A DNA stretch of 32,000 bases from positions 840,001 through 872,000 of the forward strand of contig JAUWGH010000001.1 in assembly GCA_030606485.1 (NCBI GenBank), in the 5' to 3' direction. Of this stretch, positions 1 to 32,000 are shown in pieces. How positions within the stretch are numbered: the first letter of the stretch is position 1; every line of letters starts with the position of its first letter. The notes beneath the pieces are model-generated. The model worked only from the letters and a program-made list of their open reading frames with translations. It ran no database searches and was not told the origin of the DNA. The position numbers were made by a program, and so were the translations under genes. The stretch comes from Promethearchaeota archaeon. GTDB lineage: Archaea; Asgardarchaeota; Lokiarchaeia; Sigyniarchaeales; SOKP01.

Positions 1-778
1 CTTTTCCTGCCTTTGCAATTGTTCCCAACGATTTCTCCTCTATTGTACTTAGACCACCTTGAATATTACCTGGTGTGGGTTGTATTCCTCTGAAATCGAT
101 GCCTAATTTCATAATATTTTCTAAAAAATTATTCAATGTAGATTGTATTTTCTCTGCAACTTGTTCATTATTCGCACGTTCCATCAATAAATGTTCAGTT
201 CCGATCCATTCAGTAAATTCTGGAAGTATCGAGGTTCCACCTAATTTAACGATTTTATCTGATATAATTCCAACGGCAGGATTTGCAGTGATCCCTGATA
301 TCGAGTCAGATCCTCCGCATTCTAAGCCTAAAACTAGATTTGAAAAATCAAACGGCTCTCGTTTAATTTCATTAGCTTCAGCTGTCATTCTTTTACCTAT
401 TTTTATTCCTTTTTCGATGGCAGCAATTGTTCCGCCTTTTATATCCTGAACATTAAAGAATTCAACTGGTTTCTTGGACCTTTTAATCTGATTTGCTAAT
501 AATTTGCTTGTAAGATTTTCACAACCTAACCCTACTATTACAACTCCATAAATATTAGGATTACTGGCAAGACCAACTAATGTATTAATAGTATATGTTA
601 AATCTGGACCAAATTGACCACAACCAAGAGGATGAGTTATTGCTATGGAATTTTCTAATTTGTTTGAAATTTGTTGCGCAACATTATTAACACAAACTAC
701 AGAAGAAAGAATAGCTACTTTATTGCGAATTCCAACCAAACCTTTTGCCCGTTGATACCCTAAAAATCCATCGCTCAT
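1..778 (-). CDS. UxaA/GarD-family dehydratase large subunit (altronate dehydratase / SuyB-like), truncated by the left window edge
   Basis: Missing from the ORF track because it runs off the edge. Hand translation from the ATG at 778: MSDGFLGYQRAKGLVGIRNKVAILSSVVCVNNVAQ...THPLGCGQ...NPNIYGVVIVGLGCE...LGLECGGSDSISGITANPAVG...PTPGNIQGGLSTIEEKSLG. These are hallmark UxaA motifs. Its ATG overlaps the stop of the upstream SAF gene (TAATG). Confidence 0.92.
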   Translation of the reverse strand, partial: MSDGFLGYQRAKGLVGIRNKVAILSSVVCVNNVAQQISNKLENSIAITHPLGCGQFGPDLTYTINTLVGLASNPNIYGVVIVGLGCENLTSKLLANQIKRSKKPVEFFNVQDIKGGTIAAIEKGIKIGKRMTAEANEIKREPFDFSNLVLGLECGGSDSISGITANPAVGIISDKIVKLGGTSILPEFTEWIGTEHLLMERANNEQVAEKIQSTLNNFLENIMKLGIDFRGIQPTPGNIQGGLSTIEEKSLGTIAKAGK

Positions 779-1053
779 TATTTTGTCTCCTCTAAATAAT
801 GACTTTGAATATTATGAAGATGAACCCAATCTCCAGCTTTTATATCTTTAATTGCTATACCGATAATTTCGCCATATTTTATTACTTGATTTCCCTTATT
901 TATATTTTTTAAAGCAAACTTATGACCAAATGGTATCTCTTGTTTGATTTTAATTAAATTATTGTGTATTTCTAATACCTCATCCTGAAGGATTTTATCT
1001 AGAGATGTAGCGCAATTGTCTTCAATATTTATGATAATGTATTTGTTTTTCAT
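778..1053 (-). CDS. SAF-domain small subunit of UxaA/SuyA-type dehydratase
   Basis: 91 aa with DNCATSL, IPFGHKFALKNI, VIKYGEIIG and AGDWVHLHNI, typical of the UxaA N-terminal SAF domain. Translationally coupled to the large subunit. Confidence 0.9.
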   Translation of the reverse strand: MKNKYIIINIEDNCATSLDKILQDEVLEIHNNLIKIKQEIPFGHKFALKNINKGNQVIKYGEIIGIAIKDIKAGDWVHLHNIQSHYLEETK

Positions 1054-1150
1054 TTTTAATTCAGGAAAAATTTTTTTCTTTTAAAATAGACTAAGAAGTT
1101 TAAAAAAATAAATTAAGTTAAAAATAAGAAAAAAATAATATATATTAAGT

Positions 1151-1528
1151 TTAAATGGTTGCTATTACATCTATTTCAATTAGCATACTTTCTAAGGGCA
1201 AATTTGAAACTTCTATAGTGGTTCTTGCAGGAAATTTTTCATCTACTCCATTTGATTCAAAAAAGCTTTTATAAGCGCTGTTCATACTTTTAAAGTCTCC
1301 CATATTTTTTAAATATACAGTGACTTTAACAATATTTGAAACACTGGCACCTGCTGCCTCTAAAATTGTTTTTATCTTTTCAAAACCAGTAGTTGTTTGT
1401 TCAGTAATATTAGTTGTTCCGGGAGATGCTCCTTGCCCTGATACAAATATCAAATTACCCACCTTTATAGCATGACTATAGGGTCCAACTTTTGGAGTTC
1501 CCGCATCTACAACTTCTTTTTCTACCAT
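1151..1528 (-). CDS. ridA: RidA/Rid family enamine/imine deaminase
   Basis: GPYSHA, FVSGQ, VKVTVYL, FPARTTIEV (catalytic Arg present) and IEIDVIA. The ATG at 1528 preceded by AAGTGA is preferred over the GTG at 1537. Confidence 0.9.
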   Translation of the reverse strand: MVEKEVVDAGTPKVGPYSHAIKVGNLIFVSGQGASPGTTNITEQTTTGFEKIKTILEAAGASVSNIVKVTVYLKNMGDFKSMNSAYKSFFESNGVDEKFPARTTIEVSNLPLESMLIEIDVIATI

Positions 1529-1538
1529 TTTTATCACT

Positions 1539-2618
1539 TTAATAATTTTTTCCTCGAGCTGATATTTCCCATTTATCTATTAATTTATCATCCTTTATAA
1601 CATTAAAAAAGTCATATAAATTTACAGTTGGACATACATGACCGGGGATTAGTTCTACCTTTTGACCAATTTCAAAAGAATCATCTTTACCTGCTTTAAA
1701 TTGACCATGCTCTTCAGTCAATAAGGTCATTTTTGATTTAGGATAATCTTTAAAAATGGGTTTTCCATCTACAGTTGAACATGCTTTTGAACCCATATCT
1801 AATGTGAAATTTCTCTTTCCAGTTTGATTATTAATGGTCGCTAAAATAGTAAGAGCGATTTCAAAGTTAGGAACGCATTTGCTCATATGCTCATCAAAAA
1901 AAGGATACGTTCCAGGTTGAATTTCTGTTATACCAGGATATTTTCCCGCAATCATATATGTTCCAGACCCAGATGTAGTTATATATTCAATTTTAAAATC
2001 ATTTTCATTCAATAAATCTCGAGTATCAACTAACATCTTCATGCATAACTCTGTTTGTTGTTTTTTATACCCAAAATCTTTTAAATATGTTAAATGTCCT
2101 TCATAACCCATAAACCCTACAAGCTCAAGATTAGGTAATTCTTTTATAAATTTAGCCAATTCTAATACTGGCTCTCCGGGTTTAACTCCAGTTCTTCCTA
2201 AACCTACATCAATATCAAACAATATTTCCAATTTAACATTTTCTTTATTAGCCAATTTACTTAAATCATTTATATTCTTTTTTGAATCAACACAAACCCT
2301 TACTAAATTTTTCTTATTAATTTCTATGAGTCGTTTCATCTTATTAATTTCTACAACTTCATTAGCAATTAAAATATCATTAAATCCTTTTTCTGTAAAT
2401 ACCTCCGCTTCTCCAATTGTTGCCACGCATATTCCAATTGCACCCGCTTCTAATTGCATTTGACCAATCTTAGGGCATTTATGGGTTTTTATATGTGGTC
2501 GAAGATTAACTTTATTTTCCTTAGCAAAATTTGCCATAGTTTCAATATTTTTTACTAATTTATTATAATCAACCACTAATGCTGGAGTAGATACATTTTC
2601 ATGCCAACTTAATCCCAT
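1539..2618 (-). CDS. DSD1-family (fold-type III) PLP enzyme, D-serine dehydratase / D-threonine aldolase-like
   Basis: TPALVVD, RPHIKTHK (PLP Lys), YEGH, EIQPGTY, TEEHG and IPGHVCPTVNL (metal His/Cys). The ATG at 2618 is preferred; the track uses the GTG at 2630. Confidence 0.88.
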   Translation of the reverse strand: MGLSWHENVSTPALVVDYNKLVKNIETMANFAKENKVNLRPHIKTHKCPKIGQMQLEAGAIGICVATIGEAEVFTEKGFNDILIANEVVEINKMKRLIEINKKNLVRVCVDSKKNINDLSKLANKENVKLEILFDIDVGLGRTGVKPGEPVLELAKFIKELPNLELVGFMGYEGHLTYLKDFGYKKQQTELCMKMLVDTRDLLNENDFKIEYITTSGSGTYMIAGKYPGITEIQPGTYPFFDEHMSKCVPNFEIALTILATINNQTGKRNFTLDMGSKACSTVDGKPIFKDYPKSKMTLLTEEHGQFKAGKDDSFEIGQKVELIPGHVCPTVNLYDFFNVIKDDKLIDKWEISARGKNY

Positions 2619-2795
2619 AATCAAATCCACTTCAAATATTTAAATGTTATACATAATAAATGGGTTTTTAAATTAAAGATTTAGAAATTTTATTGAATCC
2701 TTTTTTCGCATTTTAATTTTTATTAAATTTAACAAAATTTAATTAGATTTTTTAATTCTTTTCTTTATCATTGTTGAGGTAAATTTATCAGAAAG

Positions 2796-3998
2796 ATGAA
2801 GGGCATTAATTATCGATTCTATCCATTATGGTACTTGGCATTTATAAGAGTCGCTATTGGAATGATGATTGGATTGGCTACACCCTTATATTTTATTGAA
2901 GAAGGGCTAAATCCCGAGATCCTAGGCTTTCTTATCTCTGCAACCGCTTTAGCTTATTTGTTTTCACCCTTCCTTTTAAGAAATGTGCCAAAGAAAATAG
3001 GAATAAAAAAAAGCCTAATAATTTCAATGGTTGGAACTCTAATTGTGCAAATAGGATTTCAAATTTCAATGGATCCCTTAGTAGCATTCATTCTAAGATT
3101 TGCGGATGGAGTCTTTTTGGGGTTATTTTGGCCCGTTCTTCAGGGTTCGATTTCTATTATTTCAACCTATGAGGGTTTACGGGAAAATAATGAGTTAAAA
3201 GATAAGGTTATGAAACTTTATTCTATTTATTGGAATATAGGAGGTGTTTTCAGCTATGCAATAGGCACAATCGTTTTATTTTTTATTGATAATGTCCTTT
3301 TAATGTTTGATATTTCCTTAATTTACGCAATAATAGGCTTTATTTTAGTTTTTATTTTTGAAGAACCTAAATTTAATCTATCTAAAGAAAATTTTTCATT
3401 AAAACAAGAAAGATTAAAACCTAATTCTCAAAGAGAACATGTAAAATTTCCAATTTTTATTCCACTTTTTTTAATGGGGATATATGCGCTATTACTTAGT
3501 TCTGTTGGATATATTTATCCAGCAAAATCTGAATTTTTAAATTTTGCAATTTTTACAAATTACTTGTTCTTTTTCATCCGGCTCAGTGTGCAAGCTTTTT
3601 TAATTTCACAAACAATGCATTTATTAATTAATTCTTTTAAGAAGATAATGCCGTACCTCATGATAACTCTGAGTCTTTGTTTATTAATATGGGGGTTAAC
3701 CGAAAATCTCATTATATTTGGAATTTTATTTTTTACTTTTGGGTTATGTATCTCATTTTTCTACAGTTTTTCGTTCAAATTAGTAATTTTTCGTAATATT
3801 GCCGAAGATACAACAAAATATAGCATATATTTTGAAACTGCGGTCGGTATTTTCTTCTTTATTGGGCCGATATTAAGTGGTTTTTTAATCGCAATCGATT
3901 TTAACTTAGCGTTTTTTATTATGTCGTTTATTGCACTTCTTAGTCTCATTATTTATCTTTCATTGAAAAATAAAATTAAAAGTGAAAAGATTAAATAA
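2796..3998 (+). CDS. MFS transporter
   Basis: 400 aa with about 12 hydrophobic segments and MFS-like RFADGVFLGLFWP and GPILSGFL. Divergent from the DSD1 operon. Confidence 0.85.
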   Translation: MKGINYRFYPLWYLAFIRVAIGMMIGLATPLYFIEEGLNPEILGFLISATALAYLFSPFLLRNVPKKIGIKKSLIISMVGTLIVQIGFQISMDPLVAFILRFADGVFLGLFWPVLQGSISIISTYEGLRENNELKDKVMKLYSIYWNIGGVFSYAIGTIVLFFIDNVLLMFDISLIYAIIGFILVFIFEEPKFNLSKENFSLKQERLKPNSQREHVKFPIFIPLFLMGIYALLLSSVGYIYPAKSEFLNFAIFTNYLFFFIRLSVQAFLISQTMHLLINSFKKIMPYLMITLSLCLLIWGLTENLIIFGILFFTFGLCISFFYSFSFKLVIFRNIAEDTTKYSIYFETAVGIFFFIGPILSGFLIAIDFNLAFFIMSFIALLSLIIYLSLKNKIKSEKIK

Positions 3999-4158
3999 AC
4001 AGATAAACAATAAACCTAAGAAAAAGTGAAGATTAGAAATAATTTTAATTTTTAATGAGTTTTAGTGAGAATTTATAAGTAAAAGGTTTAAATATTCTTA
4101 GACTCATTTGTTAATTTATAAACAAGATTTTTTATAAAAAATAATAGAGTTGTAAATA

Positions 4159-4674
4159 ATGGGCGCTGGAAAAGGTTTAAGTATTTTAGCTGGAATTTTA
4201 ATCATAGTCGCTACTTTTGTATTATCTTGGTTTACAGTTGCTGGTCCCGAATATGCTTATGGTATTGGATTAGTAAAGAATATAATGGGAATGTTTACAG
4301 ATGCTGCAACTTTAGCAACTTCATGGGGGGTTGAAACATTTGTAATTTACATTGTAGCAATTGTGTATATTTTATTCTTGGTTTCTGGAATTTTAGTGCT
4401 AATCGGGGCAAAAGTTCGCGCACTGGCAATAATAGGAGCAATTGTACCTATACTTTTATGTTATGCGATCATAGCGGGTGCTTTTAATATTCCACCAGAT
4501 TTTTATCCTTATATTTCAGTATTTTTGGACTCTGAACCACTAGTTGCAGGTATTATTCCTTTCGATTTACCTTTAGCTCCTGCCAATGCATCAGCAACAG
4601 TATCTCTCGGGACTTATGTGCTTCTTGCAGGCGGTGTTTTAGGTCTTATTGGCGGAATTATGGGTCGAGATTAG
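4159..4674 (+). CDS. Hypothetical 4-TM membrane protein
   Basis: 171 aa Gly/Ala/Ile/Leu-rich ORF with four hydrophobic segments, good coding character and a T-rich 3' flank. No family recognised. Confidence 0.75.
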   Translation: MGAGKGLSILAGILIIVATFVLSWFTVAGPEYAYGIGLVKNIMGMFTDAATLATSWGVETFVIYIVAIVYILFLVSGILVLIGAKVRALAIIGAIVPILLCYAIIAGAFNIPPDFYPYISVFLDSEPLVAGIIPFDLPLAPANASATVSLGTYVLLAGGVLGLIGGIMGRD

Positions 4675-4742
4675 AAAATTTAAAATTTAAAATTTATTTT
4701 TTTCATTTTTACTCTTTGATAACATTCTCTTTAGGTTAAGGT

Positions 4743-6026
4743 CTAATTGTGATGTTTATGCTTAATTCGATTCATATAGATTTTTAAAAATATAAAAATT
4801 ATCAATCCAATTGAGCAAATGAACACCCCTGCAAAAAATGATACTTGATAGGCAAAAACTTCTTCTCTGCCTTCACTGATTAAAAAGTCAATTAGGGGTC
4901 CGGAGATAATGGTGCAAGCCAATCCCCAAGAAAGGAAAAACGTTGTGTTGTATACTGCAAATAACTTAGCTCGCTTTTTTGGGGGCATTAAAGCTGAGGC
5001 AATGGCATATGATGATGCCATAATTAAAACATCTGCAATTCCAATTAAAAAACTCCCTGTGAATATCAGCGGTAAATACATGGAAACAGCCGTAATTATA
5101 ATTGCAAGTATACCTATAAATGTTCCGAGGATTAAAGCAATCGCATGTCCTAATTTTTTGCTCAGTAATCCTGCAAAAAATCCAATCATTATATTTGCGA
5201 TTGAGCGAGTGTTTGCTATAAAACTTAGCAGAATACTATCTACTGCTAAACCAGACTCCAAGGTTAAAAATTGCGAATAAGTTGTCGCTATAGAATTTCT
5301 ACCGAAATTGATAAATATTAAAGCAATGATAAAAACTATAAAAATAGTTGTGTTTTTTTCACTATTCTGATTATTATTATTGGAGACAATCTCCAATTTT
5401 TCTATTGGATTAATTCCACCCTCTGGAGTGAATAACATGGGAATAGTGGATATAAACATAACAAAGGATGCAATAAAAAATAACGGTCCATTCCTAAATC
5501 CTAAACCATTGTCGTATAATAATCCACCAATTGAGATTCCAATTATACGCCCTACTCCTCCAAGACTAGTTAAGTTACCTATTATTCTGCTTCTATCTTT
5601 AAATGGGTAAATATCGGATAATAAAGCACTCCAACCAATATTGGACATGCTCCAAAAGATTTCTACACAAGCAAGTCCAATAATAATTACATACCCTGCA
5701 ATAAATAAATCGGCAATCGATGAATGAATAAACCAAACAGAAATAGTTCCAATGCCAGCCAAAACTTCACCCATTATAATTAATGTTCTACGTCGCTGAA
5801 ATTTATCGGATAATGGACCCCAAACAAGGTTCTGAAAGATTACACTCATTATCATGGGAAGAGTGGCATATAGGGTAGTCTCAGTTACAGACAGGTTCAA
5901 ATAAAATCTTAAATAAATAGATAAATAGGTGTAGAATAGCCCTCGTCTAAACATTGCAAGCATTTGAAAAGAGGTTAAACCAATAAATATGCGTGGTGAT
6001 GATATTTGATGTTTTTTAATTTCCAT
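4743..6026 (-). CDS. MFS transporter
   Basis: 427 aa, about 12 TM, with MFS motif A (WGPLSDKFQRRR) and its C-half repeat (GLLSKKLGH). Confidence 0.9.
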   Translation of the reverse strand: MEIKKHQISSPRIFIGLTSFQMLAMFRRGLFYTYLSIYLRFYLNLSVTETTLYATLPMIMSVIFQNLVWGPLSDKFQRRRTLIIMGEVLAGIGTISVWFIHSSIADLFIAGYVIIIGLACVEIFWSMSNIGWSALLSDIYPFKDRSRIIGNLTSLGGVGRIIGISIGGLLYDNGLGFRNGPLFFIASFVMFISTIPMLFTPEGGINPIEKLEIVSNNNNQNSEKNTTIFIVFIIALIFINFGRNSIATTYSQFLTLESGLAVDSILLSFIANTRSIANIMIGFFAGLLSKKLGHAIALILGTFIGILAIIITAVSMYLPLIFTGSFLIGIADVLIMASSYAIASALMPPKKRAKLFAVYNTTFFLSWGLACTIISGPLIDFLISEGREEVFAYQVSFFAGVFICSIGLIIFIFLKIYMNRIKHKHHN

Positions 6027-6173
6027 TTTTTGTTATATTAGTTAGTGTAGTGTTGTTTTTCTACTATAGTGTTTTGATATTTTGGAATTTTATTTAAATT
6101 TCTCTTTATAAAAAATAAAATTAAAAGTGATTAGAGAGTAATTAATACATAAAAATAAATAAGGTTAGAAAAT

Positions 6174-6650
6174 ATGGCAGAAAATCGAATTAAAATTGAT
6201 CCTTATGAACATATTGATAAATTTTTCACAAGAGCTTCATTATTGGCGACAATGAGTAAGGATGGAAAACCGAATGTAATGTCAATTCTTTGGAGGTCTA
6301 TAGGCGAATTGTGGATGTATCCAGTAATTACCGTAGCAGTTTCACCTTCCCGCTATAGTTATGAACTCTTAACAAAAGGGATTAGAGAGTTTACATTAAA
6401 CGTTCCTTCAGATAAGATAAGCTCTGCTATTGATATTTGTGGTACGTATTCAGGGAGAAATACTGATAAATTTAAACAAGCAAACTTAACTATAATTCCG
6501 GGAAAACGAGTTAAAGTTCCTACAATAAAGGATTGTGTGCTGAGTTATGAATGTAAAATAATTCACGAGACAGATTCAGGAAATATTGAACCACATCATT
6601 TATTTTTTGGTGAAATTCTTGCTGCTTATACTCTAAAGGAAGAGATTTAA
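6174..6650 (+). CDS. Flavin reductase-like protein (DIM6/NTAB family)
   Basis: GKPNVMSI, VAVSPSRYSYEL, EFTLNVP, CGTYSGRNTDKF, LSYECK and HHLFFGEI. Confidence 0.9.
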   Translation: MAENRIKIDPYEHIDKFFTRASLLATMSKDGKPNVMSILWRSIGELWMYPVITVAVSPSRYSYELLTKGIREFTLNVPSDKISSAIDICGTYSGRNTDKFKQANLTIIPGKRVKVPTIKDCVLSYECKIIHETDSGNIEPHHLFFGEILAAYTLKEEI

Positions 6651-6825
6651 AGTATTATTTTTTTTTATAAATTCGTAATTATTCTTATATTAGTAATTTT
6701 CATTCACTTTTTTCGAAAATTGAGTTATCAATTTAAAAAAGCTTTTTATTTTTTTTCTCAAATTATTAACTGTATTCAAAAATGAATTAAAATATCAATA
6801 AATACAAAAAAAGTGTGTGATAAAT

Positions 6826-7653
6826 ATGGCAGAAGAAAAAAAATATGAGCATATTGTTATAGAAAGAGTATCTGATGGAAACTATGCTGTTATTAGTTTG
6901 AATCGTCCAGATAAGTTAAATGCACTCACTGCTCAAACATGTCGAGAAGTAGCCGATGCATTAGAAAGTATGGAAATGGACCCAGATATCCGATGTGTTG
7001 TCCTTAGAGGGACTAAAAATGTTACTAAAAAACCTGCATTCTCTTCAGGTGCTGATTTATCAGCAGGATTTGGTCCTGGATTAAACCCAAAAATTCCAAT
7101 GCATATGGATTATTCAATGTTTGATCGTCATAGAAGTTATTTACGAATCGAAGCCTTTCCAAAACCATTAATAGCTGCAGTAGATGGTTATGCTTTTGGT
7201 GGTGGTTGTGAATTAACTCTCGTTTGTGATTTGGTTATTGCATCAAAGAGATCGTTTTTTGGGTTTCCTGAGATAACTAGGGGTATTTTGCCTGCAAATG
7301 GTGGAACGCAAAGGATGGCACGGCATATCGGGTTAGGTAGAGCTAAATGGATGATTTACACGGGTGATAGATTTTCTGCAGAAACGATGTATGAATGGGG
7401 GTACGTTTCTAAGGTTGTAGATGATGACAAATTTGAAGAGGAAGTTCACAATTTGGCTTCAAAAATAGGAAAAGGGGCCACAACAGCTTATTATGTTATA
7501 AAGAAAGCTATGAACTATGGAACTCAGGCGCCTCATTATATTGGAATCAATTTTGAGCAATTAGGATTCGCTGTGAATTCTCAAGCAAGTGATGTAGTAG
7601 AAGGAGTTAATGCCTTTTTAAGGAGAAGAGAGCCTAACTTTAAGGGTATATAA
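6826..7653 (+). CDS. Enoyl-CoA hydratase/isomerase (crotonase family)
   Basis: LNRPDKLNAL, FSSGADL, KPLIAAVDGYAFGGGCEL and FGFPEITRGILP carry both catalytic Glu. The ATG at 6826 follows GTGTGA; the track starts at GTG 6817. Confidence 0.93.
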   Translation: MAEEKKYEHIVIERVSDGNYAVISLNRPDKLNALTAQTCREVADALESMEMDPDIRCVVLRGTKNVTKKPAFSSGADLSAGFGPGLNPKIPMHMDYSMFDRHRSYLRIEAFPKPLIAAVDGYAFGGGCELTLVCDLVIASKRSFFGFPEITRGILPANGGTQRMARHIGLGRAKWMIYTGDRFSAETMYEWGYVSKVVDDDKFEEEVHNLASKIGKGATTAYYVIKKAMNYGTQAPHYIGINFEQLGFAVNSQASDVVEGVNAFLRRREPNFKGI

Positions 7654-7935
7654 GAAAATAAATGATTCTATAAAGAAAATTTGATTAATAAATTATTTTT
7701 TTCCTTTTTTTCATTTTGATTTTTATTTTTTTCTTAAAACTATTTTAAGGAAGATATTTCGTGGAGAAATATAATTAAATTTAAGATTTTAAAAATTCCA
7801 TTTTCAATTTCATTATATTCTTTGATCTTTTTAGAAATAAAATGTTAAAGATTAAAAAAAAAATAAGATATATTTATATGTCTTAAAAATAAAAAAAACT
7901 ATTTTATATTATAAAAAAAGGTTGAAATAGAGAAA

Positions 7936-9111
7936 ATGGTCGATGTAAAAAATATTGTTGTAGTTGGCAGCGGTCTTATGGGCAATGGAATTGCACAAGT
8001 AAGTTTAATGGCTGGCTATAATGTGACTTTAGTTGATGTTAAGGATGAATTTCTTGATAAAGCTTTTGCTAATATTGAAAAAGGTCTCAAAAAATCTGAG
8101 TCTAAGGGACAATTAGGTGAAGGAGTAACTGCTGACGCTCTCATGGCAAAATTGAACCGAACATTAGATTTGGCATCTGCTGTAAAGGATGCAGACTATA
8201 CAATCGAGGCAGTTGTCGAAAATATGAAAGTCAAAAAAGAAGTTTTTAAAACAATGGCAGAAAATTCTCCTGCACACTGCATTTTGGCAACGAATACTTC
8301 TACAATGAGTATTACTGAGATTGCGAAAGATTGTGGAAGACCTGAAAATGTCATCGGTATGCATTTTTTTAATCCCGTTCCTTTGATGCGATGTATTGAA
8401 GTAATTGCTGGTGAGAAAAGCTCTGAAGAAGCTATTGAGACAGGAATGGCTGTTTCAAATTCATTACCTTGTTTAAGAGGAAATAGATATGTCGCTAAAG
8501 TTTTAAAAGACAAGCCTGGATTTATCGTAAATAGAATGAACGCTCCTGGTCAAATATATTTAAGCTGGGTCTTTGATCAAGCCAAAGAGAAACAAATACC
8601 ATGGAACCAAATAGATGCTGATGGTGGGCATGCAATGCCGATGGGTCCATGCGAATTATGTGATTATGTTGGATTGGATACCATGCACCATGTAATGGAA
8701 TATTATTCAGAAACACTTTCACCCGATTTTAAACCAGGAAAGGTTCTCAATGAATTAGTTGAGGCAGGAAATCTAGGTGCTAAGACCGGTAAAGGCTTTT
8801 ATGATTGGTCTGGAGGAAGACCTAAAATTGACAAATCGCAGAAAGCAGGATTGTTTAACCTTCAAACTATGATTGCTATTATGTTAAACGAAGGTTGCAG
8901 GATTTTAGACGAAGGTGTGGCTTCTGGATTTAAAATCATTGATGATGCAAACATGGCAGGTATGAATATGCCTGGACCTTTTGGTGCTGGCAAAAAGAAT
9001 TTCGAAGCATGGTCAAAACTATTAGATGAAATAGCAGACAAGACGGGAAAGGAATATTTAAGGCCTTGTGAGCTTATGAAGTCAGGTGGCTTCGTGAAAA
9101 TGCGAAAATAA
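7936..9111 (+). CDS. 3-hydroxyacyl-CoA dehydrogenase, paralog 1 (canonical motifs)
   Basis: GSGLMGNG Rossmann motif, IEAVVE, LATNTST, GMHFFNPV..M..IE, PGFIVNR and PMGP..L.DYVGLD, plus a duplicated C-terminal domain. Confidence 0.95.
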   Translation: MVDVKNIVVVGSGLMGNGIAQVSLMAGYNVTLVDVKDEFLDKAFANIEKGLKKSESKGQLGEGVTADALMAKLNRTLDLASAVKDADYTIEAVVENMKVKKEVFKTMAENSPAHCILATNTSTMSITEIAKDCGRPENVIGMHFFNPVPLMRCIEVIAGEKSSEEAIETGMAVSNSLPCLRGNRYVAKVLKDKPGFIVNRMNAPGQIYLSWVFDQAKEKQIPWNQIDADGGHAMPMGPCELCDYVGLDTMHHVMEYYSETLSPDFKPGKVLNELVEAGNLGAKTGKGFYDWSGGRPKIDKSQKAGLFNLQTMIAIMLNEGCRILDEGVASGFKIIDDANMAGMNMPGPFGAGKKNFEAWSKLLDEIADKTGKEYLRPCELMKSGGFVKMRK

Positions 9112-9205
9112 ATTATTAGAAAAATATTAAAATTTTTATTCATTTCTTTTTTTTCTTATTAAGCATTAATCTTCTTAATTAAATATTGGAAATTGTATAC
9201 AAATT

Positions 9206-10396
9206 ATGGTTGATATTAGCAATATTAAGACATTTGCAGTTATTGGTGCCGGTACTATGGGTCGAGAAATTACACAAGTAGCCCTCATGGCTGGCTTTGA
9301 GAAAGTCATATTGAACGATATTGAAAAGGATGTAATGAATAGAGCTGAAGAATATATTATCAATGGACTTAAAAGGCTTGAGGCTAAAAATAAATTAGGT
9401 GAGGGAGTTAGTACAGAAATGATCATGGCTAAATTAGTAAAAGAAACGGATTTAATAAAGGCAGTGTCAAATGCAGATTTCGTGGTTGAAGCGGTTCCCG
9501 AAATTATGAAGATAAAGCAAGAATTATTTGAAAAATTGGGTAAATTTTCAGCCGAACATGCAATTTTAGCATCAAATACATCAACTATGAGTATAACAAA
9601 AATAGGAGAACGTTCCGGAAAACCTGAAAAGGTAATAGGGATGCATTTCTTTATTCCTATTGTAGTCCTTAGGTTAATTGAATTAATTAAAGGAGAAAAA
9701 ACATCTCAAGAAACGATGGATATTAGTTATGGGGTTGGAATGAAATTGCCAGCCCTTAAGGGTAAAAGATTTATTGTTCAAATTGAAAAAGAAAGCCCAG
9801 GATTTATCGTAAATAGATTAACAATTGGAGGTAATATGTATTTAAATTGTGTTATTGATGAAGCATTCGAGAAAGGAATTCCATGGGAAGACGTTGATGC
9901 TGATGCTGGAGATTTAACACAATGGGGTCCTTTAGTAAAATTGGATTTTTTCGGCTTAGATGTAATAAATCATTGTCAAAAATATTTTGAATCTGTTCTC
10001 TCCCCAGATTTCAACCCAGGAAAAGTCATTACAAACCTTGTAAAAGAAGGCAATTTAGGAAGCAAAACTGGCAAGGGTTTTTATGAATGGACAGCAGATG
10101 GAAAACCTATAATAAAAAAGGGAAAAAAAATAGGGCTTTTTGATCTTGAAACTTATATGGCTGTTCAATTAAATGAAGGATGTAGATTATTAGAAGAAGG
10201 AATCGTTTCTGGATATAAAATAATTGATAACACAATATTAGCAGGTATGAATATGCCAGGTCCATTTAGTGCTGGGAAAAGAAATTATAAAAAATGGGCT
10301 GAATTGTTAGAACAATTAGCAAACAAGACGGGAAAAGAATATTTTAGACCTTGTACTCTGATGAAATCGGGTGGTTTTATTAAGATGCGAAAATAA
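9206..10396 (+). CDS. 3-hydroxyacyl-CoA dehydrogenase family protein, paralog 2
   Basis: GAGTMG, VEAVPE, ASNTST, GMHFFIP and PGFIVNR. Colinear with paralog 1 and has the same KMRK terminus. Confidence 0.92.
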   Translation: MVDISNIKTFAVIGAGTMGREITQVALMAGFEKVILNDIEKDVMNRAEEYIINGLKRLEAKNKLGEGVSTEMIMAKLVKETDLIKAVSNADFVVEAVPEIMKIKQELFEKLGKFSAEHAILASNTSTMSITKIGERSGKPEKVIGMHFFIPIVVLRLIELIKGEKTSQETMDISYGVGMKLPALKGKRFIVQIEKESPGFIVNRLTIGGNMYLNCVIDEAFEKGIPWEDVDADAGDLTQWGPLVKLDFFGLDVINHCQKYFESVLSPDFNPGKVITNLVKEGNLGSKTGKGFYEWTADGKPIIKKGKKIGLFDLETYMAVQLNEGCRLLEEGIVSGYKIIDNTILAGMNMPGPFSAGKRNYKKWAELLEQLANKTGKEYFRPCTLMKSGGFIKMRK

Positions 10397-10495
10397 AAAG
10401 ATTAAATAATTGCAAAAGCATAATCAATTTTATTTGAATAGTTTAATTTAACGATTTTTAATAAAGAAAAGAACTTCAACTAGAGGGGAAAAAAG

Positions 10496-11683
10496 ATGGT
10501 AGATATTAGCCATATTAAAAATATTGTTGTGATTGGAGCTGGTATTATGGGTCTCGGTATCACTCAATCTGCATTATGGGGTGGTTTTGAGAAGGTTGTC
10601 TTGAATGATATCAAAAAGGAATTCATTGATAATGGAGTTAAAAAGATTGAAGAGGGGTTGAAAAAATCCGAATCTAAAGGAAAATTAGGGGAAGGGATTA
10701 TTACTGATGCACTTATGCCAAATCTGATTAAAGAAGTGGATCTCGTAAAAGCTATTGCAGACGCTGATTTTATATTTGAAGTAGTTACTGAGGATTTGAA
10801 AATTAAACAACAATTATATAAAAAATTAGGTGAAAATTCTCCTGAACATACTATTTTCGCATCAAATACCTCAACTATAAGAATTACAGAATTGGGAGAA
10901 GCTTCAAATCACCCTGAACAAGTAATAGGGATGCACTTTTTCCTACCTCCATATCGTCAAAGAGGGATAGAAATAATGAAAGGTGAAAAAACTTCTGATG
11001 AAACTATGGAAATTGGTGTGGCTGTTGGCCAAAAATTACCATGTCTTGATGGGAAAAGAGTGATTGCTCAACTTGAAAAAGAAAGTCCAGGATTTATTGT
11101 AAATAGGCTACTTTTATCCGCCCAAATTTATTTTAATTGGATTCTTGATCAAGCAGAAGAAAATAAGATTTCATGGGAACAAATTGATGCAGATGCAGGT
11201 GATTTAATATTAATTGGTCCATGTGAATTATCTGATTATCTAGGATTAGACACTTCTTATAATAGTATGAAATCATTTGAAACAATACTTTCTCCAGATT
11301 TTGCTCCTGGAGAAGTCCTCACAAAATTGGTCTCAGAGGGACATTTTGGAAAAAAAACCGGGAAAGGCTTCTATGATTGGATTGAAGGAAAACCCAAAAT
11401 AGATAAATCAAAAAAGGCAGGATTTTTTAATCCAGAAGTGATGATGGCTATTCAATTAAATGAGGGGTGTAGGCTTTTAGAAGAGGGAGTTGTTAAGGGA
11501 TACAAGATTATTGATGATATTATGTTAAGTGGTACTAGCATGCCCGGTCCATTCAGCGCTGGTAAAAGAAATTATGAAAAATGGTCTCATATGTTAAATA
11601 AATTAGCGACCCAGATTGGAAAAGAATATCTTAGACCTTGTAAATTATTAAAGTCTGGAAATTTTATTAAAATGAGAAAATGA
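10496..11683 (+). CDS. 3-hydroxyacyl-CoA dehydrogenase family protein, paralog 3
   Basis: GAGIMG, FEVVTE, ASNTST, GMHFFLPP and PGFIVNR. Colinear with paralogs 1 and 2. Confidence 0.92.
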   Translation: MVDISHIKNIVVIGAGIMGLGITQSALWGGFEKVVLNDIKKEFIDNGVKKIEEGLKKSESKGKLGEGIITDALMPNLIKEVDLVKAIADADFIFEVVTEDLKIKQQLYKKLGENSPEHTIFASNTSTIRITELGEASNHPEQVIGMHFFLPPYRQRGIEIMKGEKTSDETMEIGVAVGQKLPCLDGKRVIAQLEKESPGFIVNRLLLSAQIYFNWILDQAEENKISWEQIDADAGDLILIGPCELSDYLGLDTSYNSMKSFETILSPDFAPGEVLTKLVSEGHFGKKTGKGFYDWIEGKPKIDKSKKAGFFNPEVMMAIQLNEGCRLLEEGVVKGYKIIDDIMLSGTSMPGPFSAGKRNYEKWSHMLNKLATQIGKEYLRPCKLLKSGNFIKMRK

Positions 11684-11940
11684 GTAGTTAGAGAACTTAT
11701 TTTATTCAGAGAGAATTTATCGATATTATTAGTTATTCTATTGCTGCAGTAGCTCCTTTTTGCAAGATACCTCTGATTTTTTCAGCATCTTTAAGAAAAA
11801 TTTTAAATTTAAATTTATTTACTAAGGTTTTTTCTAACAAATAAATTTGGAGATTTAGGACCAAATTAAAAAATAATACCAATTAGAAAGTTTTTTAAAA
11901 ACGCTAATAAAGGAAAAAATAAAAAAAATTGTTAAATATT

Positions 11941-12885
11941 CTACATCTTAATTAATTGTCCAATTGCATCCATTAAAGTCTCTTTTTTAGGAGCCCCTTT
12001 CAGTAATTCCGTTTTGATTCTTTCTGCTAATTCTTGAGGAGTAAATTTCTTTCCATTATTGCTGATGCTATTGTAAGTGTGCCATCCTTGAAAGACCCAC
12101 ACTCGATCTGCGACCACTCGAAATACTTCACCGGTTATTCTTTTAGCAGCGTCAGAAGCTAGAAAAACAACCATTGGAGCAATATTTTCTGGATTAAACA
12201 CATCAAAGCCGCTTTCATCCAATTTACTCATAATTTCAATCATTTTAGGTGTTGCATCAGTTGTAAGTCTTGTTCTCGCTACCGGAACTACGCAATTCAC
12301 TGTTGCATATTTCTTTAACTCCATTGCTGAAATAACCGTAAATGCTGCAATTCCTGCTTTTGCTGCTCCATAATTCGTTTGTCCCATGTTTCCTAGCAGT
12401 CCAGCATCAGAAGCGGTGTTGATAACCCTTCCAAAGTTTTTTAATGATGGATCCGCTTTACCTTGTTGTCTAAAGTAGTTAGCAACATGGCGAGTCATAT
12501 TAAATGTACCTTTCAAATGAACAGCTATTACATCATCAAATTCTGCTTCACTCATGTTAAAAAGCATACGATCACGGAGGATTCCAGCGTTATTTACCAC
12601 AATATCTAATTTTCCAAATTCGGATACAGCTTGGTCAATCATTCCCTTGGCTTTATCAAAATCTGTTACGGAATCGTAATTACCTACAGCCTTTACCCCC
12701 AACTTTTTGCATTCTTCAGCTACCTCGTCTGCAACTTTCTTTTCAGAACCAGATCCATCAAATGCTGCCCCCAAGTCATTTATTAATAAATTACATCCTT
12801 CTTTTGCCATAAGTAATGCTTCTTCACGACCTAAACCTCTTCCAGCACCAGTTATTATTGCGACCTTTCCATCCAACAATCCCAT
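11941..12885 (-). CDS. SDR oxidoreductase resembling the (3R)-hydroxyacyl-CoA dehydrogenase domain of MFE-2/HSD17B4
   Basis: TGAGRGLG, LLINDLG, VNNAGILRDRM, HLKGTF and NTASDAGLLGNMGQTNYGAAKAG (YxxxK). Confidence 0.88.
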   Translation of the reverse strand: MGLLDGKVAIITGAGRGLGREEALLMAKEGCNLLINDLGAAFDGSGSEKKVADEVAEECKKLGVKAVGNYDSVTDFDKAKGMIDQAVSEFGKLDIVVNNAGILRDRMLFNMSEAEFDDVIAVHLKGTFNMTRHVANYFRQQGKADPSLKNFGRVINTASDAGLLGNMGQTNYGAAKAGIAAFTVISAMELKKYATVNCVVPVARTRLTTDATPKMIEIMSKLDESGFDVFNPENIAPMVVFLASDAAKRITGEVFRVVADRVWVFQGWHTYNSISNNGKKFTPQELAERIKTELLKGAPKKETLMDAIGQLIKM

Positions 12886-13020
12886 ATTTCTATATCCCTC
12901 TTATTATATATTTTAAAACTCTTTTTTGTTATATTTAAAAAATTTGATGGAAATTATTTATTTCTTATCAAACGGTTTAATATTTTTTAAAAAATCGAAT
13001 AAAATGAAAAAATTGAAAGC

Positions 13021-13746
13021 TTATAAAATCTCCTTATTTACTTTTTTAATTCCAAAAATCAATTCTTTATTTCTATCTAAATAATTATGACCAAAACCTT
13101 TAATCTTACTAAGTGGTCCCTCAATTCCCTTTGGATTTCCGGTTTTGGTGTATATCACAAAAGAATGTTTAATTGCTTTTAGAACATTATATGGAGTTTT
13201 AAAATTATAAATCAATTGGATTGCTTTTTTTGGACCAGTATCATAAAGTCCTTCGAGGATAAAAGACATTCTTTCTTCAATAGATAAACCTTTGGGCGCT
13301 TTTCGAGAAATTATAGGTCCTTTATCTTTTATTTGTTCCCTTATTGCAATTCTTTCAATCACGATTGCAGTATCATTAATATTTCTGGTAGGGATCACAC
13401 TGATTCCTAGCTTATATGAAACATATGCTAATGCACCATAAATTGAGCTTATTTTCATTCCAGTATTATCAAAAACCTCGTCATTTAGGCCTTCAATTAT
13501 AAGAATTGGTGTGGAATATGTATCTTTTAACCTTAAAAGTTGCTCAAACAAGCGATTATCCATAATTGATACCACAAAATCAAAACCAGTCTTACGTTCT
13601 ATGGCAATTTCATTAGTGATAATAATATCTGCAACATCTAATTGCTTAGTTTGAAGTAATATTTTATCCTTCTTTTTAGAAAAGATATCTATCAATTTCC
13701 TTTCGCGATTATCCAAAATAATTTGGAGGAGATTATTTAAAGCCAC
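13021..13746 (-). CDS. Short-form XPF/ERCC4 structure-specific endonuclease (nuclease + HhH2, no helicase domain)
   Basis: ILDNRE, LDVADIII, IAIERKTGFDF..SIMDNRLFEQ, LIIEG and HhH-like LYDTGPKKA and KIKGFG. GTG start with GGTGT-N6 SD. Confidence 0.88.
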   Translation of the reverse strand: MALNNLLQIILDNRERKLIDIFSKKKDKILLQTKQLDVADIIITNEIAIERKTGFDFVVSIMDNRLFEQLLRLKDTYSTPILIIEGLNDEVFDNTGMKISSIYGALAYVSYKLGISVIPTRNINDTAIVIERIAIREQIKDKGPIISRKAPKGLSIEERMSFILEGLYDTGPKKAIQLIYNFKTPYNVLKAIKHSFVIYTKTGNPKGIEGPLSKIKGFGHNYLDRNKELIFGIKKVNKEIL

Positions 13747-13815
13747 TTTAATACACCTTTAAAAAATAAATGATTTTAGATTTAAATATGCAATGACTGA
13801 CAAAATTTTTTTATT

Positions 13816-14634
13816 CTATTCAATGGAACCTTTAAATTCAACTCGTTCACCTGTATCAACTATTCTTCTAACTCTTTGCACATTTACTTTACGCATTTCT
13901 GTATTATTTTTAAATTTTCGAGCAGGTTGGCCAATATAAGTCCAATCTTTTTCTAACCTTTGTCCTACATTAGTCATTGCCCAAACACCAAGAACAGAAC
14001 CCTTTTCCATAACAGTTCCGGGAGAGACAACAGCATAACCTCCAATAATGCAATGATCTCCAATTATAACCTTTTTAAGAAGCATATAATCTCCAATAAC
14101 AATACTAGAAAGAATTATAGCACCCTGTCCAACCATAATATTTTTTCCAAATTCTACAAACTCATAATCTACCCATCCATCAAATAAAGTAGATTTAAAA
14201 TCAGCTTTCATTCCACAAATTTTAAACGCGAGGTTTGTGACCCATGGAACTGGAAAAGAATTCCATACATAAAAAATAAATTTTTTAATAGTTGCACGAA
14301 AACAATAGTAAGAATAATCTTTATCTTTAAGATTAATTTTAAAGATTCCTTCTCTTGGTTTATGGATTAAATTTAAAATAATTAATAGACATTTACCTAC
14401 TCCTAAAGTTATAAGTAAAAAGCAAAAATACCAAGCCAAAATATCGATTGGCAACCTAATAATCATAAGATTTAGAATTGTATTTTTCAACACATTATTA
14501 TAAAATGTAAAAGCAAGATATATTGTTGGGAAAAAGGATACAAAAATCAAAAAAATATAAATAAGACTAAATCTTTTAGCGATAGGAGGGCTAGTTATAA
14601 TAGGAATCTCATTAAAAACATTTTTATTCTTCAA
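13816..14634 (-). CDS. Membrane protein with one TM-hairpin + left-handed beta-helix (hexapeptide acyltransferase-like) module
   Basis: Two TM segments, HKPREG, then hexapeptide turns (FGKNIMVGQGAII, IIGDHCIIGGYAVVSPGTVM) and YIGQPA. TTG start with GGAGG, overlapping the upstream stop by 11 nt. Confidence 0.85.
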   Translation of the reverse strand: MKNKNVFNEIPIITSPPIAKRFSLIYIFLIFVSFFPTIYLAFTFYNNVLKNTILNLMIIRLPIDILAWYFCFLLITLGVGKCLLIILNLIHKPREGIFKINLKDKDYSYYCFRATIKKFIFYVWNSFPVPWVTNLAFKICGMKADFKSTLFDGWVDYEFVEFGKNIMVGQGAIILSSIVIGDYMLLKKVIIGDHCIIGGYAVVSPGTVMEKGSVLGVWAMTNVGQRLEKDWTYIGQPARKFKNNTEMRKVNVQRVRRIVDTGERVEFKGSIE

Positions 14635-16231
14635 GCTCTAAACCTCCTAAATATTTTTTTAAATCTTCTTTGGTAATTCTTTTTAATGGAAAACCAGCAT
14701 AATAACCATTATTACCTAATTTATCTAATTTTACAGTAGCACTCATCGGTAATAACGTAGAATTTTCACCAATCTCTGTTCCGGGAAAACCTCCACAATA
14801 GGCAGATAATACAGAATTATTACCAATTTTCACTCCGAAAAATGTTATATTTTCCTCTCCGAAAAAACCATCAACAAGATGATTGGTTAGATAACAAAAT
14901 TGACCAAAATAACAATTTTCCCCAGTATTTAAAAATTCCTTAGTAATAAATTGGTCTTCGAAAGTTGTTCTTTTTCCTATTTTATCAGCACCTATAAAAT
15001 TTAATGCCCAATTAGTTAGCCAGGGAAATGGACTTTTTGTAAATGCTAATATTGGATATTTTAATAGGAAGGAACGGTGATGATAGAAATTTAATTCTCT
15101 TGACTCAAAATTCCTATCTAATACTCCTTGTCTTGAGGGAGAAAGTTTCTCACTCCACTTATACAACAATTTTGTGAATAATGCCACAAAAAATAGATGC
15201 AATAGATACAAGCCCATAAGGACAAGTGGCGTAATTAATAAAAAAAATTGTGTAAATAAATTTGTAAAATTAACCCACCCAAAAGGTGTGCTAAAAATAG
15301 AAGGTATTAAAATTTCAAATAGAAAGAGAAAAAATAGAATTGCAGGAATTAAAAATGACACGCCAACATTTAAAATAATTATCGGAATGTAAATATGGAA
15401 TTGCACTCTAATATGGTGTTTATCATCTTTCTTTAAATTATTAGTTTGTTGCTGAATATCTGATTTATCATAAATTAAAGTTTCTGTGTGAACATTTTGG
15501 TATATATCTTTACTATCGCTTTTTTCAAATAATATTGCTTTAAGATTATCAATTTTTTCATTAATATTATAATCCCCAATTTTTATTGCTGGAGTTCCTT
15601 TATAAATACAGCCAGAATCTAAGATTTGATTTATATGGGTTGAAGATACGGCATTTAAAATAGCACCCTTTCTAAATTTTGTTCCGGGCGCAACTAAAGA
15701 ATGAGCACCAATTATTGAATCATCTTCAATGATTGTTTTTTGAATAATCAAATAATTATCAATGATAATTGCCCCCATTACGACACTTCCTACACCGACA
15801 ATCACATTTTTTCCAAATTCAATGAATTCACAATCGATCCATCCTTCAAACATGTAATTATGAAAATTTGTTTTCACACCAAACACTTTAAAAAGAAGAT
15901 TATCCAAATACGGCATAGGAAAGTTGTGAGTTATCCATACAGGCCATTTTTTAATAAGCCCTCTTAGACTCCAATAGATATAATCTTTATTATCTTTATT
16001 TCTCTTAAATATTCCTTCTTTTGGTTTATGAATTAAATTAACAATTATTAGAAATATTTTTGCAATAATTATTGATGAGAAAATCATAATTAAATAACAG
16101 AATAAGAGTTCAAATGGAAAGAGAAGATAAAATACTATAGTTACGGGATTTGCAAAATTAGTCAAAAAAATCCAAAAACTGACTAAAGCCGGATAAAAGC
16201 TTAGAGTTATAATACTTAAATAAATTAACAT
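14624..16231 (-). CDS. Membrane protein with two tandem TM-hairpin + left-handed beta-helix modules
   Basis: Module 1: TM pair, HKPKEG, FGKNVIVGVGSVV, YKGTPA. Module 2: TM pair, PSRQG, IGADKIGK, CYLTNH, IGNNSVL, YYAGFP. The true start is probably upstream, since the frame is open to 16300. Confidence 0.85.
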   Translation of the reverse strand: MLIYLSIITLSFYPALVSFWIFLTNFANPVTIVFYLLFPFELLFCYLIMIFSSIIIAKIFLIIVNLIHKPKEGIFKRNKDNKDYIYWSLRGLIKKWPVWITHNFPMPYLDNLLFKVFGVKTNFHNYMFEGWIDCEFIEFGKNVIVGVGSVVMGAIIIDNYLIIQKTIIEDDSIIGAHSLVAPGTKFRKGAILNAVSSTHINQILDSGCIYKGTPAIKIGDYNINEKIDNLKAILFEKSDSKDIYQNVHTETLIYDKSDIQQQTNNLKKDDKHHIRVQFHIYIPIIILNVGVSFLIPAILFFLFLFEILIPSIFSTPFGWVNFTNLFTQFFLLITPLVLMGLYLLHLFFVALFTKLLYKWSEKLSPSRQGVLDRNFESRELNFYHHRSFLLKYPILAFTKSPFPWLTNWALNFIGADKIGKRTTFEDQFITKEFLNTGENCYFGQFCYLTNHLVDGFFGEENITFFGVKIGNNSVLSAYCGGFPGTEIGENSTLLPMSATVKLDKLGNNGYYAGFPLKRITKEDLKKYLGGLELEE

Positions 16232-16431
16232 AAATCTTTTCTTATATGGTAAAGTATTTGTAGTGAATGGTCCAACTCTTAGTGAAGCCGGGATTGAGAT
16301 TTATTTTTCACTTCTTCTTTTTTACTAAATCATTGGAAAAAATATATAATCATTATAATAAGTTTAAAATTTATTAATCTTCCTTAAATTGATAATTAAA
16401 TTGAAAATTACATAAAAATAGTTAGAAATTA

Positions 16432-17976
16432 TCAAAGATCTATGCAATTAAAACATAAATCCATAGAATGAACGATTAAAGGAAAATCCTTTATATCACA
16501 ATTAGGTAAAATAAAATTTTTTAAAGCAAAAAAATTATTCATAGAGGGTGTTTGTATAGATACACTTCCTAAATTATCTTTTCCCGGACGATCTGAAGTC
16601 TTTAAGATATAGACCAATTCTCCCTGAGGGGCTTCTACAACAGAAATTCCAATTTCATCAGCAATCAATTTGACATTTGCTAAATCAATAGCCTCTATTT
16701 TTGCAGTATCATTCTTAAGATAATCTATAGCTCCTTTAATAATAGAAACAGAATTTTTTAATTCCCATAATCTAACCTGAATGCGAGAATAAGCATCTCC
16801 TCCATTAAATGTTACAACTTCCCATTTATCAACAATATCTTCATCTAGATATGAATTATATGGAGAAAAATAGCGAATATCGTAGATGTGGCCTGAAGCT
16901 CGAATATTTGGGCCAGTTATTCCTGATTCTAGAACACTTTCTTCTAATAATGTACTTAAACCCTTAAATCGATTTTTAAGATTAGAATTATAGATGCGAT
17001 TATATAAAATTTTAAATGACGATGAGTAAATTTCATCGACGGCTTCTTGTAAATCATTTAATGAATACCAGAGTATATCTTTCACATAACCTATATAATT
17101 TAATTCTTCAAAATATCTTGTGCCTAATTCTTTTTCTAAAAAATTAAGAAAATACAGAACTTTATTAAGAAGATTATAATATTCCTTAAAATGATAGGTT
17201 AAATACATTAGATTTGCAAACCAAAGTATGTGATTTGTTATTCTCTCCAATTCACAATAAATGGTTCGGATCATTTTAACCCGATTTGATACCGAAACAT
17301 TAATAATCGATTCCATTGCTAAAGAATAAGCTAAACTGTGATGGAATGAACTAGTTGAGCATATTTTTTCTACAAGTTTGAGATTTTCCTTATCCCAATT
17401 CTTATATTTCATCAATGGGATAATTCCTCTATACAGCCAACCTGTTTTAAAATTTACAGACTTTATAATATTTTTGTCTAAATTAAAGTGAAAATAGTTA
17501 TCTGTAAGGTGAATTCTATTAAAAACACCTTGAGAAAGAATATTTTTTGCAGAATGTGCTGGGAATAATTTAACTGGAAAATTATACAAGCTCTCTTCAA
17601 GTTCTTCCTTAAAATATAAAAATTTAATCCCATATCTTTTAGATATTTCATCTTCATAATTTTCTACTTGAGGATAAGCGACCCTCACGGAATCAATTTC
17701 GTTGGAATCTTTATCCACTTCAGTAATTACAAATAAATATTGATTATCTGGAATATATTCGCCAAAATATTCATAAATTACTTCATATTTATTTTCAAAA
17801 TCATTAATTAATATATTTTTTAAATTAACCGATTTTTCACCGAAAAAAAAAGCAATATCTCTAACACGGGCTTTATTAATATAAAAAACATTTTCAAAAT
17901 TTCGAGTAGGTGCGCCTTTTAACTCATTCCCAAGGTAATTTTTAAATTCTAATAATAATTTAGAGTAAATTTGCAT
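16432..17976 (-). CDS. Group-4 [NiFe]-hydrogenase large-subunit homolog (HycE/HyfG-like fused C+D domains) with degenerate active site
   Basis: N-terminal NuoC/EchD-like IDSV..AYP..ENYEDEI..YGIKF; core ELERITNH, GITGPNIRASG..DIR..PY..Y and GDAYSR..VR; C-terminal DFPLIVHSMDLCFNCIDL. L1 motif reads KICSTS and APRG reads APQG. Confidence 0.85.
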   Translation of the reverse strand: MQIYSKLLLEFKNYLGNELKGAPTRNFENVFYINKARVRDIAFFFGEKSVNLKNILINDFENKYEVIYEYFGEYIPDNQYLFVITEVDKDSNEIDSVRVAYPQVENYEDEISKRYGIKFLYFKEELEESLYNFPVKLFPAHSAKNILSQGVFNRIHLTDNYFHFNLDKNIIKSVNFKTGWLYRGIIPLMKYKNWDKENLKLVEKICSTSSFHHSLAYSLAMESIINVSVSNRVKMIRTIYCELERITNHILWFANLMYLTYHFKEYYNLLNKVLYFLNFLEKELGTRYFEELNYIGYVKDILWYSLNDLQEAVDEIYSSSFKILYNRIYNSNLKNRFKGLSTLLEESVLESGITGPNIRASGHIYDIRYFSPYNSYLDEDIVDKWEVVTFNGGDAYSRIQVRLWELKNSVSIIKGAIDYLKNDTAKIEAIDLANVKLIADEIGISVVEAPQGELVYILKTSDRPGKDNLGSVSIQTPSMNNFFALKNFILPNCDIKDFPLIVHSMDLCFNCIDL

Positions 17977-18129
17977 TGTTTTCTAATATCTATTTATTTT
18001 TCCATATTTAAATAGTTTTAAATGGTTTTTATTTTCTAAGAAAATACTAGTATTTTTGTAATTTTGAAATACTAATCCCTCTTAATAAAGTAGGAAAAAA
18101 AGTAAAAAAAAATTGAATTTTATATTTTT

Positions 18130-18282
18130 TTAAAGATTCATCGGGCAACACTCGTGGTGATTTCGGTTATTTTTGAATTTTCTCGTTAAAATTATAGCAA
18201 TTGCAGAAGCTGAGATTAAAAGAATTAAAAGATCATAATCATTAATAATAGGACTGGGGCATTGATTTAGATCAATATAAAG
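18130..18282 (-). pseudogene. Start-less open frame encoding a Loki-CTERM-like membrane anchor (probable gene remnant)
   Basis: Hand translation: LYIDLNQCPSPIINDYDLLILLISASAIAIILTRKFKNNRNHHECCPMNL*. It has no ATG/GTG/TTG near its 5' end and overlaps the subtilase stop. Confidence 0.35.
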
Positions 18283-19589
18283 TCAAGAAATCGAATTGAA
18301 TAGAAAAGAATAAGACAAATTATTAGAAAACCAATTGATAAATAAATTGCCTTTTTTACGAGTGTGGAGTATGGAACGGGTTTTTCCTCATATAACCCTA
18401 ATATTTTGAAAATTTGTACTACATCAATAAATCCAACAACATTCTCGGATTTTCGCTTTAACATGAAAGTTTTTGATTTATTAAAAAGTTCTAAGATCTC
18501 ATCTTTCGTTATTTGAGGTTTTGCTTCCTTTATTAAGGCAATTAATCCAGCGCAAACTGTCGCTGAAATTGAAGTCCCAGATATCTCATAAGTATCAATT
18601 CCTTTAACTGGAACCGTAATCTTCGAGCCGGGAAAATATACTTCTGGTTTATAATTATTCACATCAATTAAATCCTTTCCGCTGAAATAAGTGATTTTCC
18701 CTTCTTTAGATATTGCACCTACAGTTATAGCACTCTTTGAGGCTCCGGGACTCCCTATTGTATTAAATTCAGGCCCAAAATTACCTCCAGAGGTAACAAT
18801 AATGATGTTTAATTTATTAAATAAAATATCACAAGATTTGGATAAGATATCATTTTCATTAGATACTGGATTTAAAGTAGAACTACATATCAGAAGGATA
18901 TTGAATTTAAAATCATTTTCCAAGATATGATCAAATGCTTTTAAAAAATCAGAGAAATAAGCAACTCCCGCATTATTAAATATTTTAAAATCAATTATTT
19001 TGACATCGGGGCATAATCCAATATATCCTTCACCAAATTCACTTGATTTATTCTTTAAAATGTGTGTTAATAACGTTGCATGGAAATTTTCATCGGATGG
19101 TTCTTCGTTAGTGAAATTAATTTGATGAATTGAAGAATAATCAAGCGAAACGAAATTTTTACCTATTCCTGAATCTAAAAGTGCAATTGAAACATTTTTC
19201 CCGGTGAAAGGGAGCAAGGAATTTTTAAATCTCTTAATATTTAATAATTCAGAGACATTATTCATTGATTGATAAAGTCGTTGATTTTCTTCTATACATT
19301 CTATAAGCTCATCTTCCGATAAATCAAAAATCGTTTTCGGGTCAATTTCCATTAACAATGAGAGGACTATTTCAAAAGTTGATATAATTTCCAGATTTTT
19401 ATGATTCTTAATGAATTTTTTTCGATCAGAATCATTTTTAAAGGAGATTATTGTTTTAATTTTAGATTCTCTAGCTGATATCAACTGATCTAATGTACTT
19501 TTCCCAATTCTTTCTTCGATTTCCTTAGAAATTATTGGTTTGAGTTTTATTTTTTCAAGAAAAGAAGGATGTATTTTATCAACATTCAT
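18267..19589 (-). CDS. S8 subtilisin-like serine peptidase with I9-like prodomain and C-terminal TM anchor
   Basis: Triad: IALLDSGI (Asp), DENFHAT (His), ISGTSIS (Ser); oxyanion GGN; IGSPGASKSAITVGA. Hydrophobic C-terminus and no N-terminal signal peptide. Confidence 0.88.
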   Translation of the reverse strand: MNVDKIHPSFLEKIKLKPIISKEIEERIGKSTLDQLISARESKIKTIISFKNDSDRKKFIKNHKNLEIISTFEIVLSLLMEIDPKTIFDLSEDELIECIEENQRLYQSMNNVSELLNIKRFKNSLLPFTGKNVSIALLDSGIGKNFVSLDYSSIHQINFTNEEPSDENFHATLLTHILKNKSSEFGEGYIGLCPDVKIIDFKIFNNAGVAYFSDFLKAFDHILENDFKFNILLICSSTLNPVSNENDILSKSCDILFNKLNIIIVTSGGNFGPEFNTIGSPGASKSAITVGAISKEGKITYFSGKDLIDVNNYKPEVYFPGSKITVPVKGIDTYEISGTSISATVCAGLIALIKEAKPQITKDEILELFNKSKTFMLKRKSENVVGFIDVVQIFKILGLYEEKPVPYSTLVKKAIYLSIGFLIICLILFYSIRFLDFILI

Positions 19590-19609
19590 TTTTTAACATA
19601 CAGAAGGTC

Positions 19610-20425
19610 TTAAATTTTAAATTTGAGTTCTTTAATAATTTCTTCCACAGTATAATTACGATGCACTAATAGAGAGATTGCGTTTACCATTTTGGTTGGA
19701 TCCTCTGCTTGAAATACATTTCGACCCATTGCTACTCCAGATCCTCCAGCCTGAATGGATTCATATATCATATAAAATACATCAATTTCTGTATTCATTT
19801 TAGGTCCCCCTGCAATAATCACCGGAACTGGGCAACCTTTAACAATTTCATGAAATGAATCAATATCACCAGTATAATTTGTTTTCACAATATCCGCACC
19901 GAGTTCAGCACCTACTCTAACTGCAATATTTACCACTTCGGGGTTATGCTCATCTGTAATTTTCTTACCTCTTGAATACATCATAGCAAGTAAAGGCATA
20001 CCCCACTCTCTTGCACTCTCAATAGCTTTATGAGCGTCTTGAAGCATTTCAGGCTCATCATTTGCTCCAATATTAATATGGATTGATACACCATCAGCTC
20101 CCATTTTTATGGCTCTTTCTACACTACAAACTAACACCTTTCTATTTGGATCGGGAGATAAACTGGTACCTCCACTTAAATGAATTATAAGTCCAATATC
20201 TATTCCATATTGTCTATGTCCAGCACCAACCATACCAGTATGCTCAACAACTGCATTTGCCCCACCGATAGCGACACTATCAACCATAGCTGCCATATCT
20301 TCAAGACCTTTTATGGTTCCTTCAGACATTCCATGGTCCAGTGGGATAATAATAGTTCTTTTTGTTTTTCTATCAAAAATTCTTTCGAATCTAATTCGCT
20401 TACCTATATCCATAATTTTTTTCAA
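19610..20425 (-). CDS. aroA': 2-amino-3,7-dideoxy-D-threo-hept-6-ulosonate synthase (DhnA-type class I aldolase, MJ0400-like)
   Basis: [54 protein letters not shown] (Schiff-base Lys) and IAGGPK. TTG start at 20425, or ATG at 20413. Confidence 0.85.
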
Positions 20426-20498
20426 ATTTTTATTTAAATAATGAAATTATTAGTATAAAAAATAATACATCTATGAATTTAAATGAAATTTATAATTT

Positions 20499-22061
20499 TT
20501 ACCATGGAACTCTTATATAAGTATTTCGCGGAATATTAGATTTATTAGGATAATCTAGATTATGATGAATCCCTCTACTTTCTTTACGAGAAATGGCACT
20601 AACGATAATTATCTTTGCAACTGTTGCCAAATTTCTCAGTTCCACCAGATCACTTGAAATTTTGAAATCCCAATAATATTGATTTATTTCATCCAAAAGC
20701 ACATTAATTCTTTTTTTAGCTCTCTGCAATCTTTTATCGGTTCTTACAATACCAACATAATTCCACATAAATCTTCTAATTTCGTCCCAATTTTGCGAAA
20801 TGACTACAGCTTCCGTCGAATCCACTGCATTTCCGGGTTCCCATTGAGGAAAACTCTCATTTTTTACAGAATTCACTTTATCCTTCAAAAATTCAGAACA
20901 ATTATGTGCAAAAGTTAAACTTTCTAAAATAGAATTACTTGCCAGCCGATTAGCTCCATGTAAACCAGTGTATGATACTTCTCCTATTGCGAACAAGTTT
21001 TTAATATCACTTTGTCCATTGAGGTCTACCTTTATACCTCCACAACAATAATGAGCTGCTGGAACTACTGGAATTGGATCTTTTGTTATATCAATATCAA
21101 ACTTTAAACATTGCTCATAAACTCCTGGAAAATGTTCTTTTATGAATTCCAGTTCTTTTACTGATGCAATATCTAAATATACACAATCATCACCAGATTT
21201 TTTTAATTCTGCGTCAATTGCTCTTGAAACAATATCTCTAGGTGCCAATTCTTTTAATTTATGATACCTTTCCATAAATGTTTTTCCACTTTTATTTTTT
21301 AATATTGCTCCTTCTCCTCTCAATGCTTCAGTTATCAAAAATGATTTTGCAAAGGGATGATATAAACAAGTTGGGTGAAATTGAACGAACTCCATATTGG
21401 CAATTGTGGCTCCGATTCGGTATGCCATTGCCACCCCATCACCAGAAGCAACATCAGGATTAGAAGTATATACATATATTTTTCCAACACCGCCAGTTGC
21501 TAAAATCGTAAACTTAGCAGAGATATTATAAATCTCATTATTCTTTTTGTCTAAAACATAAGCTCCTAAGCACACACGATCTATTCCAAATAAATTTATT
21601 ACAATATTGTGTTCTCTTATTTCAATGTTATCTAATTCTTTTACTTTAGAAATTAATGCATTTTGAACAGCTTTACCAGTTAAATCATTTACATGAAAAA
21701 TTCTGCGCCTTGAATGCCCACCTTCCTGACCTAGATCATAAAAGCCATTTTTTTTCTTTGTAAAATCAACCCCCCAATTAATCAATTCTTGCAATCTTTC
21801 GGGAGCTTGAGTTATTACATTTCTAACAACTGTTTTATCACATAAATCATCCCCAGCAATAATTGTATCATTTATATGAGACTCAAAACTATCATTTTTA
21901 TCCCAAACACATGCGATCCCTCCTTGAGCATACCAAGTGTTAGTTTCAAATATGCTTTCCTTTGATAATATTAAGACTGACCCAAATTTGGATAGTTTAA
22001 TTGCACTTCCTAAGCCAGAAACTCCTGTTCCTATGATTAAAAAGTCAGTTTTCGTATTCAA
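20499..22061 (-). CDS. nadB: L-aspartate oxidase
   Basis: GTGVSG, TWYAQGGIA, EGGHSRRRIFH, EFVQFHPT, LITEALRGEGA, ELAPRDIVSRAI, PVVPAAHYCCGG, GLHGANRLASNS, WEPGNA and RKESRG. TTG start with GAGGA. Confidence 0.96.
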   Translation of the reverse strand: MNTKTDFLIIGTGVSGLGSAIKLSKFGSVLILSKESIFETNTWYAQGGIACVWDKNDSFESHINDTIIAGDDLCDKTVVRNVITQAPERLQELINWGVDFTKKKNGFYDLGQEGGHSRRRIFHVNDLTGKAVQNALISKVKELDNIEIREHNIVINLFGIDRVCLGAYVLDKKNNEIYNISAKFTILATGGVGKIYVYTSNPDVASGDGVAMAYRIGATIANMEFVQFHPTCLYHPFAKSFLITEALRGEGAILKNKSGKTFMERYHKLKELAPRDIVSRAIDAELKKSGDDCVYLDIASVKELEFIKEHFPGVYEQCLKFDIDITKDPIPVVPAAHYCCGGIKVDLNGQSDIKNLFAIGEVSYTGLHGANRLASNSILESLTFAHNCSEFLKDKVNSVKNESFPQWEPGNAVDSTEAVVISQNWDEIRRFMWNYVGIVRTDKRLQRAKKRINVLLDEINQYYWDFKISSDLVELRNLATVAKIIIVSAISRKESRGIHHNLDYPNKSNIPRNTYIRVPW

Positions 22062-22283
22062 TGAATTTTCCTCAGTTCAATAAACAAAAGAAATTATACG
22101 ATTATTAAATACATCAATTTTTTCTAAAATAATATTTTAACTATATAATAATTATTCGAATTAAAAAAATTATGAGAAAAGACTTGCCAAATTTTTAAAT
22201 TAGAAAATATTTTTTATTTTTTAATCAAAGAAAACTTAAAAATTTTGAATCTTGTTATTTTAATATACGTTTTAAAACTATTT

Positions 22284-22288
22284 GGTGA
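22284..22288 (+). promoter_or_regulatory. Candidate Shine-Dalgarno site of the LMW phosphatase (GGTGA, 6 nt before ATA)
   Basis: tttGGTGActtttaATA; same spacing as the canonical starts in this window. Confidence 0.55.
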
Positions 22289-22294
22289 CTTTTA

Positions 22295-22792
22295 ATAAAA
22301 AAAATTAAAAAAGTGTTATTTTTATGTTATGGAAATTCTTGTAGGTCTCCTGCAGCAGAATATCTAGCAAAAGGTTTAGCAAAAAATAAATATGAAAAGG
22401 ATTTGTTTGATGTGGAATTTGTATCTGCTGGTCTTATTAATGTTTTTGGATATGCTCAGCCAGAAACAGTCAAATTTGCTAAATCTAGAGGAATAAATAT
22501 GTCAAACTTCATACCACAACTAATTGATTATTATCTTCTAGAATTAAATGATTTAATTTTAACTATGGAACAAATACAAGTGAATAAAATCCTTCAACAT
22601 TTTCCGAAAATTCCAAATCTAAAAGCGAAAGTTTTTACCCTAAAATCATTTGCAGGTGAAACTAAAGATGTTGATATCCCAGATCCTTATATGACAACTG
22701 ACGAATATTATAATAAGATATTAGAGGAAATTGAGAAATCCGTAGAATTGAGCATAAAAAGAATAATCGAATTAAATAAAAACCAAACTTGA
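22295..22792 (+). CDS. Low-molecular-weight protein-tyrosine phosphatase / arsenate reductase family
   Basis: P-loop VLFLCYGNSCRSPAAE, SAG, DLILTME and DIPDPY. Proposed ATA start at 22295 (GGTGA-N6); the track starts at GTG 22313, inside beta-strand 1. Confidence 0.9.
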   Translation: MKKIKKVLFLCYGNSCRSPAAEYLAKGLAKNKYEKDLFDVEFVSAGLINVFGYAQPETVKFAKSRGINMSNFIPQLIDYYLLELNDLILTMEQIQVNKILQHFPKIPNLKAKVFTLKSFAGETKDVDIPDPYMTTDEYYNKILEEIEKSVELSIKRIIELNKNQT

Positions 22793-22930
22793 ATTTCAAT
22801 TTTTTTGCGAAATTAAATTATCTCTTAATTTTTTCCGAATCATTTCAAAACTTTTAAATAGTTTCTTTATCCTTACTGTTTTGAATATTCTTTCAAGAAT
22901 ATCGTAAATTAAGAGTTTAAAGTGATTATT

Positions 22931-23701
22931 ATGGGATTAGAGATATGGATGGTTTTTTGGCCTATAATTATAGTTATTGCTGTAATTATTGGAATCTGGT
23001 TTTTAGCGGGGATTAAAGTAATATTGGAATATGAGCGGTTAGTTATATTTCGTTTAGGAAAATACAAACGAACTATTGGTCCAGGAGTAGTATATGTTTT
23101 ACCAATCGTTGAATCTTCACGAAAGGTTGATTTGAGGATTGTAACTCAAGATATTCCTAGGCAGGAAATTATTACAAGAGATAATATTCCAGTTTTAGCA
23201 AATACTGTTGTTTATTTTAAAGTGGAGAGACCAGAAGATGCGGTAATAAAGATTGAGAATTACACCTATGCTGTGCGGCAATACACACAGGCTGCTCTCA
23301 GAGATGTCGTTGGTACTATGGAATTAGATGGTGTATTAACAGAACGAGATAAGATTGCACATGATATTAGAGAGATTGTTGATTCGGAAACAAACGAGTG
23401 GGGAGTTGATATAAAAGCAATAAAAATCCAGGAAATTGAATTACCAGCTGAAATGAAACGAGCCATGGCTAAACAAGCAGAAGCTGAACGTGATAAACGT
23501 GCAGTAATTATTACTTCAGAAGGAGAACTTATGGCTGCAGAAAATCTACAAAAAGCAGCTGCGCTTATGGCATCTGAACCAGGAGCTCTACAGCTTAGGA
23601 CGTTACAAACTATTAGGGATATTGCTCAAGATCCATCCGAAAAAGTTGTTATTTTCATGCCAAGTGGTGTTGAAAAGTTAATCCGGAAATTTACAGATTG
23701 A
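22931..23701 (+). CDS. Stomatin-like SPFH/Band-7 (slipin) membrane protein
   Basis: N-terminal TM, EYERLVIFRLG, VDLR, QEIITRDN, ALRDVVG..ELD..L..R, AMAKQAEAER and ALQLRTLQT. The ATG at 22931 follows AAGTGA; GTG 22922 is the alternative. Confidence 0.95.
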   Translation: MGLEIWMVFWPIIIVIAVIIGIWFLAGIKVILEYERLVIFRLGKYKRTIGPGVVYVLPIVESSRKVDLRIVTQDIPRQEIITRDNIPVLANTVVYFKVERPEDAVIKIENYTYAVRQYTQAALRDVVGTMELDGVLTERDKIAHDIREIVDSETNEWGVDIKAIKIQEIELPAEMKRAMAKQAEAERDKRAVIITSEGELMAAENLQKAAALMASEPGALQLRTLQTIRDIAQDPSEKVVIFMPSGVEKLIRKFTD

Positions 23702-23714
23702 GGGGGATTTTTCA

Positions 23715-24392
23715 CTGAGCACACACCTAATTCCTAACCGTCGTTATATTCAAATAGCATTCAACCATACTACTCAAGAAGTGTGGAGAATAATACGACA
23801 AATACCTCGGGACCCAAGGATAATAATTGAAGCTGGTACTCCATATTGTAAATTAGAGGGAATGGAAGGTGTAAGATTAATTCGAAGATTTTGGAGAGGC
23901 ATGATTGTAGCGGATTTAAAAACAACAGATGGAGCTATAGCAGAAGTAGCATTTGCATATAGAGCGGGGGCAAACGCCGTAACTGCAGCGGGTAGTGCAC
24001 CAGTTGAAACACTTGACTTTTTTACTCAAATCTGTCAGAGATATCAAATTTATTCAATGATTGATATGTTAGGTGTTGATAATCCTCTTAGAAAAGTGAT
24101 GCGTCTAAAAACCAAGCCTGATTTTGTAGTAATTCATAAGGGTAGGGATGAAGAAAGCAATCCCAGAAGCATAATTCGATATAAAGATATTAATAAAGTT
24201 AGATCAAAATTCGATGTATTCATTAGTGTTGCAGGGGGGTTGAAACCTGATAATGTACGAACCGCATACTTTAATGGTGCAGACGTAGCGATTTTAAATA
24301 TAATTAGATCTGGTGAACCAAACGCTGGAATCTATGAAAATGCTAATTTTAGAATTTTAATTCCGAAATTGTTGGATGAAATTGGAAAGTAA
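23715..24392 (+). CDS. 3-hexulose-6-phosphate synthase-like protein (HUMPS/OMPDC barrel), divergent
   Basis: IEAGTP..K.EG, VADLKTTDG, GANAVT, MIDMLG, IHKGRDEE and VAGGL. The frame is open upstream of track start 23781 and includes strand 1 (YIQIAFN); CTG at 23715 is proposed as the start. Confidence 0.8.
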   Translation: MSTHLIPNRRYIQIAFNHTTQEVWRIIRQIPRDPRIIIEAGTPYCKLEGMEGVRLIRRFWRGMIVADLKTTDGAIAEVAFAYRAGANAVTAAGSAPVETLDFFTQICQRYQIYSMIDMLGVDNPLRKVMRLKTKPDFVVIHKGRDEESNPRSIIRYKDINKVRSKFDVFISVAGGLKPDNVRTAYFNGADVAILNIIRSGEPNAGIYENANFRILIPKLLDEIGK

Positions 24393-24532
24393 TCTTAATT
24401 AAAATTAATTTTTCTCTTTTTTTTTATATTTATTTCAAAGATAGATTAAGTTAAACTTATATATTCACTTCAATATTATTAATTCCAATTAAGGAATTTG
24501 AACTGATCCAAAATTTATAATTTAAAACATAA

Positions 24533-24706
24533 ATGAGTGGGCAAATTTCTCAAGAAAACGTCTTGAGAGAAAAATATGTTAAAAAATTGACAGACCAAGA
24601 GAACAAATTCGAAAAAATATCTTCTGAGATAAAAACAATAGATAAAGATCTTGAAGGTTTAAATGATAACATTTCAAAAAAAATGGATAAACTTAGAGTT
24701 AGTTAA
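24533..24706 (+). CDS. Small coiled-coil protein (57 aa), below the ORF-track cutoff
   Basis: ATG...TAA: MSGQISQENVLREKYVKKLTDQENKFEKISSEIKTIDKDLEGLNDNISKKMDKLRVS, with a perfect heptad L19-F26-I33-L40-I47-L54. Confidence 0.6.
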   Translation: MSGQISQENVLREKYVKKLTDQENKFEKISSEIKTIDKDLEGLNDNISKKMDKLRVS

Positions 24707-24898
24707 AAACCGAGAAAAATTTCATAAAAAATATCCTTTTTCTTAATTTTTTCCTTTTAGAAAATTCTTTGAAATTAGATGAATGATAAAATACTTTAAA
24801 AATTAAAGAAATCTCTTTATAAAATTTTTATACTATTGGTTTATAATATATCTTCATAGCAATTTTTTGCAAAAAAAAATTAATTATTATTATTATTT

Positions 24899-24904
24899 GG
24901 GTGA
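24899..24904 (+). promoter_or_regulatory. Candidate Shine-Dalgarno site of acxA (GGGTGA, 6 nt before ATA)
   Basis: The only G-rich island in a very AT-rich leader, with the same spacing as the acxB and acxC SDs. Confidence 0.6.
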
Positions 24905-24910
24905 ACAAAA

Positions 24911-27172
24911 ATATCAACTAAAACTAATAGTGAAATTAAAAAGATTAAGGCTGAAAAAAAGCTAAAGGAATCTAAAATAAAAAAGGAAAAAAAGAAATCT
25001 AAAATAAAAAACGAGAAACAAAAAGATACTTCAGAAATAGAGAAAAAAGAACACTCTTTAAGGGCCATTGCATTAGATACTGGCGGAACAATGAGTGATT
25101 CTTTTGTAATTGACGAAGATGGAACATTTATAATAGGAAAAGCAATTACTACTCCAGAGGATGAATCTGAGGGGATATTAAATTCCGTAAAGGATGCTTT
25201 AAACTACTGGGATAAGACTTTAGAAGACTCAGGGGGATCTGTAGAAGCTTTAGTATATTCTGGAACAACAATGATAAATAGGCTTTTAGAGAGAAAGGGA
25301 AACAGTAATATTGGAATTATAGTTAATGCAGGTTTTGAGGATCTCCACAGATTAGGAAGAGCATTACAATGCTGGATATGGCTCGACTATGCAGGGCGTC
25401 TCCACGCGAGGGAACATGAACACCCCAAACCACTAGTACCAAGGAAACAGATTAAAGGTGTTCGCGGAAGAATTAATTTTTGGGGGGAAGAACTAATTCC
25501 ACTTTATAAGGATGAGGCAAGAGTAGCAGTAGAAGAATTACTTGATATGGGTGTTGAAAGTATTTGTGTATGCTTACTTTGTTCCTATATGAATCCGGCT
25601 CATGAAAAACGTGTGAAAAGGATTGCAGAACGGATAATGAAGGAAAAAGGTAAAAAAATTCCAATAATATTATCTTGTGAACATAATCCGGTTAGAGGTG
25701 AAACTCCTAGATTAAATGCTCTTATCATTGAACAATATGCTGCAGAACCATCAAGAAAATTGTTAGCTAAAATTGCCGAAACTTTTAAAGAAAAACAAGT
25801 TCCCGCGCCTCTTAGAATCTTAACAACTTATGGAGGAACAATTTCACCGTATCACAAACAACTCATCACAACCCTAGTATCAGGTCCTATCGGTGGAATA
25901 ATAGGTAGTAAATTCATAGCCAAGGAATATGGAATAAAGAACTTAGTATCCTCAGATGTAGGGGGTACCAGTTTCGATGTAGGTCTTATAATGGAAAATT
26001 ATGTTCCTACCAAATGGGAGAGTTCTGTTGGAAAATTCATTTTAAACATACCCATGATAGGTTTAAACTCTATAGGTGCAGGTACGGGCATGTATGTGAG
26101 ATATAATAAAGTTTCAGGAAGATTAGAATTTGGACCTGAAAGTGCAGGGTATCGTATCGGAGTATGTAATGAGGCATCTGGAGTTGAAACAGTCACAATG
26201 ACGGATTGTAGTTTAATTTTGGGATATCTCAATCCAGACTATTTTCTCGGAGGAAATATTCCATTAGACAAGAAGCGAGCATATAAATATATCAAAGAAC
26301 AGTTGGCAGACCCTTTTGGTGTGGATCCGGAAAGAACTGCACGAGGTGCACTTGATTTAATAGAGATTAACATGAAAAATCATCTTAATGGAATGATTCA
26401 AGGTCTTGGTTTCAGACCAGAGAACTATACACTCATCTCCTTCGGAGGAGCTGGGCCACTTCATGTGGCAGGATATGCTAAGGAGTTAAAGTTTCAAAAT
26501 ATTATGATACCAGAATGGGCAGCTGCGTTCTCAGCGTATGGTTGTGCATGTGCCGATCATTCTTACAGACATGAAAAGTCTGTGGATTTATTGGTATCTC
26601 CTGATGGGAGCATGAATGAAATTGTATCTATGATGCTCAACGCTACGTGGAGTGAATTAAAAAAGAATATAATAAAAGAGTTTGAAAAAGAGGATAGAGA
26701 TCCTAGTGAAATGGAATTTATTCCCTCAATTCGAATACAATATTTTGGCATGTTTGATGATTTAGAAGTAAAGAGTTCATCTGATAATCTTAAAGCCGAA
26801 GATGTGTGGAAACTGGCAAGAAGTTATGATGATCTTTTCGAACAAATATTTCGAAGAGGTACAAAAAGCCCAGATCTTGGATATCATATAACCAAGGCGG
26901 TGGCAACAGGGATTGTCCCAGTTCCTAAGCCAAAATTACCAGATTATAAGTTGAGTGGGAAGGATCCGGACAAAGGAGCAAATAAAGGAAAGAGAAAAAT
27001 ATTCTGGGAAGCTGATTGGCATAATGCTTCACTTTGGGAGATGAGTTTACTTAATCCTGGAAATTTAATAGATGGTCCCGCAGTTATCGAGGCTCCGGCA
27101 ACCACTTTACTGGTTCCACCAGGTTTTAAAGTTTTTCTTGATAAACATAGAATTTTTCATATGGAGGTGTAA
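24911..27172 (+). CDS. acxA: Acetone carboxylase beta subunit (hydantoinase A/ASKHA ATPase)
   Basis: ALDTGGTMSD, SDVGGTSFDVG, IGAGTG, GPESAGYRIG, FGGAGPLH and PEWAAAFSAYG. The track ATG (25091) lies inside the DxGGT motif, so the start must be upstream; ATA at 24911 (GGTGA-N6) is proposed. Confidence 0.88.
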   Translation: MSTKTNSEIKKIKAEKKLKESKIKKEKKKSKIKNEKQKDTSEIEKKEHSLRAIALDTGGTMSDSFVIDEDGTFIIGKAITTPEDESEGILNSVKDALNYWDKTLEDSGGSVEALVYSGTTMINRLLERKGNSNIGIIVNAGFEDLHRLGRALQCWIWLDYAGRLHAREHEHPKPLVPRKQIKGVRGRINFWGEELIPLYKDEARVAVEELLDMGVESICVCLLCSYMNPAHEKRVKRIAERIMKEKGKKIPIILSCEHNPVRGETPRLNALIIEQYAAEPSRKLLAKIAETFKEKQVPAPLRILTTYGGTISPYHKQLITTLVSGPIGGIIGSKFIAKEYGIKNLVSSDVGGTSFDVGLIMENYVPTKWESSVGKFILNIPMIGLNSIGAGTGMYVRYNKVSGRLEFGPESAGYRIGVCNEASGVETVTMTDCSLILGYLNPDYFLGGNIPLDKKRAYKYIKEQLADPFGVDPERTARGALDLIEINMKNHLNGMIQGLGFRPENYTLISFGGAGPLHVAGYAKELKFQNIMIPEWAAAFSAYGCACADHSYRHEKSVDLLVSPDGSMNEIVSMMLNATWSELKKNIIKEFEKEDRDPSEMEFIPSIRIQYFGMFDDLEVKSSSDNLKAEDVWKLARSYDDLFEQIFRRGTKSPDLGYHITKAVATGIVPVPKPKLPDYKLSGKDPDKGANKGKRKIFWEADWHNASLWEMSLLNPGNLIDGPAVIEAPATTLLVPPGFKVFLDKHRIFHMEV
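24968..25021 (+). repeat. Imperfect 27-nt tandem duplication encoding ESKIKKEKK / KSKIKNEKQ
   Basis: gaatctaaaataaaaaaggaaaaaaag (24968-24994) versus aaatctaaaataaaaaacgagaaacaa (24995-25021): 22 of 27 nt identical and in frame with acxA. Confidence 0.75.
27163..27170 (+). promoter_or_regulatory. Shine-Dalgarno site of acxB (GGAGGTGT, 6 nt before ATG)
   Basis: Read directly; lies inside the last codons of acxA, consistent with translational coupling. Confidence 0.8.
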
Positions 27173-27176
27173 AGAA

Positions 27177-29393
27177 ATGAATAATAAACCAATTGGATGG
27201 AATGGAAAAACACTTATGAAAATGCTTGAAGAAAGCGAGAAATATATAAAGGAAACAAAATCATATTATGGAATAGATAAATTAAAGTTAAAGGAAGAAG
27301 ACCCTTTTAAATATGAACGAGCATTTGCAAGTCTTAGAGGTGCATTAGTTTCTGCAAGAGAAACTGCATTACATGTTGCCGCTTCACCTATTGTTAAAGA
27401 AATTGGTGAGCTCTGCTTTGCTTTATATACTCCAGAAGGTGATTCTATTGTCGTTTCGACTGGTATCTTGGTTCATGTCCATACAATGAGCGAAGCCGTA
27501 AAATTTATGGTAAAACAGGATTATGAACAAGACCCTGGAATCAACCTAGGTGATATTTTTCTAAATAACGACCCCGAATGCGGAAATGTGCATACAACAG
27601 ATGTTCAGACTCTAATCCCAATATTCTGGAAGGAAGAATTGATTGGCTGGGCGGGAGGTGTAACTCATCAAATCGATTCTGGAGGTATTACTCCTGGTCA
27701 TGATTTAGTTTCAGCTATTCAACGTTTTGATGATGGAACCTATTATACTTGTAGAAAGATTGGCTCAAACGATAAGATCTGGAAAGACCACATGATAAAT
27801 GCTCGAAGATCAGTTAGAACTCCATTTTATTGGGAGTTAGACGAAAAATGCAGATTAGCGGGAGATTTGATGATTCGAGATGCAGTTCTAGAGTTTATAG
27901 AGAGAGAAGGAATTGAATATTATAAACAATTTATAAGAGAGGTAATAGAGGAGGGAAGAAGGATATTTCAAGAACGTGTGAAAGAGCGATTGATTCCTGG
28001 AAGATATAGAGCTGCAGCCTTCTTTGATATACCTATGAAGGAAGAAGCCTGGCAACCTAGAGCAAAAATTGATAAGATCAGCAATCAACCATTAGAAATT
28101 ATTATTAAAAATGATGGATCAATGTTTCTTTCTTTTGATGGAGCAAGTGGTCCCGGACCAAATCCTATGAATTGTGCAAAAGGAGCAATGGAAGGAGGCC
28201 AGTGGGTTCTTTTGACCCAAGTCTTAATATACGGTGATAAAGTTAATGATGGGGCGTATTTTGCTGTAGATACGGATTATCCAATTGGGACATGGTGTAA
28301 TCCAGGGGATTCTTCTCTTTCTTATCAGAGTCCTTGGGGTAACTTGATTCCTGCCTACACAGGTATGATGAAATGTCTATCTTATGGATTATATTCCCGT
28401 GGATATAGAGAAGAAATCGTTCCGGGGTATGGATTTACAGGAGATGCAATTCAAGGTGGAGGTATTTATTCAGCTGGTCCACTTAAAGGGCAAAGGTGGT
28501 CATTATCAACATTTGAGATTAGCGGTCAAGGGTTAGGAGCGAGTGGCGTAAAAGACGGACTGGATTGGGGGTATGCAATGTGGAATCCAGAGGCTGACCT
28601 TGGAGATGTTGAAACATGGGAACTATTTCAAGGAGGAATTCCTTATTTATCAAGAAGAGTTAAACCAAATACCGCAGGTCATGGAAAATACCGGGGTGGA
28701 GCGAATTATGAAGGAGTGGCAATGATTGCAAATTCGAAAGAAGTGGATTTTTTTGGAGCTAGGGATGGTTATTGTTTTCATGGTTCTGGTGGTATGCACG
28801 GGGGTTATCCTCATGCAACTGGATATCGACTTTATGCTAAAAAGACAAATCTACAAGAGATTATTCAAAATCAAAAAGAATATCCATTAGGAGATCCAGA
28901 CCCTAGCAATGGTGAATTTGAGAAATTACTAGAGGGAGATATTGTGAGAAAGAAGAACTGCACAATCTATCCTATCATCTTGGAGAATAACGATATGATT
29001 TATTATGCATTAAGTGGGGGTCCAGGATACGGTGATCCTCTAGAGAGAAAGGTGGAGAGTGTAAAACAAGACCTTAATAATGGAATTTACACAAATGATT
29101 TAGTCTATAATATTTATGGTGTAGTAGCAGAATATAATGAAGAAATGGGAGAGTGGGTAATCGACAAAATGGGCACAGACGTACGTCGAGAAGAAATTAG
29201 AGCGGAACGAAAAGATAAATCCTTGACATTTGATGATTATTGGGAACAAGAACGGTGGAAAATTACAGAAGATATGCTGAGTGAACCGGTAAAACGAATG
29301 TATTCAGAGAGTTTAAGATTATCTACAAAATGGAGAAAGGAATTCCTAGAATTTTGGAGATTACCCGAGGATTTCCAACTGGAGGTGAAATAA
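27177..29393 (+). CDS. acxB: Acetone carboxylase alpha subunit (hydantoinase B family)
   Basis: ARETA..AASPIV.E.GELCF, NNDP..GNVHTTD and GWAGGVTH align with the Xanthobacter Mn-ligand motifs. True start is the ATG at 27177 after GGAGGTG; the track's 27072 start overlaps acxA. Confidence 0.92.
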   Translation: MNNKPIGWNGKTLMKMLEESEKYIKETKSYYGIDKLKLKEEDPFKYERAFASLRGALVSARETALHVAASPIVKEIGELCFALYTPEGDSIVVSTGILVHVHTMSEAVKFMVKQDYEQDPGINLGDIFLNNDPECGNVHTTDVQTLIPIFWKEELIGWAGGVTHQIDSGGITPGHDLVSAIQRFDDGTYYTCRKIGSNDKIWKDHMINARRSVRTPFYWELDEKCRLAGDLMIRDAVLEFIEREGIEYYKQFIREVIEEGRRIFQERVKERLIPGRYRAAAFFDIPMKEEAWQPRAKIDKISNQPLEIIIKNDGSMFLSFDGASGPGPNPMNCAKGAMEGGQWVLLTQVLIYGDKVNDGAYFAVDTDYPIGTWCNPGDSSLSYQSPWGNLIPAYTGMMKCLSYGLYSRGYREEIVPGYGFTGDAIQGGGIYSAGPLKGQRWSLSTFEISGQGLGASGVKDGLDWGYAMWNPEADLGDVETWELFQGGIPYLSRRVKPNTAGHGKYRGGANYEGVAMIANSKEVDFFGARDGYCFHGSGGMHGGYPHATGYRLYAKKTNLQEIIQNQKEYPLGDPDPSNGEFEKLLEGDIVRKKNCTIYPIILENNDMIYYALSGGPGYGDPLERKVESVKQDLNNGIYTNDLVYNIYGVVAEYNEEMGEWVIDKMGTDVRREEIRAERKDKSLTFDDYWEQERWKITEDMLSEPVKRMYSESLRLSTKWRKEFLEFWRLPEDFQLEVK
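29381..29388 (+). promoter_or_regulatory. Shine-Dalgarno site of acxC (GGAGGTGA, 6 nt before ATG)
   Basis: Perfect archaeal SD inside the last codons of acxB. Confidence 0.85.
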
Positions 29394-29394
29394 A

Positions 29395-29883
29395 ATGGTA
29401 AAATATGATAAAAAGACACTTAAAAGAATGATTGATGGGGATTTAACTTGGGAAGAATTAAAACCAATAATAAGTGGTACAAAGGATCCTGATAGATTTG
29501 ATAAAATTATTGAAATTTTACAAGAAAAAGTCTCTTGGGACGAAAAAATCATCTTACCAATTCATGAACATTTACATATTGTTTCAAAGGATGGAAAGAG
29601 AATAGTAAAATGTGATTGTGGATATGAGTTTGGAGATTATAAAGAGAACTGGAAGAAAAAATGCAGAATAAGAGTGAGAGATACAGCTGAAGAGCTTGAA
29701 GAATTTTATCCAAAATATATGTCTTGTGACCCAGATTGGGAGGAACTTAGAGAATATTTCTGTCCTGGTTGTTTTACACTGCTAGATACGGAAGCTGTAC
29801 CTCCAGGATATCCAACTATTTTCAATTTTCTGCCCGACATAGATGCATTCTACAAAGAGTGGCTTGGAAGAAAGGCTCCATAA
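29395..29883 (+). CDS. acxC: Acetone carboxylase gamma subunit
   Basis: LPIHEHL, Zn motifs KCDCG and YFCPGC, YKENWK, PPGYP and PDIDAFYKEWLG. SD GGAGGTGA-N6-ATG. Confidence 0.93.
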   Translation: MVKYDKKTLKRMIDGDLTWEELKPIISGTKDPDRFDKIIEILQEKVSWDEKIILPIHEHLHIVSKDGKRIVKCDCGYEFGDYKENWKKKCRIRVRDTAEELEEFYPKYMSCDPDWEELREYFCPGCFTLLDTEAVPPGYPTIFNFLPDIDAFYKEWLGRKAP

Positions 29884-29904
29884 TTTTATCAAATTTTTTA
29901 AAAA

Positions 29905-29922
29905 CCTCTTTTTTTTTATTTC
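29905..29922 (+). terminator. Oligo-T tract, candidate archaeal intrinsic terminator of acxABC
   Basis: T9 run 25-35 nt after the acxC stop. Similar T-tracts follow other plus-strand genes (about 6657, 7695 and 9140). Confidence 0.4.
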
Positions 29923-29971
29923 AATTTGTAAATTGAAAAAAATAAAATAATAAATTTAATGGAACTAAAAT

Positions 29972-31252
29972 ATGATTGAAATAGACACCAATATGATTAA
30001 AAATATAAGGAAAGACAAAATACTTAAGGATGCTTATGATTTAAGTTTTCCACGTAGGGTTGGGAGTGAAGGAAATCTCAAAGCAAGAGAACTTTTAGTT
30101 TCAAAGATTACAGAACTAGAGTATAAACCACATTTTCAGAATTTTACTTATTCCTATTTATTTCGTTCATTTGTTTTTAATATCATACGAATTATATACA
30201 TTTTAGGAATTATTGGGCTATTAATTTTGTATTTTCCTTTTACACAAGAAAGAATCATCTGGATTTTAATTCCCGGAACATTAATTATTGTTTTACTATT
30301 AATTGAATTTTCATATTACCAAGAAATAAGTCAATTCTCTCTAATTAATTGGGAGAAATTTAAGCAAAAAAAGCTAATCAGGAATGGAAAAAATATATTT
30401 ACAATTAAATCAAATGAATCTATATTAATTTTTTCTGATGAATTAAATGAATTTCAATTAAATTTTGAGAAAAAAAGCAAAAATAAACGCCATATTGTAA
30501 TTCTAAGTGCTCATTATGATTCAATAAATGTCTCCTATGGACCTTTTTTAATAATATTTACATCAATTTTTAATACTATAGGCATTTTAATAATTGGATT
30601 TTTTCCAATCGTACTTTTAATTCTGCAAGGAATCTGGTACTATACATTTATGATAATTTATCTTATATTCTGTTCTTTGACGATTTTATCATTATTTCTT
30701 AGACTTTTTAGAAAATTACAGAATTTTTCTGATGGGGCAATAGATAACGCTAGTGGAGTCTCTACGGTTTTGGGTGTAGCTCGAGCTCTAAAAGAAATAG
30801 ATTTACCAAATGTAGATATAATATTTTCCTTTTGGGACGCTGAAGAGGAAGGACTTGTAGGAAGTTTATCATTTGTAGAAAAACACCTTCAAAAATTAAT
30901 TAATTTATATGGTATTGAAAAAATTCATGTAATTTCGTATGATGGGTGCGGTTCAAAAGGTCAAATCAGTTTTGGAAGATCTTTTGGCTTTCCCAGGGTA
31001 ATAAAACATGATAAGGGAATAGTCAATAAATTAAAAGCAAGTGCGGAATCATTGGAGATACCTACAAAGACATCATGGTTCTACTATCCTCCGTCGGATC
31101 ATGCTTGTTTTGGGATAAGAAATATAGACTCAGTCTGGTTTTATTCATTCGCTGCAGTATCAAATACAGTAAAAGATAAAAAGGAATTATTAATGGGACA
31201 AACTTTAGCAAACTCGGTTAAAATTTCTCTTCAATATTTATTAAATTTTTGA
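29972..31252 (+). CDS. M28-family metallopeptidase with internal transmembrane hairpins
   Basis: FPRRVGSEG, SAHYDS, GAIDNASG, WDAEEEGLVGS, ISYDG and PSDH. Two hydrophobic TM pairs are inserted in the catalytic domain. Confidence 0.87.
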   Translation: MIEIDTNMIKNIRKDKILKDAYDLSFPRRVGSEGNLKARELLVSKITELEYKPHFQNFTYSYLFRSFVFNIIRIIYILGIIGLLILYFPFTQERIIWILIPGTLIIVLLLIEFSYYQEISQFSLINWEKFKQKKLIRNGKNIFTIKSNESILIFSDELNEFQLNFEKKSKNKRHIVILSAHYDSINVSYGPFLIIFTSIFNTIGILIIGFFPIVLLILQGIWYYTFMIIYLIFCSLTILSLFLRLFRKLQNFSDGAIDNASGVSTVLGVARALKEIDLPNVDIIFSFWDAEEEGLVGSLSFVEKHLQKLINLYGIEKIHVISYDGCGSKGQISFGRSFGFPRVIKHDKGIVNKLKASAESLEIPTKTSWFYYPPSDHACFGIRNIDSVWFYSFAAVSNTVKDKKELLMGQTLANSVKISLQYLLNF

Positions 31253-31333
31253 ATTATTGCGAATTTCTTAAAGACTGTAAAGAAACTTGTGTAAATATTA
31301 AAAAAGAAAAGGAGAGAGTTAATTTACTTAACT

Positions 31334-32000
31334 CTATAAAATTGATCTAAACATTCTTCGGATTGAATTCTTCACAATGAGCAATTGCACGTTTCTCGTA
31401 CCTCCAATAACTTCCTCCACTTTTGAGGCATCTAATGCCTCATCTAGTAGAGTGTTATCAGTGAGAGAAATTCCGCCCATGTGATTTTGAATCTCGTAGG
31501 TAACTTCGTGAGAGAGCTTGCATCCGTAATATTTTATTTGTGATGATAAAGAAGCCATCCATTTTTCGATTTCTTTGCTCGGTTTTTCAGTAAAAAGAAT
31601 TTTATCATCATATATTGATGCAATTTGAAAAGCCATCATTGTAGCTGCTGTGACTTTAGTAAGTAAATCAGCAAGCGGAAACCCAATACCTTGATATCCA
31701 ATTATGTCTTTATTAAATTGTTTTCTCAAATTGGAATAAATAATTCCATGAATGAGTCCATTCCAGCAAATACCTATTGTGCTTCCTACAATACTTATCC
31801 TTTCGGGAATTAAACCGTCAAATAGATAATTATATCCCTTTCCATCATCTCCTAATATGTATGGATATGGAACCTTAACATCTTCAAGAATACTATGAGC
31901 TATATGCACTCTTGGAACGGCATTTATACGTAATCTTTCAGTTCTAATACCAAATTCTTTTTTAAACATTGCTTGGACCATAGTACCCCTCGGATCTTTC
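31334..32000 (-). CDS. Acyl-CoA dehydrogenase family protein, 5' end beyond the right window edge
   Basis: The frame is open to the edge (KDPRGTMVQ...). Motifs: EDVKVP..ILG..GKG, LIPERI, RKQFNKDI..YQGI.F.LAD, Q.MGG and IGGTRNVQLL. Confidence 0.9.
   Translation of the reverse strand, partial: KDPRGTMVQAMFKKEFGIRTERLRINAVPRVHIAHSILEDVKVPYPYILGDDGKGYNYLFDGLIPERISIVGSTIGICWNGLIHGIIYSNLRKQFNKDIIGYQGIGFPLADLLTKVTAATMMAFQIASIYDDKILFTEKPSKEIEKWMASLSSQIKYYGCKLSHEVTYEIQNHMGGISLTDNTLLDEALDASKVEEVIGGTRNVQLLIVKNSIRRMFRSIL

What the first reader, a model, noticed from the sequence alone, without database searches (positions are those of the whole stretch)
13816..16300. Split two-gene membrane beta-helix system with the 6-TM/3-domain layout of poly-L-lysine synthetase (Pls/PosA) but no A/T domains
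Seen: the 535-aa and 272-aa genes overlap (TTG start with GGAGG inside the upstream stop region). Together they contain three copies of one module: TM hairpin, PxEG/PxQG, an aromatic amphipathic helix (DYxYW/YY), F/I-G-x-K, hexapeptide turns and Y-x-G-x-P(A). That totals 6 TM segments and 3 soluble domains. Only module 2 has the His typical of beta-helix acyltransferases (CYLTNH); modules 1 and 3 have VMGA and ILSS there. Established: Streptomyces Pls has A and T domains followed by six TM segments around three tandem acetyltransferase-like domains that polymerise lysine, and LbH acyltransferases are trimers with interfacial active sites. Inference: this could be a free-standing Pls-type condensation unit, assembled as an asymmetric pseudo-trimer with one catalytic and two structural modules. 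It might make an archaeal poly(amino acid) or acylate a surface polymer or lipid using a donor supplied in trans.
Basis: partly seen in the sequence, partly recalled or inferred. Interest (0 to 1): 0.78.

Follow-up and report, generated by a model that had tools for sequence, protein, structure and literature searches.

The report
Split membrane beta-helix acyltransferase, Pls-like
Two overlapping genes of an Asgard (Loki-type) archaeon encode three copies of a membrane-hairpin plus beta-helix module that most likely assemble into one membrane-bound acyl-transfer enzyme with a single active site; its only studied relative is the polymerising end of bacterial poly-lysine synthetase, and its substrate is unknown.

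Summary
Window 14624-16231(-) (535 aa) and 13816-14634(-) (272 aa, TTG start, 11-nt overlap) carry three homologous modules. Each has a TM hairpin, conserved membrane-proximal helices and a left-handed beta-helix. Only module 2 keeps the His that aligns with the catalytic His115 of LacA.

The Pls link is real but distant. TIGR02353 is the top NCBIfam hit for both proteins, yet far below its cut-off. Profile comparison with Pls C1 gives 99% probability. The whole-module fold matches Pls/PosA clusters (TM 0.71). Module trees put the Asgard and Pls triplications in separate clades, so this is a sister lineage, not a Pls member.

Assembly of the two proteins is supported by a complex model (0.71 against 0.00 for the best control), conserved adjacency and a fused orthologue.

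New here:
- The genome holds four such sets (12 modules, 4 His-type to 8 non-His) in different fusion states.
- The family was found in 41 of 41 genomes of the archaeon's family.
- Carrier domains were found in only 3 of those 41, which argues against a Pls-style tethered donor.

Most likely it is an acyl-CoA-dependent membrane acyltransferase. The acceptor is unknown. An earlier first-reader note of this scan (e1-5453126) flagged one paralogous set.

The parts
14624..16231 (-). Gene 1, 535 aa: modules 1 and 2 fused in one polypeptide
   Evidence: ORF. 442 homologues were found; the top 120 are nearly all Asgard, 41-51% identical (two closer relatives at 75-94%) and 444-549 aa long. Pfam Hexapep is above its cut-off.
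15497..16231 (-). Module 1 (aa 1-245): TM hairpin (about aa 5-34 and 40-64), KPKEG, conserved helices, beta-helix without the His (VVMGA)
   Evidence: hhalign to Pls C1 gives probability 99%, E 2.8e-18, over aa 68-222.
14627..15445 (-). Module 2 (aa 263-535): TM hairpin (about aa 283-309 and 323-351), beta-helix with the invariant motif N450-H451-x-V-D-G-x-x-G-x-E-N
   Evidence: These residues are invariant in 59 orthologues. It belongs to the His-type clade, support 100/99.
14879..14881 (-). Codon of His451, the putative general base
   Evidence: It shares a column with the invariant His of the single-module relatives. That His aligns with LacA His115 and with the invariant His of Pls C3, motif QTHLFEDR.
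13816..14634 (-). Gene 2, 272 aa: module 3 (TM hairpin, KPREG, beta-helix with Ser at the His position, invariant D193-H194, conserved RRIVD tail)
   Evidence: The AF2 model has pLDDT 77.
14624..14647 (-). Translational-coupling junction: GGAGG (14647-14643), TTG start (14634-14632) and upstream TAA (14626-14624), giving an 11-nt overlap
   Evidence: The same overlapping arrangement occurs in L001, L002 and L003. There are no indels in independent assemblies.

Best explanation
The two genes make one membrane enzyme.

Assembly: the 535-aa protein supplies modules 1 and 2, and the 272-aa protein supplies module 3. Their three left-handed beta-helices pack side by side on the cytoplasmic face, as in trimeric hexapeptide acyltransferases. 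Six TM helices form a bundle beneath them.

Active site: only module 2 keeps the general-base His (H451) in its invariant NHxVDGxxGxEN loop. That loop faces module 3, so the pseudo-trimer has one complete active site at the M2/M3 interface. M1 and M3 are as conserved as M2. They probably supply the neighbouring half of the site and the membrane-proximal substrate path.

Chemistry (inferred): transfer of an acyl group from a phosphopantetheine thioester to a nucleophile on a membrane-associated or exported acceptor. This is the same basic reaction as the Pls/PosA polymerisation domain and the maltose/galactoside acetyltransferases. The donor here is most likely free acyl-CoA, not a carrier domain.

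Relationship: the family is a sister lineage of the Pls terminal domain. It arose from single-module, presumably homotrimeric, TM-plus-beta-helix proteins by its own duplications.

Shown or computed: module homology, conservation, gene linkage, fold, the modelled interface and the phyletic pattern. Inferred: catalysis, the CoA donor and the acceptor.
For: Modules and His pattern:
- Modules and His pattern in this window. 125 two-module homologues all read non-His then His.
- Single-module relatives all keep the His; it is invariant H165 in 22 sequences. It aligns with LacA His115.

Assembly:
- Complex model score 0.71, best of 3 controls 0.00. The mark was reached by 58 of 80 solved complexes and 2 of 110 mismatched pairs. 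Runs agree in at least 88% of contacts and the partner's pLDDT is at least 71.
- M3 touches the beta-helices of both M1 (aa 144-149, 173-177, 191-195) and M2 (aa 447-463, 498-518), and also the TM helices.
- Gene pair adjacent and overlapping in three Asgard lineages.
- Orthologous 808-aa fusion P0005 and fused paralogue P0273.
- The own genome has 12 modules in 5 loci, 4 His-type to 8 non-His.

Pls relationship.

Soluble part: the best full-length PDB matches are acetyl-CoA-using galactoside/maltose O-acetyltransferases.

Against a carrier donor:
- The module family was found in 41/41 genomes of the own family, where PP-binding was found in 3/41.
- Family f5 shows the reverse: 0/22 for the modules and 21/22 for PP-binding.
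- No A or T genes lie beside any locus.
Against: - No biochemical data exist for any stand-alone member.
- CoA-binding residues were not examined.
- The alignment of H451 to LacA His115 goes through two steps. A direct profile search of M2 against the PDB is weak (best E 0.0046) and uninformative about the His.
- Beta-helix trimers are well represented among solved structures, so the complex score may partly reflect likeness.
- No conserved neighbour points to an acceptor. The GNAT, nitroreductase and His_Phos_1 neighbours seen in other Asgards are dispersed in this genome.
- Locus D carries a His in one M1/M3-type module, so the one-His rule is not absolute.
Confidence: 0.55

Rival explanations
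1. It is a true Pls-type polymerase. The pseudo-trimer would polymerise an amino acid (or a similar monomer) into an exported homopolymer, with the activated monomer delivered in trans by a stand-alone adenylating enzyme and carrier, or as an aminoacyl-CoA or aminoacyl-tRNA.
For: The only characterised relatives are polymerases, and they share the same 6-TM, three-module layout and the one-His asymmetry. The genome does hold one stand-alone ligase plus 79-aa carrier pair. A bacterial stand-alone three-module relative sits beside a FemAB-like gene.
Against: Carrier domains were found in only 3 of 41 genomes of the family that always carries the modules, and in none of the three same-genus genomes. 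The own carrier cluster is 336 kb away, inside a sugar-modification-like cluster. Scores to TIGR02353 are about a tenth of the cut-off. The Asgard triplication is separate from that of Pls. Four paralogous sets per genome fit diversified acyltransferases better than four polymers.
Confidence: 0.13
2. It is an ordinary WcaF/maltose-acetyltransferase-like sugar O-acetyltransferase that merely carries a membrane anchor. On this reading the resemblance to Pls is only the shared generic beta-helix.
For: Generic hexapeptide families score nearly as well as TIGR02353: 44.3 and 33.3 bits against 48.8. The best PDB matches are MAT/GAT enzymes.
Against: hhalign to Pls C1 starts at aa 68, well before the beta-helix, and matches the KP(x)xG, W..R and P.L..K..G.K blocks. 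The Atlas fold search aligns aa 1-265, hairpin included, to Pls clusters at TM 0.71. Generic sugar acetyltransferases match only aa 90-272, at TM 0.49. A profile built only from this genome's modules hits all three Pls modules, with whole-protein E 1e-32 to 1e-47.
Confidence: 0.12
3. It is not an enzyme. It would be a membrane scaffold, channel or gamma-carbonic-anhydrase-like structural subunit in which the beta-helices only provide a trimerisation platform.
For: Two of the three modules lack the His. Gamma-carbonic-anhydrase-like proteins appear among weak hits, and such proteins serve as structural subunits of complex I in some eukaryotes.
Against: The M2 loop NHxVDGxxGxEN is invariant in 59 orthologues, which is typical of a catalytic site. 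Module 3 has only two His in total (H91, H194; read), so it cannot form a three-His zinc site by itself. All single-module relatives keep the His.
Confidence: 0.08

Closest known systems
C-terminal polymerisation domain of epsilon-poly-L-lysine synthetase Pls and delta-poly-L-ornithine synthetase PosA (NCBIfam TIGR02353, NRPS_term_dom)
   Same: Both have three tandem modules of TM hairpin, conserved membrane-proximal helices and a left-handed beta-helix. That gives six TM helices and a pseudo-three-fold beta-helix bundle (AF model in PMC10522769). Only one of the three modules keeps the His. Homology is detectable by sequence, profile and fold.
   Different: There are no adenylation or carrier domains. 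The modules are split over two (elsewhere three) genes. The His-bearing module is second (or first) rather than third. Scores are far below the family cut-off. The triplication is phylogenetically independent. Carrier proteins are mostly not found in the genomes that carry this family. It occurs in Asgard archaea, not bacteria or fungi.
Maltose / galactoside O-acetyltransferases (Maa, LacA; PDB 1ocx, 1kqa, 3ftt, 5u2k)
   Same: These are the best full-length solved matches to the soluble part: N-terminal helices plus beta-helix, about 186 aligned columns, TM by target 0.54-0.59. The family His aligns with LacA His115. The subunits form a trimeric beta-helix bundle.
   Different: Those enzymes are soluble homotrimers with three identical active sites. 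Here there is a membrane hairpin per module, three diverged subunits and one His. Sequence identity is 13-17%.
Single-module TM-hairpin plus beta-helix proteins of about 220-240 aa (e.g. P0209, a Nanoarchaeota MAG; uncharacterised)
   Same: They have the same module, are the sister group in the trees, and all keep the His.
   Different: They have one gene and one module, and are presumably homotrimers with three active sites. They show no subunit specialisation.

Membership tests
Pls/PosA family NRPS terminal domain (TIGR02353) | Score at or above the curated cut-off of the family model (423.1 bits) | tested here: not met
   48.8 bits for the 535-aa protein and 34.9 bits for the 272-aa protein. 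It is nonetheless the top hit for both.
Pls/PosA family NRPS terminal domain (TIGR02353) | Three tandem modules, each a pair of TM helices followed by a roughly 180-residue beta-helix domain (6 TM, 3 domains) | tested here: met
   The modules are spread over two polypeptides. Fused orthologue: P0005.
Pls/PosA family NRPS terminal domain (TIGR02353) | Adenylation and thiolation (carrier) domains N-terminal in the same protein | tested here: not met
   Pfam and NCBIfam find only hexapeptide-type matches. There is no A or T gene beside any locus.
Pls/PosA family NRPS terminal domain (TIGR02353) | Common origin of the three-module arrangement (modules orthologous to C1, C2, C3) | tested here: not met
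   Pls C1-C3 form one clade and the Asgard modules form another (IQ-TREE; FastTree). hhalign shows no one-to-one pairing, since every Asgard module matches C1 best.
Pls/PosA family NRPS terminal domain (TIGR02353) | Whole-module fold, including the TM hairpin and pre-helix elements | tested here: met
   Atlas fold search: Pls/PosA clusters at TM 0.71 over aa 1-265. hhalign covers the pre-helix region.
Pls/PosA family NRPS terminal domain (TIGR02353) | Iterative amide-bond polymerisation of a diamino acid | not testable with these tools
   This needs biochemistry.
Hexapeptide-repeat (LbH) acyltransferases, MAT/GAT type | Hexapeptide repeats recognised by Pfam PF00132 above the gathering score | tested here: met
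   31.5 and 29.2 bits against a cut-off of 27.
Hexapeptide-repeat (LbH) acyltransferases, MAT/GAT type | Catalytic His at the position of LacA His115 | tested here: met
   Met in module 2 only (H451), by a two-step alignment. Modules 1 and 3 have Ala and Ser. A direct M2 profile search against the PDB was uninformative.
Hexapeptide-repeat (LbH) acyltransferases, MAT/GAT type | Trimer of parallel beta-helices with interfacial active sites | tested here: inconclusive
   The modelled heteromer scores 0.71 against 0.00 for the best control, and M3 touches both other beta-helices. This is a model, not a structure, and solved LbH trimers may bias it.
Hexapeptide-repeat (LbH) acyltransferases, MAT/GAT type | Use of acetyl- or acyl-CoA as donor | not testable with these tools
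   Inferred from the nearest solved relatives and from carrier domains being found in few of these genomes.
Gamma-class carbonic anhydrase-like proteins | Three zinc-binding His at the subunit interface | tested here: not met
   Module 3 has only two His in the whole protein (H91, H194; sequence). The hits are weak, E 1e-4 to 1e-6.

The most novel reading that the evidence does not exclude
Asgard archaea use several carrier-independent, heterotrimeric Pls-like machines to build or acylate membrane-associated or secreted polymers, for example a polyamide or an acylated lipid or glycan. Each machine would have one active site coupled to a six-helix membrane conduit. If so, the bacterial and fungal poly(amino acid) synthetases would be one specialised offshoot of a much wider class of membrane beta-helix transferases that has not been studied.
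Probability: 0.15. Interest if true: 0.85.

Novelty: new variant of a known kind. Interest (0 to 1): 0.6.

Why it matters
The Pls/PosA polymerisation domain is the only studied member of its fold class. It has no solved structure: no PDB hit was found by sequence.

This finding shows a large, uncharacterised archaeal sister family. Sources annotate it only as hypothetical protein, generic acyltransferase, acetyltransferase-like isoleucine-patch enzyme or 'DapH/DapD/GlmU-related'. It has four notable features:
- It lacks A and T domains.
- It exists as one, two or three genes.
- It has repeatedly evolved a single-active-site pseudo-trimer.
- It is found in every sampled genome of a Loki-type family, in several copies each.

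It offers simpler, dissectable subunits for working out how this fold catalyses acyl transfer at the membrane. It also points to unknown acylated or polymeric surface or lipid products in the archaeal relatives of eukaryotes.

Tried and rejected
- Stand-alone full-length TIGR02353 proteins (P0236, P0250; 611 bits) looked like free Pls domains, but they are 'partial' proteins cut at contig ends.
- No orthology between M2 and Pls C3 was found.
- Eukaryote link: the Marchantia FAAL-carrier-three-module protein P0200 groups with the Pls clade, not with Asgard.
- Gene neighbourhoods gave no functional lead. The window has ERCC4 and a Complex1_49kDa-like gene. Loci B-E have HypF, HdrB-like, PfkB, ADP-forming CoA ligase and GDPD genes. 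The GNAT / nitroreductase / small protein / His_Phos_1 synteny seen in three other Asgards is dispersed in this genome.
- A direct PDB profile search with M2 was too weak to place the His.
- Literature: no paper held the term TIGR02353, and none held the four terms Asgard, hexapeptide, acetyltransferase and membrane together. No solved Pls terminal domain was found.
- Expression: no RNA holder was listed. The one 'RNA?' run is probably DNA and covers only 15488-15845.
- A mixed alignment for folding a fused form (A6) put module-3 sequences on module 1, so that fold was not run.
- hmmalign scored P0273 as having no His, whereas MAFFT aligns its m2 'LTDHLWD' His. I trust the MAFFT placement.
Full report
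**1. What is there**

The minus strand carries a 535-aa ORF (14624-16231) and a 272-aa ORF (13816-14634).
- The second ORF starts at TTG 14634-14632, 8 nt after GGAGG (14647-14643) and one codon after an in-frame TAG. It overlaps the first gene's TAA (14626-14624) by 11 nt.
- Residues 11 and 14 of the 272-aa protein are at least 90% conserved among 35 orthologues. The next in-frame start would delete the first TM helix. The TTG start is therefore real.
- Contigs from two other studies cross the junction with substitutions only and no indels. The split is not an assembly artefact.

**2. Three modules**

- M1 (aa 1-245) and M3 (the 272-aa protein) are 38% identical (E 9e-60). M2 (aa 263-535) matches both at 22-23% identity (E 1e-14 to 1e-15).
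- Each module has two hydrophobic helices. The flanks are K/R-rich on the N-terminal and post-TM2 sides, so the beta-helix domains face the cytoplasm.
- Pfam sees only Hexapep.

**3. Relatives**

- The 535-aa protein has 442 homologues. The top 120 are nearly all Asgard (Loki/Promethearchaeota, Thor, Odin, Hermod, Hod). Most are 41-51% identical and 444-549 aa long; two closer relatives are 75-94% identical, and one is the 808-aa fusion.
- The 272-aa protein has its own Asgard orthologues at 45-57% identity.
- The pair is adjacent and overlapping in a closed Promethearchaeota genome, an Odin MAG and a Thor MAG.
- An 808-aa JGI protein (P0005) is an orthologous fusion of all three modules.
- A 797-aa fused paralogue (P0273) exists in genomes that also carry the split pair.

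**4. Link to Pls/PosA**

- TIGR02353 is the best NCBIfam hit for both proteins (48.8 and 34.9 bits), but the cut-off is 423.
- An exhaustive phmmer search with the 272-aa protein finds A-T-containing Pls proteins with three matched stretches at E 1e-10 to 1e-16.
- A profile built from this genome's 12 modules alone hits all three modules of four Pls proteins, with whole-protein E 1e-32 to 1e-47.
- hhalign of M1 against Pls C1 gives 99% probability and E 2.8e-18. The alignment starts at aa 68, before the beta-helix. It pairs the KP(K)EG, W..R and P.L..K..G.K blocks.
- The AF2 model of the 272-aa protein (pLDDT 77) finds Asgard clusters first in the ESM Atlas. Next come Pls/PosA clusters at TM 0.71 over aa 1-265. 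Generic sugar O-acetyltransferases match only aa 90-272, at TM 0.49.
- In the PDB the soluble part is closest to galactoside and maltose O-acetyltransferases.
- No Pls terminal domain is solved. The only structural picture is the AlphaFold model in PMC10522769: six bent helices with three beta-helices packed with approximate three-fold symmetry.

**5. Not a Pls member**

- Trees of 46-49 modules put Pls C1-C3 (plus a Marchantia FAAL-carrier protein) in one clade.
- Two stand-alone three-module proteins of unnamed origin, P0196 and P0239, form a second clade. P0196 is complete on its contig; P0239's completeness was not checked. Neither has an organism name in the sources (for P0196).
- Single-module proteins form a third group; the one with an organism name, P0209, is from a Nanoarchaeota MAG. 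All Asgard modules form a fourth (IQ-TREE; FastTree).
- The Asgard triplication is therefore its own event.
- Within Asgard there is a His-type clade (support 100/99) and a non-His clade. The non-His clade contains a well-supported M3-type group (100/96).

**6. The His**

- In the module alignment, every Asgard M2-type module has His at the aligned column. M1-type and M3-type modules do not, with one exception (D1).
- All single-module proteins have it. In Pls only C3 has it (QTHLFEDR). In P0196 only m2 has it.
- This His is invariant in 22 single-module proteins and aligns with LacA 'TGH', His115. That this residue is the general base of LacA is from my own knowledge of that enzyme.
- 125 two-module homologues all read non-His then His.
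- Around H451 the loop N-H-x-V-D-G-x-x-G-x-E-N is invariant in 59 orthologues.
- M1 and M3 are as conserved as M2: mean column identity of the beta-helix is 0.72, 0.74 and 0.81 for M1, M2 and M3. The pre-helix regions are the most conserved parts in M1 and M2; in M3 the beta-helix itself (0.81) slightly exceeds the pre-helix region (0.79). They are therefore functional partners, not relics.

**7. Assembly**

- The complex model of 535+272, run with my alignments, scores 0.71. The best of 3 controls scores 0.00.
- The mark was reached by 58 of 80 solved complexes and 2 of 110 mismatched pairs. The runs agree in at least 88% of contacts, and the partner's pLDDT is at least 71.
- Module 3 touches the beta-helices of M1 and M2, the M2 His loop (aa 453-461) and the TM helices.
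- Solved beta-helix trimers may help this score, so it shows likeness of assembly rather than proof.

**8. Genome-wide picture**

The genome (3.75 Mb, 13 contigs, 100% complete) holds 12 modules in 5 loci:
- the window, arranged 2+1;
- C1:218570-221110, three genes (His-type, M3-type, third type);
- C2:270449-272979, the same arrangement;
- C10:170100-171670, two non-M2-type genes;
- C12:69446-70270, a lone His-type gene.

That makes 4 His-type modules to 8 others. In the window, the fused forms and loci B and C, the His-type module is directly followed by the M3-type module; the assignment of B3/C3 to the M1 type is unresolved. An earlier first-reader note (e1-5453126) flagged locus B with the same reading. 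I confirmed its gene order and His pattern.

**9. Donor**

- No adenylation or carrier gene lies next to any locus.
- The genome's only carrier is a 79-aa ORF. It sits with a 506-aa acyl ligase, a weak PPTase hit, a cytidylyltransferase and a PseH-like GNAT, 336 kb from the window. No carrier-domain match was found in the three same-genus genomes.
- Across 200 genomes of the phylum, the module family was found in 41/41 genomes of the own family, where PP-binding was found in 3/41. Family f5 shows 0/22 for the modules against 21/22 for PP-binding.
- These are samples of related genomes, so no statistic is claimed. Even so, a carrier-tethered donor cannot be general. Free acyl-CoA, which carries the same phosphopantetheine thioester, is the economical inference.

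**10. Verdict**

- The Pls-like architecture and the asymmetric pseudo-trimer are supported.
- Membership of the Pls family, and the poly(amino acid) product, are not supported.
- The most likely function is a membrane-anchored, acyl-CoA-dependent acyltransferase with one interfacial active site. The acceptor is unknown.
- It is a new variant of a known kind: widespread and multi-copy in Loki-type archaea, and uncharacterised.

Noticed in passing
Own genome G000: C1:218570-221110(+), C2:270449-272979(+), C10:170100-171670(+), C12:69446-70270(+) (loci L015-L018): Four further loci hold paralogous TM-hairpin plus beta-helix modules. Two are three-gene sets (His-type first), one is a two-gene set without an M2-type module, and one is a lone His-type gene. 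Together with the window they give 4 His-type to 8 other modules.
   Followed up: partly
Own genome C10:515342-518944 (L019 4342-7944): A cluster of a 79-aa acyl carrier protein, a 506-aa acyl-CoA/ACP-type ligase, a 268-aa ORF with a weak ACPS (PPTase) match and a KdsB-like cytidylyltransferase, with a PseH-like GNAT and an aldo-keto reductase nearby. No carrier-domain match was found in the three same-genus genomes, so it may have been acquired.
   Followed up: partly
L005 4690-6837, and the ENA contig of P0126 at 4055-6202: A 715-aa protein with no Pfam match lies directly upstream of the fused three-module paralogue on two different contigs. It may be a conserved partner of that paralogue.
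   Followed up: no
L004 1626-6034 (GCA_031386565.1): The stand-alone three-module protein P0196 (TIGR02353 183 bits, His only in m2) sits in an apparent operon with a FemAB-like protein, two half-size EamA transporters and a glyoxalase/Ble-like protein.
   Followed up: no
Protein P0200 / P0278 (Marchantia polymorpha, MpACOS18): A liverwort protein fuses a fatty-acyl-AMP ligase and a carrier domain to three TM-plus-beta-helix modules. Its modules group with the Pls clade. The Atlas also lists rotifer and streptophyte clusters with this module.
   Followed up: partly
Phylum survey, family f5 (e.g. G073:C1:573944-574801): Another family in the same phylum carries open frames of about 1,200-3,500 aa (mostly 2,700-3,500) with one to several tandem PP-binding domains in 21 of 22 genomes (giant PKS/NRPS-like proteins). 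None of these genomes showed the module family.
   Followed up: no
window 9206-11683 (+) and 11941-12885 (-): Two tandem paralogous 3-hydroxyacyl-CoA dehydrogenase genes (396 and 395 aa) lie next to a short-chain dehydrogenase. This looks like a beta-oxidation-type cluster just downstream of the finding.
   Followed up: no
window 16432-17976 (-): A lone 514-aa Complex1_49kDa / NiFe-hydrogenase-large-subunit-like protein with a roughly 190-aa N-terminal extension and no adjacent partner subunits among the ORFs checked.
   Followed up: no

Follow-up and report, generated by a model that had tools for sequence, protein, structure and literature searches.

In Escherichia coli, infC and pcnB start at AUU, and NCBI translation table 11 includes ATT, ATC, ATA and CTG among its starts. 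In the vertebrate mitochondrial code AUA and AUU serve in initiation, read by a tRNA-Met with f5C34, and in eukaryotes near-cognate initiation at CUG, GUG, ACG and AUU is policed by eIF1 and eIF5. For archaea, a 2020 review gives AUG, GUG and UUG as the only starts (PMC7531240). In ribosome profiling of Haloferax volcanii, about 30% of the alternative sites defined with harringtonine had near-cognate codons; these sites are alternative or internal, and the authors left them aside as potential false positives (Gelsinger et al., 2020; PMC7261190). Our literature search found no paper describing a near-cognate start habit of the kind reported below in these archaea.

Here we analyze two genes, encoding a low-molecular-weight (LMW) phosphotyrosine phosphatase and an AcxA-type hydantoinase A, in a window (the whole stretch of DNA analyzed, 32,000 nt) from a Lokiarchaeia-type Asgard archaeon. 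Comparative sequence analysis makes us fairly confident that translation starts at ATA 24911 and, very probably, at ATA 22295, and that both belong to a habit, spread through the genome and its family within the Lokiarchaeia-type Asgard archaea, of starting genes at SD-led ATA, ATT, ATC or CTG codons. This reading draws on the observed motif geometry, enrichment, domain and ortholog alignments, conservation across assemblies and truncated public gene calls.

Such starts resemble bacterial near-cognate starts in that an SD leads a codon that differs from AUG at one position and that the normal initiator tRNA presumably reads, and in that gene callers restricted to ATG, GTG and TTG miss them. 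They differ in that bacteria employ IF3, whereas the initiation factors in this archaeon are of the eukaryote-like archaeal kind (aIF1, aIF1A, aIF2), and in that the bacterial cases are isolated genes, whereas here roughly 5% of genes would be concerned, the gene for ribosomal protein eS4 included. Autoregulation of the infC type was rejected, as the products of the two window genes are a phosphatase and a carboxylase subunit and not a start-fidelity factor. AUA and AUU as starts are shared with mitochondrial initiation. Reassignment of ATA to Met, as in mitochondria, was also rejected: ATA is among the commonest sense codons (9574 ATA versus 5871 ATG in ORF heads) and is found interchangeably with ATT and ATC at the Ile conserved in the phosphatase K-I-K lead. 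The likeness to eukaryotic near-cognate initiation lies in the set of codons one mismatch from AUG and in the presence of a conserved eIF1 homolog, aIF1, but eukaryotes rely on scanning and Kozak context, whereas the start here appears to be set by an SD duplex at fixed spacing. The Haloferax volcanii data are an experimental hint of archaeal near-cognate initiation; in the present case, by contrast, conserved genes have no plausible primary start other than the near-cognate codon.

Results

Two ATA codons in the register of canonical starts

The two sites and two canonical comparators in the window are:

22284..22288, + strand: SD GGTGA, 6 nt before ATA 22295; identical in four congeneric species
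22295..22297, + strand: ATA, proposed start of the LMW phosphotyrosine phosphatase; aligns with homolog starts
24900..24904, + strand: SD GGTGA, context GGGTGA, 6 nt before ATA 24911; unvaried in six distinct sequences (nine loci)
24911..24913, + strand: ATA, proposed AcxA-type hydantoinase A start; the only SD-registered codon in the 60-codon head
27166..29393, + strand: GGTGT-N6-ATG and Hydantoinase_B subunit gene; canonical comparator
29384..29883, + strand: GGTGA-N6-ATG and acetone carboxylase gamma subunit gene; canonical comparator

Re-reading of both sites on the + strand agreed with the first-pass annotation, which had described GGTGA-N6-ATA at two genes: GGTGA (22284-22288), a 6-nt spacer and ATA (22295-22297) lead the LMW phosphatase gene, and GGTGA (24900-24904), the 6-nt spacer acaaaa and ATA (24911-24913) lead the acetone-carboxylase-type hydantoinase A gene (acxA), whose nine loci (six distinct sequences) come from g1 genomes and related metagenome contigs. 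At both, the TGA within the SD is the in-frame stop, as had been noted, an automatic consequence of the N6 spacing. The 16S rRNA 3' end was read as GGATCACCTCCT, complementary to GGTGA at both window sites; in the form adopted for the best explanation it is ...GGAUCACCUCCU, whose UCACC is complementary to the SD GGTGA. The accompanying claim that canonical starts follow GGTG(A/T) by exactly 6 nt was correct for the three comparators cited (GGTGT-N6-ATG at 27177, GGTGA-N6-ATG at 29395 and GGTGT-N6-GTG at 13746 on the minus strand) but too strict for the genome, where canonical starts lie at N5-N8 behind GGTG[AT], with a peak at the register shared with the ATA sites.

Both ATA codons adjoin A-runs, and at both sites the GTG of the motif lies 10 nt upstream of ATA and one base out of frame, as it would if an assembly or homopolymer error had put one extra A into each run and masked GTG-initiated frames inside GGTGA. 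We regard such an error as exceedingly improbable, and indeed as already largely refuted. Run lengths are unchanged in three congeneric species for acxA and in four for the phosphatase, and likewise in additional metagenome contigs (JGI, ENA, NCBI, Logan). The same holds for a 12-kb contig obtained in a different study, which spans both sites, is indel-free at site 1 and keeps the same 129-nt length across site 2, which is masked; the suggested check for indels thus found none at either site across independent assemblies. Moreover, a GTG start would leave both genes without an SD, the spacers of dozens of further ATA, ATT and ATC cases vary and are free of homopolymers, and the eS4 and GHMP-like cases match the ATG of orthologs codon for codon.

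The proposed phosphatase start aligns with those of its homologs

22295..22792, + strand: LMW-PTP coding sequence, 165 aa, CX5R motif CYGNSCRS, DPY loop
22313..22315, + strand: in-frame GTG, gene-caller start and possible secondary start; LMWPc profile position 1 at this codon

The translation has a Pfam LMWPc match (PF01451, 3.9e-25), the P-loop CX5R(S/T) as CYGNSCRS and the acid loop DP(Y) in DIPDPY, as in an LMW-PTP. Read from ATA 22295 it begins MKKIKKVLFLC, rightly called normal for the family: about 25 homologs begin M-x-K-I-K-x-V-L-F-x-C, and their ATG, GTG or TTG starts align to this ATA. Alternatively, both window genes might start at the canonical codon that follows, GTG 22313 in the phosphatase and ATG 25091 in acxA, as they do in public gene calls, and the upstream GGTGA-N6-ATA would then belong to an untranslated leader open by chance; open stretches of a few codons are possible in AT-rich leaders. 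GTG 22313 is codon 7, six codons downstream of ATA, where the LMWPc profile has its position 1, and a start there would retain the complete catalytic domain and lose only the conserved K-I-K lead, which is family-specific and all that lies upstream. Against this, the lead is conserved in the about 25 homologs whose own starts align to the ATA, homologs mostly have GTT, GTC, GTA or ATY in place of this GTG Val codon, and no SD stands in register before GTG 22313. Owing to this in-frame GTG the ATA is not strictly needed, and the phosphatase is the only one of the two window genes whose start is left partly ambiguous. Taking both genes together with the 12-fold genome-wide enrichment of ATA and ATT in the SD register, we consider starts at the next canonical codon unlikely.

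The acxA head is open and free of canonical starts

24911..27172, + strand: hydantoinase A/acetone carboxylase beta-type coding sequence, 753 aa; Hydant_A_N from residue 53
24914..25066, + strand: K/E-rich low-complexity N-terminal extension, about 50 aa; among the genomes searched, this genus only

For acxA the next canonical codon fares worse. As previously noted, the frame has no ATG, GTG or TTG at 24905-25090; ATG 25091 (residue 61) lies past the DTGGT strand and 8 residues downstream of the beginning of Hydant_A_N, which upholds the argument that the gene must begin upstream of DxGGT. The 60-codon head is rarely open by chance (18 of 5000 dinucleotide shuffles) and contains 0 stops, the two remaining frames having 6 and 9. 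ATA 24911 is kept in all nine loci (six distinct sequences), across which the 57-codon head has no indel despite several A6-A8 runs, whereas the noncoding DNA just upstream of the site does have indels. On these grounds the head appears to be translated.

A start at another near-cognate codon within the head, for example ATT 25067 before the DTGGT strand, would turn the K/E-rich stretch into a 5' leader; other genera have only 13-20 aa before this strand, versus the extension of about 50 aa here, which is of low complexity and evolves fast. We judge such a start to be very unlikely, as no internal ATA or ATT has an SD in register, the sole strong SD being that at 24900, the head is open and indel-free in the loci compared, and ATT 25067 would leave only two residues ahead of the first conserved strand. 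ATA 24911 thus remains the preferred start. None of the AcxA orthologs compared, which are shorter at the N-terminus, has a canonical start at the homologous codon, since the K/E-rich extension is seen, among the genomes searched, in this genus only; the ortholog in genome G016 has GGTGA-N6-TTG.

The product combines Hydant_A_N, Hydantoinase_A and Hydant_A_C, its gene adjoins those for Hydantoinase_B and Acetone_carb_G subunits, and its homologs are annotated as acetone carboxylase beta subunit or hydantoinase/oxoprolinase. By its domains the cluster encodes a predicted acetone carboxylase/hydantoinase-oxoprolinase complex.

A putative CTG start between the two genes

23700..23706, + strand: SD-like GAGGGGG, 8 nt before CTG 23715
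23715..23717, + strand: CTG, proposed start of an OMP-decarboxylase/HUMPS-family gene
23715..24392, + strand: OMPdecase-family coding sequence, 225 aa
22922..23701, + strand: SPFH/Band 7 gene with canonical GTG/ATG start; a neighbor outside the phenomenon

The span contains a third putative non-canonical start. In the OMPdecase-family gene the Pfam domain begins at residue 12, upstream of the first canonical codon, GTG 23781 (residue 23). CTG 23715 aligns to ATG in six orthologs, and the ortholog in genome G011 has GGTGA-N7-CTG.

Near-cognate codons are enriched behind SDs genome-wide

A genome scan, as the first-pass annotation had proposed, revealed strong enrichment of ATA behind the SD against matched controls. 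Across the whole genome, an ORF of at least 100 codons follows GGTGA-N6-ATA in 9/89 cases versus 32/3464 for xxTGA-N6-ATA (odds ratio 12, p=4.7e-7), and GGTGA-N6-ATT in 6/104 versus 68/4860 for xxTGA-N6-ATT; the control codons AAT, TTA, TAT, GAA, AAG and AGA all gave 0 in the same test. Within GGTGA-N6, ATA and ATT together account for 15/193, versus 4/756 for eight control codons (p=4.7e-8). Of the codons that precede first canonical starts, 23/1938 ATA and ATT are at SD register 7 versus 15/14779 of all the others (p=7e-13), so that these two make up 23 of the 38 SD-registered positions. ORFs led by GGTG[AT] at N5-N7 comprise 53 with ATH, 57 with ATG and 29 with GTG or TTG, and about one third of the starts behind strong GGTG[AT] SDs are ATH; six abundant control codons at the same spacing lead 17 ORFs together. 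The genome-wide candidates were picked for having an SD, and their SD dependence is thus partly built in. No excess of the second-position variants ACG and AAG was noticed in the genome-wide codon counts.

At least 30 codons precede any canonical start in 83 ORFs, versus 42 expected, which extrapolates to about 111/2329 ORFs (4.8%) under a geometric null, a figure that may be inflated by pseudogenes or by the mRNA introns reported for this genome. As a rough estimate, then, near-cognate starts would serve about one gene in twenty. Routine use of AUA, as the first-pass annotation had proposed, is borne out in so far as the habit is genome-wide, but it concerns a small share of genes and not most, and ATT, ATC and CTG are used too.

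For several of these genes the conserved domain begins before the first canonical codon, as follows (residues counted from the proposed start):

AcxA: Hydant_A_N from residue 53; first canonical codon 61
eS4: RS4NT at residues 5-38; first canonical codon 49
SDR: adh_short from residue 6; first canonical codon 48
ETF-alpha: Pfam domain from residue 14; first canonical codon 32
Ras GTPase: Pfam domain from residue 7; first canonical codon 21
Arf-like GTPase: Pfam domain from residue 12; first canonical codon 42
TetR: Pfam domain from residue 18; first canonical codon 36

The proposed comparison with orthologs placed ATG, GTG or TTG at the same codon for the phosphatase, eS4, GHMP-like, Arf-like GTPase and OMPdecase-family genes. 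The ATA of eS4 aligns to ATG in G001, a congener, and in about 23 relatives at greater distance, the ATC of the GHMP-like gene to ATG or TTG in 21/25 more distant orthologs, and the ATT of the Arf-like GTPase to M in a relative of more than 90% identity.

Discussion

Standard gene callers allow ATG, GTG and TTG only, and the proteins of such genes are truncated as a result. The systematic truncation of annotations that had been predicted was found letter for letter in a public protein collection: verified public calls lack the Rossmann loop of the SDR and the P-loop of the Arf-like GTPase, and for eS4 and the Ras-family GTPase the RS4NT domain and the P-loop, respectively, likewise precede the first canonical start. 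Searches for eukaryote-like proteins draw on Asgard genomes, nearly all of whose annotations come from such callers. Should ATA, ATT, ATC or CTG serve as the start of about 5% of genes, many public proteins would lack N-terminal motifs or whole N-terminal domains, and domain inventories, structure predictions and phylogenies would be affected by the missing N-termini.

How such codons might be read is suggested by the geometry of the motif. The SD would pair with the 16S 3' end and so bring the codon that lies 6 nt downstream into the P site, where the ordinary initiator tRNA (anticodon CAU) would pair with AUA despite the third-position mismatch and insert Met, SD anchoring compensating for the near-cognate pairing. 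We only infer this reading by the initiator tRNA and the compensation by the SD, because the initiator tRNA (CAU) and aIF1 are ordinary in appearance; inspection of the two turned up nothing that accounts for the lineage's tolerance of such starts. The aIF1 gene is without any canonical start in 13 f1 relatives (sister genera), and that of the present genome has an in-frame GTG. Tentatively, and as a doubtful extension of the main reading, we propose that a whole family of Lokiarchaeia-type Asgard archaea has relaxed start selection through a lineage-specific change in the machinery, with modification of the initiator tRNA at C34 or lowered aIF1 stringency as candidates. AUA, AUU, AUC and CUG starts would then provide a tunable layer of expression, linked to aIF1 levels in view of the finding in the sister genera. 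If true, relaxed start selection in this family would be a prokaryotic counterpart of the near-cognate initiation that eIF1 controls in eukaryotes.

Two genes whose putative start codon is ATA

For two genes of the source genome (3.75 Mb, 29% G+C, 13 contigs), the first-pass annotation had proposed initiation at ATA, together with habitual AUA initiation in the lineage and, as a consequence, truncated annotations. The window is C10:840001-872000 of this genome. The features concerned are:

22284-22288 (+), GGTGA of the low-molecular-weight (LMW) phosphatase gene; candidate start ATA 22295
23700-24392 (+), gene of the OMP-decarboxylase/HUMPS family, called from GTG 23781; candidate start CTG 23715
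24900-24904 (+), GGTGA of acxA (AcxA-type hydantoinase A subunit); candidate start ATA 24911
24914-25066 (+), K/E-rich low-complexity N-terminal extension of AcxA

Re-reading of the window sequence bore out the GGTGA, the six-nucleotide spacer (N6) and the ATA at both sites, as well as the in-frame TGA within each motif, which follows automatically from the N6 spacer. The canonical comparators ATG 27177, ATG 29395 and GTG 13746 (minus strand) all stand behind GGTG(A/T)-N6, and the 3' end of the 16S rRNA is GGATCACCTCCT; GGTGA is therefore a true Shine-Dalgarno (SD) core. An Rfam scan of the window returned no families.

The acxA product comprises Hydant_A_N, Hydantoinase_A and Hydant_A_C domains, and downstream of its gene come a Hydantoinase_B gene and an acetone-carboxylase gamma gene, indicating an acetone-carboxylase-type three-subunit enzyme. 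As claimed, the frame contains no ATG, GTG or TTG (hereafter, canonical starts) from 24905 to 25090, and the first ATG, at 25091, lies inside the DTGGT-M segment. Counted from the ATA, the Hydant_A_N domain starts at residue 53, ahead of the first ATG at residue 61, so that a canonical start would cut off the first conserved strand. The head of acxA, that is, the frame upstream of its first canonical start, has no in-frame stops versus six and nine in the two other frames, and it is open in just 18 of 5000 dinucleotide shuffles. A homolog search with AcxA residues 1-130 found methionine at the ATA position in no relative, the matches being a single fragment at a contig edge and truncated calls of 693 aa and 699 aa. 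We consider it very probable that ATA 24911 is the start codon of AcxA. The extension of about 50 residues was seen only in the genus of the source genome, g1, among the genomes searched; AcxA relatives in other genera have 13-20 residues ahead of the DTGGT strand.

The phosphatase is an LMW phosphotyrosine phosphatase with a CX5R loop, and its Pfam domain starts at residue 7, where the codon is an in-frame GTG (22313), so that the domain evidence taken by itself is ambiguous. Alignment with about 25 homologs agrees with the earlier view of a normal family N-terminus: they begin M-x-K-I-K-x-V-L-F-x-C, and their ATG, GTG or TTG starts align with the ATA. The valine encoded here by GTG is mostly GTT, GTC, GTA or ATY in these homologs, and the starts and valine codons together shift the balance towards ATA 22295, which is likely the start codon of this gene.

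Both sites could instead reflect homopolymer errors in the assembly that hide GTG-initiated frames. Four species, with proteins 70-92% identical, share the phosphatase site unchanged. The acxA site, its spacer and a 57-codon head are free of indels in nine loci, drawn from NCBI, JGI, ENA and Logan assemblies and amounting to six distinct sequences. The acxA spacer differs among them by one substitution, in one sequence, whereas the noncoding 60 nt directly upstream of the site contain two indels among the compared loci. A 12-kb contig from another study that spans 22200-25200 has the phosphatase site without indel and an equal 129 nt across 24869-24997, which was masked as repetitive in that comparison, so that the acxA site was judged there by length across the mask alone. 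The constant lengths across species and loci, this contig and the open acxA head lead us to reject homopolymer error.

SD motifs are enriched before ATA and ATT across the genome

The genome scan proposed in the first-pass annotation was run with matched controls, as within GGTGA the TGA falls in frame at N6 and the GTG at N5 and N8, which biases a plain motif scan. With the TGA thus held fixed, ORFs of at least 100 codons followed GGTGA-N6-ATA in 9/89 cases versus 32/3464 for xxTGA-N6-ATA (odds ratio 12, p=4.7e-7), and GGTGA-N6-ATT in 6/104 versus 68/4860 for xxTGA-N6-ATT, while AAT, TTA, TAT, GAA, AAG and AGA gave 0 in the same test. In a register test, confined to stretches from the upstream stop to the first canonical start and to positions 10 or more codons away from the latter, ATA had a 5-mer SD in register 7 in 11 cases and ATT in 12, versus 15 for all remaining codons combined (23/1938 versus 15/14779, p=7e-13). 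When GGTG(A/T) was counted at N5-N7 with a filter that disregards the GTG within the SD, 53 ORFs were led by ATA, ATT or ATC (ATH), 57 by ATG and 29 by GTG or TTG, and six abundant control codons led 17 in total. The idea that ATH starts are more tightly spaced than ATG starts was dropped under this fairer filter (ATH: 17 at N5, 26 at N6, 10 at N7).

Orthologs and domains point to starts at non-canonical codons

The strongest evidence for the putative non-canonical starts is the alignment of orthologs. The eS4 gene has ATA in the source genome and two congeners, and ATG at the same codon in the congener G001 as well as in some 23 relatives at greater distance. A GHMP-like gene with GGTGA-N7-ATC has ATG or TTG at that codon in 21/25 more distant orthologs, and the ATT codon of an Arf-like GTPase is M in a more than 90% identical relative of the same length. 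Among 20 candidates scanned against Pfam, six proteins have domains that start a few residues from the ATA or ATT and far ahead of the first canonical codon.

Table. Domain starts and first canonical codons, numbered from the candidate start.
Protein; domain; first canonical codon
eS4; RS4NT, residues 5-38; 49
SDR; adh_short, residue 6; 48
ETF-alpha; domain start residue 14; 32
Ras GTPase; domain start residue 7; 21
Arf-like GTPase; domain start residue 12; 42
TetR; HTH, residue 18; 36

In g1, ETF-alpha is a 338-aa copy starting at ATA (loci L097-L100); homologs in other genera (L101-L114) have an N-terminus about 60 residues longer (ORFs of 399-421 aa), a longer, paralogous architecture; the source genome also has a long paralog, on contig C12. 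Separately, two ATT-led frames that overlap, offset by 123 nt, on its contig C5 (minus strand, reverse-strand offsets ~135521 and ~135644) both encode ERCC4/XPF-like nuclease pieces (IIVDKRE-like, then VERK..D); this pair may represent a frameshift, a mini-intron or a broken gene.

A third case lies between the two ATA sites. The Pfam domain of the OMP-decarboxylase/HUMPS-family protein starts 11 codons upstream of the called GTG 23781, and CTG 23715 has GAGGGGG 8 nt ahead; this codon is ATG in six orthologs, and the relative G011 has GGTGA-N7-CTG. From these sequence comparisons CTG 23715 appears to be the start of the gene, and with ATA 22295 and ATA 24911 added, non-canonical starts appear to serve three of four genes in the interval 22295-27172.

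The predicted truncation of annotations was found as well: six proteins cut to the first downstream ATG are present letter for letter in a public collection, on contigs matching those of the source genome in length; there AcxA has 693 aa from M61 and SDR has 211 aa and lacks the Rossmann loop.

Putative non-canonical starts are common at least to the family

Long heads, with at least 30 codons before any canonical start, occur in 83 of the 2329 non-overlapping ORFs that reach 200 codons, versus 42 expected from a geometric fit. Since 37% of true starts are then followed by so long a canonical-free stretch, the corrected figure is roughly 111 genes, or 4.8%, with non-canonical starts. In samples of about 400 kb per genome, the share of long heads was 3.9% in the source genome, 4.6% in G022 and 4.5% in G020, all from its family f1, and 1.1% in G038 and 2.1% in G032 of a second family, f2. 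In these samples SD-plus-ATH enrichment was significant in G022 (4/147 versus 3/1062) and, at low power, not significant in G020, G038 and G032. An SMC/Rad50-like N-terminus and a GTPase P-loop are among the SD-registered ATH matches of G022. The f1 shares and these matches indicate that the habit is common at least to the family. Long canonical-free heads are 2-4 times commoner in G022 and G020 than in G038 and G032, so the start-codon habit may have arisen at a point within the order that can be dated. Overall, the observation at the two window sites is confirmed, and its reading as ATA initiation is supported.

Initiation machinery

One initiator-type tRNA was found (contig C6:44349-44448, minus strand), with a CAU anticodon, an A1:U72 pair, a GGG/CCC anticodon stem and an encoded CCA; it has a 21-nt intron adjoining the anticodon loop. 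There was no second initiator among the tRNAs that ARAGORN found in the source genome, which were few without intron mode, many still being missed with introns. ATA is a common isoleucine codon in this genome and is therefore not reassigned. In the simplest model, SD anchoring would place the near-cognate codon in the P site, where Met-tRNAi would read it with one mismatch, in the third position (in the first for CTG), as at bacterial AUU starts.

The initiation factor aIF1 is present and conserved, and an alignment from 30 genomes revealed no loss or obvious change particular to f1. In 13 f1 genomes outside g1 (loci L202, L204-L206, L208-L210, L214, L220-L223, L225), the aIF1 (SUI1) gene lacks a canonical start from an in-frame stop to the zinc-knuckle Cys and has a conserved ATT or ATC 6 codons before that Cys; two f2 genomes (L216, L218) have ATA only, and aIF1 of the source genome (L096) has an in-frame GTG. 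The f1 relatives without a canonical start recall infC autoregulation and, by analogy, hint at possible infC- or eIF1-like autocontrol in those relatives.

Relation to known initiation

A 2020 review of archaeal initiation names only AUG, GUG and UUG as starts and describes few SDs in the sole cultured Lokiarchaeon genome of that time (PMC7531240). Ribosome profiling in Haloferax detected near-cognate alternative sites, which were then set aside (PMC7261190), and our literature search on start codons in Asgard archaea and Lokiarchaeota found no report of such starts. Near-cognate, SD-led initiation is of a known kind; what is unusual here is its frequency, its archaeal host and its effect on Asgard annotations.
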